A stretch of DNA of 64,000 nucleotides. Origin: a virus. Positions within the stretch are counted from its first letter, which is position 1. Every line of letters begins with the position of its first letter. Below are positions 1 through 64,000 of the stretch, one piece after another. The DNA is taken from positions 26,762 through 90,761 of the IMG/VR virus record IMGVR_UViG_3300030037_000006. One strand, 5' to 3'. The notes below the pieces were generated by a model. The model had not been told where the DNA came from. It worked only from the letters and a program-made list of their open reading frames with translations, and did no database searches. The translations under genes were made by a program, and so were the position numbers.

Positions 1-1385
1 CCTAAACTTGCAGCAGTAGCATCATTATCAACACCAACAGAAGTATAAGAAAATTCTGTACCATTAATAGTAACAGTTACAACATCCGATGCGATCGCAT
101 CTACTGTAACAGTATTAACTTGAGCCACAGCATCAACTTCATTTGCTTGAGATCCAGCAGGAAGGTTGGTAGTTTCATCTGAACCAGTACCAGTAAACAC
201 ACCGTCTTTAACAACGAATGATTCGTTTTCACCGATAGTATCAATTTGGTAAGGAGCTAAATCACCAGCATTAGTAATTACGTGATACATTGCAATTGTA
301 TTTGAGTTAGAGTTAACAATCAAAGGAAGATATTCTAATTGACCAGTAGCAGAGTTTCTTTCATCAGAACATAAAGAACCGAAGTAAGCTTCTTGAATAC
401 TGATGTTAATTTTACCGTTGTTATTAGGATCTACTGTAGCTTCACAAAGAATCAATGCTGTGTAGTTTTTATACTCAGTATTAATTGAATCACCTGTAGA
501 GTTGAACTCGATAGTTTCGAATTGCTGAGCAATATCGCGTGATACAGAGTCATTACCAACTGTAGCAGAAAGAGCTTTAGTAAAGTTATGAGATGCATCG
601 GCAATAGTTTGAATGTTGCCATCAACAGATACCCACTTTGCGGTAGGCGGAAGAACTAATCCATCAACAACGTTAAGGAATTCTCCATCAGTAGATGATA
701 CTGAACGCTGAGCTACGAGAGCATCTAGCATATCAACCATTACGATGAATTTGCCGCCACGTTCTTTGGGACCAGTAAGTGAACCTTTAGATTTATCTAC
801 GAGAATGAAATTTGTTCCGGAAGGAATGTCTTCATCTTCAGTTGTAGAAGGGAGACCATTGAGATCAGAGAGAATTGCTTCTCCTCTAATAGCGAGGTTA
901 TCAACTTTAGCCAATGACATATTAGATACTTCACCGAAAGTTCCTACATAATAATCAGTAATTGGTTTTTCTGGTTGAGCAGCGATAGAGTTAAGTGTTT
1001 CTGATTTGCCACCGAATCCTTCAGGATCATTAGCAATCAATTCAACATTAGTTTCAGTGTTTGCTGGTGACGTGAATGAAAGAGGGATGTAAGAAAAGTG
1101 TTGATCTTTAACATTCTGATATGGAAGTTTGGCTGCCCATACTTTACCTTTGTTGTCAATTACTTCTTTACAAGCATAATGGAAATAACGTTCAGCTTCG
1201 TTTGAAGGAATGCCGTAATTATTTAAAAGATCTTGGTTATCAGCTATTAGCAAAGGTTTGTATGGAACACCATTCGTGGTATATCCCTGAACAAGTGTGT
1301 TAGTACCAGTAATAGAAGGTGCGCGCTGAGTGTTATCGATCTCAGTAAATTCTACTCCGGGACTCTGGATAGTGCGTATAGGCAT
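1..1385 (-). CDS. gp18: Tail sheath protein (T4 gp18-like), 5' part; runs off window start
   Basis: Not in ORF track (open-ended). Minus-strand translation from ATG 1385: MPIRTIQSPGVEFTEIDNTQRAPSITGTNTLVQGYTTNGVPYKP..., the SPGV-x-x-x-EID start typical of contractile sheath proteins. RBS AAGGA and late promoter upstream. Confidence 0.85.
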   Translation of the reverse strand, partial: MPIRTIQSPGVEFTEIDNTQRAPSITGTNTLVQGYTTNGVPYKPLLIADNQDLLNNYGIPSNEAERYFHYACKEVIDNKGKVWAAKLPYQNVKDQHFSYIPLSFTSPANTETNVELIANDPEGFGGKSETLNSIAAQPEKPITDYYVGTFGEVSNMSLAKVDNLAIRGEAILSDLNGLPSTTEDEDIPSGTNFILVDKSKGSLTGPKERGGKFIVMVDMLDALVAQRSVSSTDGEFLNVVDGLVLPPTAKWVSVDGNIQTIADASHNFTKALSATVGNDSVSRDIAQQFETIEFNSTGDSINTEYKNYTALILCEATVDPNNNGKINISIQEAYFGSLCSDERNSATGQLEYLPLIVNSNSNTIAMYHVITNAGDLAPYQIDTIGENESFVVKDGVFTGTGSDETTNLPAGSQANEVDAVAQVNTVTVDAIASDVVTVTINGTEFSYTSVGVDNDATAASL

Positions 1386-1422
1386 TATATATTTTCCTTG
1401 GTTTGATTAATTTTATTTTATA

Positions 1423-1430
1423 TATTTATC
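1423..1430 (-). promoter_or_regulatory. Late promoter GATAAATA (sheath)
   Basis: Same octamer precedes about 20 mostly structural genes; variant of T4 gp55 TATAAATA. Confidence 0.75.
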
Positions 1431-1494
1431 AAAAAAACAGAAGAACTGCTCAAGTTTAATAAATAGTACATATAACAAACTACAGGAAAATAAA

Positions 1495-2268
1495 ATGCCT
1501 ATTAGCACAATTAATGATTTAGTTATTAAAGACAGAGAGTCTCTTTGTAATTGGATTGAAAGACAGTTTGGTGCCCCTTTGATTCGTGTTGAGCTTACAC
1601 AAGAAATGCTCGAAGATGCGATCGATGAAGCCACCCAAGAATATACGAAGTATGTAACACCAGAAGAAAACTTCATGGTACTTGACAGCACTATGAAAGT
1701 AGAAGATATTCCTAATAACTTTGACGGATATAAACTTCCTGATAATATTGTTGGTGTGAATGGGGTTACTTCACAGAGAGCACTCAGAAACTTCGCAATG
1801 CAATTAGATCCAGGAATGAGTAGATCCACAGCGTTCGGTTTAAGTGGTGGTATAAGTTCTACTGGCACTCCCGGTTTTTTAACTAGCTTTCATATGACAA
1901 TGTCTCATATTGATTTACTTGAAAGAATGGCCGGTGGAGATTTTCAATTCAGATACAACAATGCTAACCAAGAATTACAGATTTACCCTGAACTCAAACC
2001 TCATGAAAAAGTTATAGTTCTAGGACAGGAATATCGTGAAGAACAATTCGTTTACGGTGAAAAATGGGTTAAAGAATATTCTAAAGCTTGTGCCGGTATT
2101 ATGTTAGGTATGGTACGTGGTAAGCATGAATCAGTAACACTATTAGGTGGATCATCTATTTCGGCTACTGCATCTAATTTCATTGATAAATTTGAAGCAC
2201 GTAAAAGAGAATTAGAAGAAGAAATTCTTAAAAGAGAATATCAAGTTCTTCAGTTCTACACTATGTAA
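1495..2268 (+). CDS. gp13: Neck protein (gp13-like)
   Basis: LCNWIERQFGAPLIRVELTQEMLEDAIDEA and WVKEYSKA...GKHESVTLLGG match the gp13 pattern. Confidence 0.85.
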   Translation: MPISTINDLVIKDRESLCNWIERQFGAPLIRVELTQEMLEDAIDEATQEYTKYVTPEENFMVLDSTMKVEDIPNNFDGYKLPDNIVGVNGVTSQRALRNFAMQLDPGMSRSTAFGLSGGISSTGTPGFLTSFHMTMSHIDLLERMAGGDFQFRYNNANQELQIYPELKPHEKVIVLGQEYREEQFVYGEKWVKEYSKACAGIMLGMVRGKHESVTLLGGSSISATASNFIDKFEARKRELEEEILKREYQVLQFYTM

Positions 2269-2282
2269 GATATAAACAACAG

Positions 2283-2314
2283 AATAGACTGGAAATTAAT
2301 CCAGTCTATTTTTG
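2283..2314. terminator. Intrinsic terminator between convergent genes
   Basis: aatagactgga-aattaa-tccagtctatt followed by T run. Confidence 0.75.
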
Positions 2315-2315
2315 T

Positions 2316-2924
2316 CTAAAGAGCTATTAACGCGCTTTTTACTAGGCCAGAACCGATAGTAACAACAAGGTCTTTTCCGTATTCAATTACTTTATCTCTG
2401 AGTTCTTCAGCAGCATTATCTATATGCTTTACTAATATGTTAATAATAGAAGCTATTGAATGTTTAATACTGAATTTAACTCGAGTAATAAAAGCTTCGA
2501 AGTCTCCAATAGTATCACCAATCTTAAGCATGTTTGTAGTATTAATAGAAAGTTTATCAACATCAATGATACCAGAAAAAACTGTGTATGCACTACTAGA
2601 AAGCATAGTAACGGACTTAGTAATTAAATACATAGAGTCTTTAATCATATCCATTTCGGATTTAGATAAAGGATTTCCTGCGCCCTCTGTGTACTTCATA
2701 ATATCATCAAGTAACTGATCTCTTTTCTGAGTAGTGAATGAAGTTATCATGTCTGCAGAATCAGTTAAAAATTTAGATCTAACATTACCGTCAGTCAAAT
2801 CAATTATAACTTCACCTAGCTTAAGTTTCTTTTTGAAAGCTTTAATTGCATTATCTTTAAGTTCATCAATTTGAGATTCAACCTTTTCACTGATTAAATC
2901 ATTTAGTGAGTCTAGGATACTCAT
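2316..2924 (-). CDS. Hypothetical helical protein with hydrophobic C-terminus
   Basis: 202 aa ORF, start overlaps upstream lipoprotein stop (TAATG). Confidence 0.65.
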   Translation of the reverse strand: MSILDSLNDLISEKVESQIDELKDNAIKAFKKKLKLGEVIIDLTDGNVRSKFLTDSADMITSFTTQKRDQLLDDIMKYTEGAGNPLSKSEMDMIKDSMYLITKSVTMLSSSAYTVFSGIIDVDKLSINTTNMLKIGDTIGDFEAFITRVKFSIKHSIASIINILVKHIDNAAEELRDKVIEYGKDLVVTIGSGLVKSALIAL

Positions 2925-3172
2925 TATTCAAACGCTGCTTTAAAAGAATCCAAGTTATTCTGTCTAGCTTTAATTTCTAGCTTACGATAAATAGGATCGA
3001 TTTTTCCATCAGGACCTTTGCCCATGTTTGGATCATTCTTTACATAGTTCATATACTCTTCACCTACAGTATCAGCAAAAGAAGTAGCTGCAATTTTGTG
3101 ATGGGTACAACATCCAGATGCTAACGCAAGTATTGCAATTAGTACTATCAATGTGGGTTTAATTTTCTTCAT
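2924..3172 (-). CDS. Small lipoprotein
   Basis: MKKIK + hydrophobic stretch + lipobox LASG-C; RBS AAGGA. Confidence 0.75.
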   Translation of the reverse strand: MKKIKPTLIVLIAILALASGCCTHHKIAATSFADTVGEEYMNYVKNDPNMGKGPDGKIDPIYRKLEIKARQNNLDSFKAAFE

Positions 3173-3212
3173 AATATGTTCCTTGTTTATCTTTTATAAA
3201 ACAACTTTATTG

Positions 3213-3842
3213 CTATTTAATTGTTTTCTTTGTAACGGTTGCTTTCTTTACTTTGACTTTATTATGATCTTTTGGAGTTTTAACTTTATCAGCTTTCTTA
3301 TATCCAGTTTTTCCTTGTTTATCAGCCATACGAAGTTTATAAAACTCAGTGAAACTTTGCATCTTAACCTTAACACCTTCACCATGATCTTCGGCAACTT
3401 CTTGATCTATCTCTAAAGTACCAAGCTTTTTGGCTTGAGCATTAACTAATTTCATAATGGCTTTCATTTCCATTACTTCATCTTTAATAGCTGCTTTAAC
3501 AATAGTAAGAGTTTCGCTTTCATAAAGATCTACAACGATTCCAAGATCAGCAAGATCTCTAACCTTAACTAATATAGTAGGCTTATCAGTACGAGCATAA
3601 GTAAAGTCTTCGCCGATAGCTTCCCAGTTATGGATTGAGTTATGAGTGTATACTGAGCAAGTTGGATATTTTTGGTTAAGATAACCTGAAACCCAGTTAA
3701 CAGAGTCAGTTGAATCAACTTCACATAAAAGTACGATTGGTAGAATGTGGTCATCTAAAGAATCTGTTCCAGCTTGTATTGCACTGTCGATTGAATCTAC
3801 TGTAGGACGCTTAATTAGTTGTCCGTATTTAGAAATTGGCAT
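3213..3842 (-). CDS. Hypothetical late protein with basic C-terminal tail
   Basis: 209 aa, RBS AAGGA, GATAAATA at 3876-3883 (-). Confidence 0.7.
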   Translation of the reverse strand: MPISKYGQLIKRPTVDSIDSAIQAGTDSLDDHILPIVLLCEVDSTDSVNWVSGYLNQKYPTCSVYTHNSIHNWEAIGEDFTYARTDKPTILVKVRDLADLGIVVDLYESETLTIVKAAIKDEVMEMKAIMKLVNAQAKKLGTLEIDQEVAEDHGEGVKVKMQSFTEFYKLRMADKQGKTGYKKADKVKTPKDHNKVKVKKATVTKKTIK

Positions 3843-3894
3843 ATATTTCCTTGTTATAATAATTGTATTTTGTATTATTTATCTAAAAAGAGTA

Positions 3895-4075
3895 TAAGAT
3901 AGTAATATTATCTAGAATATTATCTAGATAGTACTAGAATAGTACTGTCGGTTCTCTCTATTCTATTACTGGGAGTGGGAGGGTGAGGGTAGTCATTAGA
4001 TAAGAAACACATTATTTTTAAATATGCATAAGTTTTTTACGTTGTTCATAAACCATTGGAATACAACAACATAAA
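3895..4075. repeat. Non-coding repeat/palindrome cluster with G-tract (origin candidate)
   Basis: aatattatctag x2, atagtact x2, GGGAGTGGGAGGGTGAGGG at 3971-3989, in the largest intergenic gap. Confidence 0.5.
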
Positions 4076-4285
4076 AGTTAAACCTTTTTTCATCTTGGGT
4101 GTATGAATTCACAGTATTTTTTAAATGTCTCATACATATATACTTATCAGCTAAGCTAAATGCTTTTAATAGAAAGAAACAAACTAAACGTAATATGTGA
4201 ACTAAAAAATGGCACCATAAGATGCCATTATAAATGTTAGCTATATTGAATTATAGCTTGTTTGTAAGATGACGTCTAGCGCTAT

Positions 4286-4792
4286 CTACATAGATTCTGG
4301 TGAAACTACTATACAATCTGGACACCAGTTATCTTCATTCATTTCCATGCAGGTTTTACGGTTACCTCCTGTCACAGATGATGTTGCAAAGGCTATTAAT
4401 TGATCCTTAACGTCTCCATCTGGAAATGCTGCAAAAATTACGCTATGGAATGGAATGGCCCATTCTTCACGATCAGGATGTTTAATAGCATTTACTGTTA
4501 AGAAGTCATAAGAATTTAATAAATCTTCCACCTCAGTTGCACCTTCTCTATCATATCCAACTGACCAACTGGTTGGATATGCAATGTTAGGCTCTCCTTC
4601 CATTGGGAATTCGTTATATACTTCATATATCAAATCTATAACATCCTGCTCTACTGTACCTTGTACTGATACAGGCTGACCACTAGCCATATGTACATTT
4701 ACTTCAACTGCTCCTATATGATATACTTCTAATATAGGATTACAATTTACGTAATAGACTTTATTTTCTGAATCTTGTATTTCTATTTTCAT
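4286..4792 (-). CDS. Hypothetical protein
   Basis: 168 aa ORF with RBS AAGGA, downstream of LRR gene. Confidence 0.7.
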   Translation of the reverse strand: MKIEIQDSENKVYYVNCNPILEVYHIGAVEVNVHMASGQPVSVQGTVEQDVIDLIYEVYNEFPMEGEPNIAYPTSWSVGYDREGATEVEDLLNSYDFLTVNAIKHPDREEWAIPFHSVIFAAFPDGDVKDQLIAFATSSVTGGNRKTCMEMNEDNWCPDCIVVSPESM

Positions 4793-4817
4793 ATTTATTT
4801 CCTTTTAAATTTTAATT

Positions 4818-6779
4818 TTATACTGGTACTGTACCGGTTATAGACCAACCTTTTGATATCAAATTATTATAAGCTGTTAAACTAGTTGCACTAGGACTTC
4901 CTGCGTTATTAGCATAATCTAACGTACCGTTAGATAAACCGTTACTATCCAACTGTATTATAATATTATCAATTTCTGTTGGTGTTAGTAAATTAAGATT
5001 GACTTTTAATATCAATAGATTAGCATTCTGTGTAATATCTAGAGCTGTTAAGTCATTATTACTTGTATCCAAATATGCTAATGCTGTGTTTTGGGTCATA
5101 TTCAGAGTTGAAATGCTATTATCATAGCATCTTAAATCTTCTAACAGTATGTTAGTAGTCATATCAAGAGCTGTGATAGCATTTTGGTTACAATATAATA
5201 TTCTTAATGTAACATTATTAGTAGTTACTGCGGCAGTTAAATTATTATTTTGACACCAAACTTGGTCCATTATAACATTAGTGGACAAGTCAAGAGACGT
5301 AAGCAAATTATCTTGACATCTTAGATGCCTCAGTAGTACGTTTGCACTAGTATCTATTGTGGTCAATAAGTTAGATGAAACAAAAATTGTTGATAGCTTT
5401 ATATTGTTGGTAATATCAATAACTGTTAACATGTTATTGTAAATTAGAAAACTTACCATGTTAACATTATTGGAAACATCGATAGTTGTTAGGTTATTTT
5501 CATGGATGTTAAGGCCAAGTATTAAAGGATTCTGCGTTAAATCAATAGTTGTTAGATCATTGTCATTTAAAAAGAAATAATTTATAAGCGGACATTGTGT
5601 TGGATCAATTGTGGCAATTGCACAGTTGCTGGCATTGACCAATGCCAGCAACGGGTTCTGTGTTATATCAAGACTTGTAAAAGCGTTTGCCACGCATGTT
5701 AATCCTTCTAACAATACATTCTGAGTAATATCTAGACTAGGGAGGTTTGTAGATGAACAGTTTAATATTTCTAGTACTACATTCTGAGTAAGATCTATAA
5801 CTGAAATGCTGGTAGATGAAAAGTTTAACACTTCTAGTACTACGTTCTGAGTAACATCAAGAACTGTTATATTATTATTGTTGCATCTAAGTTCTTGTAA
5901 AACAGTGTGTGGAGTTACATCAATCGCAGTAAGACCTGTATTATTACTACAGTCAAACGCTTCTAGTAACAAGTTCTGACTAATATTAATAGCAGCAATG
6001 CTATTATTCTGACATCTAAATTCAGTTAACAATGTATTTAGAGTTACGTTAATAGCTGATAAACTGTTATCATGACATAGGAAGTGTTCCAGTAATGTAA
6101 GGTCAGTAACGTCAATAACTGATAATAAGTTATTCTGACAGTTAAAAGTATCCAATAACACGTTATTGGTAACATCAAGAACTGAAATAAGATTATCATT
6201 ACATCGAAAATCTGTTAATAGTGTATTGGTAGAAACATCAAGGGTTAATAATTCATTAGAGCCTACCCAGAATTCATCTAGCTGAGTATATGGAGTAACA
6301 TCAATTGCTGCTAGATCATTAAAATCGATTTTTAGTATTAGCATAGCTAATGGATTGCTAGGTAAAACAATGGATGTTATATCATTACTTGAAACATATA
6401 CTTCTTGAAGAACAAATTGATTAGATAAATCAAGTGCTGTTATAAGGTTAAAGTCTAAATGTAATTCGATAAGGTTAATCATCGCGGATACATCAATCTG
6501 AGTAATAAAATCATTTTCAATATTCATGATAGAAATTTTACCAGGATTGATATCATATATATCTATGTCATGGAAGGACTCAGCATCAGTGTATGAATGT
6601 GTCGGATTATTAATTCCAACTGAGTCAGCTTCACCATCATTCCAATTCCATGAAGCTAGAGAACTGTCTGAAAACGTAAGGGTTGGTGAAATAGATGTTT
6701 GACTAGATGTTCTGAAAATAGCTAGCAATAATTTATTTACTGCGCTATTTAGTACACCTCGTCTTAATAAAAAGCTCAT
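4818..6779 (-). CDS. Leucine-rich repeat protein (about 25 x 21-aa internalin-like repeats), probably virion-associated
   Basis: Repeats of the form LDVTxNxxLxxLxCxxNxLTx; likely start MSFLLRRGV at 6779. Confidence 0.85.
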   Translation of the reverse strand: MSFLLRRGVLNSAVNKLLLAIFRTSSQTSISPTLTFSDSSLASWNWNDGEADSVGINNPTHSYTDAESFHDIDIYDINPGKISIMNIENDFITQIDVSAMINLIELHLDFNLITALDLSNQFVLQEVYVSSNDITSIVLPSNPLAMLILKIDFNDLAAIDVTPYTQLDEFWVGSNELLTLDVSTNTLLTDFRCNDNLISVLDVTNNVLLDTFNCQNNLLSVIDVTDLTLLEHFLCHDNSLSAINVTLNTLLTEFRCQNNSIAAINISQNLLLEAFDCSNNTGLTAIDVTPHTVLQELRCNNNNITVLDVTQNVVLEVLNFSSTSISVIDLTQNVVLEILNCSSTNLPSLDITQNVLLEGLTCVANAFTSLDITQNPLLALVNASNCAIATIDPTQCPLINYFFLNDNDLTTIDLTQNPLILGLNIHENNLTTIDVSNNVNMVSFLIYNNMLTVIDITNNIKLSTIFVSSNLLTTIDTSANVLLRHLRCQDNLLTSLDLSTNVIMDQVWCQNNNLTAAVTTNNVTLRILYCNQNAITALDMTTNILLEDLRCYDNSISTLNMTQNTALAYLDTSNNDLTALDITQNANLLILKVNLNLLTPTEIDNIIIQLDSNGLSNGTLDYANNAGSPSATSLTAYNNLISKGWSITGTVPV

Positions 6780-6804
6780 TAAGTATCTCTTTTTTAAATT
6801 GTTA

Positions 6805-7368
6805 TTATGTAATATCGCCAGAAGCAATCCAAGTATTAATGGATCTTTGTGTAAGCGTACAACCCTGAAACTGAGAATTTATTACAACACTACCATCCAA
6901 AACTCCGTTTATTGTAACACCGGTTGCTGCTTGGATAATTGTAACTCCTCCGCCTTCACGCATAATATTAATTTTTGCAGCGACTTCGAAATCTACACTG
7001 GAATTAAGAGGAATTGTTACTGTATTAATAGCTATGTTGTCCATCCATATTGTAGTATTTTCTTGATCAGTTAATACTAATTCGTATGCTGTACCTGTTT
7101 GATCATTGTCGAATCCTGCAACAATGACATCAAAGTGATCAGTTATGTCAATAGCACCGCCACCACTCCCGGTTACATCTGTCCAATCCATATTACCGGC
7201 ACCATTTTTCTGGTAGAGTTTTGGTACATCGTTACGTATAGCAAGAGACCCTTCTGGAAGATCTAATCCTGAAACAATAGGATCTGACGAGATTACAGTT
7301 ATACCGACTGTGCCGGCTAGCTTAAATCCAAAGCTATTGAAGAAATGCGCATAATCTGTATTAGCCAT
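6805..7368 (-). CDS. Putative tail-fibre/virion structural protein
   Basis: Late promoter at 7403-7410; C-terminal TVTIPLN...GVTING...CTLTQRSINTWIASGDIT domain common in phage fibre-like proteins. Confidence 0.55.
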   Translation of the reverse strand: MANTDYAHFFNSFGFKLAGTVGITVISSDPIVSGLDLPEGSLAIRNDVPKLYQKNGAGNMDWTDVTGSGGGAIDITDHFDVIVAGFDNDQTGTAYELVLTDQENTTIWMDNIAINTVTIPLNSSVDFEVAAKINIMREGGGVTIIQAATGVTINGVLDGSVVINSQFQGCTLTQRSINTWIASGDIT

Positions 7369-7481
7369 TTTTAATTATCCTTTCAATTTGAAATATTTAT
7401 TATATTTATCATTATTTTAGATATAGAGGTTTAAATTTAGTAAAGCTGTGGTATATTAGTAAAAACTATTAAGGAGATTAC

Positions 7482-7907
7482 ATGAACATTGGAATTATCG
7501 GTACTCGTAAAAGAGACAGCCAAGAAGATTATGATCATACATTATCAGCATTCAACTCTATTATTAAGCAATACATTCATGTAGGACAAATAAAAGGAGT
7601 AGAAGATATTAAAATTGTTTCAGGTGGATGTCCTAAAGGAGGAGATCGATTTGCTGAATTAATTCACACTGAACTTGATCTTAAACCTGAACAATTAATA
7701 ATTCATCTCCCTGAAAAGCCCCCAATTGGATCACCTAAATACATGTATGTTAGATCTATGCATGATCGTAATGATCTCATTGCTAGAGATTCTGATGTTT
7801 TGCTAGCAGTTACTGATCATGGATCGAAAAAAGGTGGAACTCTTTATACTATTAAGAAGTTTAAAGATGTTACACCAATGGGTACACTTAAATGCTATCA
7901 GATTTAA
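7482..7907 (+). CDS. SLOG superfamily protein (YspA/DprA-like)
   Basis: IGIIGTR, IVSGGCPKGGD, RNDLIARDSDVLLA, GGTLYTI motifs. Confidence 0.8.
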   Translation: MNIGIIGTRKRDSQEDYDHTLSAFNSIIKQYIHVGQIKGVEDIKIVSGGCPKGGDRFAELIHTELDLKPEQLIIHLPEKPPIGSPKYMYVRSMHDRNDLIARDSDVLLAVTDHGSKKGGTLYTIKKFKDVTPMGTLKCYQI

Positions 7908-8602
7908 TTAGCAGATATTTTAAATAGTGTTAAAGCATGAGTAGAGTTTGGATTTAGAGAAGCTATAAGTCTCTCTGTCTCATAAATACTAGCACCTGTA
8001 CTTATCACATCATCAAGAATAAGAACGTTTTTATCTTCGATTATTGCTAAGAGTTTATCTGAATCTTCTTCTGAAAATTCTAAGAATCCTCTGAATAACA
8101 AAGCGAATTGTTTAAAGACGTTCTTCATTTTGATCTCATTAAAGCCTTTCTTACGTAATGACTTTATAGATTCGTCACCACCTTTTTGTACACTAGCTTT
8201 ATGCTCATCTTTTATAACATCTAAGTTCATGTGTATGCTATCTAAGTTAGATTTTTTAATATCATTGAAAATAATAACATCGTCTGGTACGATAGACATC
8301 AAATCTTTTAAAACTCTAGAATCACTTCCAGGTACTGCTAGTACATCGATATCATTTTCTTTAATGTAATCAAGCAAATACTCTTTACTTGTCTCTAACA
8401 TATCTAAATATTCATCCTCAGTTATATTAGGGTCTGATTTCTTTATTTCTTTGATGTAAGCGATGCCTTCCTTTCCCATAGAGAAAACTGACTTAATTGC
8501 TAGACCTGAACCTGAATTCTTATCAGATTTCTTGTACATTCCGTTCTTTTTCTTTTTAAATCTAGTACTTTCTGCTAAATATAAAGCTAAAAATTTACTC
8601 AT
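7904..8602 (-). CDS. Type I phosphoribosyltransferase-domain protein
   Basis: PRPP-binding loop VLILDDVISTGAS; also VLAVPGSDS. Confidence 0.8.
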   Translation of the reverse strand: MSKFLALYLAESTRFKKKKNGMYKKSDKNSGSGLAIKSVFSMGKEGIAYIKEIKKSDPNITEDEYLDMLETSKEYLLDYIKENDIDVLAVPGSDSRVLKDLMSIVPDDVIIFNDIKKSNLDSIHMNLDVIKDEHKASVQKGGDESIKSLRKKGFNEIKMKNVFKQFALLFRGFLEFSEEDSDKLLAIIEDKNVLILDDVISTGASIYETERLIASLNPNSTHALTLFKISAN

Positions 8603-8633
8603 ATTGTTCTACTGTTGAAATTGCTGTATGATG

Positions 8634-8658
8634 TATTTATCTTTACTATTGATAAATA
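8634..8658. promoter_or_regulatory. Back-to-back divergent late promoters (GATAAATA at 8634-8641 minus and 8651-8658 plus)
   Basis: Octamer on both strands between PRTase and terminase. Confidence 0.7.
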
Positions 8659-8687
8659 TGATTATAACAAAAACAGAGAGATTAAAT

Positions 8688-10478
8688 ATGCCAGTAAAAT
8701 CAACAGGTATAGTTAGAGCATCTGATAATATTGACTATTTCGAAGACACGAGCTATAATGGGAACGAAGATCACAAACGCGGAGTAGTAAAAGTTAATGT
8801 CAACGTTAACGATTTCACATACTTTGCTCAAGAGATTATGCGATGTAGAAATGACATTCAATATTTTGCTGATAACTATTTTACAATTTTGGATGGTACC
8901 ACTGGACACAAAGGTATCATTAATATGTACGACAAGCAGAAGGAAATGCTTGAATTAGTAGATACTCACGACAGAGTAATTTGCGCAGTAGGAAGACAGT
9001 CAGGTAAATCGACAGTATATACGATTGATATTGTACATAAGCTATGCTTCTTTGAAGATAAGATGCTTGGAATTATGGCGCAGAACGCAGCTGTAGCATG
9101 TGATATTTTAGATCGTGTTAAGATGGCTATTGCATATCTACCTAAATGGATGAAGCCTGGTATCAAAAAGATGTCAGGAAATAAACTCGTAGTTTCAACT
9201 GGCGGTGAATGTATCGCTCGCCCTGCTACTTTAGCTGGTGTTCGTGGATTAAGATGCCAATACTTATATGTGGATGAATTAGCGTTTATTGCAAGAAAAC
9301 ATGAGAATGAAATTTGGAAAACTGTTTATCCGGTTGTCACTTCATTTACTGAAAATAAAATCATAGGTGTAAGTACACCAAACGGAATTGGTAATCTTTT
9401 CCATAAGTTCTATTCAAGTGGAATGACAAATCAAGCAAGAGTCCCACATCGTTGGACTTCATATACTTATAACTGGACCGATGTACCAGGAAGAGATGAA
9501 GAATGGCGCCAAAATACTATTGCTACTATGTGTGAAGGCGATGAAGAAGCTTTCGAACAAGAATTTGAATGTTCATTCTTAGGTGGAGGAACATCTTTAC
9601 TAGGACTTAAGTTCATTGATAGAAAGATTGCTGAGCTTGATGCCCGTATAGCCAATGGCAAAATTGATTACGATAGATATATAGAAATTGCTGGAAATAG
9701 AATTCATCAATATTTCGATCCTCTACCTAATAGATGCTATGTTTTGTCATCAGATATAGGTGAAGGATCCGGTAATGACAGTACAGTAATTGACGTGATT
9801 GATATTACAAATCCAATGATGCCTATGCAAGTGGCTCATATAGCAGATCCAAACTTTCCATTACATACATTGGCATTTACTATTGTGAAGCTAGCAGTTC
9901 TATATAACTGTGCAGTAATAATGCCAGAGAATAATGGAGTAGGTAAAGGAGTTTGTAATGATATCAAACAGATTTATGAGTATCCTTATATTGCTAAGAT
10001 AGGATCTAAAATGCCGGGCATCTGTAGTTCTAATTCAATCAAGAATGAAGCATGCTCTTTCTTTAGAATGATAATGGAAACTATTAAGATAGAACTGATA
10101 TTGCACACCAAGACCTTCTATGATGAAATGTGTTCATTCCAGAGACAAGATTTAAACACAGGTCATACATACAAATGTACAGGATCTCATGATGATAATG
10201 TAATGTCAATTATATGGGCAATGTATATTCTGAAAGAATCAAACTTAAATAGATTCTTTGATTATTCTGCTAAGTTCGTAAGCCTAATTGAATTCCCTAC
10301 TCAATTAAAACAGTTTTATTCAGATGCTGAGATTAAACAAGAGCAAGATTACTATAACTCTATACTTGAACGGAACGCTACTTCTATTGGCTTTACTGCC
10401 ACAGATGAGATAAATACACTAAATAATAAAGAACATGATGACATTGACTATGTATTCGGATTTTTCAGCAGCAACTAG
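8688..10478 (+). CDS. gp17: Terminase large subunit
   Basis: Walker A GRQSGKST, Walker B LYVDELAF, STPNG, FEQEFECSF, nuclease SSDIGEG...HDDNVMS; likely start MPVKS at 8688. Confidence 0.95.
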   Translation: MPVKSTGIVRASDNIDYFEDTSYNGNEDHKRGVVKVNVNVNDFTYFAQEIMRCRNDIQYFADNYFTILDGTTGHKGIINMYDKQKEMLELVDTHDRVICAVGRQSGKSTVYTIDIVHKLCFFEDKMLGIMAQNAAVACDILDRVKMAIAYLPKWMKPGIKKMSGNKLVVSTGGECIARPATLAGVRGLRCQYLYVDELAFIARKHENEIWKTVYPVVTSFTENKIIGVSTPNGIGNLFHKFYSSGMTNQARVPHRWTSYTYNWTDVPGRDEEWRQNTIATMCEGDEEAFEQEFECSFLGGGTSLLGLKFIDRKIAELDARIANGKIDYDRYIEIAGNRIHQYFDPLPNRCYVLSSDIGEGSGNDSTVIDVIDITNPMMPMQVAHIADPNFPLHTLAFTIVKLAVLYNCAVIMPENNGVGKGVCNDIKQIYEYPYIAKIGSKMPGICSSNSIKNEACSFFRMIMETIKIELILHTKTFYDEMCSFQRQDLNTGHTYKCTGSHDDNVMSIIWAMYILKESNLNRFFDYSAKFVSLIEFPTQLKQFYSDAEIKQEQDYYNSILERNATSIGFTATDEINTLNNKEHDDIDYVFGFFSSN

Positions 10479-10484
10479 GAAAGT

Positions 10485-11021
10485 ATGAGTTTACCTTACA
10501 GTCCAGCCACATACAATCTAGCAAGTACTACCAAATGGATGCTCATAATGCCATGGCAGAAGATTGTACCTGACGCCTCAGATGAATATGTTTCACTAAA
10601 CTTAACTAATTTTGAGATGCCTCAGATTGGAACAGTAAGAGCCGACTTTAATGTACGCGGCACACCTATTCCAATTCAGTTAGATGTAAGTAATGATACA
10701 TCTAAACAGTTGACATTCAACTACTTGTTGAGTTCTGACTGGCACCAGTATCAGATTATCTATAAATGGTATCGTATGATTTCTCGTGAATGGGGTGGTG
10801 GTACTGATTATAATCAAGCTGAGCTATCTATGGATTTAAGTGTAGTGTTATTGAGCGAATATAAAAACACCATGTTTCAAATAGATTATAAAAATTGTAA
10901 ATTAGAAACTATTGCAGGTATTTCAATGAATCTACAGGATGATGAAAATGTTATCAATCATGCGTTTACAATTAATTATTCTCATTATGAAATTAAAGGT
11001 CTAGTAGAAGGTATATGTTAA
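10485..11021 (+). CDS. gp3: Tail completion/tube terminator (gp3-like, tube fold)
   Basis: NLASTTKW...NFEMPQI...LTFNYLLSSDWHQYQIIYKW...FTINYSHYEI. Confidence 0.65.
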   Translation: MSLPYSPATYNLASTTKWMLIMPWQKIVPDASDEYVSLNLTNFEMPQIGTVRADFNVRGTPIPIQLDVSNDTSKQLTFNYLLSSDWHQYQIIYKWYRMISREWGGGTDYNQAELSMDLSVVLLSEYKNTMFQIDYKNCKLETIAGISMNLQDDENVINHAFTINYSHYEIKGLVEGIC

Positions 11022-11030
11022 GGAACCCAT

Positions 11031-11237
11031 ATGAAAAACAATAAGTTAGAAATTCGCGAAGAATCTTGCGATAATATCATTAAAGCACTCGAGAATATCA
11101 GTAGCGAGAGTAGTAAGAGAAAACGTTCTACGTCTAGTAACAATATAGACAACTCAATCAAATCATTAAAATACATTTTCGAACTCTATAAAGAAGAGAA
11201 CTATGAAAACGAAAATGACAATAAGGAAAATAAATAA
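11031..11237 (+). CDS. Hypothetical protein
   Basis: 68 aa, RBS AAGGA. Confidence 0.55.
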   Translation: MKNNKLEIREESCDNIIKALENISSESSKRKRSTSSNNIDNSIKSLKYIFELYKEENYENENDNKENK

Positions 11238-11238
11238 T

Positions 11239-11796
11239 ATGTATGACACATTATATGGCGATGCTGAATCTATTGAGCTAGGTAAGATTGCAACGCAAGT
11301 TATGGAAGGCTCATCTGAAGAAGTTTCAGATGAAGAAGTAGAAAGAATATTTGGCCATGATAAGAATAGTAAATTCGTATCTGATATTGTAGCAGCTTAT
11401 TATTCAGATGAAGAATTAACTGAAGATACTCGTGAAGACATTATCAAGATGATTGGTTTTGATGACGAGTCTGAATTGGATTCTACTCAGTATGAAGATT
11501 TCCTTGAAGCGGTAAGAGAGTTCTATCTCGAGAATGCTATCAAAAAAGAAGACTTTGAAGATGACCAAGAATTTATGCATGCATTTATTCAAGAACAAAT
11601 GGCATTCAACTCAGTTATTGAATCTGTATTGGAACTTATCAATTCTATTGATCAAGGTAATGTAGAAGAAGTAATGGAAAGTGCTCAGAAAGTTCTTGCT
11701 GATTTATTCAAAGAAGCTGATATTAAAATTGATGCTGAATCAGTTAATACTATTGTAAGATTGTTTTATGATAAAGTATATGAAGAATTTGTGTAA
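11239..11796 (+). CDS. Acidic hypothetical protein
   Basis: Likely start MYDTLYG at 11239 after AAGGA. Confidence 0.65.
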   Translation: MYDTLYGDAESIELGKIATQVMEGSSEEVSDEEVERIFGHDKNSKFVSDIVAAYYSDEELTEDTREDIIKMIGFDDESELDSTQYEDFLEAVREFYLENAIKKEDFEDDQEFMHAFIQEQMAFNSVIESVLELINSIDQGNVEEVMESAQKVLADLFKEADIKIDAESVNTIVRLFYDKVYEEFV

Positions 11797-11990
11797 TGAG
11801 TGGTAATTGGGGAAAATGTGAAACATGCTCTTACTATGAGAAGAGTACTAAGTTCTGCAGGTATAATCCTCCGGTGCCAGTAGTTAAGCAGTCAATACAA
11901 AACGATTCAGGTAAGTTGATTTCAGTTGTAAAGTCTGCATATCCTATGATTGAAATGCCAAGTAAAGATTGGTGTTCCAAATACGAATAA
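11796..11990 (+). CDS. Small Cys-rich (metal-binding) phage protein
   Basis: CxxC...CRYNPP...YP...DWCSKY pattern. Confidence 0.65.
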   Translation: MSGNWGKCETCSYYEKSTKFCRYNPPVPVVKQSIQNDSGKLISVVKSAYPMIEMPSKDWCSKYE

Positions 11991-12011
11991 ATTTTATTCT
12001 ATACAATTTTA

Positions 12012-12041
12012 AAAGAGCTCTGTTAATTCAGAGCTTTTTTT
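12012..12041 (+). terminator. Intrinsic terminator
   Basis: gagctctg-ttaatt-cagagctt + T run. Confidence 0.75.
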
Positions 12042-12081
12042 GTTTTATAGACTTTAATACGACACATAAAAGGATAAATTA

Positions 12082-13029
12082 ATGGCATTACTTAATATAC
12101 AAAAAATGAAAAATGAGAGGGTACGACTTGTAGTTGATACTTCTTATCTTATGCATTATAAAATATCATCGTCAATGACCAAATATGGATATGATTTTAG
12201 TGTTTCTCCTTGTGAGAAAAGTGAAATTGGAACTTACGACTGGACTACTAATGAAGAGTACATAGAAATTCTAAGAGTTACTACTATTAATCATATCAAA
12301 CGATACTGTAAAAATGTTGGAGTACTTCCTAAAGACATTATATTTGCAATCGATTGTAACAAGAAAAATATTTGGCGTAGAGATATATTCCCTGATTATA
12401 AACAAAGTCGAATCGACGGTCAGAAGAAAAAGGAAGATGACAAAGAATCATATAATATGGGTCCAGTTTTTGGATACTTCAAGCGTTTTATTCTGCCAGA
12501 GTTAGTTGAAACATTTAAAGGCAGTGCTATAATAGATCATCCTGTATGTGAAGGTGATGATATTATTTCTGTTAGTGTTGCAACTCTTAAAGAAGAATAC
12601 CCAGAAAACCCAATTGTAATATGTGCAAATGATTCAGACTTAGTACAGTTATGCACAGGAAAGGTTTCTATACATGATCTTAAATTCAACTGTGTCGATG
12701 AAAAAGTTCTGAAGAAATTTCTTTTACCTGAAAATATCGTTAGATGTAAATCAATTATGGGCGACGGTAAGGATAATGTTGATCAACCTATTCCACGTTG
12801 CGGATTAGCTACAGCATTTAAACTTCTTGGAGATAAACAATTACTCAAAGAAAAGATTCAATCTATTCCTAATCAAACTGTTGCTGGTACAATCAAACAT
12901 ATTCAATTGAATAAAGCTCTATTGGATTTATTTCGAATACCTCTTAACATTCAAGATGAAGTGAAAGATCTTCTGTACGCTAGATACTTTAAACGTGAAA
13001 GAGTTAAGTCGGACTTAGACGGTCTATGA
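12082..13029 (+). CDS. rnh: RNase H / 5'-3' exonuclease (T4 rnh, FEN-like)
   Basis: VVDTSY, FAIDC, WRRDIFPDYKQSR, EGDDII, NDSDLVQL, GDGKDNV. Confidence 0.92.
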   Translation: MALLNIQKMKNERVRLVVDTSYLMHYKISSSMTKYGYDFSVSPCEKSEIGTYDWTTNEEYIEILRVTTINHIKRYCKNVGVLPKDIIFAIDCNKKNIWRRDIFPDYKQSRIDGQKKKEDDKESYNMGPVFGYFKRFILPELVETFKGSAIIDHPVCEGDDIISVSVATLKEEYPENPIVICANDSDLVQLCTGKVSIHDLKFNCVDEKVLKKFLLPENIVRCKSIMGDGKDNVDQPIPRCGLATAFKLLGDKQLLKEKIQSIPNQTVAGTIKHIQLNKALLDLFRIPLNIQDEVKDLLYARYFKRERVKSDLDGL

Positions 13030-13538
13030 TTGTTTATGACGTCAATGATATTATTAATGTAGAAGTTAATAAGTCATTGGTGTTATTCAATACAAATTCT
13101 TTATCGAATGATTTGATAAAACATGCATGTTTCAACATTATAAAGCATCTTAATAATCTTCCTAAGTCGGATGATAAGATCTTTATATTGTCGTGCATTC
13201 CTAGCCTCTCATGGAAGACGAAGTATCTTAAAGAATTTGAAACAATGCATTACACATATAGCTCATCCTTGAGCATATCAGACATTGCACTGAATCGCAT
13301 CATTGACTCTATCTGTAAATACATTCATAAGAATAAGTTTAATGTCCTGAGTCACTCTAATGTATCGTCGGAAGAGTTAAAGTTTGTACTGAAAGACTAT
13401 GACTATTTTATTGATTTTGTAAAGTATGATATTCCAAGAAGAATTATTACTGACAATAATGACAACATCCATTACGTACAGAAGATGCCATTGTATCTTA
13501 TACAAGAAATAATAAAGGACTATACACAATATGAATAA
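13026..13538 (+). CDS. Degenerate RNase H-like paralog (catalytic acids lost)
   Basis: Colinear similarity by eye to the upstream rnh; see findings. Confidence 0.5.
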   Translation: MIVYDVNDIINVEVNKSLVLFNTNSLSNDLIKHACFNIIKHLNNLPKSDDKIFILSCIPSLSWKTKYLKEFETMHYTYSSSLSISDIALNRIIDSICKYIHKNKFNVLSHSNVSSEELKFVLKDYDYFIDFVKYDIPRRIITDNNDNIHYVQKMPLYLIQEIIKDYTQYE

Positions 13539-13839
13539 GAAAAAGAATCCTAAGTTAGAAGAAACTAACTTGACAATGTATGATATTCTCGGTGATATCA
13601 TTAAGTTCAAACGTGGCGACTTAGATCAACACCCTGAATTTGAAAAGTCTTATTCAAAGTTTATGATATCACGATACTTAAGTATGGATGAGAACTCAGC
13701 TGAGATTAATGCTATGACACTACAAGCGTGTAGCTCTTTACCTGATGCATTACATTATAAGACTTTGGTAAAAATGATACCTCATTCAAATAATGCTTAC
13801 ATCAAGTATATTAAAAGTAAGAAAAAGAAAAAATCTTAA
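13531..13839 (+). CDS. gp62: Clamp loader small subunit
   Basis: YSKFMISRYLSMD...HYKTLVKMIP...YIKYIK pattern. Confidence 0.75.
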   Translation: MNKKKNPKLEETNLTMYDILGDIIKFKRGDLDQHPEFEKSYSKFMISRYLSMDENSAEINAMTLQACSSLPDALHYKTLVKMIPHSNNAYIKYIKSKKKKKS

Positions 13840-14891
13840 TCGTATTCCACTACATCAGCATTACTGAGTAAGTTATCTTCCCAATATGCTTTTATTATTG
13901 CTACACTTTCATAACTTCTGAGGGTGATAGCATTTCCTTCTGGATCAGTTAAGAATGCTCCTGCATCTTCGATGTGGTCTACCATATATTGAAGATCTAT
14001 TTTATCATCTGGATTATATTGATCTCCTCCTATATTAGCATGGAATTTATCAAAGTATCCTTGAAATTCATTGGCAGTAGATAACTTAAATGAATCATGG
14101 TATTTAGGATCTACTAATCCTTCAGCTACATTTTCTACGAACTCGTCACATTCAACTTCTGAAGGTACAGCATAAAATCCAGCAGATGGGGTATACTTAC
14201 CTTCGATAACAGAATTATTTTGATCATCTGCATTGACGAACATATTGATATGATAAATTGATGGTTGATCAAATGGATCTAATTCATCCTCTTCAGTATC
14301 ACAATTATATTTAGACCACATACCAGGAAACATCCAAGTTCTTAGAGTGAATGAAAGAGATGTTACAATTCTTGGAGTTTTAGTTTCATCATCTTTAAGA
14401 TAAGTTGTATCTGCATTACCATCCCATATTAAAGCACATTTTACTTTGCCATTTCCTGATGGTAGTTTCCATGATATGTAAATAGCAGGGTTGAAGAATG
14501 GCATGAAGTTTGAGAGTATTTGATCCATGTCTTCTTGATATTTAGTAACGATCTGCATATTGTAGCCAATATTTAATGGCATACCTACAATCGATTTAAT
14601 ATTGAACAAACCCTCAGCATTCTTTGATATTGATTCGTTAATAGAATGTACTCGAGAACTATCCTTAGATATTCCACCACGTACAATAGAAATAAGCGGA
14701 AGCTTGATTACACCTTGACGAGATTCCAGTTGTTTAAGTGTATTGCTTCTGTCACCGAAAACACAAGCAACTAGAAATTCCTTTTCAACACAACCATTAC
14801 CATCTCGTCGATCGATAACAATATTATTGAAGACATCACTAACCATCGCCTGCGAGATTTGTAATTCGCGATTATAGCTTCTTGATTTCAT
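13836..14891 (-). CDS. gp15: Tail sheath stabiliser/terminator
   Basis: VFNNIVIDR, KLPLISI, PLNIGYNMQIVTKYQEDMDQILSNFMPFFNP, LSFTLRTWMF. Confidence 0.85.
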   Translation of the reverse strand: MKSRSYNRELQISQAMVSDVFNNIVIDRRDGNGCVEKEFLVACVFGDRSNTLKQLESRQGVIKLPLISIVRGGISKDSSRVHSINESISKNAEGLFNIKSIVGMPLNIGYNMQIVTKYQEDMDQILSNFMPFFNPAIYISWKLPSGNGKVKCALIWDGNADTTYLKDDETKTPRIVTSLSFTLRTWMFPGMWSKYNCDTEEDELDPFDQPSIYHINMFVNADDQNNSVIEGKYTPSAGFYAVPSEVECDEFVENVAEGLVDPKYHDSFKLSTANEFQGYFDKFHANIGGDQYNPDDKIDLQYMVDHIEDAGAFLTDPEGNAITLRSYESVAIIKAYWEDNLLSNADVVEYD

Positions 14892-15817
14892 TATTTAATT
14901 TCCTCTTTGAATAGCTGCCATCCTAATGATTCGCCATAATGGCACGGCTTATTTAATTTTATTGATTTTTTCATCCAAGCAACCTTATCGGAAATTCCTA
15001 GATCTAAACATTTATTTTGTACATGTTGAAACGTTCCTATAATCTCGAATAATATTCCTTCTGGACTTTCAAGTAAGAAAAGCTTAGTGAATCTCTTTGT
15101 ATTAGCATTTGATATATTTTCAAGTCTAACCTTCTTCTTTTCGGGATCAGACCATGCATTATTAGAAACCTTTCTGAGTTTATCTCGAGTTTCTTCTGAA
15201 ACAGGATTCTCTCTATTTAATGCAGATTCAGATTGTTTAGCTCGAGTTTCTTCGGATACAGGTCCACGTGTGTCATTGTAATGTGCTAATGCTTTCAAAG
15301 TATTTTCATGCATTGGGTGACCCATTAAAGCTTTGCTGATATTTTGTTTAGCTTCGTCTGTAGCAACTCTACCAACATTATAAGTATTACCTAAAGCTCC
15401 TTCACTAATTCTTCTCTTTGCATCATCCGTATGACGGTAACCACTGCTACCATCACCACCATCAGTTTTATTAGTAAGTGTCCCTAGTTTCGTGTCTTGT
15501 CTTCCAATCTCTGATATGAATCCTATCTCGTATATAAAGCATTCATCTTCATCTAAAGTTTTCATTACAATTAAAGTATGTTCTTTCATTGTATTTTTAT
15601 CATAGCCTTCAGATATAATCTTATTGATCTTGTTATTTTTGAATGACATCTTATTTAAAGAGCAATCAGAAAAGTGTGAAGTAACTCTGTCTCCATTTCC
15701 CTTTCCTATGTAGTATGGCTCGTGGTCAAACTCTACATCTACACCGCCAAATGAATAAGTATAGTTACCTGGCTTTCTAGGATCTAGCAAAGCATATACG
15801 AAGAATTCTTTAATCAT
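14891..15817 (-). mobile_element. Free-standing GIY-YIG homing endonuclease with NUMOD3 repeats
   Basis: VYALLDPR...YYIGKG...LTNKTDGGDG, then HTDDAKRRIS / VSEETRAKQS / VSEETRDKL repeats. Confidence 0.85.
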
Positions 15818-15848
15818 TATTAGTAAATTGTTTTAGATTTATTAGATC

Positions 15849-15891
15849 TATTTATCCATTATTTGGTTACTACTTCAGAAAGAGATAAATA
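15849..15891. promoter_or_regulatory. Divergent late promoters (15849-15856 minus, 15884-15891 plus)
   Basis: GATAAATA on both strands. Confidence 0.7.
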
Positions 15892-15937
15892 AAACAAATA
15901 TATAACTTAATAAGAGAACAAAGGTAGATAACATCTT

Positions 15938-17941
15938 ATGGCAACTACATCAGATAAAAGGATTATCAACTCTCGCATTATTGTAGACAATTCAACTAAT
16001 AACGAGTTAGAGTCTTCGTCCGACATATCAAGTGCAAACAAAAACATTACAGTTTTTGATGACGTTAATAAATTTGTAGCCCATAACATTACGGCTTCAA
16101 CAAACGAACATAGTGTAATTTTCTCATCTAACGATACTAAAAACGAAAGATGGAATGGACAAGGTGGAAATAGTGGAATGCACGGAGCTATTGAAAGTTC
16201 TTATTTCCATGATGTTTATAGTTCAGTATCAAATAATAAACTTCAAAAGCTTTCATATTATAGACAGATGGTTTCACAGGCGGAATTGGCTGATGCTGTT
16301 GATGAGATTGCTGAGTCATGTATCAATGAAAATGATAAAGGACAAGTAGTAGAAATTGAATTCAATCGTGATAGTTTCACTAATCTTTCTCCTAATGCCG
16401 AAACTGAAATAAACAAACATTTTAATTCGTTCATAAACCTTTATAACTTTAAACAGAATGGATTCTATACTTTCAGAGAATTTATTACTGATGGTGAAGC
16501 TACATGGGAAAACATTGTTGATAAAGACAAACTACATCTTGGTATTATTGATATTAAGAAAATTAAACCAGAAAGTTATGAATATCTTATTGATAATTAT
16601 TTCAATCACTTAGGTATATTAATTAATGCTCAGCTTACTAAATTCCAAAAGCCAGAAGACATGGATAAAAGCGGTACTAAGTATGCAGCTATAGACGGTA
16701 ACAATACATTTGGTATCCAGAAAGGACAAGTAAATGCTATCACTACAGCAATGAAAACGTCTGGTAGCATGTACAAAGCAACTAACGATGAAGCATCGAT
16801 TATACCAATGCCTATGGAACAAGTTACCCATGCTGTATCAGGAACGTACTCAGATGATCGCTTGACAATCATTCCTATTCTTGATAGAGCAAGACGAGCT
16901 TATAATCAACTTGTAATTCTAGAAGATGCTTCTATTATATATCGTTTAGTACGTGCTCCTGAGAGATTAGTATTTAATATCGATGTTGGTGATGCAGCTC
17001 CTGCTCGTGCCAATCAACAAGTTAAACAGTTAGCTCAACAATATCAAAGCAAGAAAGTATATGATACTTCAACAGGTGGAATAGCTAATCAATATGATGC
17101 TCACCAAATGCTCGAATCTATGTTCTTTCCTAAAACATCTAATGGTACCGGTGGTACTACTGTTGATTCAATTGGTGGATCTTCTACTAACTTTGGTTCA
17201 ATGGATGATATTAAATACTTCCAACAGAAGTTATTTGCATCTTTGAAAATTCCTTACAATAGATTCTCAGCAGAGAATGATTCTGAAGCTCGTACAAATG
17301 TAGATTCAATTACTTATGCAGAATATCGTTTTGCTAAATCTGTAATAAGACTTCAGCAATCAATGGCATCTGCTATTAAGAAAACTTTTGTAACTCATCT
17401 TAAATTCGTAGGTCTTTGGGATAGTGCATTACTTAGAGAAGATGCATTTGATATATCATTTGTAGTTCCATCTATGTATGAATACTATACAACACAGAAG
17501 ATGTTAACTGAGAAGTTTAAGATTTACAATGATCTTTCTTCCAATGCTGATATTTCTAAAAGCTATATTATGAAGAACGTTCTTAAATGGAGTGAAGCTG
17601 ATATCGATCAGAATTATGCTGACCTCGAGAAAGAAAAGATTCGTGAGAAAACAATGGAACTGAAAATAAATTCTATCAGTAAAGTAGTTAAAGAGTATGA
17701 TAAAGCTAGATCACCTTCTGATGAAGAATCTGATGAAGAAGGATCAGAGAATACTAACTCAGATAACTTTGAATTTGATGATTCGTTTGATGATGATCCT
17801 AGTGAGTTCGATGATAATGATTTCGATGATCTTGATGATAACTCTGGCGCTGATACTGCAGATACAGGTGATCTTGATACTGCAGGTGACATAGATGATA
17901 TAGAATTTGACATACCTGATAGTACACCAGACGAATTATGA
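15938..17941 (+). CDS. gp20: Portal protein with long acidic C-terminal tail
   Basis: YRQM...AVDEI, NQLVILEDASIIYRLVRAPERLVFNIDVG, DDIKYFQQKLFASLKIP. Confidence 0.95.
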   Translation: MATTSDKRIINSRIIVDNSTNNELESSSDISSANKNITVFDDVNKFVAHNITASTNEHSVIFSSNDTKNERWNGQGGNSGMHGAIESSYFHDVYSSVSNNKLQKLSYYRQMVSQAELADAVDEIAESCINENDKGQVVEIEFNRDSFTNLSPNAETEINKHFNSFINLYNFKQNGFYTFREFITDGEATWENIVDKDKLHLGIIDIKKIKPESYEYLIDNYFNHLGILINAQLTKFQKPEDMDKSGTKYAAIDGNNTFGIQKGQVNAITTAMKTSGSMYKATNDEASIIPMPMEQVTHAVSGTYSDDRLTIIPILDRARRAYNQLVILEDASIIYRLVRAPERLVFNIDVGDAAPARANQQVKQLAQQYQSKKVYDTSTGGIANQYDAHQMLESMFFPKTSNGTGGTTVDSIGGSSTNFGSMDDIKYFQQKLFASLKIPYNRFSAENDSEARTNVDSITYAEYRFAKSVIRLQQSMASAIKKTFVTHLKFVGLWDSALLREDAFDISFVVPSMYEYYTTQKMLTEKFKIYNDLSSNADISKSYIMKNVLKWSEADIDQNYADLEKEKIREKTMELKINSISKVVKEYDKARSPSDEESDEEGSENTNSDNFEFDDSFDDDPSEFDDNDFDDLDDNSGADTADTGDLDTAGDIDDIEFDIPDSTPDEL

Positions 17942-17982
17942 TAAATATAAATATAATCAAACAAACCAGGAATTAAATTTCT

Positions 17983-18648
17983 ATGAAATTAATTTGTGAA
18001 TACAAAGTTAATTCAGATGATATTACAGTCATAGAAGAGCAACAGAATGCCTCTTCTGAAAAGGTCCTCAAAATAAGAGGACCCTACGTAGTAACTGAAG
18101 AAGAGAACGAGAATGGCAGAGTATATGACAGACAAGATATGGTCTCTGCTATCAACGAATATACTGAACAATTTATCAATACATCCAGATCAGTTGGAGA
18201 ACTTGAACACCCTGACAGTATTGAAATTTCTTATGACCGTGCATGTCACCTGATTACTAGCCTTAAGCAAGAAGATAACATTTGGATTGGCGAAAGTAAA
18301 GTATTAGTTGGAACACCATGTGGAGACATTCTTAAAGGTCTCTTGATGAACGGTGTTAATGTTGGTATCTCTACACGTGGAGTAGGTGATTTGGATAATG
18401 CTGGTAACGTAACAAACTTCAAGTTTATTACTGCTGACATTGTTTCTAATCCTTCTGCAGGTAATCATGGTGCTTGGTGCCAAGGAATATTTGAATCAAA
18501 GAACTTTATGTTAGACTCTCATGGATCTATTATCGAATCTGTTTATAACAAATTGGAATCAGATTTAGCTACATTGCCTAAAAATAGTGCTGCTAAGAAC
18601 GCTCATATAGCAGATTCATTGGCAACATTCATTCGAAGCCTAAAGTAA
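17983..18648 (+). CDS. gp21: Prohead protease
   Basis: NENGRVY, GELEHP, GISTRGVG, TADIVSNPSA. Confidence 0.95.
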   Translation: MKLICEYKVNSDDITVIEEQQNASSEKVLKIRGPYVVTEEENENGRVYDRQDMVSAINEYTEQFINTSRSVGELEHPDSIEISYDRACHLITSLKQEDNIWIGESKVLVGTPCGDILKGLLMNGVNVGISTRGVGDLDNAGNVTNFKFITADIVSNPSAGNHGAWCQGIFESKNFMLDSHGSIIESVYNKLESDLATLPKNSAAKNAHIADSLATFIRSLK

Positions 18649-18687
18649 GATAAATAAATAAAATAAATATTAAAAGGTACTAACTAA

Positions 18688-18846
18688 ATGACGCCAGAGC
18701 ATAAATCTAATATTCAAATGTTCATTAAAGAATGTGCGAATAAGAACACACCTCGTGCTAAAGAGCTTTTAGATGTTATACTCGAGTCTAAGGTTAAAGA
18801 CCGAGTAGATAAAACTATCAAATTGAATCCTTCGGAGAAACATTAA
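18688..18846 (+). CDS. Small prohead core protein (gp67-like)
   Basis: 52 aa ORF below track cutoff (MTPEHKSNIQMFIKECANKNTPRAKELLDVILESKVKDRV...), late promoter 18649-18656, lies between gp21 and gp22. Confidence 0.6.
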   Translation: MTPEHKSNIQMFIKECANKNTPRAKELLDVILESKVKDRVDKTIKLNPSEKH

Positions 18847-20042
18847 TGAACATTAAACAACAATTGATTGCGTTACTAGAAAGCATTGACAAAGATGCCT
18901 CTATTTTCTCACTCGATAAACGTGAAGAGATTGGCACATTGTTTGAATCTACTTTCAACGAAAAAGTTGAAGCTGCTGTTGCAGAAGTAGATGAACAAAA
19001 CACTAAAGAACTTAGTGACCTAATCGAATTATTTAAAACAAAAGAAACTGAGGCATTAGCTGCTCAAGATTCTGACTATGCAGATAAAACTGAAGAACTA
19101 CTTGATCTTCAAGATGCTGACTATGCAGACAAAGCAGAAGAGCTCTTAGACCTACAAGATGCAGACTACGCTGATAAAACTGAAGAACTTCTTACTCTTC
19201 AAGACGCGGACTATGCTACAAAAACTGAAGAAATTATATCTATCGTCAAAGGTTTAAAACCTGAAGAAGCAGATGTATCTGAATTGGAAGCTACCATCGA
19301 AGCATTAGAAGCTAAAGTTACTGAACTTGAAACTCCTGCTGAAGAAGATGAAGATGAAGAAGAAGATGAAGAAACTCCTGACGTTGAAGAAGATGAAGAA
19401 GATGAAGAAGTTGTAGAAGAATCAAAAGAATCAAAAGAATCAAAAATCATGTCTGAAGAAGATATGGAAGATTTAGTTGAATCAATTGATGAACAATTAG
19501 AAAACTTCCTTGATACAGAGCAAGGTGGCGTTTTAGTTCAACAAGAAAAGTATGACAAAGCAATGAAAGCCATTGATACTATCAAGGATATGCTAGTTCT
19601 TACTGATGAAGATACTGAAGAAGCAATCAACGCAAAAGAAGAAGAGTTACAAGAAGCTCTTAAAGAAAATACTCGCCTAAAGACTGACAAGGAATCTATG
19701 ATTTCTGAATCAGTAAATAAACGCAAACTGTTTGAAGCTAAAAAACTACTTGAAAGTAAAGTAAAAGGTTACGATCGTACTAAACAATTGTATTTGAAAC
19801 AAATGTTCAAAGGTCGCCAATCAGCATACATTACCGAAAAAATGGATGAAGTAGCAGAAGCTTATGATAAAGAACTTCACGAATCTCGCTATACAGCGAA
19901 ATTAGCCAAAAGAGAAGAAACACCTCTATATGTAGATACTGTTTTATCTGAAAGTACTCTATCCGATGAAAATGAAACTGTTGATGGACCTGATATGAGT
20001 CAATATATCAATGCTGTTTCTGCAATGGACCAATATATTTAA
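18846..20042 (+). CDS. gp22: Prohead core scaffolding protein
   Basis: Acidic coiled coil between protease and MCP; IGTLFESTFNEKV; C-terminal MSQYINAV. Confidence 0.85.
   Translation: MNIKQQLIALLESIDKDASIFSLDKREEIGTLFESTFNEKVEAAVAEVDEQNTKELSDLIELFKTKETEALAAQDSDYADKTEELLDLQDADYADKAEELLDLQDADYADKTEELLTLQDADYATKTEEIISIVKGLKPEEADVSELEATIEALEAKVTELETPAEEDEDEEEDEETPDVEEDEEDEEVVEESKESKESKIMSEEDMEDLVESIDEQLENFLDTEQGGVLVQQEKYDKAMKAIDTIKDMLVLTDEDTEEAINAKEEELQEALKENTRLKTDKESMISESVNKRKLFEAKKLLESKVKGYDRTKQLYLKQMFKGRQSAYITEKMDEVAEAYDKELHESRYTAKLAKREETPLYVDTVLSESTLSDENETVDGPDMSQYINAVSAMDQYI
19065..19244 (+). repeat. 4 x 45-nt (15-aa) tandem repeat QD(A/S)DYADKxEELLxL in scaffold
   Basis: Seen in translation and DNA. 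Confidence 0.85.
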
Positions 20043-20134
20043 ACAATAGTTCAAGCAGAGATAAATAAGTAAAATTAAACATTTACATCAAAGCTTAAAC
20101 AAACAAACTTAATCTAATTATAAGGAAATAAAAT

Positions 20135-21676
20135 ATGCAAACTGCACATTTAACTGAACAATACCAAGGTGATGTTCTTAAGAAATGGGCTCCCGTTATT
20201 AACGGCGGAGCCTCAAAAATCAAAGACCGTAGAACATTGCTTAACACTGCGCTCGTAATGGAATCAACTGAAGCAGCTTCTGCTTCACAAACGCGCCAAC
20301 AGCGTCTTAACGAAGCATGGACAACTGGTTCTATGTCAGCTGGACCTGGTGCAGTATCTGGTTCTACTCCAATTGGTGGTGGTGCTCTTGGTGCTACTGA
20401 CGATCTCGGTATCGGTGACTCACGTATCCCTTCTGTAATCGTTCCAATGCTCCGCAGAGTTTTCCCAGCGCTTATCGCTCACGAAACTATGTCAGTACAA
20501 CCTATGGCAACGTCTATTAGTCGTGCATACGCTCTCCGTCTCCTTTATGGTGACAATGCTGGTGGAGTAACTGCACCTGGTACTGGTATCGAAGCTGGTT
20601 ACAATACTCTTGTTCCTGGTCACTCTGGTAATGCCGGTGCAGAAGATCGTTCTGGTAATTACAACATTGAAGACCTCGATGCTGATGGTGATAAAATCTC
20701 TGGTATTGATACTACTGGTGATGGTGCTGAAGATCTTTTAACAACTGATGAAGTTGCATTCGGTCGTCCTTTGGATGCTACTGCTGCTGCCGGTCTTAAC
20801 GATCAGACTTTCCTCTCTTCTTATCAAGGTACTAATGACTTCACTGGTCAAGGTGCTGCTCTCGGTGCTTCAGAGTACTGGACAGTTGGTACTGATATGC
20901 CAATGCTTGCAATGAAAATTGTTAGTGGTGTAGTTGAAGCTAAGACACGTAAACTTGCTGCTACTTGGTCTAACGAAGTTGCTGAAGACATGCTCAACAT
21001 GCAAGGTATTGATATTAACGCTGAAATGGTTAATGGCCTTTCAAATCAAGTTGGTCAAGACATTGACAGACAGTGTCTCACTGAAATGAACTCTGCTGCA
21101 ATTGCTGGTAAACTCGGTCGTACTAAGTCAGTATGGAATGCTGCTCTTTCAGACGGACGTAACCAGAACGAACGTATCGGAACTCTCTTTACACAAGTTC
21201 TTCTCGCTGCTCGTAAGATTGCAATTAACACACGAGTTGGTGCTGGTAACTTCGCTATCGCTGATAACACAGTAACATCATTGCTTGAAAGAGTTGGTGA
21301 GTTTGGACTTGATGGTTCTGCTGCTGGTATCGATGGTAAAGCTGGTATCTCACGTGCAGGAACACTCCGTCAAGGTAAGATTAAACTCTTTACTGATACA
21401 TTCGGTGGTGATTTCATTAACGGCCGTGGATATGTTATGCTCGGTTATAAAGGTACTGATAAGTATGATTCAGGTATTGCTTACTGTCCATACGTACCGA
21501 TTGAACTTACTTCAATCGCTGCTGCTCATGATGACTTCAATCCAAGAGTTGGTGTCCGTACACGTTACGGAATGCTTGACTCATTACAAGGTGCTTCGAA
21601 TTACTATCATTACGTAATGGTTGAAGGTCTTAACGATTCTACAGCTGGTGATGACGGAAGAACATTCTTGTTCTAG
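20135..21676 (+). CDS. gp23: Major capsid protein
   Basis: KKWAPV, PMLRRVFPALIA, VQPM, VEAKTRKLAATWS, GYKG...YCPYVP, FNPRVGVRTRYG; late promoter 20060-20067. Confidence 0.97.
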   Translation: MQTAHLTEQYQGDVLKKWAPVINGGASKIKDRRTLLNTALVMESTEAASASQTRQQRLNEAWTTGSMSAGPGAVSGSTPIGGGALGATDDLGIGDSRIPSVIVPMLRRVFPALIAHETMSVQPMATSISRAYALRLLYGDNAGGVTAPGTGIEAGYNTLVPGHSGNAGAEDRSGNYNIEDLDADGDKISGIDTTGDGAEDLLTTDEVAFGRPLDATAAAGLNDQTFLSSYQGTNDFTGQGAALGASEYWTVGTDMPMLAMKIVSGVVEAKTRKLAATWSNEVAEDMLNMQGIDINAEMVNGLSNQVGQDIDRQCLTEMNSAAIAGKLGRTKSVWNAALSDGRNQNERIGTLFTQVLLAARKIAINTRVGAGNFAIADNTVTSLLERVGEFGLDGSAAGIDGKAGISRAGTLRQGKIKLFTDTFGGDFINGRGYVMLGYKGTDKYDSGIAYCPYVPIELTSIAAAHDDFNPRVGVRTRYGMLDSLQGASNYYHYVMVEGLNDSTAGDDGRTFLF

Positions 21677-21712
21677 GATTTTAATTAATCTTTAGAATTT
21701 AGAATTCTGATT

Positions 21713-21745
21713 GGGATCCGATTAATTAATCGGATCCCTTTTTTT
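21713..21745 (+). terminator. Terminator after MCP
   Basis: Perfect 26-bp palindrome gggatccgattaattaatcggatccc + T run. Confidence 0.85.
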
Positions 21746-21801
21746 ATGTTTAAAGCTTATAGTTGTTTCTTACTAGAAAAACAACTAAACAGAAGTTTAA
21801 C

Positions 21802-22353
21802 ATGAGCGAAGAAAAAAAGTCTGAAAAGAAAGCAGACGATACTATATTTTATACAACATATCTAACAGCAGATCAGACAGCTAAAGATAATAAAGAAACC
21901 TCTGATAATAAATTCCTTCCTAATGGAGAGCTTAGACAGAGACGCAAAAGAACATCAAAGAATTCTAGAATTTACGTTGATCCGCATGAGCTAATGGATG
22001 AACTACTTGAATTTAAACGTACAGACATTATATCTGAAAACCTTGGTAGCATGTTTATCAAGATGGCTATTAGATTCACTTCATCATCTAAGTTTAATGG
22101 TTACTCATGGCGAGATGAATTCATTTCTTGTGCACTTATAAGAATTGTGAAGTACATTGATAAATTTGATCCTGAAAGAGAAAATTGTAATCCGTTTGCA
22201 TACATATCTAAGATCATTGAGCACGAAGTAATTAAAATTATCAATAAAGAAAAGAAAATAATTGATACAAACAATAGATTGCGCACAGCTGTATGGACAG
22301 AAATTGAAACAGAAAATGGTTTAGAACATGTAGATCTAAATGAAGAAGGATAA
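21802..22353 (+). CDS. gp55: Late transcription sigma factor
   Basis: YVDPHEL, LGSMFIKMA...FNGYSWRDEFIS...KYIDKFDPE...NPFAYISKI. Confidence 0.9.
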   Translation: MSEEKKSEKKADDTIFYTTYLTADQTAKDNKETSDNKFLPNGELRQRRKRTSKNSRIYVDPHELMDELLEFKRTDIISENLGSMFIKMAIRFTSSSKFNGYSWRDEFISCALIRIVKYIDKFDPERENCNPFAYISKIIEHEVIKIINKEKKIIDTNNRLRTAVWTEIETENGLEHVDLNEEG

Positions 22354-22399
22354 ATTGTTGTTTTATAAATCTTAACTTTAAACTTTATTGGAATCTTAC

Positions 22400-23569
22400 A
22401 TGACAGAATATAACCCAACTATATATGAAGTAGACGCAGAGAGATTTATTTCATTTAGTGATTTTCATTGGGGTAAGAATAAAGATGCAGAAGTGAAACT
22501 TAAACATAATGATAGTTACATTGACTGGTTAATCGGTGAATGTAACTCTCAATCAATTGATACCTTAGTATTTCTAGGTGATTGGTTTGAGTCTCGCAAT
22601 AATGTATCTGTCAAAACTTACAACCATTCATACAAAGCTCTCAAAAGAATATCAGCAGCAGGTATAAAGATATACATGTTCGTAGGTAATCATGATGCCT
22701 ATTTCAAAAATACTATTGAAGTGAATTCACTTTCCCCATTGAATCACATACCTGGCGTCCATATTATTGATCGCTATAGCATATTAAAATTTACTAATGG
22801 AAGCTCTATTGGACTTTTCCCATGGGAAGAATTTAACGAAGAACACTTGGATCAATATAAGAAAGAATCTTTTGGCTGTATTATGGGTCATTTTGAATTT
22901 GTAGGAGCATCATTCTCTAACTTTACTGGTCACGTTTGTAAGTCAGGTCAAAAATCAGGAGATCTTATTGAAGCTTCTCCGCTAGTATTCTCTGGTCACT
23001 TCCATATCAGAAAAGAATATGTATACAAAAATGGTAAAATTGTATGTATCGGATGTCCACTAGAATTAGATTGGGGAGACTATCAAGATGTTAAAGGATA
23101 CTACATTGTTAACTCAGCCGATATGTCATATGAATTCTATGAAAACACTCACTCACCAAAGCATTTAAAACTATATTGGAGCAGAATAAAAAGGAAAGTT
23201 GAAGAGAATATCAAAAACATCGAAGGTAATTACATTAAGTTAGTAGTTGATGAAGAATATGATTTCAACCAGATCAGCAATCTAATCCAGAAAATTAATG
23301 CAAAGAACCCTCTTAGACCATGTCAGCCTAACTTCATTGTTAATACCGATGTGCATCTTATTACCAACAGCGACTTTGATAAATCAGGTCTACTCAATGT
23401 TAATAGCAAATTTGATTATATTCAACAGTATATAAATTCTTTAGAAGAAGCTCAGTTTGATACAAATAAAGTAGAAAAAGATGTTTTATTGGATAAACTA
23501 AAGTATGTATATACTTACACTATAGAAAAGCTAAAACATGACCAAGAATTAAAAGAGGATTCTGAATGA
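22400..23569 (+). CDS. gp47: Recombination nuclease (Mre11/SbcD-like)
   Basis: SDFHWG, LGDWF, GNHD, GHFE, SGHFH. Confidence 0.92.
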   Translation: MTEYNPTIYEVDAERFISFSDFHWGKNKDAEVKLKHNDSYIDWLIGECNSQSIDTLVFLGDWFESRNNVSVKTYNHSYKALKRISAAGIKIYMFVGNHDAYFKNTIEVNSLSPLNHIPGVHIIDRYSILKFTNGSSIGLFPWEEFNEEHLDQYKKESFGCIMGHFEFVGASFSNFTGHVCKSGQKSGDLIEASPLVFSGHFHIRKEYVYKNGKIVCIGCPLELDWGDYQDVKGYYIVNSADMSYEFYENTHSPKHLKLYWSRIKRKVEENIKNIEGNYIKLVVDEEYDFNQISNLIQKINAKNPLRPCQPNFIVNTDVHLITNSDFDKSGLLNVNSKFDYIQQYINSLEEAQFDTNKVEKDVLLDKLKYVYTYTIEKLKHDQELKEDSE

Positions 23570-25380
23570 AATGTGAAAATCATATCCAATTCAACTGGAT
23601 AAGCATAAGTAATTTTATGTCAATTAAGGACGAGGTAGAATTTAGCTTCTCTGACTTTTATGGATTGAACTTTATTGTAGGTAACAATAGAGATATTGAA
23701 AATTCAAAGAATGGATGTGGCAAATCAACTATATTTTGTGCTGCTACATTATTCGGACTTTACGGTAAAACTCCAGTAAATGTAAAGAAAGGATTCCTAG
23801 TTAATAGGAGTGCTGGTAAAGCTGCAGTAATTAAAATAGAGTTGGAACGAGGAGCAGATACTTATACAATTGAATCAGGCCTCCATCCAACTTATGTACA
23901 TATTACAAAAAATAATAACGAGGATGTTACTAAACATTCAATAGGTGAAACACGTAAGTTCATCGAAGAAGAAATTATTGGCGCTTCATTTGATATGTTT
24001 AAACACTCAGTGGTACTCTCAGTATCATCACAAAAGTCAATATTCGAATTATCAATGGGACAGAAACGAGAGTTTATTGAAGATATCTTTGATCTGAACT
24101 TCTTAGGTGGAATGTTCCATAAGAATAGATATGATTTAAACTTACTCAAGAAATCAATAAGCCATCTTAAAATTGAATTTGATACTATTAGCGATAGCAT
24201 GAAATCATTTGATACTAAGCATAAATCTTTCCATGATGATAAGACAGAAGAACTTAATAAAATAGGTAAAACTGTTAATGCCATTAAAGAAAGAATTACT
24301 ACTTACAACGATATCATTCAAGGTATCAATCATGAGAAATTATCCAATGCAGTAAACGATATCAACAAGAAAACTCCTGAACTGGAAATTAAAGTTGATA
24401 ACATTGAATCTGATAAGAGAAAGCTTGTTAATGAAAACAAATTACATGTTAAAGATATCAAGCATTTAAACGTGTTGTTTAAGAAGTATAAAGGAATACT
24501 TGAAAAAGTAGGGGATTGCTGCAAACATATAGTAGATAAAGAATTTGATATAAGTGCAAATGCTCACGATATACAAGAGTTAAAAACTGTTATTGACGGT
24601 AATTCAGAATTGATATTAGAATATGACACAAATTTGACTAAGCTTAACACCGCAATTGAAAAACTTACTAATGCTCAGGCTAGCTTCGAGAAGAAATTAA
24701 ATTCGTATGAAACTGCCAGGACTCAAGTAGAATATAATGAAGAAAAACTAGCATCAATTCAAAATGATTATGAAAATCTTGAAGCTAAAGAATCCCCGTT
24801 TAAAGAATTACTTAATGAGTCCACTGCTAAGACAAATGACATTGAAACTCAAATAGGTAGCTTAGCAAAAGAAGCTGCTTATTCTAAATACATTGATTAC
24901 ATTCTTAGTCCTGCTGGTATTAAATCATGGATCATTTCTAAAATGATTGACAATATGAATTCAATTGTTTCAAGTTATCTCAATGAACTTGGCGCAGATT
25001 ATTCAGTATTATTTAATTCCAACCTTGAATCTACATTCCTTACAACATCAGGTGAATGTGATTACAATAACTTTTCATCAGGTGAAAAGATGAGAATTAA
25101 TCTAGCAATGACATTCGCTATACGAGATATTCTCCACTCTCAAGGAATATTATCTACTTCAATTATAGTTTGTGATGAAATGATTGATGCTAGCTTAGAC
25201 GATGTTGCAATAGAAAATGTAATGAAAATACTAAAAAGAATCTCTGTTACTCAATCAGTGTTTCTTATATCACATAAAGAAGTTATCGAATCTTCTGAAA
25301 CTATCGATAACGTAATTGAAATTGTAAAAGAAAATGGCCAAACTTTCATTAACGAAAGCTCAATGCCAAACGGATCATAG
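23566..25380 (+). CDS. gp46: Recombination ATPase (Rad50/SbcC-like)
   Basis: NGCGKST, coiled coil, FSSGEKMR, CDEMID, ISH. Confidence 0.93.
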   Translation: MKCENHIQFNWISISNFMSIKDEVEFSFSDFYGLNFIVGNNRDIENSKNGCGKSTIFCAATLFGLYGKTPVNVKKGFLVNRSAGKAAVIKIELERGADTYTIESGLHPTYVHITKNNNEDVTKHSIGETRKFIEEEIIGASFDMFKHSVVLSVSSQKSIFELSMGQKREFIEDIFDLNFLGGMFHKNRYDLNLLKKSISHLKIEFDTISDSMKSFDTKHKSFHDDKTEELNKIGKTVNAIKERITTYNDIIQGINHEKLSNAVNDINKKTPELEIKVDNIESDKRKLVNENKLHVKDIKHLNVLFKKYKGILEKVGDCCKHIVDKEFDISANAHDIQELKTVIDGNSELILEYDTNLTKLNTAIEKLTNAQASFEKKLNSYETARTQVEYNEEKLASIQNDYENLEAKESPFKELLNESTAKTNDIETQIGSLAKEAAYSKYIDYILSPAGIKSWIISKMIDNMNSIVSSYLNELGADYSVLFNSNLESTFLTTSGECDYNNFSSGEKMRINLAMTFAIRDILHSQGILSTSIIVCDEMIDASLDDVAIENVMKILKRISVTQSVFLISHKEVIESSETIDNVIEIVKENGQTFINESSMPNGS

Positions 25381-25389
25381 GAACTAAAC

Positions 25390-26049
25390 ATGTCAGAACA
25401 AATGTCAAAGGAAGATTTTAACAAAGCATACGAGGCTCAAGAAAAAGCATTAGAAGCTCAGTACAAAACATATGTTATTAAATATTGTCGCAAAGATCAA
25501 GACCATAAGGAAGATCCCGGATGTATAATAACTGTAAAAGAGGAAGGTTTAAACGCAAGAGAAGTTACAGAATTTTATGCTTCTCTGTATACTATTATTA
25601 GTGTTAACGTAGATAAACCTGCGCAAGCAGAACCACAACAACGAAGAGTTCAACCTGGTCAAAGTCAAACTAATCCATTGGGAATTCATCCTCAAGTTCC
25701 TTTAATTGCTAGTGCACCTAAATATGAGTACATGGAAACACCAGATGGGTCTAAATTTAGAATAGATTCTGTAACCAAAAACGTAGAATTTGAAGTTATA
25801 GAAGTTATTGATTTTGATACGCGTTCTTCTGCTACAATTTCAAAAGCTATATCTAAGGCAATAGAGAGTGCAAATTCTCTAAGTGATATTAAGATTAAAT
25901 ATCGTGATACACCTACAACTTCTAAGAATGTTAAGCTATCATCTTTCTTAGTATTATTTAATCATAATATCGAGTTTTCTGAGAAATTCAATATCGAGAT
26001 AGTATCGATATCAATTGGCGGTGTCTGGAAATCAGCCAAGCCGGCATAA
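25390..26049 (+). CDS. Hypothetical protein
   Basis: 219 aa, RBS AGGA. Confidence 0.65.
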   Translation: MSEQMSKEDFNKAYEAQEKALEAQYKTYVIKYCRKDQDHKEDPGCIITVKEEGLNAREVTEFYASLYTIISVNVDKPAQAEPQQRRVQPGQSQTNPLGIHPQVPLIASAPKYEYMETPDGSKFRIDSVTKNVEFEVIEVIDFDTRSSATISKAISKAIESANSLSDIKIKYRDTPTTSKNVKLSSFLVLFNHNIEFSEKFNIEIVSISIGGVWKSAKPA

Positions 26050-26055
26050 ATTCAA

Positions 26056-26139
26056 TCTAGCGCTCTTATAAGTATTTTACAATATAACAAATGTCAAAAA
26101 AACTAAAGAGCGCTAGAATGCACTTGGACCTAAGTCCAA
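26056..26139. promoter_or_regulatory. Inverted repeat plus hairpin upstream of methyltransferase-groES-groEL
   Basis: tctagcgctctt (26056-26067) / aagagcgctaga (26106-26117); ttggac-ctaa-gtccaa (26124-26139). Confidence 0.5.
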
Positions 26140-26173
26140 CTAAAACAAAATCCGTAAATGGAGAACTATTAAA

Positions 26174-26824
26174 ATGGATGTAACTTATTGGGATAAGCAA
26201 TATTCACAAAAAGGACGAATATATAGAGATGAATTTCCTACTAACTTTGCTCAGTACTGTCTGACAAATTGGGTAAATTATTTTATCTCTGATAGAGAAA
26301 ACGAAAATTCTAATGTAATCCTGTTAGATATTGGTGCTGGTAATGGAAGAGACAGTAAACTGTTTTATGATTCCGGTGTAAAAGTATTAGCAATTGATCA
26401 ATCAGGTAATGCTGTAAATTGTATTAGGGATATTAAAGGTATTGAATCTGTATGTGCAGATATTACTGAATATGTTCCAACTAAAAGATATGACATAATT
26501 TATAGTCGCCAATCGTTAGATTACATTACAGATAATCAAGTATATGATATGCTATCTAAATTTAGTAATAACTTTCTTAGTGATGATGGTATAGTTTGTT
26601 TAGAATTAAAGAGTGATAAAGACATGAATAACTTAGGTAGAAATGTATCTAAGATATCTGATCATGAATTTATTAAATCAAAACATTACATACGATTCAG
26701 TAATTATGAAAAGATAGTTAAAGACGTTAGAGATCTTGGCTTTGAAATTCTACATAAACATGAATCAGCTGTTGGTGAGTTCTATGAGAACCAAGCAGTT
26801 ATCAGATTAATAATTGGACGATAA
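26174..26824 (+). CDS. Class I SAM-dependent methyltransferase
   Basis: LLDIGAGNGRDS, AIDQS, YDIIYSR. Confidence 0.85.
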   Translation: MDVTYWDKQYSQKGRIYRDEFPTNFAQYCLTNWVNYFISDRENENSNVILLDIGAGNGRDSKLFYDSGVKVLAIDQSGNAVNCIRDIKGIESVCADITEYVPTKRYDIIYSRQSLDYITDNQVYDMLSKFSNNFLSDDGIVCLELKSDKDMNNLGRNVSKISDHEFIKSKHYIRFSNYEKIVKDVRDLGFEILHKHESAVGEFYENQAVIRLIIGR

Positions 26825-26827
26825 TTT

Positions 26828-27163
26828 ATGAACAGCGCCACAGCAAGTCATTATTATAAAAGATATCCGCTAAAAAGTGAAAAACTTCTAGATCTTCATG
26901 GATCTTATGTAATGATTAAGATACTGGAACAAACTCAAGAAATTGAAAGAAAGAAGAAAAATATAATTTTAAATCTTGACTCTAGATTTATTAATCAAGG
27001 ATTAGTACGAGGAGAGATTATTAAGCTAGGAAATTTAGTAGTAAATGATCTAAGTATAGGAGATGTTGTTTTCTATGATAGATATGCGGCATACGGTATG
27101 CCACCAACAGAAGAACATTTGAATGTGATTCTCGCGGAAGAAAATATTATTTTTAAAGAATAA
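26828..27163 (+). CDS. groES: Co-chaperonin GroES-like
   Basis: VMIKIL...IIL...RGEIIKLG...LSIGDVVFY...ILAEENII; adjacent to groEL. Confidence 0.75.
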   Translation: MNSATASHYYKRYPLKSEKLLDLHGSYVMIKILEQTQEIERKKKNIILNLDSRFINQGLVRGEIIKLGNLVVNDLSIGDVVFYDRYAAYGMPPTEEHLNVILAEENIIFKE

Positions 27164-28831
<1,668 letters not shown>

Positions 28832-28850
28832 TTACTAATTAGTTAATAAA

Positions 28851-28880
28851 GGGAGAGTACTTTAAGTACTCTCCTTTTTT
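28851..28880 (+). terminator. Intrinsic terminator
   Basis: ggagagtac-tttaa-gtactctcc + T run. Confidence 0.85.
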
Positions 28881-28934
28881 CGCAGGCAAAATGATAAATA
28901 GATTATAAAATAATATTACTTTGGAACTTTGTGC

Positions 28935-29963
28935 ATGAGCATTCTAGCATTGGATGATTCACTAGAATCATTAACAAACTTATACACTACACTCGATTAC
29001 ATGTCAGAAGGCAATCCTATTTCGGATACTGCTAGAAGACTAATAGGTGAAGTTGAACCTATCATCATTGCTTATGATGATGACTTTAAATCTTGGAAAT
29101 CTTATACAGGAACTGAATTTAAAACTTTAGATAACGTAAAAGATAAAGACGTACTTGCAATAGACATCATGTATGTTGAAATGGTGGATGACAAAGCAGC
29201 TCTCGTACATCACAATAAAGCTAACAGTAGTACATCACTTAGTGTAATGGCACCTGTACTTCGATATAGTTCTAAAGATAATACAATTACTAACTTAATT
29301 AATGGATCAAGTGTCCCATCTAGTAATCCTCATGATATGTTATCAGGTTTCGATATCTCTCTCAACAACTCAAAGTTTATTGTCATGGATCCTGTATCAC
29401 TTGAAGATGATGAAGATATTGACGTAGAAGATCTTGAAGATCCTGAAAATACTGATATACCTGAAATGGAAGAAATCACAGAGTCAGTGACGCATGACAA
29501 TTACGTTAACATTATAACTATACCTCTCACTAAAGCTATCGATCATATCCGTCACTTCTATGCATTGTATGGCACTAATGGAACCACAGCTAAAAGGGCA
29601 ATCGAATCTTCTGAATATATGCTTGATAGATTCGATAAGATTTATAACATTCGTGCTTTAGATTCTGAAGTAACTGATAATCCAATTAGCTCAGATACTT
29701 TGTATAGTAAGTATGATCACATTATCGTAACTAGCAGATGGAAGTTCAACCCTGAAATAGGATACTCGATGTCTGCTGATTCATCTTCACTTGGAGAAGA
29801 TGATGTTATATTCGATGTGCCGATGGTTATTCTATCATATTCAGATGACATCAATGGTCAAGTTGGAGTTATTGCTACTGACTTATATGATCATACATTT
29901 GATGCAGAAGAGACTGATGATTACTTGGACACTACAGATATAAAACTTCTCCTATTAAAATAA
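28935..29963 (+). CDS. Hypothetical late (possibly virion) protein
   Basis: GATAAATA at 28893-28900; acidic. Confidence 0.65.
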   Translation: MSILALDDSLESLTNLYTTLDYMSEGNPISDTARRLIGEVEPIIIAYDDDFKSWKSYTGTEFKTLDNVKDKDVLAIDIMYVEMVDDKAALVHHNKANSSTSLSVMAPVLRYSSKDNTITNLINGSSVPSSNPHDMLSGFDISLNNSKFIVMDPVSLEDDEDIDVEDLEDPENTDIPEMEEITESVTHDNYVNIITIPLTKAIDHIRHFYALYGTNGTTAKRAIESSEYMLDRFDKIYNIRALDSEVTDNPISSDTLYSKYDHIIVTSRWKFNPEIGYSMSADSSSLGEDDVIFDVPMVILSYSDDINGQVGVIATDLYDHTFDAEETDDYLDTTDIKLLLLK

Positions 29964-30941
29964 ATGGCCGACAAAATTCCGGTACTGTTCGTAGGAAAGA
30001 CAGTAACTGACGAAATGTTTGCTATAATATCTAGCGATCTTGCACCAGAATGCGAGGTTCATTACACATATCCAGATGAATATAATTATATGATGCTTGT
30101 TAAAAGCTTCGATAATATCATAACATGGGGATGTGGTAGTAGATTACAGAATACCGGAAAGAATATCCTGTACTTAGAAAATGGATCACCTTCACAAGTA
30201 TATAGTATGTATATTGATAGTAAAGGGTGGGGCAACCATAGTAGCATATATAAAGAGAATACCGACAACGCTTATGATAAATCTCCTAGCAAATTCAAGT
30301 ATCTTAGAAAAGTTATCGGGTATGTATGCAGAAACTACTTAGGTATTAACGATTTAAATTTCCAGAAATATGATAAAAATGGTCCTATACTATTCGCATT
30401 CCAGAATACAGATGACTTTCCTTTTATAGATGCATTTGACATTAAACTTACAGACAGCAATGACAAAATGGTTCAACTTTTAATTAACTTAACTAGATCT
30501 ATTCCTTCTGATCAAGAATTAATATTAAGACCTCATCCAATGTACAAAGATAACTTTTATGAGAAGCTTAAGAAGTTTCTAAAAATTATGGACTTTCCAG
30601 ATAACTGGACTTTGGATGATTGCAATTCTAAACTTAATGTTAGGCTATCAAAATGTTCCAAACTTATAAGTGTAAACTCAACTTCAATACTGGAAGCAAT
30701 GACTACTGGAATTCCTATCATTACTTTAGGAAAAGGATTGTATTCAGGTAAGAATTTAACTCATGAACAGAAGCCAGATAACATAAAAGTTAGGCGTATA
30801 GGCATGAAAGACAATACAAAACGATTGAATTTTTTATGTAAGTTGTTAGAACATAACAACATAGCTTATATTTCTCAGAAATCAGTACTAACTAACATAC
30901 ATTATTTAAATTTTAAGTCTTTATTGTTTACTAGCAAGTAA
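29964..30941 (+). CDS. Capsule-synthesis KpsS/KpsC-like (GT-B fold) protein
   Basis: LYLENG, LFAFQ, LILRPHP, ISVNSTSILEAMTTGIPIITLGKGLY. Confidence 0.7.
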   Translation: MADKIPVLFVGKTVTDEMFAIISSDLAPECEVHYTYPDEYNYMMLVKSFDNIITWGCGSRLQNTGKNILYLENGSPSQVYSMYIDSKGWGNHSSIYKENTDNAYDKSPSKFKYLRKVIGYVCRNYLGINDLNFQKYDKNGPILFAFQNTDDFPFIDAFDIKLTDSNDKMVQLLINLTRSIPSDQELILRPHPMYKDNFYEKLKKFLKIMDFPDNWTLDDCNSKLNVRLSKCSKLISVNSTSILEAMTTGIPIITLGKGLYSGKNLTHEQKPDNIKVRRIGMKDNTKRLNFLCKLLEHNNIAYISQKSVLTNIHYLNFKSLLFTSK

Positions 30942-30961
30942 CAAGCAAAGGACATAAATAT

Positions 30962-33013
30962 ATGTACAGAAATATTACGTATTCGTTAGACAAATTCAGA
31001 GAAGGTAAAATTAGACTCGATACATGGGATGAAGAAGGAAATCCTATTACTGAAATCCATGACCATGATTCAGAACTATATTACGAATCTAACACAGGTG
31101 AACATACGAGCATGTATGGCACTAAACTTAGACAACTTACATTCAATTCAATAATAGAGAAATCTGTTTGGCGTAAATCCAACAGAGAAAGTAAACGAAT
31201 CTTTAATGATCTTACACCTGTACGAGAATTCTTAGTAAATAAATATGAAGGTCAGCAAGAGACAACTGATTTTACTAAGTTCCAATTCCGCAAATGGTTT
31301 CTGGATATTGAGATTGCTACAACCGGTGAAGGCTTTCCAGAATCTGATGTAGCAGAACAACCGGTTAATATCATATCGATATTTGATACATACCTTCAAG
31401 AGTATCATGTCTTCTATACTTTAGATCCTAAGCATCATAAAGATCAAGTAGATTTAGTACCAAAAGGTGAGAAATATCATGAAACATTTACTAAATTTAA
31501 AGAGAATAGAAAAACTGGTGAATGGGAAATTTCAGGTGGTGTAAAGTATAAGACAGTATATCATGACTGTAGAGATGAAAAGACTCTCTTTAAGGAGTAT
31601 ATACAGTTTACTGAAAACAATTACCCTGACATTATATCTGGATGGAATGTAGATGGCTTCGATGTACCATACATTTGCAACAGAGTCATTAATCTCTTTG
31701 ATCAAAGAACTTTAGAAAGATTATCTCCAATTGGCAAGATAAATGGCCGTGAAGTATTTGATATTATTAATCAAAAGACAGTTACTGAATTTACATTTGA
31801 AGGTATCACTGTGATGGATTATTGCTTCCTCTACAAGAAGAAGTTTAATATCATGGAAAAACGTACCAACTATAAGCTTGACACAATTGCATTCACTCAC
31901 TTAGGTGCTGGTAAATTAGAATATGATTGTACTATTCATGAATTCTGGCGTAGAGACATGGCAAACTATATCGAATACAATAGAATCGATGTGGAGAGAG
32001 TATATCAATTAGACTTAGTTCTGAACTATATCAACCTTGCTCGAACTCTTTGTAATATTGGTTTAGTAGAATACTCATGTATTTATAAATCAGCTCCATA
32101 TATTTACGGTGCTCTTACTGTTCAAGCTCGATCTGAAGGACGATTACTCTTATCATCTACACCAGAATCTCTTAATAGTAATGCAGATGATTATGCTGGT
32201 GGCTATGTTAAAAATGCTCAGGCTGGATTGTATCTAGATGGCATTGCTTCGTACGACTTGAACTCACTATACCCATCCATTATTCGAACTCTTAACATAT
32301 CACCTGAAACTAAGGTTGGTAGAGTTATTGATGACGATGATCCTAATGAAATAGTATTCAGATACGAAACTGGTAACATGGAATACTTTACTGCTAAAGA
32401 ATTTGAAGCATTTGAACGTAGATATATTAAAGCTGCTAACGGAGTTTATTATGTCCAACATGAAGAGCTTCATGGAATTCTTCCTAAATGGTGTGCAAGA
32501 TTATATGCTTTGCGTACATCTACACGTGCCACACAGAAAGAACATAAAGATTCTGTGATGAGATTACAGAATGAACTTGATGAAGATGGTACTACTAATC
32601 AACGTAAGAAAGAGATTAAATCTGAAATGACTACTCTATCAGCATTGATTGATATCCTAGAATCTACTCAGCATGCAATTAAGATTGTTATTAATACTGC
32701 ATACGGTGTTATTGGTAGTGCATTCTTCCAGTTATACGATATTGAAAATGCAGAAGCTATTACAACATCAGGTCAATACATTATTCAGTGCGCGGATGGA
32801 TTCATTAATAAGTATATCAGACATAAGTATAAAAATGCTCCGAGTGTAGTAGCAGATCCGTTAGAACAGACGGATCGAATAGTGTACGGAGATACGGATT
32901 CCGTGTCACAAGATACTCGTATCCAAACACTTAGACATACGATCGATTCTAGTAGTGCAGTAAAGGAAACTATGCGTATCGATGATCTATTCGAAGCATA
33001 TCTAATAGACTGA
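30962..33013 (+). CDS. gp43: Family B DNA polymerase, N-terminal part (exo, palm, fingers) fused to split intein N-fragment
   Basis: FLDIE, GWNVDGFD, YNRID, SYDLNSLYPSII, KIVINTAYG, YGDTD; rest of palm and thumb absent. Confidence 0.93.
   Translation: MYRNITYSLDKFREGKIRLDTWDEEGNPITEIHDHDSELYYESNTGEHTSMYGTKLRQLTFNSIIEKSVWRKSNRESKRIFNDLTPVREFLVNKYEGQQETTDFTKFQFRKWFLDIEIATTGEGFPESDVAEQPVNIISIFDTYLQEYHVFYTLDPKHHKDQVDLVPKGEKYHETFTKFKENRKTGEWEISGGVKYKTVYHDCRDEKTLFKEYIQFTENNYPDIISGWNVDGFDVPYICNRVINLFDQRTLERLSPIGKINGREVFDIINQKTVTEFTFEGITVMDYCFLYKKKFNIMEKRTNYKLDTIAFTHLGAGKLEYDCTIHEFWRRDMANYIEYNRIDVERVYQLDLVLNYINLARTLCNIGLVEYSCIYKSAPYIYGALTVQARSEGRLLLSSTPESLNSNADDYAGGYVKNAQAGLYLDGIASYDLNSLYPSIIRTLNISPETKVGRVIDDDDPNEIVFRYETGNMEYFTAKEFEAFERRYIKAANGVYYVQHEELHGILPKWCARLYALRTSTRATQKEHKDSVMRLQNELDEDGTTNQRKKEIKSEMTTLSALIDILESTQHAIKIVINTAYGVIGSAFFQLYDIENAEAITTSGQYIIQCADGFINKYIRHKYKNAPSVVADPLEQTDRIVYGDTDSVSQDTRIQTLRHTIDSSSAVKETMRIDDLFEAYLID
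32900..33010 (+). mobile_element. Split intein N-fragment, 37 aa, Ser1, no Cys
   Basis: SVSQDTRIQT...ETMRIDDLFEAYLID* immediately after YGDTD (Pol-c intein site); block A-like SVxxDTxI and IxDLF. Confidence 0.8.
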
Positions 33014-33020
33014 ATATAGC

Positions 33021-33074
33021 GATACTACCTCTGTATATGGATAAATACTAATACTAAATAACAGAGGTAGTATC
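33021..33074 (+). promoter_or_regulatory. RBS-sequestering hairpin with late promoter in the loop
   Basis: gatactacctctgt / acagaggtagtatc 14-bp perfect inverted repeat; GATAAATA 33040-33047 in loop; GAGGT in 3' arm. Confidence 0.8.
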
Positions 33075-33079
33075 CATAA

Positions 33080-34126
33080 ATGAATAATTTATTTAACAGC
33101 TTTATCCCGAACGAAGAATTTCAGATATATATTAATGCATGCAATATTAATATATCCAGATATAAATGTAGATCATGTGAAAATAGTATATTAGACTTAG
33201 ATTCCACACATAAAATTAGATGTAATCGAAGTAAGATAGTTCCTGGTGGTACGAGGAAAAATCCCAAACGGGACATTATACCTAATGAAATTGTATTTAA
33301 CGGCTGGACCCACTGGGAAAAGAAATGGAACAACGGAGTCTTAGAACCAAAGAAATTCACGGAAGGATTAGAACTATATAGGCATACTTGTTGGAATTGT
33401 TTCTTTAAAAAATCTAAATGTAAATACGCCAAGAAGAAGCAAGTACCTCCACCTAATATACTAGTAGACAATCTACATTTGGTTTATGATATATCCGAGT
33501 CAGATTATAATGACATTCGGAATGCTAAATTTGACACAGCGTCTTTATCATCATTCATAAAACGCCATGGCAAAACTAAAGGAACACGGAAGTACAAAGA
33601 ATACCAGAAACTCCAAGCATACGCTGGTAATTCACTCGAGTATTTCCAAGCAAAGTACGGTGATACAAAGGGCATTGAAAAATATTCAGAACTAAATGAA
33701 AACAAAACAAAAAACTGGATTGAATCTACTAGTAAGCATAGTAAATATGGTAGTAGCTATAGTAAAGTATCGATGGGTTTATTTGAAAAAATTAAATCAG
33801 ATGAATCTATGTATAAAGATAACGAATTCAAAATAGTTAATTCAACTACTGGTAGAAACTATTTTGTTGATTTTTACAACCCATCTACAAAGAAAGTAAT
33901 CGAATTCAACGGAGACTTTTGGCATGCAAACCCTTCCGTTGCTAGATATACACCAGATTCTATAGGTGCTCATGGTATGACGTCATCTGAAATTTGGGTT
34001 AAGGATAAAATAAGATTAGATGAAATTAAATCGCAAGGATATGAAGTTTTAGTAGTATGGGAAAACGAGTATGCAAATGATCCTGTTGGAATTATTAATA
34101 AATGTATTAAATATTTAGAAGAATAG
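33080..34126 (+). mobile_element. Free-standing Vsr/DUF559-like homing endonuclease
   Basis: CxxC motifs, K(R/Y)(H/Y)GxxKG repeats, C-terminal VDFY...VIEFNGDFWHANP...KD..R...GYEVLVVWENE. Confidence 0.85.
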
Positions 34127-34155
34127 GTGTACAAAAATTGAATATGGATTAGAAT
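34127..34155 (+). promoter_or_regulatory. Early (sigma70-type) promoter GTGTAC-N17-TAGAAT
   Basis: Same architecture at 34988, 45854, 51073, 52116. Confidence 0.65.
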
Positions 34156-34196
34156 CTACTAATCTATATTTTAATATTTTAACTTAGGAGTATTTA

Positions 34197-34559
34197 ATGT
34201 CTACATCATCAGGTCAAATGACAGACCCTCAGTTCGGTCTATTTTTGTTTGAACGTTATATTGCTCGAATGAAAATGAAATATTGGAATAGTAGCAGTTG
34301 CAGTTCTCTTATACCCAGTACCTCGCCTCCTAGTATGAAAGAACTCGATAGTCTATATGAAGCAGCTGGCATTACTTTAAAAGATTGGTTCGTATCATCA
34401 GATGATACTACTACTAAGTATTTTGAATTATTAAACAAGCATTATAACAGTTGCATTGATACGTGGTATGAATCATATGAAATTCATCAACGTAATGTAA
34501 ATGAATATGTTAAATCTAAATATGAATTTGGAGTAGAAGCTATGTACGGAGATCTTTAA
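34197..34559 (+). CDS. Hypothetical early protein
   Basis: RBS AGGAG, early promoter. Confidence 0.7.
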   Translation: MSTSSGQMTDPQFGLFLFERYIARMKMKYWNSSSCSSLIPSTSPPSMKELDSLYEAAGITLKDWFVSSDDTTTKYFELLNKHYNSCIDTWYESYEIHQRNVNEYVKSKYEFGVEAMYGDL

Positions 34560-34975
34560 TGAGTGTAGAATGGTCATATACATATAACAAAAACTCTGCT
34601 AAAGCTTATGCATGTGATTTGATAATGTCTACACCAGGTCAGACTATTATTAACAATCATCAAGACGTACAAAAATATAAAGATTCTATGACATTTGAAG
34701 ATTGGTGGAATCCTGGTCATTTCGAGTGGAGTCACCTATGGGAGTTAAACAAACAAGAAGCAGCTCATATAGATATTTGGTATCCTGACTATCTAATTCA
34801 TTGCAGAGAAGATTCAATAACTCCACTTAATAAAATGGTATTTGAAGTTCATTCTCTTTATGGAGATTCATCTAGGGATGAGTTAAACTTAACGTATTAC
34901 GCAGGTAAGACTCCTTATGACAAATCGATAGTTTACTGTCCATACATTCCAATAACATTATCAGATAAAAAATAA
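34559..34975 (+). CDS. Hypothetical early protein with MCP-like C-terminal motif
   Basis: Ends YAGKTPYDKSIVYCPYIPI, compare gp23 YKGTDKYDSGIAYCPYVPI. Confidence 0.7.
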   Translation: MSVEWSYTYNKNSAKAYACDLIMSTPGQTIINNHQDVQKYKDSMTFEDWWNPGHFEWSHLWELNKQEAAHIDIWYPDYLIHCREDSITPLNKMVFEVHSLYGDSSRDELNLTYYAGKTPYDKSIVYCPYIPITLSDKK

Positions 34976-34987
34976 TTCCATTTAGAG

Positions 34988-35016
34988 GTGTACGATTGTT
35001 TTTAGTGTAGTATCTT
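34988..35016 (+). promoter_or_regulatory. Early promoter GTGTAC-N17-TATCTT
   Basis: Spacing and motif shared with other early promoters. Confidence 0.6.
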
Positions 35017-35045
35017 ATACTATCAATTAAAAAAAGGACTGTATC

Positions 35046-35252
35046 ATGGAAGACTATATCAAACAAATAATATTGAAATATACTGATCGTTACAAAGCAT
35101 CGAATGGTAAGATTGATAATGCGTTTGCTAACGGTAAAAGAGTTGCTTGGTCACAAGCTATTAACATTCTTATTAACACTGCACCTGATAATCTCAGAGA
35201 ATCTCTTAATAAATTTGCAGATGAACATTTCGACAAAGAAGACAATGTCTAA
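35046..35252 (+). CDS. Hypothetical protein
   Basis: 68 aa, RBS AAGGA. Confidence 0.6.
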   Translation: MEDYIKQIILKYTDRYKASNGKIDNAFANGKRVAWSQAINILINTAPDNLRESLNKFADEHFDKEDNV

Positions 35253-35499
35253 GTTATTAATTGGACAAATCAGAGAAACTCCTGAAACTTCAGATCCACC
35301 TCCGTTAAATAAAGGGTTTACTTACAAAATAACTAAGCTCTTACCTAAGTCAGCAGCTGGACATAAAATAAGAGTAGAAATTCTCATAGGCAATCATAAC
35401 TGGCCCACTGGAAAAACATGGGACTTTGAAAGAATAATTATGTACGAAGACAAAGTCATCTCAGAAACTGAATACTTAACCAAAGCTTTATATAAATAA
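35245..35499 (+). CDS. Hypothetical protein
   Basis: Likely start MSKLLIG at 35245. Confidence 0.6.
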   Translation: MSKLLIGQIRETPETSDPPPLNKGFTYKITKLLPKSAAGHKIRVEILIGNHNWPTGKTWDFERIIMYEDKVISETEYLTKALYK

Positions 35500-35509
35500 A
35501 GGGAATATC

Positions 35510-35731
35510 ATGGACACATACGTAACATTTGGATTTGATCATAAACATGAAGTTAACGGAGTCGAGCTGGATAATGACACAGTAGCAGTAATTACGTCCA
35601 ACTCAGCTCAAGAAGGTAGATCCATTGCTTTCAAACTCTTCGGTACTAAGTTTTGCATGGAATATCCTGAACAACATTGGGATGAATCTAAGATGCACTT
35701 CTTTCCTAAAGGTAAAGTGAGGGTCAACTAA
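35510..35731 (+). CDS. Hypothetical protein
   Basis: 73 aa; TYVTFGFDH...FG.KFC..Y pattern of small phage proteins. Confidence 0.65.
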   Translation: MDTYVTFGFDHKHEVNGVELDNDTVAVITSNSAQEGRSIAFKLFGTKFCMEYPEQHWDESKMHFFPKGKVRVN

Positions 35732-36333
35732 TGGATACATACTCATATAAAGGATTTTCTTTTCATAAGATTGATATTCCTGAAGATTTCAAAGTTACTG
35801 AGAATTGGGTGTTAGATCATTTCGATATAGAATACAATCGTACTGTTAGATCCGGTGAATCTAATACTATATGCGCTGATATCAAACATACTATTTGCAA
35901 TAATATGACATCTACTTTGAATGTTGAAGAGCGTAGAGTAACACGGAAATATGTCGACGAAGAACTAGGTGACCGTGAACTTCCATTTGATGTATTTAAA
36001 GAAAGACTAATAGCTGCAGCTGACGATATCAAAAGTCAATGCGAAACACTAGTAAAATCTGATATGGAAACTAGATATCCAGAGTCTTATGGAAGTAAGT
36101 TAGTAGTTACATGTAGCGAGTATAATAATGGCGAATACGAACCTGAAATAGAGTTCACTGCTTACTATAGATTTAAAACCAAAGATAGTAGAGAAAAAAC
36201 TATTAAGAGAATGGTAAGTTCTTTGAGTAATAAATACGATAAGTTTGTTTTATCTAAAGATAAGAAAGCTAACGCTGATAAAGAAGAAATGGAACTCTAC
36301 TTAAAACTACATAAGAAACATGGACCTAAATGA
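35731..36333 (+). CDS. Hypothetical protein
   Basis: 200 aa, translationally coupled. Confidence 0.65.
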   Translation: MDTYSYKGFSFHKIDIPEDFKVTENWVLDHFDIEYNRTVRSGESNTICADIKHTICNNMTSTLNVEERRVTRKYVDEELGDRELPFDVFKERLIAAADDIKSQCETLVKSDMETRYPESYGSKLVVTCSEYNNGEYEPEIEFTAYYRFKTKDSREKTIKRMVSSLSNKYDKFVLSKDKKANADKEEMELYLKLHKKHGPK

Positions 36334-37355
36334 AATCAATAGAAGACCTGTCACTTTTTATAGATGATCTGATACGTGACTCAATTTACATGGATGTACC
36401 TGGACGTAAGAAAAACGTGGGTACTAGAATCAATTGTAAATGTTTCATCTGTGGCGATTCTGCTAAAGATCTTAATAAAACTCGAGGCTGGTTTTATCTA
36501 AACAATAATCCCATTAGCTATAGTTGTTTCAACGAAGGTTGCACAGCAAAAGGTATAAGCCTATTAGCTAAAATGAAAAACATCGAAGTAAAAGAAGCTT
36601 ATAAGCTAGTAATGTTATATGCTAATAGTGATAGCGATGTCAATCATATAGTAGAACGAGAAGAGAAACCAAAGCTCGAAGAAATTAAGATCGATAAAAT
36701 TGACTTCCCTCCGACTTGGAATGACTACACTAAAAATATTAATGCAGTTAACTGTCTAAGCTCTAGATTTATACTTGATGCGCCCTTCGGTATTGACAAC
36801 CAAAAGTATTACTACTGCACAAAAGAAAGACGACTCATAATACCTTGGATGTATGCTAGTGAAGTTAAGACTTATCAATCAAGATCTATACTATTAGGAG
36901 ACAAAGGTCCTAAATACAAATTCAAAAGTAATGCTGAGAAAATTGTATACGGAATAGAAAAGGAATTCGATCCTGATATTCCTTATGTATTTATTCATGA
37001 AGGTGTATTTGATTCTATATTTGTTCCTAACTCTATTGCTGTTGGAAGTATCATTCCTAATAATGCTCAATGGGATACTATCAGAAATACTTTCTTTAAT
37101 TATAAGAGTGTACTATTCTTTGACAATCCTTGGAAAGATGAGGCTTCAACTAAGTTAGTATTTAAACTTTTACGTAAAGATCCTAAGCAACTTATGTTTC
37201 TTTGGCCTAAGAAGCTTGAAAATTTTAAGGATGTGAATGAACTAGTAGAGTACACTAAAGATCCAAAAGTAATGACAAAGAAGAAATTTCTAATGTCTAG
37301 AGTAGTCACGGTACAGCAAGCAGCACTTGCTTTAAAGTTTAAGCGAGACATCTGA
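36330..37355 (+). CDS. gp61: DNA primase
   Basis: Zn ribbon CFICGDS...CFNEGC; RLIIP, YQSR, TOPRIM EGVFDSIF, FFDN, KDVNE. Confidence 0.92.
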   Translation: MKSIEDLSLFIDDLIRDSIYMDVPGRKKNVGTRINCKCFICGDSAKDLNKTRGWFYLNNNPISYSCFNEGCTAKGISLLAKMKNIEVKEAYKLVMLYANSDSDVNHIVEREEKPKLEEIKIDKIDFPPTWNDYTKNINAVNCLSSRFILDAPFGIDNQKYYYCTKERRLIIPWMYASEVKTYQSRSILLGDKGPKYKFKSNAEKIVYGIEKEFDPDIPYVFIHEGVFDSIFVPNSIAVGSIIPNNAQWDTIRNTFFNYKSVLFFDNPWKDEASTKLVFKLLRKDPKQLMFLWPKKLENFKDVNELVEYTKDPKVMTKKKFLMSRVVTVQQAALALKFKRDI

Positions 37356-37412
37356 GCATTAGAGATAAATAATATAAATTAAATTATTATCATAATATTC
37401 GGAGACTTGAAT

Positions 37413-38126
37413 ATGAAACAAACATTGTTAGAAAAATACAACGGTCGTAAAGCTGGAATGAGCTCATTGGACCTCGACGAAGATTTCCAAGCTGTACAAG
37501 CAGCATACGCTAAATCACGTGAAACTATTGCAAGCAAATCACTATTGCAAGAAAAATCCAGCATTGCTAATTCTACATTGGCAGAATCTAAATCTTTGAC
37601 AGATGCTACTGCAGCTCTGTTTGCTCTGTTCGAATCAGTACTACCTAGCTTTAAAGAACAACATGAAAAAGAATGCCTAGCTGAAGCTTTCGAAATTGCA
37701 AGTGGTATGATCACTGGTAAATCTACTATGCTAGCTGAATCAATTAATACTGATGAGCATAAACAATTGCTATCTGAATCTGTTCAAGCTGCACTTCCTA
37801 CTTTCAAAAATATCTTTGCGGAATTTAAAAATTCTGTTGCTGATAGATCAAAAGAAATTGAAGCAGGTCTTGTACTTACTGAGTCTGCATCACTTTCAAC
37901 TGAAGAAGAAGCAATCTTTATTCTTGATAAGCTCACATTCAATATGACTAATATTGATTCACATACTACTCTCGCTGAGTCTGTAGTTGCTTCAATTCAG
38001 AAGTTTGAAGCTGAAGGTAAATCTTTAGTATCATCAGTTCTTAGAGATGCATATGAATCTACTGTAGATGAATCTCAAGTAGAGTTTAACTCACGTCTCT
38101 CTTCACACGATTACCTTTTGGTGTAA
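37413..38126 (+). CDS. Late protein, probable internal head/prohead protein
   Basis: GATAAATA 37364-37371; repeated LAES/LSES/LTES gp21-type cleavage-like motifs. Confidence 0.55.
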   Translation: MKQTLLEKYNGRKAGMSSLDLDEDFQAVQAAYAKSRETIASKSLLQEKSSIANSTLAESKSLTDATAALFALFESVLPSFKEQHEKECLAEAFEIASGMITGKSTMLAESINTDEHKQLLSESVQAALPTFKNIFAEFKNSVADRSKEIEAGLVLTESASLSTEEEAIFILDKLTFNMTNIDSHTTLAESVVASIQKFEAEGKSLVSSVLRDAYESTVDESQVEFNSRLSSHDYLLV

Positions 38127-38129
38127 ACA

Positions 38130-38450
38130 GTGGACAACGCTGAAAGAATTAATGCAAGTTTAAACTCTGATCTTAATGAGTTGATACTTGAATTTAATAA
38201 GCGATCATGCTCAAGACGTATTGTTCTTGAGAATGTTGATCACACTTTACTTATTGAATCTTCAAGTAAACCAACCATTTATGATCTTCGTGTTTTATTC
38301 ACTATCATGGCTTCACAGACGGGCAGTGGACAATTAAGATCTATATGCAATGAGATTGTAAAGACTTTAGCTAAAATGGAAATGTATAAGATTGCAAATC
38401 CACGAGTACCTAAACTTCAGAATCCATCTCCGCCCGCATTTGGTTTCTAA
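38130..38450 (+). CDS. Hypothetical protein
   Basis: 106 aa, GTG start. Confidence 0.6.
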   Translation: MDNAERINASLNSDLNELILEFNKRSCSRRIVLENVDHTLLIESSSKPTIYDLRVLFTIMASQTGSGQLRSICNEIVKTLAKMEMYKIANPRVPKLQNPSPPAFGF

Positions 38451-38470
38451 ATAATAAAATCATTATTTTT

Positions 38471-38501
38471 AAAGAGTAGAATTAATTTTCTACTCTTTTT
38501 T
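38471..38501 (+). terminator. Intrinsic terminator
   Basis: aagagtaga-attaattt-tctactctt + T run. Confidence 0.75.
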
Positions 38502-38535
38502 GTTTTATATGTCTAAACTAAAAAGGATATATAAT

Positions 38536-39147
38536 ATGAAGATCGCGGCCTTTGATACAGAAACCACCGGACTACACACAACTTGTATGCCATGGCAATT
38601 CGCCTGTAAGATAATTGATTTCGAAAATGAGAACATCGATTATAACATTTACTTTGAACCGCCTGCAAGTGACATGAAAGAACTGTCACAATGGGTTAAG
38701 GATAATACTGACCTCGTTAAACTAGTTGAATCTGGTACACTTAAAACGTCTGAGGTAGCATTCAATGAGATCATTGATTTCCTTGAAGAACAAACAAATG
38801 GCGGCCAAGATAAACTCATTCCAATGGGACAAAACATTCAATTCGATTTAGATGTTCTCGCTAGATTGTTCCATCAGTTTAAACATACTAATCATAAATA
38901 TCAGAAGATCGCAGTAAAGAAGTATTTTGATTATCATCAAATTGAACTAGGAACTATTTCAAATCTAGCTTATATCAGTGGAGCAATTGATTTTGGTAAG
39001 AATCAAAAGCTTGGAACGGTAGCTGAATGTCTAGGTGTAGAAGTAGATGAAGACTCTTTACACGATGCAAGATATGATGTTGAAATGGCTTATGAAGTAT
39101 TTTTAGCTTATAACAGAATTCTTACCTTCGATATGTCTAAACTGTAG
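38536..39147 (+). CDS. DEDDh 3'-5' exonuclease (DnaQ-like)
   Basis: AFDTETTG, GQNIQFD, LHDARYD. Confidence 0.88.
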   Translation: MKIAAFDTETTGLHTTCMPWQFACKIIDFENENIDYNIYFEPPASDMKELSQWVKDNTDLVKLVESGTLKTSEVAFNEIIDFLEEQTNGGQDKLIPMGQNIQFDLDVLARLFHQFKHTNHKYQKIAVKKYFDYHQIELGTISNLAYISGAIDFGKNQKLGTVAECLGVEVDEDSLHDARYDVEMAYEVFLAYNRILTFDMSKL

Positions 39148-39215
39148 TTACAGTTACTACTGCCATAATAAGATAAATAAAATAAAATATAATATTTTAA
39201 ACAAGGACTCTTATT

Positions 39216-39659
39216 ATGGCTTATAACTCAGCCTTAAACTCAGGTTTCGCAGATAGAAAGTCGTGGATGGAAGTAGATAATGCTATTATCGCATCTGATA
39301 TTCTACCAGCAGAAGAGGCAACAAACCTCGATCGCTATAACGTTGATACCGCAGAAGATCGCAGATATGCTCAGTTAGTATATGTAGTTAATCCTGCCGG
39401 AACAACTGTAGTAACTATACCTGACACTGTAATGACCGAAGAGAATACGTATTCATCAGTTATCGAAGAAACAACTTCAGGTGATACCTACGTAGCAGAA
39501 GCTGCTCCCGGAACCGCAAGAGGTTCAGCTTTATGGAGAGTAAAACAAATCATCACTACTCCAGGTGGATCGTTTAATACAACTACTATTAAGTGGGCTG
39601 GTACCGGAGCTTTCGATCAAGTAGCAACTGCTCCTTTAAGTGGCTTAGTTTACTCTTAA
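39216..39659 (+). CDS. Putative virion structural protein
   Basis: Late promoter 39172-39179; TYVAEAAPGT...ALWRVKQI...IKWA..AFDQV. Confidence 0.6.
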   Translation: MAYNSALNSGFADRKSWMEVDNAIIASDILPAEEATNLDRYNVDTAEDRRYAQLVYVVNPAGTTVVTIPDTVMTEENTYSSVIEETTSGDTYVAEAAPGTARGSALWRVKQIITTPGGSFNTTTIKWAGTGAFDQVATAPLSGLVYS

Positions 39660-39663
39660 TATC

Positions 39664-39885
39664 ATGGAAAAACATAAACTTAAAACACATCGTAATATTA
39701 AGATAGAAGATCTTGATGGCATGCAAACTGATGTTAAGACTTTACTATCAGCGGAGCTTAAATGCTCCAAAGAAGAGTCTGGATCAATATATCCCAAGGA
39801 AATACTAGAAGAACAAAAGTTTATTAAAAAAACTTACCTTCGGACTAGGTTTGTGATACAAAATTTGTTTCTTTTTAATAAATAA
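39664..39885 (+). CDS. Hypothetical protein
   Basis: 73 aa ORF. Confidence 0.45.
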   Translation: MEKHKLKTHRNIKIEDLDGMQTDVKTLLSAELKCSKEESGSIYPKEILEEQKFIKKTYLRTRFVIQNLFLFNK

Positions 39886-39913
39886 ACAAACGTAAACTTA
39901 TAAAGGATTAACC

Positions 39914-40117
39914 ATGGAAAAAAATCAAATTAAACTATCTGTAGCATTAGAAGACTCGAGTATAAATAAATTCATATGCGACAGAGGATTTACATTTACT
40001 CGATCCGACAAATATCCAGACACTTTTTACTTCATTACTGAAGATGATACAGAAGACGAAACTACCTCTGAGTATCTTGCTCATTGGGGTATTGAATACG
40101 TCTACAAACTAGGTTAA
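39914..40117 (+). CDS. Hypothetical protein
   Basis: 67 aa, RBS AAGGA. Confidence 0.6.
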   Translation: MEKNQIKLSVALEDSSINKFICDRGFTFTRSDKYPDTFYFITEDDTEDETTSEYLAHWGIEYVYKLG

Positions 40118-40122
40118 TTATA

Positions 40123-40599
40123 ATGGGAAAGAAGTATGGCCCAGAGCCCCAAGTATTTAGCCCGAAGAATGTAGATAAGTATAAGGGAAAAATTCCTATT
40201 ATATTGAGATCATCTTTGGAACTTAGATTTGCTATACTTCTTGACCGTTTGAAAGCATGTGTCCAATGGGGATCTGAAACAAATGTAGTACCGTATTATG
40301 ACCCTTCATCTAAAATGAAGAAGCGCAGATATATTGTGGACTTTTACATGGTCATTCAAGACCCTAAGTCAAAGAAGAGAGTTAAATACTACGTAGAGAT
40401 TAAACCTTACTCTCAATGTCTCCCACCAAAAAATACTAAAAGAAAGAAACCTTCCACTTACATGGCAGAATGCCTCGCTTATGCAACTAACCAAGCTAAG
40501 TGGAAAGCTGCAGCTGATTTTGCTCAGCGAAATAAGGGTAAATTTATTGTTGTAACTGAAAAGTCTCTTGCTTCAATTACTGGTAACACTAGATATTAG
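40123..40599 (+). CDS. gp4: Head completion protein (TnsA-like nuclease fold)
   Basis: KYKG..PIILRSSLE, WGSE...PY, RYIVDFY, VEIKP, NQAKWKAA, FIVVTE. Confidence 0.9.
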   Translation: MGKKYGPEPQVFSPKNVDKYKGKIPIILRSSLELRFAILLDRLKACVQWGSETNVVPYYDPSSKMKKRRYIVDFYMVIQDPKSKKRVKYYVEIKPYSQCLPPKNTKRKKPSTYMAECLAYATNQAKWKAAADFAQRNKGKFIVVTEKSLASITGNTRY

Positions 40600-40907
40600 A
40601 GTTCTAACTGAGATTCTAAATCAGATATCTTTGCATTGATAGCATCTACTGCGGTGCTAAGAGAACTTATATCATCTACTATATCATCATCAGATTGAAT
40701 TGAACTTTCTATATGATCTGATATAGCATTAAGTATTATTCTGAAGGTTTGAATATCTTTATGAATCCTAAAGATTCTATCTCTATTTCTAATACCTTCG
40801 ACAAATACATTGCATAATGCTACGGTTAATGTGATTAAGCAAACTGATATTACACCAATGCATATAAGTATTTGCTGTGCAGACAAAGTTAATACGGCTA
40901 GTAACAT
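40596..40907 (-). CDS. Small membrane protein (single TM plus coiled coil)
   Basis: Hydrophobic N-terminus. Confidence 0.55.
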   Translation of the reverse strand: MLLAVLTLSAQQILICIGVISVCLITLTVALCNVFVEGIRNRDRIFRIHKDIQTFRIILNAISDHIESSIQSDDDIVDDISSLSTAVDAINAKISDLESQLEL

Positions 40908-40946
40908 TCTATATTCCGTTTATTAATTATTTAATATTTGATATAT

Positions 40947-41834
40947 TTATTCATCTTCCGCTTTAAGTTCTTCTTCCATTTGACTCATTACTGTACGATT
41001 CATAAGAGTAAAATCTAGATAAGAACTCTCAGCAAAGTGAGATATATTTTGAATGTTTGCTGATCGAGTTAAGAATATTTCTGAATCAATTATTTCTTTA
41101 TATTCATTAACAAAGAAATCTAATATAGTTGATTCAATCTCTTCCATAGAAATATTAAATTCAGAACTTCTATTACAGAATATGCATAAAGAAGATTGAA
41201 TAGAAGGAACATCATTTGCTATAAGCTTGTCTATTATTTCTACTCGCTGTTTAAACGGAATTGATATGTTAGTAAGATCCAAGAATTCGCATAGATCTTC
41301 AAGACTCTTTCCAGATATATCAACAGTTTCACCTGCTATCTTAATTTCTGATATGAATCCATGTATAGTTGAATAGTAGTCTACTATTTCATTACCTAAT
41401 AGCTTATCAAGTTCAAGTCTTCTATCATTAGTAGCTTCATTAAAAGTTATAACAATAGAACCTTCTTTATTGCTTACATCTATAGGCTCAATATCATGTA
41501 TAATAATATCGCTTGATCTAAAATTTACTGGACCTTGCTTACAGTGAGTACACATATAAGTTTTAACACAGCCACCAATCTTATTCTTATCGATATATGC
41601 TAACCAATATTTGAATAATTTAGATCTAGGCATCGAGTTAGAATCAAAGTCAAACAGTTGAGTATCAAGAACAGAATGAATATCACCGTTCTTAAGTAGA
41701 TCAAAGTTGAGTATTGATTTAGCTACTGATTTTATGTTATTGAGTGTTAAAGGCTTTGCGACTTTATCTATTACCTCAATGAATCCGTTTTGCGAATTAG
41801 ATAATAGATTGCCTATCAGATGATCTGTTAACAT
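40947..41834 (-). CDS. Baseplate hub assembly protein (gp26/gp51-like)
   Basis: Two CxxC motifs, position after tube genes, gp51-like C-terminus. Confidence 0.55.
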   Translation of the reverse strand: MLTDHLIGNLLSNSQNGFIEVIDKVAKPLTLNNIKSVAKSILNFDLLKNGDIHSVLDTQLFDFDSNSMPRSKLFKYWLAYIDKNKIGGCVKTYMCTHCKQGPVNFRSSDIIIHDIEPIDVSNKEGSIVITFNEATNDRRLELDKLLGNEIVDYYSTIHGFISEIKIAGETVDISGKSLEDLCEFLDLTNISIPFKQRVEIIDKLIANDVPSIQSSLCIFCNRSSEFNISMEEIESTILDFFVNEYKEIIDSEIFLTRSANIQNISHFAESSYLDFTLMNRTVMSQMEEELKAEDE

Positions 41835-42550
41835 TATACAAATGCTGATGCTGCACTAGATAAATCTGATATGTTTCCAAAGTTGACTGGTGAATCAAAA
41901 CTAGGATTTCTCGCATCGGCTCCATCAGCTGTACCATCTAACTTTAAGTTAGTTATAACTTCACAAACAGAGAACATCATAGTAACTCCACGAGTTAACT
42001 CGTTATCTGCTCTTTGGCTAAAGTTGAATGTCTGTACATTCTTAGGATATGCTCCTCTGTAACGGTATCGATATGCTACAGTTTTACCATCATTTCTATA
42101 TTGAGTAATAGTGATACTGTATTTTGTGTAAGGATAACTAGCATATCTCCATTCGGAAGCATTTACTTCTTCCATCCAAGGTATGAAGAAATTCTCAAAC
42201 ATACCTGATTCTGTCTGTAGTATTGACAATGTTAACTCGTTAGAGTCAGTTTTAAATATTCCAAATTCATTGAATGCAGCAGTACCACCTTCAGTTTCAT
42301 GCGCCGCAGTATTAGCACCAGAAAATGCTGGTATAGTTACTTGTTGAACCAAGAAATTCAGAATCCCTCTTTCATCAGTTATGTTACCAATGTCGTAAGG
42401 GTTACTACCTCTATCTGAAGTTACAAATAGAGGCAGAGATACTGATTGTTCAGGTTGCATCTCAATAGACCAAAGATTACTTGATAGTGGAGTATCTCCA
42501 CCACCTTTCGTCATTGATGCATAAAATTGAGAGTAGCTTGGCCTAGACAT
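41834..42550 (-). CDS. Baseplate-tube initiator (gp54/gp48-like, tube fold)
   Basis: SNLWSIE, VQQVTIP, FFIPWME, YRYRGAYPKNV. Confidence 0.65.
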   Translation of the reverse strand: MSRPSYSQFYASMTKGGGDTPLSSNLWSIEMQPEQSVSLPLFVTSDRGSNPYDIGNITDERGILNFLVQQVTIPAFSGANTAAHETEGGTAAFNEFGIFKTDSNELTLSILQTESGMFENFFIPWMEEVNASEWRYASYPYTKYSITITQYRNDGKTVAYRYRYRGAYPKNVQTFNFSQRADNELTRGVTMMFSVCEVITNLKLDGTADGADARNPSFDSPVNFGNISDLSSAASAFV

Positions 42551-42562
42551 ATTTAGAATCTA

Positions 42563-43150
42563 CTATTCTTTATACCAGTACTGATAAGCGAAGTCAACAG
42601 TATATTCACTGAGTCCTGGGCTATCATTAGTGAATGAAATCTTAGACATTGTAGTTGGGAAAATACCACGTAAGATGTAAGACTTTTCAGATTCCTTCAT
42701 ATCAGGATTCATTACGTCAATTGACATGTTAGTATTTTTCCAAAGCAATTTATCTCCACCACCAGCAACACCAGTAGAACCGAAATCTTCTCTGTTATCA
42801 AAATCGATATTAGACATAAGAGTGATCCATTCTTCGAATGCAACATAATCAGTGAGATCTGCTCGAGCATAGAAAGTAAGTGAAGTAGTATTACTTAGTT
42901 TAGCAATTGTTGGCATAGTCATTTCTTGACCTTGGTATGCAAACGTTGCAGTTTCTTGAGTCATGTTAGGAAGTTCAGTTCCTCGAGCCCAGATAGTAAG
43001 TGTAGTGCCAAGATCAGAATCTTTAGATGCCCTAAGGCCTTCGTTAATTCCAGAAGGGAGACCGGTAAAGTCAATCTTCCATCGGTTTGATGTTAGCGCG
43101 CTATGTTGTGATACGCTGTTATAGAACTTGCTGAATTCAGGATTGCTCAT
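42563..43150 (-). CDS. gp19: Tail tube protein (gp19-like)
   Basis: SNRWKIDF, ARGTELP, FEEWI, YILRGIFPT...YTVDFAYQYW; late promoter 43195-43202. Confidence 0.8.
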   Translation of the reverse strand: MSNPEFSKFYNSVSQHSALTSNRWKIDFTGLPSGINEGLRASKDSDLGTTLTIWARGTELPNMTQETATFAYQGQEMTMPTIAKLSNTTSLTFYARADLTDYVAFEEWITLMSNIDFDNREDFGSTGVAGGGDKLLWKNTNMSIDVMNPDMKESEKSYILRGIFPTTMSKISFTNDSPGLSEYTVDFAYQYWYKE

Positions 43151-43282
43151 ATATTTTAATCTCCAAAAAGTTAATTATTATTTTTTATATATTGTATTTA
43201 TCCATAAAGAAGAATGTTTCTTATTTAATTAAATCGATGAAAATTAATAAATAACTTACTAACCCAATTAACAAGGTGTAAA

Positions 43283-44767
43283 ATGGTAAACAACCCGATA
43301 AACGTAGTCAAACGAGATAGTACAAGAGAGCCTTTAGATATTGATAAGATTCACTCAATATTAACATGGTCAATCAAAGGTTACAAAGATTGCCTAGTAT
43401 CAGAGATTGAAATGAACTCTAAGATTTCTCTTACTGACGGTGTCAGCACAGATGACATTCATTTGACTTTAATTAAAAGTGCAGTGAACTTGATTTCAGC
43501 ACAGGTTCCGAACTATAAATTTGTAGCTGGGCGCCTACTTAATTATTACATTAGAAAGAAAATCTTTGGCATTAGCTCAGATGAAGACATGCCACATCTT
43601 GAAGATGTTATTAAAGACAATATAGCAAATAATACATACGATAGTTTAATTCTTGACTTCTATGACGAAGAAGATCTAGATCAGATCAATGATATTATCA
43701 AGCACTCAAATGATTACACGTTCGACTATGCTGGCTTAAAGCAATGTTACGATAAGTATCTCGTAAGAAATCGTGCAACTGATGTTATATATGAGACTCC
43801 TCAATATATGTATATCATGATAGCAATGACTTTATATAGAGATGTAGACCCTAAACTAAGATTCAATAAAATAAGGAAATACTATAAAGATGTATCATCA
43901 TTTAAAATCTCTCTACCTACTCCAATTATGGCGGGTGTCCGCGCTCCTACAAGACAATATAGCAGTTGTACCCTTATTGACTGTGGTGACTCTCTAAATT
44001 CAATTAACTCGTCTAACAGTGCTATTCTTAAATACGTAGCAAATCGTGCAGGTATCGGTCTCAATGTTTCAAAGATTAGATCTTACGGATCTGAAATTAG
44101 AAAAGGTGAAGCAAAGCATACTGGTCTAATTCCATTCCTCAAATCAATTGAAGGTACAGTTCACTCAGTTTCACAAGGTGCAGTTCGAACAGGTGCAGCT
44201 ACTGTCAACTATCCTTTCTGGAATCCTGAAATTGAAAACCTTTTAGTACTCAAGAACAATCGGGGTACTGATGAAAATAGAGTAAGAAATTTAGACTATT
44301 GCGTTCAATTATCTAGACTCTTTTATCAGCGTTTCCTCGCAAAAGGAAAGATAAGTCTATTCAGTACAATCGATTGCCCAGATCTTATTACACATTGGGG
44401 TGATAATGACAAATGGGATAAAGCTTACGTAGCTTATGAGAAAAATAAATCTATTCCTCGTAAAGAAGTTTGTGCAGTTGAACTTATGAATTTTATTGCA
44501 CGTGAAAGATTAGAAACAGGCAGACTATACATTCTTAATATTGACCACGTAAATGATCACTCACCTTTCCTTGAAAAGGTTAATATGACTAATCTCTGTG
44601 TAGAAGTTACTCTCGTATCTCGTCCTTTGGATTCAATTGAAGATGGTAATAAAGTTACTAAACGAATTTCTTATGATACTAAAGATAAAGATAAAGTTGA
44701 TCAGTATATTAAAGACAATGAATCGATGTTTATTACTCTGCAAGATCATTTAAAAGGAGATTATTAA
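43283..44767 (+). CDS. nrdA: Class Ia ribonucleotide reductase alpha subunit, N-terminal piece
   Basis: ATP cone VVKRD, YETPQY, SLPTPIMAG, QYSSCTL, TNLCVE (radical Cys). Confidence 0.93.
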   Translation: MVNNPINVVKRDSTREPLDIDKIHSILTWSIKGYKDCLVSEIEMNSKISLTDGVSTDDIHLTLIKSAVNLISAQVPNYKFVAGRLLNYYIRKKIFGISSDEDMPHLEDVIKDNIANNTYDSLILDFYDEEDLDQINDIIKHSNDYTFDYAGLKQCYDKYLVRNRATDVIYETPQYMYIMIAMTLYRDVDPKLRFNKIRKYYKDVSSFKISLPTPIMAGVRAPTRQYSSCTLIDCGDSLNSINSSNSAILKYVANRAGIGLNVSKIRSYGSEIRKGEAKHTGLIPFLKSIEGTVHSVSQGAVRTGAATVNYPFWNPEIENLLVLKNNRGTDENRVRNLDYCVQLSRLFYQRFLAKGKISLFSTIDCPDLITHWGDNDKWDKAYVAYEKNKSIPRKEVCAVELMNFIARERLETGRLYILNIDHVNDHSPFLEKVNMTNLCVEVTLVSRPLDSIEDGNKVTKRISYDTKDKDKVDQYIKDNESMFITLQDHLKGDY

Positions 44768-45783
44768 TGAACGACAATAGACCATTTACATTCGTTGATC
44801 CATTTGATGAAGGAGAGCAAGCATTAGGTACTGAAACTAGACTTGCTGAATTTGAAATTGGATCGAACGAAGATGGTACATCAGGATCAGAGATTAGTCT
44901 CTGTGTCCTATCATGTATTAATGTAGGAAGAATAAAGAAGCTATCAGAGATTGAGCAATTAGCAATGCATACTGTTGAATCTCTTGACTTTGTAATTGAC
45001 AATCAAGCTTATCCAGTTAAGGCAGCCGAGAAGATGCTTAAACGTAGATCAATCGGTGTTGGTATTACTAATCTTGCTACATACTTAGCTAAGAAGAAAG
45101 TATCATATGAAGACAAAGAAGCATTAGTATATGTAGATGAGTTGGCTGAACATATCCAATTTTATCTTATTAAAGCTTCTGTCCAACTTGCAAAAGAACG
45201 TGGACCATGTGAATGGTTTCATAAAACAAAATGGGCCAAAGGTATTCTACCAATTGATACGTATCATAAGAATGTAGATAATCTTGTTAAGAGAGAATTA
45301 ACACTTGATTGGGAATGGTTAAGAGCTGAAATACTCGAACATGGAATGCGTAACAGTGTTTTATCATGTCAACCACCTGTAGAAAGCTCTAGTGTGGTGC
45401 AGAACGCCACTAATGGTATTGAACCCATCCGTAACTTGGTATCCATTAAGAAGTCTAAATCGAGCATTATTAAGCAGGTTGTAGAGTCACCTAAGCTGCC
45501 TTACACTCACGCATGGGAGATGTATAGCAATAAAGGCATGATTAATATTGCTGCAGTTATTCAGAAATATTGGTGTCAAGCAATTTCACTTAATACTTAT
45601 ATCAATCCTGGTAACATTATGAAGTATGATTCACCTGATGATCTTGAATTAAGTGAAGTAGTAGATGATATTATGCATGCTTATACTCATGGAATTAAGA
45701 CAATGTATTACAACAATCTTAATGATGGTAAAACAGATGAAGATGATGCTGGAGGATGCGAATCTGGAGCTTGTTCAGTTTAA
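44767..45783 (+). CDS. nrdA: Class Ia ribonucleotide reductase alpha subunit, C-terminal piece
   Basis: EISLCVLSCIN, RRSIGVG, GMRNS, PVESSS, TNGIEP, QAISLN, KTMYY, C-terminal CESGAC; own RBS AAGGAG. Confidence 0.93.
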   Translation: MNDNRPFTFVDPFDEGEQALGTETRLAEFEIGSNEDGTSGSEISLCVLSCINVGRIKKLSEIEQLAMHTVESLDFVIDNQAYPVKAAEKMLKRRSIGVGITNLATYLAKKKVSYEDKEALVYVDELAEHIQFYLIKASVQLAKERGPCEWFHKTKWAKGILPIDTYHKNVDNLVKRELTLDWEWLRAEILEHGMRNSVLSCQPPVESSSVVQNATNGIEPIRNLVSIKKSKSSIIKQVVESPKLPYTHAWEMYSNKGMINIAAVIQKYWCQAISLNTYINPGNIMKYDSPDDLELSEVVDDIMHAYTHGIKTMYYNNLNDGKTDEDDAGGCESGACSV

Positions 45784-45814
45784 CATCAATTTAACATTAA
45801 CATAGATGATATTT

Positions 45815-45842
45815 AAGAGTAGATTTTTTCTACTCTTTTTTA
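45815..45842 (+). terminator. Intrinsic terminator
   Basis: aagagtaga...tctactctt + T run (same stem as 38471). Confidence 0.7.
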
Positions 45843-45915
45843 TTGTGTTATGATTGTACAAATATTATTAGTAGAGTATATAGTAACTATATACAAATAT
45901 AAAACAGAGATTAAT

Positions 45916-46113
45916 ATGGAATGTGAAATTAAAACTACTGAGGTATGTGAATGCCAATGTCATGTTGCTGACGGTTCGTTACAAATGCTACATATGATGC
46001 CTTGTTGTGATCTAACATATAAGAAGTATCTAGATGCTGATGGTAATATCATTAATGACAAGTATGCTAAAGCTTTAGGTGAACATCGCGAAATTTTAAA
46101 AAATTACAAATAG
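45916..46113 (+). CDS. Small Cys/His-rich protein
   Basis: CECQCH...HMMPCC; early promoter at 45854. Confidence 0.65.
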   Translation: MECEIKTTEVCECQCHVADGSLQMLHMMPCCDLTYKKYLDADGNIINDKYAKALGEHREILKNYK

Positions 46114-46122
46114 AGATTATTT

Positions 46123-46440
46123 ATGCAAAATAAAGATACAACTCACGTAGTAGTAAACGATACAACTTCTAGAATTAGAGGAATGCTTGTATGTGTTTTC
46201 CCAAAGAAAATAGAAGATGACAGACGCGAAGGAGAGACTTGGATGGATATGTGGAAGCGCCAAGAACCTGCTCGTAAACAGTCATCGGATGACGCAGTAG
46301 ATCTTCATGAAGCTATTATGCAAATGGAAGCACGAGAAAAGTATTATAAAGATATGAATGAGTTACACTTAGATGAAATTCTAGGTTTACGTCAAGCTAA
46401 TACTGAACTTCAAAAAAAGCTTATAATAGTATCTGCCTAA
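46123..46440 (+). CDS. Hypothetical protein
   Basis: 105 aa. Confidence 0.6.
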   Translation: MQNKDTTHVVVNDTTSRIRGMLVCVFPKKIEDDRREGETWMDMWKRQEPARKQSSDDAVDLHEAIMQMEAREKYYKDMNELHLDEILGLRQANTELQKKLIIVSA

Positions 46441-46503
46441 TGTTATAAAGTCATAAATGTAGTTTTCTATCTACCAAATTAACTAAAGGTAGAGAACTCA
46501 GAT

Positions 46504-46986
46504 ATGACAAAGAAAGAAAAAGAATGGCATCAATCTTTTATTGATGTAGCTAAAATATTTGCACAGAAATCAAACTGTGTAAGTAAACAAGTAGGTGCAG
46601 TTATTGTCTCTGACAATCGCATCGTATCTACGGGATATAATGGGACTCCTAAAGGTTCTGTTAATTGCTGTGATATGCATAACCCTGCCGATTTTTGTAG
46701 AGCTGAGCATCATGCTTTCTCTACTAAATATGAAATTCATGCAGAGATTAATGCTATAGTTCATGCAGCTAAATCAAATGTAATTGATTCAGAAGACATA
46801 TCTATTTACTCTACACTTGAACCGTGCGATACATGTCTAAAATCTATAGTAGCATTTGGAATTAAAAATGTATACTTCGATATTAGATATGATCTTAACT
46901 CCGGAAGAGATGAGAACTTCTTATTAGAACATTTAGATAATTATATTTACCTAGGTGATGTCAATACTGTGAGATCATTATGCTAA
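46504..46986 (+). CDS. cd: dCMP deaminase
   Basis: QVGAVIV, STGYNG, HAEINA, PCDTC. Confidence 0.93.
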   Translation: MTKKEKEWHQSFIDVAKIFAQKSNCVSKQVGAVIVSDNRIVSTGYNGTPKGSVNCCDMHNPADFCRAEHHAFSTKYEIHAEINAIVHAAKSNVIDSEDISIYSTLEPCDTCLKSIVAFGIKNVYFDIRYDLNSGRDENFLLEHLDNYIYLGDVNTVRSLC

Positions 46987-48155
46987 GTAATTTATCATCC
47001 ACTTCGTTCAATACAATTTATGATTCATATCAAGCAGGATGCTCAGATTCTAAAAGATCAATTAGTATTGTTGAAAGATCAGCAGAAGAATTTGACATAC
47101 GTGATATCGCTAAGCTAAATGCTAGTGTAGATGAGAAAGTATTGAGTACAACTATCAATAACTATCTTTATCAGAATGTGTTTAGACAATTTATTATCTG
47201 CAATTTAGTTGATAATAATATTGAACCTACTGCTCAAGTTATTGATAGATATATTCTACCTCTCTTCGTAGATTATTTTACCGGAGACATATTAGAATTT
47301 TCTAAACTTCCGGTGTATACTTTACCAGACTTATCAGAATCTTCTGGTAGTTTCGTATCAATTCCACTTAGTGACATTAAAGAATACTACAAAGACTATT
47401 TCTTAGAAGATTTCTTTGATTCATTCATGAGTATTACTGTTCCTGGCTCACCAGTTATGGGTAAAGGAGAACTGTTCTTATCTATTCTTACTAACCTCAA
47501 AAACTCTACATCACATGGCGATCTAATGTTAGATGGTGAACTCGTAGAAGTTAAAGGTCCTCGCGGTAAACTTGGTGGTACTTTTAAGAATGAAGCAGCA
47601 GGTTCTATCACACGTCACAAAGGTAAAGATGCTGCTTCAAATATAAAGTATATTCTGAATGTAATCAACAAAGAATTCTATAGCGATGAGCTAGACTTTA
47701 AACTCAAGACATATTACGGAAGTACTGGAAGAAAAGTATTCGATGCTATATGCATGATAGGATTTAGTCATGACTCGCTAGACAGCCCAGAAATGGACAT
47801 ACATCTCAGAGGTATAGTATATGAACTTCAGAACTATATTAAATGGAGAGATGATCTAGATATACCTGATGAGATAATGGATGCTTTTAGATTAAGTATT
47901 AAACAAGGCTTCGTTGGTAAATTTGCTGCAGCTCTTCATGGTACTCTTTATCAACAAGATGAGAAGTTTACAAGACTGATATTACTATCCGGTTATAAAT
48001 ATGAAGAATGCCGTATGCTGTATATAAATGTTAACGATATATGTTTACTAGACTTATATAGAATATTTATAAAAGAGAACGTACACAATGAAGGTGGATG
48101 GGCAAACTCCTCACAAGAAATGGTAAGTTACTCTATACGATTAAGGAACAAATAA
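46980..48155 (+). CDS. Putative PD-(D/E)xK nuclease-fold protein
   Basis: GKGE...GDLMLDGELVEVKG. Confidence 0.55.
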   Translation: MLSNLSSTSFNTIYDSYQAGCSDSKRSISIVERSAEEFDIRDIAKLNASVDEKVLSTTINNYLYQNVFRQFIICNLVDNNIEPTAQVIDRYILPLFVDYFTGDILEFSKLPVYTLPDLSESSGSFVSIPLSDIKEYYKDYFLEDFFDSFMSITVPGSPVMGKGELFLSILTNLKNSTSHGDLMLDGELVEVKGPRGKLGGTFKNEAAGSITRHKGKDAASNIKYILNVINKEFYSDELDFKLKTYYGSTGRKVFDAICMIGFSHDSLDSPEMDIHLRGIVYELQNYIKWRDDLDIPDEIMDAFRLSIKQGFVGKFAAALHGTLYQQDEKFTRLILLSGYKYEECRMLYINVNDICLLDLYRIFIKENVHNEGGWANSSQEMVSYSIRLRNK

Positions 48156-49558
48156 TGTCAGAAGAAATATTAGATGGCTCAGTCATCGAACCAATAATTT
48201 TTAAACTTGCTGCTACTGAAGTTAAGTACGCAAACTTTGTAGCTGAGTACTATGAAACAGGATTATTTGACGATCCAGTTCTAGGTACTATGATGGAGAC
48301 GATAGTTAATAAGTTCTATCTCAAAAAGAACGAACTTCCTACCGGTGATACTATTAAGCTATTAAGTAATATGCAATTCAAAGATCAGATACAAGCTCAA
48401 CTAAGAATTGAATCAGCATTACATGATGATATTAGTGGATATGATAGAGAGTTTATTGATGAACAAGTAATAGCATATATGAAAAATGTAGGCTACTATA
48501 ATGTCATTACTGATAGTATAGCGGATCTGAATGAGAAATCAGATTTTGCTCACATGGAAAGATTAGAAAAGATTACAAACATGTCTTTCTATTCTGACAT
48601 GGGAATGGATTATGTATTTGATCTTGAGGATCACTTGGCTGAATTAGCTAAACCTGATAATAAGACTAGTACTTATTGGCCTGAACTTGATAAGTTAACT
48701 GCAGGTGGATATAATAAAGACAAGAATCTTATTATATTTGCAGCATCAGCAGGTCTTGGTAAATCAATTGCTTTAGCTCAAAGTGCTACTAATTATTTGA
48801 GAGATGGTAAGTTCGTAATTATCGTATCACTTGAAATGAGTGCAGATATTTATGCTAAACGTATCGATTCTATGTTAGCTAATATTGATATCGATAATAT
48901 CACAGGTAATGCTGATGCTGTAAGACAAGCTGCTGCTAATATTAAAGAAGGTGGCTTACTACGTATTAAAGAATTTCCACCAGATTCAACTAATTGCGGC
49001 AACATTAGTAATTACATAGACAGTTTAATTAGACTTCATAATAGAGAGCCTGATTTAATTGTTATAGATTATTTAGGATTGCTTGGTCCAAACTCTAAAG
49101 ATCTTAAAGGTGCTAATTCATATTCTAAAATGGATGCTGTATCAAAAGAAATGAGAGCAATGACTTATAAATATTGTACAATCTTGACAGCAGCTCAGCT
49201 TAACAGAGATTCACATAATATTGATGAACCTTCGCTTGCTAATATAGCAGATTCACTTGCGATATCATATACAGCAGATGCAATATTTGCTTTCTATCAA
49301 AATGATCTAGATAAAGAAGATGCGCTTATGAACATGGTAATTCTTAAGAATCGACTCGGTGGTAGATGCGGAATGTCATTACAATTCAATATTGATTATG
49401 AAACCTTACGTTTAACTGACGGTACAGGTGGTCCATCTTATGTTAATAACAATGCAACTAAACAAGATCTTGGAATAGAAAAGGTATCAAAGGCAGAGTC
49501 TGATAGTCTAGGATTAGATGATTGGGATGATTCATCTGATGAGTTAGGAGATATTTAG
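48155..49558 (+). CDS. gp41: Replicative helicase (DnaB-like)
   Basis: ASAGLGKS, SLEMS, IKEFP, VIDYL, TAAQLNR, IADS, LKNR; start MSEEI at 48155. Confidence 0.93.
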   Translation: MSEEILDGSVIEPIIFKLAATEVKYANFVAEYYETGLFDDPVLGTMMETIVNKFYLKKNELPTGDTIKLLSNMQFKDQIQAQLRIESALHDDISGYDREFIDEQVIAYMKNVGYYNVITDSIADLNEKSDFAHMERLEKITNMSFYSDMGMDYVFDLEDHLAELAKPDNKTSTYWPELDKLTAGGYNKDKNLIIFAASAGLGKSIALAQSATNYLRDGKFVIIVSLEMSADIYAKRIDSMLANIDIDNITGNADAVRQAAANIKEGGLLRIKEFPPDSTNCGNISNYIDSLIRLHNREPDLIVIDYLGLLGPNSKDLKGANSYSKMDAVSKEMRAMTYKYCTILTAAQLNRDSHNIDEPSLANIADSLAISYTADAIFAFYQNDLDKEDALMNMVILKNRLGGRCGMSLQFNIDYETLRLTDGTGGPSYVNNNATKQDLGIEKVSKAESDSLGLDDWDDSSDELGDI

Positions 49559-49650
49559 TAAATATTAATAAATTAATATTTCATACATGCAAGTAGTTGC
49601 ATGTCAGTTATTTAGATAAATATATTAAATAACTTATTGAGGCTAAGGAA

Positions 49651-50424
49651 ATGTCCCGCGAAACAAATTTATTAAACGAACTGCACCATGTCAAATCGAC
49701 TACTGTTGGTGCAGTTCTAACTTCGATGGTAAGCTCTGGATTAAATGCATGTACATATACATTCACTCCAGATATGTCCACTGCAGAGAAGCAATCATAT
49801 ATTAATGGAGCTTTAAGATTAAACACAAGTAACAGTGCTGGTGTTATATTCGAATTTAAAAATTGTCTATATGAAGAAGATGAAGTTCTAATATTTGAGA
49901 ATTTTACTTATCCTATTCAGATAACAGGATGTAAAACTGATGATACGAACTTAGATGAAGAAGATTTAAAATGCCCAGAAGTTCATCTTAAGTTTGATGC
50001 TACTCATTTACATTGTGGTCTACATATTCACAATTGTGCAAGTGTCAGAATAGATAATATAGAATTTAAGACAGAAGAGTCAATAGAATTTCACGAGGCT
50101 ATATCTATTTTAAATTGCCATGTTGAAATCAGCGATTGTACTTTTAATATTAATGGTGAGAATTCATCAGCAATTCATTTAGACTCATCGTTCGTAACAG
50201 TAAGAGATAGTGTATTTACTAATGATTCAGGTGAACAACCTTTCTGTGACATTATAGCAGTTAACACATCTAACTTAGCAGTTACTGGTTGTACTAGTAC
50301 TGAAGATAGAACACCATCTCTATATAATATTCTTAATAGAAGTTCAAATACATTTACTAAAGAATGCAATTTAAGCCGAGTAATAGCAGAAGCAATAATA
50401 GATGCAGGAGTACATACATCATGA
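49651..50424 (+). CDS. Beta-helix (pectin-lyase-like) late protein, probably fibre-associated
   Basis: IxNCxxVxIxNxxF-type repeats; GATAAATA 49615-49622. Confidence 0.55.
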   Translation: MSRETNLLNELHHVKSTTVGAVLTSMVSSGLNACTYTFTPDMSTAEKQSYINGALRLNTSNSAGVIFEFKNCLYEEDEVLIFENFTYPIQITGCKTDDTNLDEEDLKCPEVHLKFDATHLHCGLHIHNCASVRIDNIEFKTEESIEFHEAISILNCHVEISDCTFNINGENSSAIHLDSSFVTVRDSVFTNDSGEQPFCDIIAVNTSNLAVTGCTSTEDRTPSLYNILNRSSNTFTKECNLSRVIAEAIIDAGVHTS

Positions 50425-51023
50425 GTAACCATAGCGAAGCATTAGAATTTCTAACACAAAGTCAAGCCGTGTTAAACACACTGGTTGTAGATAGCTATAC
50501 AGGAGAAGTGATTCAATTCATCCCAGGTAAAACAATATTGCATGATACGGAACCGCATGTAGATGCAAAATATTGTACAGGTGACATTGATACTTTAAAC
50601 AGTAATGAAATTATAGGATGGAAACATGCAATCGACGCAAGTGTTCATCCCGCTGCTACTATTCTTGATACTAAGCATAAAGCTAATAGGAGACGCAAGC
50701 ATCTTAAAAAGTTTATGCAATCTGATATGTTAGTGACAACTAGTGTCGGTACTTTCGATTTCACTGAAACCAGCAAATCAGACTTTGGTATAAAGGTAGG
50801 ATCATTTATGAGTACAGAAGATACTATACCATGGTATGATAACGATAACATATTACATATACTTACATATAACCAAGCTTTAGAAATAGTAGCATCAGTT
50901 ACTGCTTATAGATATGCTGTAAAATTTGCTTCAGAAGCAGATAGAACAAATATACTAGATGATGATGATTTCTCAATGAGCAATTTAACTTCAATTCAGC
51001 GCCCTTATGTTTATACTCCATAG
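50421..51023 (+). CDS. DUF4376-like tail fibre assembly protein
   Basis: GTFDFTETSKSD...IPWYDNDNILHILTYNQALEI. Confidence 0.55.
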   Translation: MSNHSEALEFLTQSQAVLNTLVVDSYTGEVIQFIPGKTILHDTEPHVDAKYCTGDIDTLNSNEIIGWKHAIDASVHPAATILDTKHKANRRRKHLKKFMQSDMLVTTSVGTFDFTETSKSDFGIKVGSFMSTEDTIPWYDNDNILHILTYNQALEIVASVTAYRYAVKFASEADRTNILDDDDFSMSNLTSIQRPYVYTP

Positions 51024-51045
51024 TGCTTAAATAAAATAAAATATA

Positions 51046-51101
51046 AAAGATCTATTAATTAGGTCTTTTGTGTTGTACATATCTTTTTGTTGTATTATAA
51101 T
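51046..51101 (+). promoter_or_regulatory. Terminator plus early promoter TTGTAC-N17-TATAAT
   Basis: aaaagatct-attaatt-aggtctttt; -35 at 51073-51078, -10 at 51096-51101. Confidence 0.7.
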
Positions 51102-51127
51102 AAGTAAAGCTTAATACAGGAGAAATC

Positions 51128-52096
51128 ATGAGCAAATATAAAACTACAGACAAGCGCACTGACATTAGTGACATGAAGTATGAAATTCGTAGCATTAAAC
51201 GAATAGGCAATACTAAAATAAGAATAACTACTAAGACATATATTAGACAGAACACGGTAGAAGATTTTAAACTTATTAAAGTAGAGTCGCTTAACCGCAG
51301 AACTAACGCAACTTTAGTAATTAATTACTCGTATGCACTTGATGCTATCAACGTTATCGATTATAGTTTTAAAACTCTGTATACACGAGATAATCATACA
51401 GTAGAGACTGATACTACATTATTCAAACCCGGGTTTAGAACAAAACGTACTTCAATATTTAAGCCTAAAGACGGTGATACTCATGCTCAGCAATCGCGAT
51501 CTACTACTGTTTATGGATTATCCAATGAGGTAGATTCACTGAAATTTTATGCAATTTCAGTATCAGATACTTGCGTAGAATGTATAAAGTTTCTTGAAGA
51601 TGACACTAAAGTTAAATACTACTACTATTATGATTCATCTGCATCTCAGCCAATTATTCTTGGTGCAGCTAAACTTGATGAAGCTAATAAAGTAGCTAAT
51701 ATTTCAGGTACAGTAATAGATTTTAAAAATCTTAAAGCGAAAGCTAAACCTGGCTCAACCGCGAGTTTCGAAAAATCAAACCTACTTAAAATTGATAAGA
51801 CATATATTATAAGTAAGTATCCATTTAAAGACATGGACTTTCATACTACTACTTCAGCTATTATAAAATATTTAATCTCTTCAAGTCATTATGACGCTGG
51901 TAATACATTCCATAATATTGAATTCCTGGAAGATGCTCCTCTTAAACCACTTGAAGTATTAAAATTAATGAGATCTGCTTCGCTTAATTCTGAAGATGCA
52001 GCTGAACAATTATTAGCAGAGCGAGATTTTAAAATTAAGTACGGCGTTTATGAATCATATTCCAGTGAAGATGAAAGAGTCTGGCGACTTTCTTAA
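51128..52096 (+). CDS. Hypothetical early protein
   Basis: 322 aa, RBS AGGAG. Confidence 0.7.
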   Translation: MSKYKTTDKRTDISDMKYEIRSIKRIGNTKIRITTKTYIRQNTVEDFKLIKVESLNRRTNATLVINYSYALDAINVIDYSFKTLYTRDNHTVETDTTLFKPGFRTKRTSIFKPKDGDTHAQQSRSTTVYGLSNEVDSLKFYAISVSDTCVECIKFLEDDTKVKYYYYYDSSASQPIILGAAKLDEANKVANISGTVIDFKNLKAKAKPGSTASFEKSNLLKIDKTYIISKYPFKDMDFHTTTSAIIKYLISSSHYDAGNTFHNIEFLEDAPLKPLEVLKLMRSASLNSEDAAEQLLAERDFKIKYGVYESYSSEDERVWRLS

Positions 52097-52173
52097 CATT
52101 TAGTTACAATAGTGATTGTACAATTTCCTTTAAAGGGTTATATTAGACTTAACTTAATAAAGGAAATTGTTAT

Positions 52174-52671
52174 ATGATCAGATTATTTGTTTTAGTTTTT
52201 CTCCTCCTCCCATTCATTGATAAAGCGTTTGGACAAAGTGAACTTGTAGCTGATATCATTTATTCAGAAGCAGGACCAACATGCTCATCAGAAGAGCGAA
52301 TGTTAGTAGCATCAGTTATTTACAATCGATCAAGATGGAGAGATAGATATGCTTTCTATGATCTTCGAACTATGGAAGGCGTAGTATCACATTTTGGTGC
52401 GTTTGAATCTTACGGAGATCATAGAAATTCAAATTGGACCTTTTGTAAGAAATACGTTTTAGAGTCTAAACTAAAACAAAATAAAGCATATCGAGAATCT
52501 TACAGGCTTTCTGTCATAGGTTACCTTCAAATAACTAACAAACGAAACAAGGAAGTAACTCATTTTGTAACTAAAGGTCACACCACCAAAGGTTTAGTAT
52601 CAATCAACTATAAATTAGTATTAGTTAAGCATACAAAGAATTTATCTTTCTATACAATATTAGATAAATAA
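52174..52671 (+). CDS. SleB-like cell wall hydrolase with N-terminal signal
   Basis: IIYSEAG...VASVIYNR...VV...AFES; promoter TTGTAC-N17-TATATT at 52116. Confidence 0.75.
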   Translation: MIRLFVLVFLLLPFIDKAFGQSELVADIIYSEAGPTCSSEERMLVASVIYNRSRWRDRYAFYDLRTMEGVVSHFGAFESYGDHRNSNWTFCKKYVLESKLKQNKAYRESYRLSVIGYLQITNKRNKEVTHFVTKGHTTKGLVSINYKLVLVKHTKNLSFYTILDK

Positions 52672-52696
52672 GATAAACAAACTTTAGGAACTAACT

Positions 52697-53389
52697 ATGT
52701 CAAAATTTATGAAGTTGTATGAGTCAACTAAAAAAACACTTAAAGAATCAACAGAAGAAGCTTCAAACTTTTTTAGCTATCTTGAACAATTTCAAACTGC
52801 TTTCGATGAAGAATCAACTAAACGAATAAATATAGAGCTTAAATCTGAACTAGGTAATACTACAGAAGAACAGCTAGTTTCTATGATTCAGAATTCGCCT
52901 ATAGCATTACATGATTTTAATGTAAGCCAGTATGGTGAAGAGTATGAACAGAATGGCGAGAGCGTTTCAGCAGAAGAAATCGCAAATGATACGTTTATCT
53001 CATTTAAAGAAGAAGGCTTACTTAAAGAAGAAACTGAACAAATTTATATTTGGGTTCAACATGATAAGAAAGGTGAATTCGAACCTCACATGTCATTTGA
53101 TAAAACTAAAGAAGGTAAAGAAGAAGCTGCATTTGAAATTCAAGATCTTAAAGATGGCGGCCATGAAGCCAAGAAAGGCGATGCTTTTCCAATTAAAGAA
53201 AGCACTCGAGTAATCAAAGAAGACTCAAGCGGATCTGCTATTGTAGGCATAGTTAAGTCTATTAACTCAAACAGCGGCACAAACAAAGTAACTGCTGAAC
53301 TTTCAGATGACCTTAATAAGATCACTCTGTCAGATGATTTCGAATCGTTTACTTTCTCAAAAGCTGGTGATATTAGTCATCTTAGCTAG
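52697..53389 (+). CDS. Late protein, probable internal head protein
   Basis: GATAAATA 52663-52670; MSKFMKLYES...LKES; further LKEE/IKES/IKED sites. Confidence 0.55.
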   Translation: MSKFMKLYESTKKTLKESTEEASNFFSYLEQFQTAFDEESTKRINIELKSELGNTTEEQLVSMIQNSPIALHDFNVSQYGEEYEQNGESVSAEEIANDTFISFKEEGLLKEETEQIYIWVQHDKKGEFEPHMSFDKTKEGKEEAAFEIQDLKDGGHEAKKGDAFPIKESTRVIKEDSSGSAIVGIVKSINSNSGTNKVTAELSDDLNKITLSDDFESFTFSKAGDISHLS

Positions 53390-53479
53390 TATACTAAAAA
53401 ATAAAAGGTCTATTAATTTAGGCCTTTTGTGTTGTATGTATCATATGTTTGTTTATTAGATAAATAATGTAAATTAAAC

Positions 53480-54865
53480 ATGGAACGCACTTACATGGAA
53501 AACAACGAAATTCATATCAAAGATTTATTCAATGAAGGATTCAAAGAATATTCTACCTACAACACATTTAGATCTATACCCTCAGTAATTGATGGATTAA
53601 AAAATGGACAACGTAAGTGTGTCTATGGAGTATCAGTTCTAGCAAATACAGATAAGACCGTTAAGGTTGCATCGCTTGCAGGATCTATTAGTTCAATGAC
53701 TGAGTATCACCACGGTGAAACTAGTTTGGCTGATACGATCGTAGGACTTGCTCAAGGATTTACAGGTTCAAATAACATTAACATATTTTATCCTGATGGT
53801 CAGTTCGGTAATATTCTGAATCCAAAAGGAGCAGCTGCTCATAGATATATTTTTACTAGACAATCATCTGCATATCCATACATCTTTCGTAAAGAAGATA
53901 GCAAAATTCTTGACTATCAAATGGAAGAAGGTAAGAAGATTGAGCCAGTTAATTTTTATCCAATCATTCCTTTATGTTTAGTAAATGGATCAAAGGGTAT
54001 TGGTACTGGCTATGCTACAAACATTCTTAACTATGATCCAGTAGAAATCATTAACGAATTAGTAGGATTCTTAACAGGCAAAAAGAAAAAGATCAAAGAC
54101 AAATGGATACCTCATTATCACGGATTCAAAGGCTCAATTGCAAGAGATCCTGAATCTCCAAGCAGAGTAATTTTCAAAGGTGTCATGAAGGTCACTAACA
54201 CTACTACGATAGAGATTACATGTTTGCCGTTAGGTATATCATTAATTAAATACAAAGAGCATCTAAACAAACTAGAAGATGCTGGTTTTATTAAAGAGTA
54301 CAGTGATTTTTCTAATGAAGAAAGTTTTAAATTTATTGTTAAAGTTCCACGTTCAACTACTAATCTTTCAGAAGAGGCTTTGTTTAAGAAGTTTAAACTT
54401 GAATCTAAAGATAGTGAGAACCTAAATTTATGGAAAGGTGAACACCTCAAATGTTACGATACTGTAAGAGAAATCATGGAAGACTTCGTAGAAATCCGCT
54501 CATCAGCATATGAAGCAAGAAGATCTTTTCAATTAGATGAAATAAAATCACAGATTGATTCGCTAAGTGAGAAAATGAAGTTTATTAAATGGTACTTGAA
54601 GAATTCTTTACAATTCACCAAGTTAAAGAAAGATCAACTTATAAAGAAACTAGAAGATGAGGGTTTTAATGAAATTGACAAATTGATTCGAATGCAGTTC
54701 TTTGATATTACTAGAGAGCAACTGATCAAACTTAAAGAACAGATTGTATCTAAGAAAGAATATCTCAAAGAACTTAAAGCTACAACTGCAAGCGAGCTTT
54801 GGATCTCAGATCTTAAAGACCTCAAAACATTTCTTACTAAAAAATTCTATAAAGAAGCGGAATAA
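53480..54865 (+). CDS. gp52: Type II topoisomerase subunit (GyrA/ParC-like)
   Basis: RSIPSVIDGLKNGQRK, YHHGETSL, GQFG, AAHRYIF, LVNGSKGIGTGYAT. Confidence 0.95.
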   Translation: MERTYMENNEIHIKDLFNEGFKEYSTYNTFRSIPSVIDGLKNGQRKCVYGVSVLANTDKTVKVASLAGSISSMTEYHHGETSLADTIVGLAQGFTGSNNINIFYPDGQFGNILNPKGAAAHRYIFTRQSSAYPYIFRKEDSKILDYQMEEGKKIEPVNFYPIIPLCLVNGSKGIGTGYATNILNYDPVEIINELVGFLTGKKKKIKDKWIPHYHGFKGSIARDPESPSRVIFKGVMKVTNTTTIEITCLPLGISLIKYKEHLNKLEDAGFIKEYSDFSNEESFKFIVKVPRSTTNLSEEALFKKFKLESKDSENLNLWKGEHLKCYDTVREIMEDFVEIRSSAYEARRSFQLDEIKSQIDSLSEKMKFIKWYLKNSLQFTKLKKDQLIKKLEDEGFNEIDKLIRMQFFDITREQLIKLKEQIVSKKEYLKELKATTASELWISDLKDLKTFLTKKFYKEAE

Positions 54866-54867
54866 CA

Positions 54868-55416
54868 ATGACATATACCCATCAACCAGTTGAATCGATT
54901 ATCTCTAAACTTAAAGATTTACCAGCCATTCGAATAGTTGAACATGACTTATATGCACATGCATATAAACTGTTTGTCAATACTGACAAAGAAATTAAAC
55001 ACGATTGTGATACTATCGAAGAACTCCTGGATTTAGTAAGTGATTACTTAGGATTGAACTTCGATATTTCAACACAATATGATGATGAAAATGAAGAGTT
55101 AGATGGGTATAAATATTCTGACACAAACGAATTAGGCGTAACTTACCGGGTGTATAAAGGAGCGAAACTCGATGCAATTCCTTATGCAAAATATACTGAA
55201 GGTCCAATGACAACTGATCGTGATTTTTATATGTACACTCAATCAAATTGGCCCGGTGATGTAGAGTCTCTTTATATAGCAATGCTACATAGCTTTGGAT
55301 ATTCAGTAGACATTAAAACTACTACATACGTATACAACGAAGATATGATTTTAGCCAATGGCTTCTTCGATATTAAGGATGAAGTTGATTCTGGAATAGT
55401 AGGTCTCAGCTATTAG
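54868..55416 (+). CDS. Hypothetical protein
   Basis: 182 aa. Confidence 0.65.
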   Translation: MTYTHQPVESIISKLKDLPAIRIVEHDLYAHAYKLFVNTDKEIKHDCDTIEELLDLVSDYLGLNFDISTQYDDENEELDGYKYSDTNELGVTYRVYKGAKLDAIPYAKYTEGPMTTDRDFYMYTQSNWPGDVESLYIAMLHSFGYSVDIKTTTYVYNEDMILANGFFDIKDEVDSGIVGLSY

Positions 55417-55467
55417 AGTTTCAAATGGATAAATAGTTTAAATAAAATAAATTCGAATTTTTAAACT

Positions 55468-56712
55468 ATGCCAATTACATCATTACGATACCAGAGAAAT
55501 GAAAACTTGGCTCCTCAACGTGAGATCATGAGAGGTTATTTCAGAGAAATAATTCATTCACATGGAGAGGAAGCCTTGTATCTCAAACGAGATATCAGAT
55601 TCTTTGATGAAGCTTTAAGAGACAAAGCAAATTTAGTTTATGGAGAAGATCCTACTTCTAAATATTCATTAGCAAAGCCGATGCTAGTTTACATAGAGCA
55701 ATCTCAAGATAATATGTTCTTATCGCATTTCGGTTTCGAAACTGATGGATCATCTACTGGCTACATTATGATAGATGACTTCTATGATAACTTTAAAAAT
55801 GATGTAGGCGTCCCCTCTCAATTTACATTTGATACTGGCGTAGATGTTCTTTTAGATACAAACATTGACAGAAGAGATGGAACTGTTATTGTAAATGGTA
55901 TCTCTTCCACGATTCTATCAGGATTAGTAGTAGAAGGTGAGTATCTTGCAGGCTTCAATTTAAAAGGAGACCGAGATTTAGAAGGTACTATTACATTCAG
56001 TGGAAACTCAATGACTGACCTTGTAAATGAAAGAATTCTTTCCAAACTTATAAGAGTACATAACCCTTACATTAAGTCTCCTCTATTTAGAAATGACGAT
56101 GCCACATTCAATGATGAATTCGCTGATTTTGGAGCTTTAGTTGGAGTAATTAATTCAACAGTTGATATAGACGGAAATGGTACTTTCACTGTAGAAATAG
56201 ATTACATTGAATCATTCACTTACTGGAAGAATGTAATGGAAGGAACTGCTAATAGATGGGAAGTTGCTCCTGTTATTGGAGACATTATAAGACTTGCTTA
56301 TTACGAAGGCCATGATAATGAAGCTACTTTTGAGGGTAAGAACAATGAAGAATACGAAATAACAAAAGTAACAGACAACGATAAAACTACAGGCGGATTA
56401 AATCCTCTATTAGATACTTATGTTTGGAAGTGTAGTTTAGTGAGAAGAGATCCATCTCATGAAGAAGTGACTGCAACCGGTCAACAGTTAGAACCTTACA
56501 CTCCGTTGAATGAAGTACAGAACATATTTGCTGAAGCTGCTGCTGATAACGAACTTGACTATGAGACAGAAGTTATAGATGAACATGATGGAGTTAATTC
56601 AGATGATATCTATGGTGGCTACGAAATGGACGAAGATACTGTTACAGCTATTAATACTATTACGAATGATGATCCAGATGATGATGAAAATAATATCTAC
56701 GGAGGTTTCTAA
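55468..56712 (+). CDS. gp14: Neck protein (gp14-like) with central insertion
   Basis: EIIHSHGEEALYLKR, VYGEDPTSKY, FLSHFGFE, PVIGDII, YEITKV, YVWK; late promoter 55428-55435. Confidence 0.8.
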   Translation: MPITSLRYQRNENLAPQREIMRGYFREIIHSHGEEALYLKRDIRFFDEALRDKANLVYGEDPTSKYSLAKPMLVYIEQSQDNMFLSHFGFETDGSSTGYIMIDDFYDNFKNDVGVPSQFTFDTGVDVLLDTNIDRRDGTVIVNGISSTILSGLVVEGEYLAGFNLKGDRDLEGTITFSGNSMTDLVNERILSKLIRVHNPYIKSPLFRNDDATFNDEFADFGALVGVINSTVDIDGNGTFTVEIDYIESFTYWKNVMEGTANRWEVAPVIGDIIRLAYYEGHDNEATFEGKNNEEYEITKVTDNDKTTGGLNPLLDTYVWKCSLVRRDPSHEEVTATGQQLEPYTPLNEVQNIFAEAAADNELDYETEVIDEHDGVNSDDIYGGYEMDEDTVTAINTITNDDPDDDENNIYGGF

Positions 56713-57329
56713 TGGGGTGTATTAAACAATATTTAAGCTCCGCCGGAGAAGTTAAGTTACAATACTCTTCTAACGCTTCTACTATGAGTAAATTTAGAAT
56801 AGATGATATGGGTGTTTGGACAATCGTACATGATAATCAAGGCAACTTGTTTATTCACTTAGAGAATGAAGATTATAATCCTGTTTTGCAGGATATAACT
56901 ATGCCTTTCTGTGACATTTCTGATTTCTCTCTATGCTATCCTAATAACATGTTTAAACTTGTCAGAGAAGCTTCTAACTCTAGAATATTTGATAAGTTAA
57001 ATCTTTCAACAGGTGATGGTAATTTTGAAGTAGGATATCCTACTCATAGATTTACTTATTTAGATGCAACAGTTCCTGTAGATGTGTTTATTGATGTTAC
57101 TGTAGTAGATGCATTTAACTCAGATGGATTTTTAATATGCTTTAAAATACTTGATAGACAAGCAGAGATTGCTAAAATTCATGAACAGCAGTGCATAGAT
57201 CAGAGAAAACATTGTGGAGTAATTCCTGCAGTTAACTGTCCTACACCTGCAACAGTAGTACTAACTAACATTCAAGCTCAAGGTATTGATGACGGAACTA
57301 TAATATTCAAATATAGGAAAGTTCCATGA
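56712..57329 (+). CDS. Hypothetical (probably structural) protein
   Basis: Coupled to gp14. Confidence 0.6.
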   Translation: MGCIKQYLSSAGEVKLQYSSNASTMSKFRIDDMGVWTIVHDNQGNLFIHLENEDYNPVLQDITMPFCDISDFSLCYPNNMFKLVREASNSRIFDKLNLSTGDGNFEVGYPTHRFTYLDATVPVDVFIDVTVVDAFNSDGFLICFKILDRQAEIAKIHEQQCIDQRKHCGVIPAVNCPTPATVVLTNIQAQGIDDGTIIFKYRKVP

Positions 57330-57790
57330 TAGTTTTAAATGAAAGGAGTCTACTGAAATTGTATACTTCAGTAACAACCAACGTGACTATACATGATTGG
57401 CTGTTGCTTAATAAGTTTAGTGATGGTCCTACTGATGCTGAAGTTAAATCGGTAGAGGCTCAACTTAATAAACTTATTGCTAAATTTAAACTTCCTATAG
57501 TTGATATCAATACCGTGAATGCTGGAGATGTTGAAGTAGTAGAACCTACTATAATAAAGAAAGCAGCGTCAGTAACATCAGCATTAGCAAAAGAAGCTTT
57601 AAGCATTATAACAAAGAAGAAAAAAGATAGAATAGTAACACAACAAAGAGCTACGGAAAAATTAAATTTCTGTAAGACTAATGTATGTGGAAAGTATAAT
57701 TCATCCAAAGAGACTTGTTCTTCTTGTGGATGCTATGTAAAATTTAAAACGCGACTCAAATCAGCTAGTTGCCCTCATGGATATTGGTAA
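57326..57790 (+). CDS. Protein with C-terminal Cys cluster (DUF6171-like)
   Basis: C..C...CSSCGCYVKFKTRLKSASCPHGYW. Confidence 0.65.
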   Translation: MIVLNERSLLKLYTSVTTNVTIHDWLLLNKFSDGPTDAEVKSVEAQLNKLIAKFKLPIVDINTVNAGDVEVVEPTIIKKAASVTSALAKEALSIITKKKKDRIVTQQRATEKLNFCKTNVCGKYNSSKETCSSCGCYVKFKTRLKSASCPHGYW

Positions 57791-57964
57791 ATGGAAACAA
57801 ATATAAATAACGATAACTCAGTTTTATCTGAGTATGAATATAGCACTCACTTCCTAGGGACTTTAATAGAACTAGACGGAGAAGCATATGAACTTGTTGG
57901 ATTCGGAACAGTAGGATATGATACTATCGAAGCTTCTAACTTAACAGTAACAGACATATCATAA
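57791..57964 (+). CDS. Small hypothetical protein (57 aa)
   Basis: METNINNDNSVLSEYEYSTHFLGTLIELDGEAYELVG..., fills the gap; below track cutoff. Confidence 0.5.
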   Translation: METNINNDNSVLSEYEYSTHFLGTLIELDGEAYELVGFGTVGYDTIEASNLTVTDIS

Positions 57965-57972
57965 GGTAGAAT

Positions 57973-59628
57973 ATGAGCGACAGAATATTTCAATGTGCTA
58001 GATGTGATAAGAGATCTAAGAATATTTTTATTATCGATACAACTGATAATATCAACATATTAGATTCAATCAAATACGAGGATAGCGTTTACTCAGTAAT
58101 TCATTTACTTGACAATACAGGCTATGATTACTTTATTGACATGTTCAATGAAGGCGATGATGTATTTGACCCGAATGATATGTCTATGAGTTTAAACACT
58201 TATGAAACTACAACTGATTATTGCGTACCGGTTACCATAGCGGAGTTAGGTACCTACTTATGTGATCCTATTAATAACTTTATATTCAGAAACAGAGCAG
58301 AATATAACGCTATTATAGATGCAGAAGAATCAAACAGATTATTCCTGGAACAATATGTTAGATCAAACACTAACAGGTTCTATGAAGACTTTCAAACAGG
58401 CGTTAGTAATTTAAGTGATAGTGATAATGAAGATGCATCCTTTTATAAGGGTGTATTAGGCTATGAAGATGTAAGAAAGATTCCAGTAGAAACTCTACCT
58501 GGTGGAGATCTATATGATGATTTGTCTACTATCTGGGCCTTTCAGATTCCTCAATCAGAATTAGATGATGATGTAATTAATGATAACGTAATATTTGGTA
58601 GAACAGGTATTTTATCTACTTCAGTTTTAGATGGTGACATTATAGACATCAATTCAATTATCAATACTAAAATATTTAATGTAGAAGATACTAATTTAAA
58701 CTATCACTACGATCCAAGTAAAACTATATTCAATGAAGTGTATGGACCTGAAGGTACGTATGCTAATATGACTCCTTGTGGTAGTGGTGAACATGTGTTC
58801 ATGATTAAAACTGATGTGTCACCAAGATGTGGTAGTTCATGGAACAGTGATGATCTTAAGATTAAAACTGTAAATGATAATGGCATTGCTCATTATGATA
58901 CTGACACTTTAGCTAATACATCTTCAATTAATTTAGATCTATTATCAAGTGATGAAGTATCTCCTGAATACGAAGCTGGTAGTTATATTATGAAAGATGT
59001 AAAGCCATACACTCTTCAGAAACTTGATAGTGATTATCTAACATCACTTCCAATTGGTACAGCAGATTATCTGTATGATTGTGAAAGAGCTCTCTTCGGT
59101 GATTCGATATCATTACAGAACCATCTTAATGAAGATTATGACGTTGATTCTTCTGTTATTAAAACTGAAGATGTTAACGAGTTAGATCTTACTATTACGG
59201 CTGCATTAAATAGATTCCGTGATTATAAAAGGATTGGATCAGGAACTGAACTCCTTTGGATCTCATATACTACAGAGAATGTAGAGTTAAGTGGAGAATT
59301 TGAAACTACTGAAGCTTCAATTGATAACATAACTCAACCTATTCTTTTAGATTCATCTGTTGCTAACACTGCTGATTTGTTCTATAACTTTGAACAAGTT
59401 GAAATCATTGCTGGTATGAGTAGAGGATCTAAACCTACTTCAAGAAAGTATCATAAATCTAATATCTTTTCAATTAAGATTAAAGATTCCGGACTCAATG
59501 AAAATATATCAGATCCATTTATGAGAGATGAATTTCAGAAAGGAGTTGAAGTTGTTATAAGAGAATCTATTACTACATTAGTTCCATCACATACTCAGCT
59601 TTGGAAGATTATCTGGAGTGGTGAATAA
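57973..59628 (+). CDS. Large acidic structural protein (baseplate-associated?)
   Basis: C-terminal HKSNIFSIKI...IRESITTLVPSHTQLWKIIW resembles baseplate wedge ends. Confidence 0.55.
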   Translation: MSDRIFQCARCDKRSKNIFIIDTTDNINILDSIKYEDSVYSVIHLLDNTGYDYFIDMFNEGDDVFDPNDMSMSLNTYETTTDYCVPVTIAELGTYLCDPINNFIFRNRAEYNAIIDAEESNRLFLEQYVRSNTNRFYEDFQTGVSNLSDSDNEDASFYKGVLGYEDVRKIPVETLPGGDLYDDLSTIWAFQIPQSELDDDVINDNVIFGRTGILSTSVLDGDIIDINSIINTKIFNVEDTNLNYHYDPSKTIFNEVYGPEGTYANMTPCGSGEHVFMIKTDVSPRCGSSWNSDDLKIKTVNDNGIAHYDTDTLANTSSINLDLLSSDEVSPEYEAGSYIMKDVKPYTLQKLDSDYLTSLPIGTADYLYDCERALFGDSISLQNHLNEDYDVDSSVIKTEDVNELDLTITAALNRFRDYKRIGSGTELLWISYTTENVELSGEFETTEASIDNITQPILLDSSVANTADLFYNFEQVEIIAGMSRGSKPTSRKYHKSNIFSIKIKDSGLNENISDPFMRDEFQKGVEVVIRESITTLVPSHTQLWKIIWSGE

Positions 59629-59694
59629 CTTAAGCTTACTGTTAACCTTATAGATAAATAGAATAAATAAAATAAACTTTTTAAGGTTAACTGT

Positions 59695-61572
59695 ATGGCA
59701 ACTAATTGTGTAGGCAATGAATTAGAGTGTGATACCGATTGCTCAACAGCTGAAGAATTAGCGCTAGCCAATACTTGGCTCAGTTCATCGGTAAATATCA
59801 ACGAGACTCCGGATCCTGCTACTATAAACAGAGGAATCAGTAAGCTGTATCAAAACGATACAGCTATTCTAGAATATATATCAACAATCATTAGTACAAG
59901 TTTTTCTGACGGTATTGTTGGATGCATAAAAGCATTAGAACAATCATGTGTTAGATTAGACATGGAATATATTACAAACAATCTTTGTATCGATACTTTA
60001 AGCGATGAAATAGATGCTTCAATTGAACGTGCAATGGATGACTTAACTGATGTTTGTCTGACTACGCTCTCACATGGAGACACTATAACATGGGATTCTA
60101 ATACAGAATGTTTCACTAACACTCCAGTTGAGACGATAGGTACTGTAGTTCAAATGGAAAATGTTTTAGGTAAGATTTCTGACATAGCATCATCATCAAA
60201 TACTTTTGGCGATGATCGTACTGAGCTAGTACCAGTAACAAATCAATATGATATCAATATTGTAGATATAAATTATACCGAATTAGGACTAGTAGTAGAA
60301 GCAGAATCAATAACTTCTATTAATATTATAGCACGTAACTTTGGTAGATATGATACTGAAACTCCTACTGCTCAAAAATGGAAAACTGAAGCACTCCTTT
60401 CTACAGGTTGGACAGAACTTCAATCTTACATAGCTTTTAATGTGGATGATGATGGTGGAATAGCAACTTTCGTAGAAGTACCTTACAAAGAGTCTTTCAA
60501 TCTCGGTGTTATATCATTAAGACAAGTTCTTTCTAACGCTAACATTACTGGCGACTATGCTTTTGATATTGATGGCTTTCCTGTTAATAGTATCACTGTT
60601 GATTCAGTAACTTACAGTCAGACTAAGACTAATGTTGCATTTGCTAAAACTGAGATTATTAAAGGATATGTTGAAGAAAGAGCCGTGTCAGATGGATCAA
60701 TCGATTCAACTACTATGCCAGAAACAACTCTAAGTAATTACTCATCTACTCTTGGAGTAGAAGCAGATTGGACAAATATATTTGATTTAGTAGTTCCTCC
60801 TTCTACATATCTCACTGACATAACAATAGACTTATCGAGTATACATGCCGGTGCAGTTGAAGTTGCAGGTGACGATCCTGGATCAGTTGATGGTGGTGGA
60901 AGTGTTGCAAGTGCCGATGGTCATATAGTAATTGATTGGGCATTGAATACAGTTAAAGGACACCTTTCGTATTATACTACAAATGCTTTAGCTGATATAA
61001 AAGCAGTATACTTTGATGGTGCAGTAGGTACAGTAGTTAATGGACTCAATGGTGGAATTTCTACTTTAGATGTATTATCTTCTATATCAACGGGCAATAA
61101 ATTAATTAAGAGTCTTCCAGTAGTTTGTGATTTTGTTTCTAACGATATTCTAACTCGTAACGTTTCATATAAGATTAAGCATTATCATATAGCAGATCTG
61201 TCAGTTATAGAACAAGCATTTGAAACTCAGCTTCCTATTGTCACTGACGAAGCTTTAACTATAGCACCTCCTAATAGCATTATTCAGTTTGTTCAAGCGA
61301 ATATGGGTGCACATGAATTAAAGAATGTTGCACTACCAGATTCAGATGTAACTCCTATCGGAACTAGAGTAACATTTGTAAAATCTTTTGTAGGTGACCT
61401 TTTAATTTATACACCAACTTTTGACACTATTATTAACGAAACCAACTTGTATAATACAACCGAATCAGAAAGCTGGGGTGCTAAAATTACTCTTATGCTA
61501 GTAAGTGACGGTAACTGGATTATCGATAACGCAGTTGGTACATGGCATTCAGATGCTTCACAACTCACATAA
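59695..61572 (+). CDS. Tail fibre-like structural protein
   Basis: Late promoter 59653-59660; beta-rich; C-terminal VALP...GTRVTFVK...ITLMLVSDGNWII. Confidence 0.6.
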   Translation: MATNCVGNELECDTDCSTAEELALANTWLSSSVNINETPDPATINRGISKLYQNDTAILEYISTIISTSFSDGIVGCIKALEQSCVRLDMEYITNNLCIDTLSDEIDASIERAMDDLTDVCLTTLSHGDTITWDSNTECFTNTPVETIGTVVQMENVLGKISDIASSSNTFGDDRTELVPVTNQYDINIVDINYTELGLVVEAESITSINIIARNFGRYDTETPTAQKWKTEALLSTGWTELQSYIAFNVDDDGGIATFVEVPYKESFNLGVISLRQVLSNANITGDYAFDIDGFPVNSITVDSVTYSQTKTNVAFAKTEIIKGYVEERAVSDGSIDSTTMPETTLSNYSSTLGVEADWTNIFDLVVPPSTYLTDITIDLSSIHAGAVEVAGDDPGSVDGGGSVASADGHIVIDWALNTVKGHLSYYTTNALADIKAVYFDGAVGTVVNGLNGGISTLDVLSSISTGNKLIKSLPVVCDFVSNDILTRNVSYKIKHYHIADLSVIEQAFETQLPIVTDEALTIAPPNSIIQFVQANMGAHELKNVALPDSDVTPIGTRVTFVKSFVGDLLIYTPTFDTIINETNLYNTTESESWGAKITLMLVSDGNWIIDNAVGTWHSDASQLT

Positions 61573-61584
61573 GGAAAATAAATA

Positions 61585-62925
61585 ATGCCACAAGACATAA
61601 ACATACCATCACTGAGTTCAATTGACGGATGTGATGATACTGTAAATGACATGGTGATCAAACTTAACTCTAATTTTGGAGTTATTGATAATCCGGGTAC
61701 CACTGCTTTAATAGGTCTCGGATCACCTGCAAATAGTGATACAGTTTTAAATGAATCTACAGATGATTTCTTTTGGATCACCACAGCAACTCTTAATGAA
61801 AAGCTGAGTAATACTGACAGTCTTATTCCAGTAGCACACAACACTTATGATTTAGGTACAGTAGCTTTACAGTATGCTAATGCATTTATAAACACTCTCA
61901 ACGTTACTGATATTAATGTAAGTAATTCTATTATATATAATGGAGCAGATGTTCTTACTATATCCGGAGATGCATGGTACATTAATGGAGTGCCAATGAC
62001 AACTGCGGCTTCTACTGCACATAGTCTTGATTCACATGATGATATTCTTTTTCCTGCAGCAAGAGATGATGGCAAAGTTCTAGTTTCAAGAGCAGGTAAT
62101 CGTTTCGATTATGAATATCCAGCACTCATTGATATTGAAAACAACATACCTAGTTTAAATGACACTATCGGATTTGACGGTGTTAACTTTATTCCGACTG
62201 CTCCAGTAGATCCAGGAGACTCTTTAACAACTGTAGGTGTACAGACTCAGATTGATGATTCAATTGCTTTACTTGATCCTCAATCTGGCGATTGGTTAGT
62301 TGAAGAAAACAACTTAGTATTAGGTGGAGTTGGTACAGAATTAGAAGGTGCTAATAAAATATTAATGAATACTGAAAGTGGTAACAAAACTTTAAGTTTA
62401 GAAGTCACAGGTGGTATAACATTAGAAGGTACAAATGTTGAAGTAATTACATATCTAGGTGTCACATCTAACACATTACTAATTAGTACTGTTGGTGTCA
62501 CTACAATTAATGGTGCCTCTACTTATACAATGGATACTAACGGTCAACGCTTAATCATGATATATGATGTAGCTGCGGATGATTTTAGAGTTAGTGATTC
62601 TATATTAGCAGCAGGTGCCGGACCTTATATTGTTTCTAATACTAGTAATGCAAATGGACATGTTAAAATATTATCAGATGGTTTTGTTGAAATGACAGGT
62701 TTATCTGGTTCTGTAAGTAATGGAACAATCGTAGTTAATCTTCCAGTTACTATGGCAGATCTAACATATAATATTCAAGCTACACCTAAGAGAGCAGGAA
62801 CAGTTACAGGTGCTAATATAGCTTACGGTGACGCTACATCTACTAGTCAAATTACATTAACATTGGATAGTCACTCAGCAGGTCAATCTTGGCCAATATA
62901 TTGGTCAGTACAGGGTTTCATGTAA
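61585..62925 (+). CDS. Tail fibre protein
   Basis: LIPVAHNTYDLGT motif; C-terminal NGHVKILSDGFVEMTG...VNLPVTM...YWSVQG fibre-tip domain. Confidence 0.7.
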   Translation: MPQDINIPSLSSIDGCDDTVNDMVIKLNSNFGVIDNPGTTALIGLGSPANSDTVLNESTDDFFWITTATLNEKLSNTDSLIPVAHNTYDLGTVALQYANAFINTLNVTDINVSNSIIYNGADVLTISGDAWYINGVPMTTAASTAHSLDSHDDILFPAARDDGKVLVSRAGNRFDYEYPALIDIENNIPSLNDTIGFDGVNFIPTAPVDPGDSLTTVGVQTQIDDSIALLDPQSGDWLVEENNLVLGGVGTELEGANKILMNTESGNKTLSLEVTGGITLEGTNVEVITYLGVTSNTLLISTVGVTTINGASTYTMDTNGQRLIMIYDVAADDFRVSDSILAAGAGPYIVSNTSNANGHVKILSDGFVEMTGLSGSVSNGTIVVNLPVTMADLTYNIQATPKRAGTVTGANIAYGDATSTSQITLTLDSHSAGQSWPIYWSVQGFM

Positions 62926-62968
62926 TATGATAAATATATTCGAATATATAACTAAAGGAACTCGATAA

Positions 62969-63433
62969 ATGAGATACTACAACAAAACTACAAAGAACGA
63001 AGCTATTGTAGGATTCCATACAATAGGAGCGGACTGTATTGGTTTAGCAGATGATCATATTTTTTGGTCTCCTATACCAGAAGGAAAACAGTTAGACTAT
63101 GATGGAGATGCTCTTCCTATTCTAATAGATGAAGTTATAGATACTGTAGCTGCTGCTAAAGAAATTCTTAGACGTGATCTAGATATTGCTCTTGATAATT
63201 TAACTGTAACGATAGCAGGTGGTAAAGATTTCGAAATTAACCATGAGACTCAGTACAAATATCAAACTGCTATTAAACATTTAGATGCTCTTGAAACTAT
63301 AGGGTGGACTTTGGCCGATGGTACTTATGATACTACTGTTACTAAAGAAGAATTAGAAGAAGCTTTAGAACTTGGTGAAATTCAAGGTATGACTTTAGAA
63401 GGCGATTATCACGCAGCTAAAGCTTTATTGTAA
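62969..63433 (+). CDS. DUF4376-like tail fibre assembly protein
   Basis: PEGKQLDYDGDALPILID; LTVTIAGGKDFE...IGWTLADGT...VTKEELEEAL. Confidence 0.65.
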   Translation: MRYYNKTTKNEAIVGFHTIGADCIGLADDHIFWSPIPEGKQLDYDGDALPILIDEVIDTVAAAKEILRRDLDIALDNLTVTIAGGKDFEINHETQYKYQTAIKHLDALETIGWTLADGTYDTTVTKEELEEALELGEIQGMTLEGDYHAAKALL

Positions 63434-63468
63434 AACATATGTTTATTAGATATTAAAGGAGACTTATT

Positions 63469-63885
63469 ATGTCAATTAAATCATTTAAATTTGGGTCAGC
63501 AGCAGTTCGTAATGGTACTACAATTTCTCAAATTGACAATACTGATATGATAGTTTTGGATTTAAGTACTACACAGTCAGCTGGCAGTGCTGCTCTAGCA
63601 TTGGCTATGGCTCAAGCATTAATGCCATCTCCATATAAATCGTTCGTTGGAGTAAAATATTCTACTAATGATGTTACTGCAGTCGACGCAGCCGGGCTTA
63701 CTGTAAATATTTCATACCATGATTCGTGGTATGTAGGTAATGCCGGACCAAGTACTACTAGAACGGTAAGCGCTCCAGTTTCTGCTGTTGCTACTAATGA
63801 TACAATTTTAAATATGTTCACTGATTGGTATGTAATAGACGGTGCGTCATGGACTTATGTTACAACTGAACAAGGAGCAACTTAA
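63469..63885 (+). CDS. Hypothetical (structural?) protein
   Basis: 138 aa, RBS AAGGAG. Confidence 0.65.
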   Translation: MSIKSFKFGSAAVRNGTTISQIDNTDMIVLDLSTTQSAGSAALALAMAQALMPSPYKSFVGVKYSTNDVTAVDAAGLTVNISYHDSWYVGNAGPSTTRTVSAPVSAVATNDTILNMFTDWYVIDGASWTYVTTEQGAT

Positions 63886-63886
63886 T

Positions 63887-64000
63887 ATGCCATCTAATTT
63901 TTACCAGTTTGGTACAGGCGGTACTAGGACAACTACTGATATAGCAGGAGTAGATACAACTGATATGACAATTGTAGATCTTTCAGCTACTCAAGCTATT
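63887..64000 (+). CDS. Partial paralog of preceding gene, runs off window
   Basis: MPSNFYQFGTGGTRTTTDIAGVDTTDMTIVDLSATQA vs MSIKSFKFGSAAVRNGTTISQIDNTDMIVLDLSTTQS; RBS AAGGAG. Confidence 0.65.
   Translation, partial: MPSNFYQFGTGGTRTTTDIAGVDTTDMTIVDLSATQAI

Follow-up and report, generated by a model that had tools for sequence, protein, structure and literature searches.

Two unlinked phage genes that together encode a family B DNA polymerase and carry complementary fragments of an atypically split intein, with predicted protein trans-splicing

Natural split inteins with unlinked halves are found in cyanobacterial DnaE and in the PolB of Nanoarchaeum equitans (Neq Pol, split 98/30, Ser1/Thr+1). 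Published atypical splits between the N-terminal (IntN) and C-terminal (IntC) fragments are 15/168, 25/104 and 37/115. The PolB16 OarG intein, from a sheep gut metagenome, is split 15/168 (PDB 8cpn/8cpo; PMC10189870). PolB split inteins of T4-like phages comprise Aes123 PolB1, split 120/39, and those of CP21, LCGC14 and GOM-OPS-1 (PMC11923092, PMC12707363). GOS-TerL and AceL-TerL are natural short-IntN inteins from phage-like metagenomic DNA (reviewed in PMC11766414). Fractured genes were described by Dassa et al. 2009, with hairpins upstream of the free-standing endonuclease genes and with a model in which uncoupling of the halves is expected after loss of the endonuclease gene (PMC2677866); a split PolB is also known from the jumbo phages MIJ3/PA5oct (PMC6892783).

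The locus described here lies in a window of 64,000 nucleotides (the whole stretch of DNA that was analyzed), part of a 90,761-bp IMG/VR virus record. Its features and the partner gene, which is located on a second record, are as follows.

30962..32899, + strand: N-extein of a T4-type family B DNA polymerase, 646 aa (open reading frame, Pfam, alignment)
32900..33013, + strand: IntN, 37 aa, predicted class 1 split-intein N-fragment, with TGA stop (alignment, joined profile match)
33021..33074, + strand: hairpin with a perfect 14-bp stem, between polymerase stop and endonuclease start
33080..34126, + strand: predicted Vsr-like (DUF559) free-standing homing endonuclease gene, 348 aa (Pfam, PHROG)
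L003:10010-11311 (G001 17088-18389, minus strand in G001): partner gene P0179, 433 aa (scan of IMG/VR with a C-half profile)

The 683-aa open reading frame at 30962-33013 (+ strand) reads ...IVYGDTD, continues as SVSQDT...IDDLFEAYLID and stops. The N-extein contains the exonuclease domain and the palm and fingers through motif C (YGDTD), and the alignment with relatives shows motifs A, B and C to be conserved. Pfam DNA_pol_B_exo1 is matched at 2.4e-17; because DNA_pol_B is covered only at positions 22-255 of 453, the polymerase is truncated just past motif C, and full-length relatives extend about 280 residues beyond the end of the N-half. The break at YGDTD, followed by a 37-aa tail and a stop, had been reported in the preliminary description and is borne out by the reading frame and by Pfam. 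The N-half is 27-29% identical to annotated phage DNA polymerases and 43% identical to an 887-aa full-length metagenomic relative. The stop codon is TGA (33011-33013), with an in-frame TAG two codons on, which excludes stop-codon read-through or recoding. With the N-half protein, P0017 and P0005 as queries, no close related loci were found in viral contigs, and a 49-mer from the end of the polymerase gene had no exact match in a scan of metagenome contigs from which its own records are possibly absent.

A C-half or intein C-terminus was found neither in the window nor in the whole 90,761-bp record, which was searched with Pfam PF00136 and PF14890, by tblastn with ten C-terminal parts, and with a profile of C-halves. 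The initial claim of a C-half that is not adjacent and is absent from 64 kb thus extends to the full record. One tblastn match of a thumb fragment (G000 4181-4363, E 0.013) lies inside an unrelated 169-aa open reading frame and is attributed to chance.

The C-half had been predicted as an IntC ending in HN, followed by S and a thumb domain, and such a protein of 433 aa was recovered by scanning IMG/VR with a profile of polymerase C-halves. Its gene sits on a 119.6-kb virus record that contains no N-half of the polymerase. The protein consists of a 136-aa IntC, which starts at the ATG and ends in HN, and a 297-aa C-extein (rest of the palm and thumb) beginning SVYVN. The IntC motifs are RH (NX motif), TADH (block B), YDIQ...PHIFF (block F) and LVHN|S (block G). 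Pfam Intein_splicing (PF14890) scores 39.8 bits (cut-off 35.8), with residues 25-136 matching positions 37-155 of the 155-position profile; since the match begins at position 37, the first approximately 36 profile positions are absent from the partner. The best PDB match of IntC is the PolB intein 9hth (5.4e-16), a 173-residue chain deposited as 'DNA-directed DNA polymerase' and ending ...DILVHASVYLN, and the PolB16 intein is also matched (8cpn/8cpo, 1.3e-6 to 4.8e-7). Residues 176-409 of the partner match family B polymerase in PDB; the C-extein, with AKKRY (KKRY motif) and the thumb, aligns to residues 661-877 of the 898-residue 9ea3 (DNA-directed DNA polymerase). The features of T4-type gp43 (exonuclease domain, motifs A-C, KKRY and thumb) are therefore all present, divided over two polypeptides. 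AlphaFold2 run on the partner without an alignment gave a model of no use, with a pLDDT of 32.8. At its start the partner gene shares 8 nt with the upstream DUF7275 gene, and more replication genes follow it; a contig junction at its 5' end is therefore excluded.

The N-half, the endonuclease gene, the partner and the upstream neighbor of the partner were each found on one contig only, which measures 255,591 bp and carries the two halves at least 48 kb apart, in agreement with the expectation that the partner gene lies more than 30 kb away. In tetranucleotide composition the two records correlate at 0.993, compared with 0.992-0.994 for halves within a record. The two records have a 49-nt terminator-like repeat in common at 94-98% identity and essentially no genes in common. 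No other family B polymerase was found in the 210 kb of the 255.6-kb contig that were read. The nrdA gene of the same genome consists of two abutting open reading frames without an intein.

The tail site, GDTD|S...HN|S, is exactly where relatives carry mini-inteins of 155-179 residues. Ser1 of the tail is Ser647 (codon from 32900), which follows YGDTD and shares an alignment column with Ser1 of the contiguous inteins in P0011, P0014 and P0039. Block A reads SVSQDTRIQT and block N2 RIDDLFEA, with an insertion of 10 residues between the two relative to related inteins. IntN and IntC, when joined, align end to end with mini-inteins of 162-170 aa (71 of 180 positions identical to P0011); at the junction nothing is missing and nothing is duplicated, the fit being within 2-3 residues. 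A profile of 162 nodes was built from 13 contiguous mini-inteins. The tail aligns with its nodes 12-24 and IntC with nodes 31-162 (113.7 bits); when the two are joined, the match runs unbroken from node 12 to node 162 and scores 121.8 bits, 8 more than IntC alone. The class 1 intein features Ser1, TxxH, block F, HN and a nucleophile at +1 are present in the sequence, and the features of an atypical split are found as well: the short IntN ends at a stop codon, the long IntC has its own start codon, and the two make up one complete splicing domain. The Ser-initiated, atypically split intein with short IntN that had been proposed at the outset is supported by the location of the tail at the Ser1/Ser+1 insertion site of PolB and by the recovery of its partner. 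Its description as cysteine-less stands in part: the catalytic residues are cysteine-independent, but IntC holds two non-catalytic cysteines.

Absence of an intein HMM match had been named beforehand as evidence against this assignment, and the 37-aa tail alone indeed gave no match in Pfam, nothing by phmmer against PDB, and on a custom intein profile 4 bits, not above the level of shuffled tails. The missing match can stem from the short length of the tail, and is outweighed by the partner. A rank of 2 of 2001 for the tail on a first intein profile was set aside, that profile being contaminated. No other 37/136 splits were found in a word-indexed search of a collection of 5.8 billion proteins, an index that misses true relatives, as the partner itself did not come up when shorter proteins were searched with the C-terminal region of P0002.

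The endonuclease gene is an intact open reading frame that starts 66 nt past the stop codon of the polymerase. DUF559 is matched at residues 299-346 with 22.3 bits (Pfam cut-off 20.6), which substantiates the Vsr-like endonuclease reported behind the polymerase, and phrog_22677 at 4.9e-29. In an alignment of five homologs, VDF, IE, GD..H.NP (here GDFWHANP), D309 and WE do not vary; judged from its sequence, the 348-aa protein is a Vsr-like homing endonuclease with a conserved catalytic core of Asp, Glu, a His motif of FWH type and Asp. Homologs (28-41% identical) lie between the polymerase halves in four loci (L010, L011, L054, L060) and are also present in L007, L009, L064 and L066. The hairpin in front of the gene occurs as a single copy in the genome, with a predicted RNA fold of -23.7 kcal/mol (z = -5.4; none of 200 shuffles equally stable); GAGG in its 3' arm is likely the ribosome-binding site of the endonuclease gene, and the hairpin presumably has a regulatory role. 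A group I intron holding the endonuclease gene was considered and rejected, with no Rfam match at E <= 1 in 32700-34700. The early promoter suggested to follow the endonuclease gene, after 34126, finds no support: 19 promoter-like sites were counted, no more than the 20.0 expected from shuffles.

The explanation that is considered probable is a replicative family B polymerase of a giant phage, encoded by two unlinked genes that bear fragments of an atypically split class 1 intein and whose products are trans-spliced. IntN and IntC would associate into a HINT fold after translation, and splicing would proceed by oxyester chemistry, beginning with an N-O shift at Asp646-Ser647, followed by transesterification to Ser+1, cyclization of Asn136 of IntC and an O-N shift. 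The predicted product is a 943-aa polymerase with motif C restored as YGDTDSVYV. The Vsr-like endonuclease gene is most likely the mobile element responsible for the fracture of an ancestral intein allele, contiguous or tandem; the IntC half would then have been carried off in a later rearrangement, the endonuclease gene remaining beside IntN. In a more distant phage (G002), an IntC half of 159 aa occurs without any N-half in 62 kb, a hint that short-IntN splits and unlinking go together.

The halves might instead assemble non-covalently, as 'genes in pieces'; the intein fragments would then be in decay or serve only to dock the two halves, and the chains would stay unjoined. Literature cited in PMC2677866 describes gp43 of some Aeromonas T4-like phages and NrdA of phage Aeh1 as split and working without splicing; the abutting, intein-free halves of nrdA in the present genome and the divergence of IntN, with its 10-aa insertion, would be compatible with such an assembly. 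It is nevertheless held to be unlikely: the two fragments retain all the residues that class 1 splicing requires (Ser1, TxxH, the NX-motif His, block F, HN and Ser+1), IntC obtains its 113.7 bits against contiguous, presumably active mini-inteins, and the chain is interrupted within catalytic motif C, a place at which restoring the backbone should be important.

Intact open reading frames for both halves, with polymerase and intein motifs kept and a fit within 2-3 residues, speak against the view that the N-half is a dead remnant, left by endonuclease insertion and rearrangement in a phage replicated by another phage polymerase or by that of the host. About 45 kb of the 255.6-kb contig lie outside the 210 kb read and the arrangement is unique so far, which leaves this view some room; decay would not, however, retain a matched IntC gene with a start codon and an 8-nt overlap with its neighbor, no second family B polymerase occurs in the 210 kb, and a dead remnant is regarded as very improbable. 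An assembly artefact, in which a false join near 34126 hides a true tandem of IntN, endonuclease and IntC, would suit a metagenomic assembly and the tandem order that is the rule among relatives, but is scarcely credible given the overlap of the partner with the DUF7275 gene and the replication genes behind it, the splits of 120-131/41-45 instead of 37/136 in tandem relatives with this endonuclease family, and the likewise solitary long-IntC half of G002.

If the polymerase is indeed trans-spliced from two unlinked genes, phage replication would hinge on joining, after translation, two proteins made from separately transcribed loci, and polymerase activity would be tied to the co-expression of two gene clusters. 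In evolutionary terms, halves tens of kb apart with a surviving endonuclease gene would represent a step toward permanently broken essential genes, and uncoupling with the endonuclease retained, if true, is a state that the published model of gene breaking does not anticipate. Few split inteins are thiol-independent and have a short, synthesizable IntN; the 37/136 Ser1/Ser+1 pair is a new candidate, which could prove orthogonal to PolB16 and Aes/CL.

Like the present intein, PolB16 OarG is naturally and atypically split, is inserted after ...GDTD in a PolB-type polymerase, and has Ser1 and Ser+1, no catalytic cysteine, two non-essential cysteines in IntC, and Arg or Lys before the NX-motif His. 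It differs in its split point (15/168, compared with 37/136, after block N2) and is only distantly similar in sequence. The PolB16 paper gives no gene arrangement; in the present case a Vsr-like endonuclease gene follows IntN, and 48 kb or more separate the halves. The inteins of the Aes123 PolB1, CP21, LCGC14 and GOM-OPS-1 group are likewise cysteine-less, split and inserted in T4-type PolB, with a related splicing-domain sequence. Their split lies at the canonical endonuclease position, with an IntN of 115-120 aa and an IntC of about 39 aa, and the IMG/VR relatives of the Aes123 type have their halves in tandem with the endonuclease gene between them, in contrast to the unlinked halves described here.

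GOS-TerL also has a 37-aa IntN and Ser1, but GOS-TerL and AceL-TerL belong to another intein lineage, with a terminase as host protein and Cys+1. DnaE and Neq Pol, the latter also of family B and with Ser1, are replicative polymerases formed from two distant genes by protein trans-splicing, as proposed here; they are encoded in cellular genomes, split at the canonical site and without an associated endonuclease gene, whereas the present case is a phage with an atypically short IntN and a retained endonuclease gene.

With the fractured genes the locus has in common a phage DNA-metabolism gene, a split intein, a free-standing Vsr-like homing endonuclease and an upstream hairpin, and blocks A (SVDGSTILNTSL), N2 (TIEELFNV) and G (GNNILVHNS) of MIJ3 resemble those of the present intein. 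In fractured genes IntN, endonuclease and IntC are found at one locus; here the endonuclease gene lies directly behind the IntN half, but no IntC half lies directly downstream, either in 30 kb or in the 90.8-kb record. The model of Dassa et al. places uncoupling after loss of the endonuclease gene, but here the halves are uncoupled with that gene kept. The parts are of known kinds and their arrangement is unusual, the new elements being the 37/136 split point and the uncoupled halves with the endonuclease retained. It may tentatively be proposed that this is the first phage with uncoupled split-intein halves (at least 48 kb apart) and the fracturing endonuclease gene still beside IntN, and that 37/136 is the third Ser1/Ser+1 split point in PolB.

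The polymerase gene of the window and its surroundings comprise the following features:

30962-33013, + strand, polymerase N-half ORF, 683 aa (ORF listing)
33021-33074, perfect 14-bp hairpin in the stretch that separates polymerase stop and endonuclease ATG (-23.7 kcal/mol, z = -5.4)
33080-34126, + strand, Vsr-like endonuclease ORF, 348 aa (DUF559 match above the Pfam cut-off)

The 683-aa ORF contains the exonuclease domain of family B polymerases, but its polymerase domain breaks off after the first half (Pfam profile positions 22-255 of 453). It is 27-29% identical to annotated T4-like phage DNA polymerases and 43% identical to an 887-aa metagenomic relative; in alignments with relatives, motifs A, B and C are all intact. 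After YGDTDS the full-length relatives continue for approximately 280 residues, while the window ORF has, as reported in the preliminary description, 37 residues (SVSQDT...IDDLFEAYLID) followed by a stop. An in-frame TAG two codons past the TGA excludes extension of the N-half by read-through or recoding, and a group I intron at the locus was rejected on the basis of zero Rfam matches at E <= 1 in 32700-34700. A GroEL-type chaperonin gene (27179-28828; phrog_5725, 4.7e-129) is located 2 kb upstream, and genes for portal, major head, large terminase, SbcC-like, DnaB-like helicase and primase proteins indicate a T4-like jumbo phage.

Taken alone, the 37-aa tail cannot be shown to be an intein N-fragment (IntN): it has no Pfam intein match, no phmmer match among PDB sequences and a score of 4 bits, not above that of shuffled tails, on a profile made from 24 related inteins (their first 34 residues). 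The case for the earlier assignment is positional and comparative, and in these respects the assignment stands. Contiguous mini-inteins of 162-170 aa, ending in HN followed by S, are inserted precisely between GDTD and S in three relatives (P0011, P0014, P0039). The tail aligns with these inteins in block A (S-V-x-x-[DE]-[TS]-x-I-x-T) and in block N2 (I-E-D-L-F), which are separated in the tail by a 10-residue insertion. Both blocks are also described in the split PolB intein of the jumbo phage MIJ3 (PMC6892783). Three metagenomic polymerase N-halves (P0005, P0017, P0020) stop 52-64 aa beyond GDTD; their tails retain block A (S-[VC]-x-x-[DQ]-T-K-I-[KR]), are otherwise unalignable with this intein family and could be a further split form.

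The rest of the polymerase and an intein C-terminus are absent from the window, as had been noted before, and from the whole 90,761-bp record G000 (estimated completeness 33%), as judged from the Pfam models PF00136 and PF14890, from tblastn searches using ten C-terminal parts and from the C-half profile. When IMG/VR was scanned with a profile built from split C-halves, 80 loci were obtained, and in 77 of these an N-extein is located on the same strand about 2.5 kb or less upstream of the match. Locus L052, with only 74 bases upstream of the match, is uninformative; at L003 and L006 the N-extein is missing, also from their complete records G001 (119.6 kb) and G002 (62.4 kb). The partner gene that the preliminary description had expected elsewhere in the genome was found at L003:

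L003:10010-11311 = G001 17088-18389, minus strand (G001), C-half gene, 433 aa (C-half profile scan of IMG/VR)

The encoded protein consists of a 136-aa intein part, IntC (TADH, RH 'NX' motif, YDIQ..PHIFF, LVHN), followed by SVYVN, AKKRY and the thumb. It matches Pfam Intein_splicing with 39.8 bits (cut-off 35.8), covering only profile positions 37-155 of 155. The top PDB matches are PolB inteins (9hth, 5.4e-16; PolB16, 8cpn/8cpo, ~1e-6), and residues 176-409 match a family B polymerase among PDB sequences. Among the matches in a large collection of proteins, the closest relative reaches no more than 41% identity, and its split falls before block N2. At its start the gene shares 8 nt with a DUF7275 gene, and a gene for a DinG-like helicase lies downstream of it.

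Placed one behind the other in silico, the two intein parts can be aligned with the contiguous mini-inteins over their full length (71 identities in 180 positions with P0011), with no residue lost or doubled at their junction. On a profile of 13 contiguous mini-inteins at the GDTD|S site, IntC covers nodes 31-162 (113.7 bits, 1.5e-36), the 37-aa tail nodes 12-24, and the joined sequence one unbroken stretch of nodes 12-162 (121.8 bits). The predicted spliced enzyme would have 943 aa and the junction YGDTDSVYVN, which is motif C as normally seen in relatives without the intein. The proposed atypically split, Ser-initiated intein with a short IntN is borne out by the complementary 37-aa and 136-aa parts. 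The term 'cysteine-less' applies to IntN and to the nucleophiles, which are serines; IntC has two cysteines, one within block B. We regard the natural, atypical split of this intein, and its unlinked partner, as real and well supported, and splicing itself is predicted from the sequence.

By exact look-up, a single contig of 255,591 bp was obtained for each of four proteins: the two polymerase halves, the endonuclease and the upstream neighbor of the C-half. The G+C content is 33.5% in G000 and 33.2% in G001, and their tetranucleotide correlation (0.993) is no lower than that between the halves of either record. A dispersed 49-nt repeat, a terminator-like hairpin with a T-run (AATATGATAAGTACAACACAAAAGGCC...GACCTTTTATTTT; 90-98% identity), occurs four times in G000, twice in G001 and not at all in G002:

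G000 7931, 14579, 77804 and 80159 (the last two = window 51043 and 53398), 49-nt repeat
G001 34714 and 55757, 49-nt repeat

The two records have essentially no genes in common, as expected of two non-overlapping pieces of one genome. Adding the 30,987 bp between the end of the N-half and the closer end of G000 to the 17,087 bp between the C-half and the closer end of G001 gives a minimum separation of 48,074 bp for the halves, in agreement with the more than 30 kb previously proposed.

Non-covalent assembly of the halves without splicing is possible, given that nrdA of the same genome is split into abutting ORFs without an intein, but it is disfavored by the full conservation of the splicing residues. 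That the halves are a dead remnant is disfavored because both are intact and matched, and because no other family B polymerase occurs in the part of the 255,591-bp contig that was read, 210 kb. Misassembly is likewise disfavored by the embedding of the 5' end of the C-half gene among its neighbors, by the atypical split point and by the distant phage G002, which also has an IntC half without an N-half:

L006:9995-11314 (G002, 62,427 bp), PolB C-half, 159-aa IntC

Proteins of G002 (portal, major head and others) are 31-39% identical to those of G000. The split is of the PolB16 type, in which IntN is very short, and with no N-half anywhere in the 62-kb record it is a second case of unlinked polymerase halves.

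The Vsr-type core of the 348-aa endonuclease (VDF, IE, GDFWHANP, D, WE) is retained and does not vary among five homologs. Homologs are located between polymerase halves at L010, L011, L054 and L060, and also at L007, L009, L064 and L066. In the loci read in detail, these polymerase genes are canonically split (IntN 120-131 aa, IntC 41-45 aa) and arranged in tandem with overlapping starts and stops; in the window, the same endonuclease family follows a 37-aa IntN, with the IntC half elsewhere. In the most economical history, a contiguous mini-intein allele would have been invaded after block N2 by a free-standing endonuclease gene, and the IntC-polymerase gene would then have been carried by rearrangement into another replication-gene cluster. 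The hairpin upstream of the endonuclease gene covers a GAGG, and we infer a regulatory function; in fractured genes, such hairpins ahead of free-standing endonuclease genes have been described (PMC2677866). The 'early promoter' described behind this gene is unsupported. Polymerase genes at L007:7691-11626 and L004:4010-7381 are broken at a second site, near residue 540 of the N-extein. The L007 polymerase is divided among three polypeptides (501 aa; 199 aa with a 120-aa IntN; 318 aa with IntC), with an 88-aa endonuclease remnant between the latter two.

NrdA, the ribonucleotide reductase large subunit, is divided between two adjoining ORFs (494 aa and 338 aa; window 43283-45783, overlap at 44767), with no intein or endonuclease gene between them. 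The break, near the active-site cysteines, recalls the 'genes in pieces' nrdA of Aeh1. A contiguous Cys1 intein of about 270 aa is located in the Walker A loop (...AGESQ|CITGDT...ASHN|SGKS) of a UvsX-like recombinase, so that this genome has at least two inteins in addition to the split nrdA:

L087:13066-15081 = G001 93066-95081, - strand, UvsX-like recombinase gene with intein

Split cysteine-independent PolB inteins are well known in T4-like phages, such as Aes123 PolB1 (120/39), CP21, LCGC14 and GOM-OPS-1 (PMC11923092, PMC12707363). The characterized PolB16 OarG is atypically split (15/168), with Ser1 and Ser+1, GDTD as the N-extein, and an IntC that contains two non-essential cysteines (PMC10189870). 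A natural 37-aa IntN is already present in GOS-TerL (PMC11766414), and unlinked halves are known from cyanobacterial DnaE and Nanoarchaeum PolB (PMC2677866). The new feature is the 37/136 split in the PolB lineage with unlinked phage halves, tens of kb apart, and an endonuclease gene still beside IntN, a combination not found in the literature searched or among relatives in the sequence collections. In the gene-breaking model of Dassa et al. (PMC2677866), uncoupling of the halves is expected once the endonuclease gene has been lost, whereas here that gene is retained.
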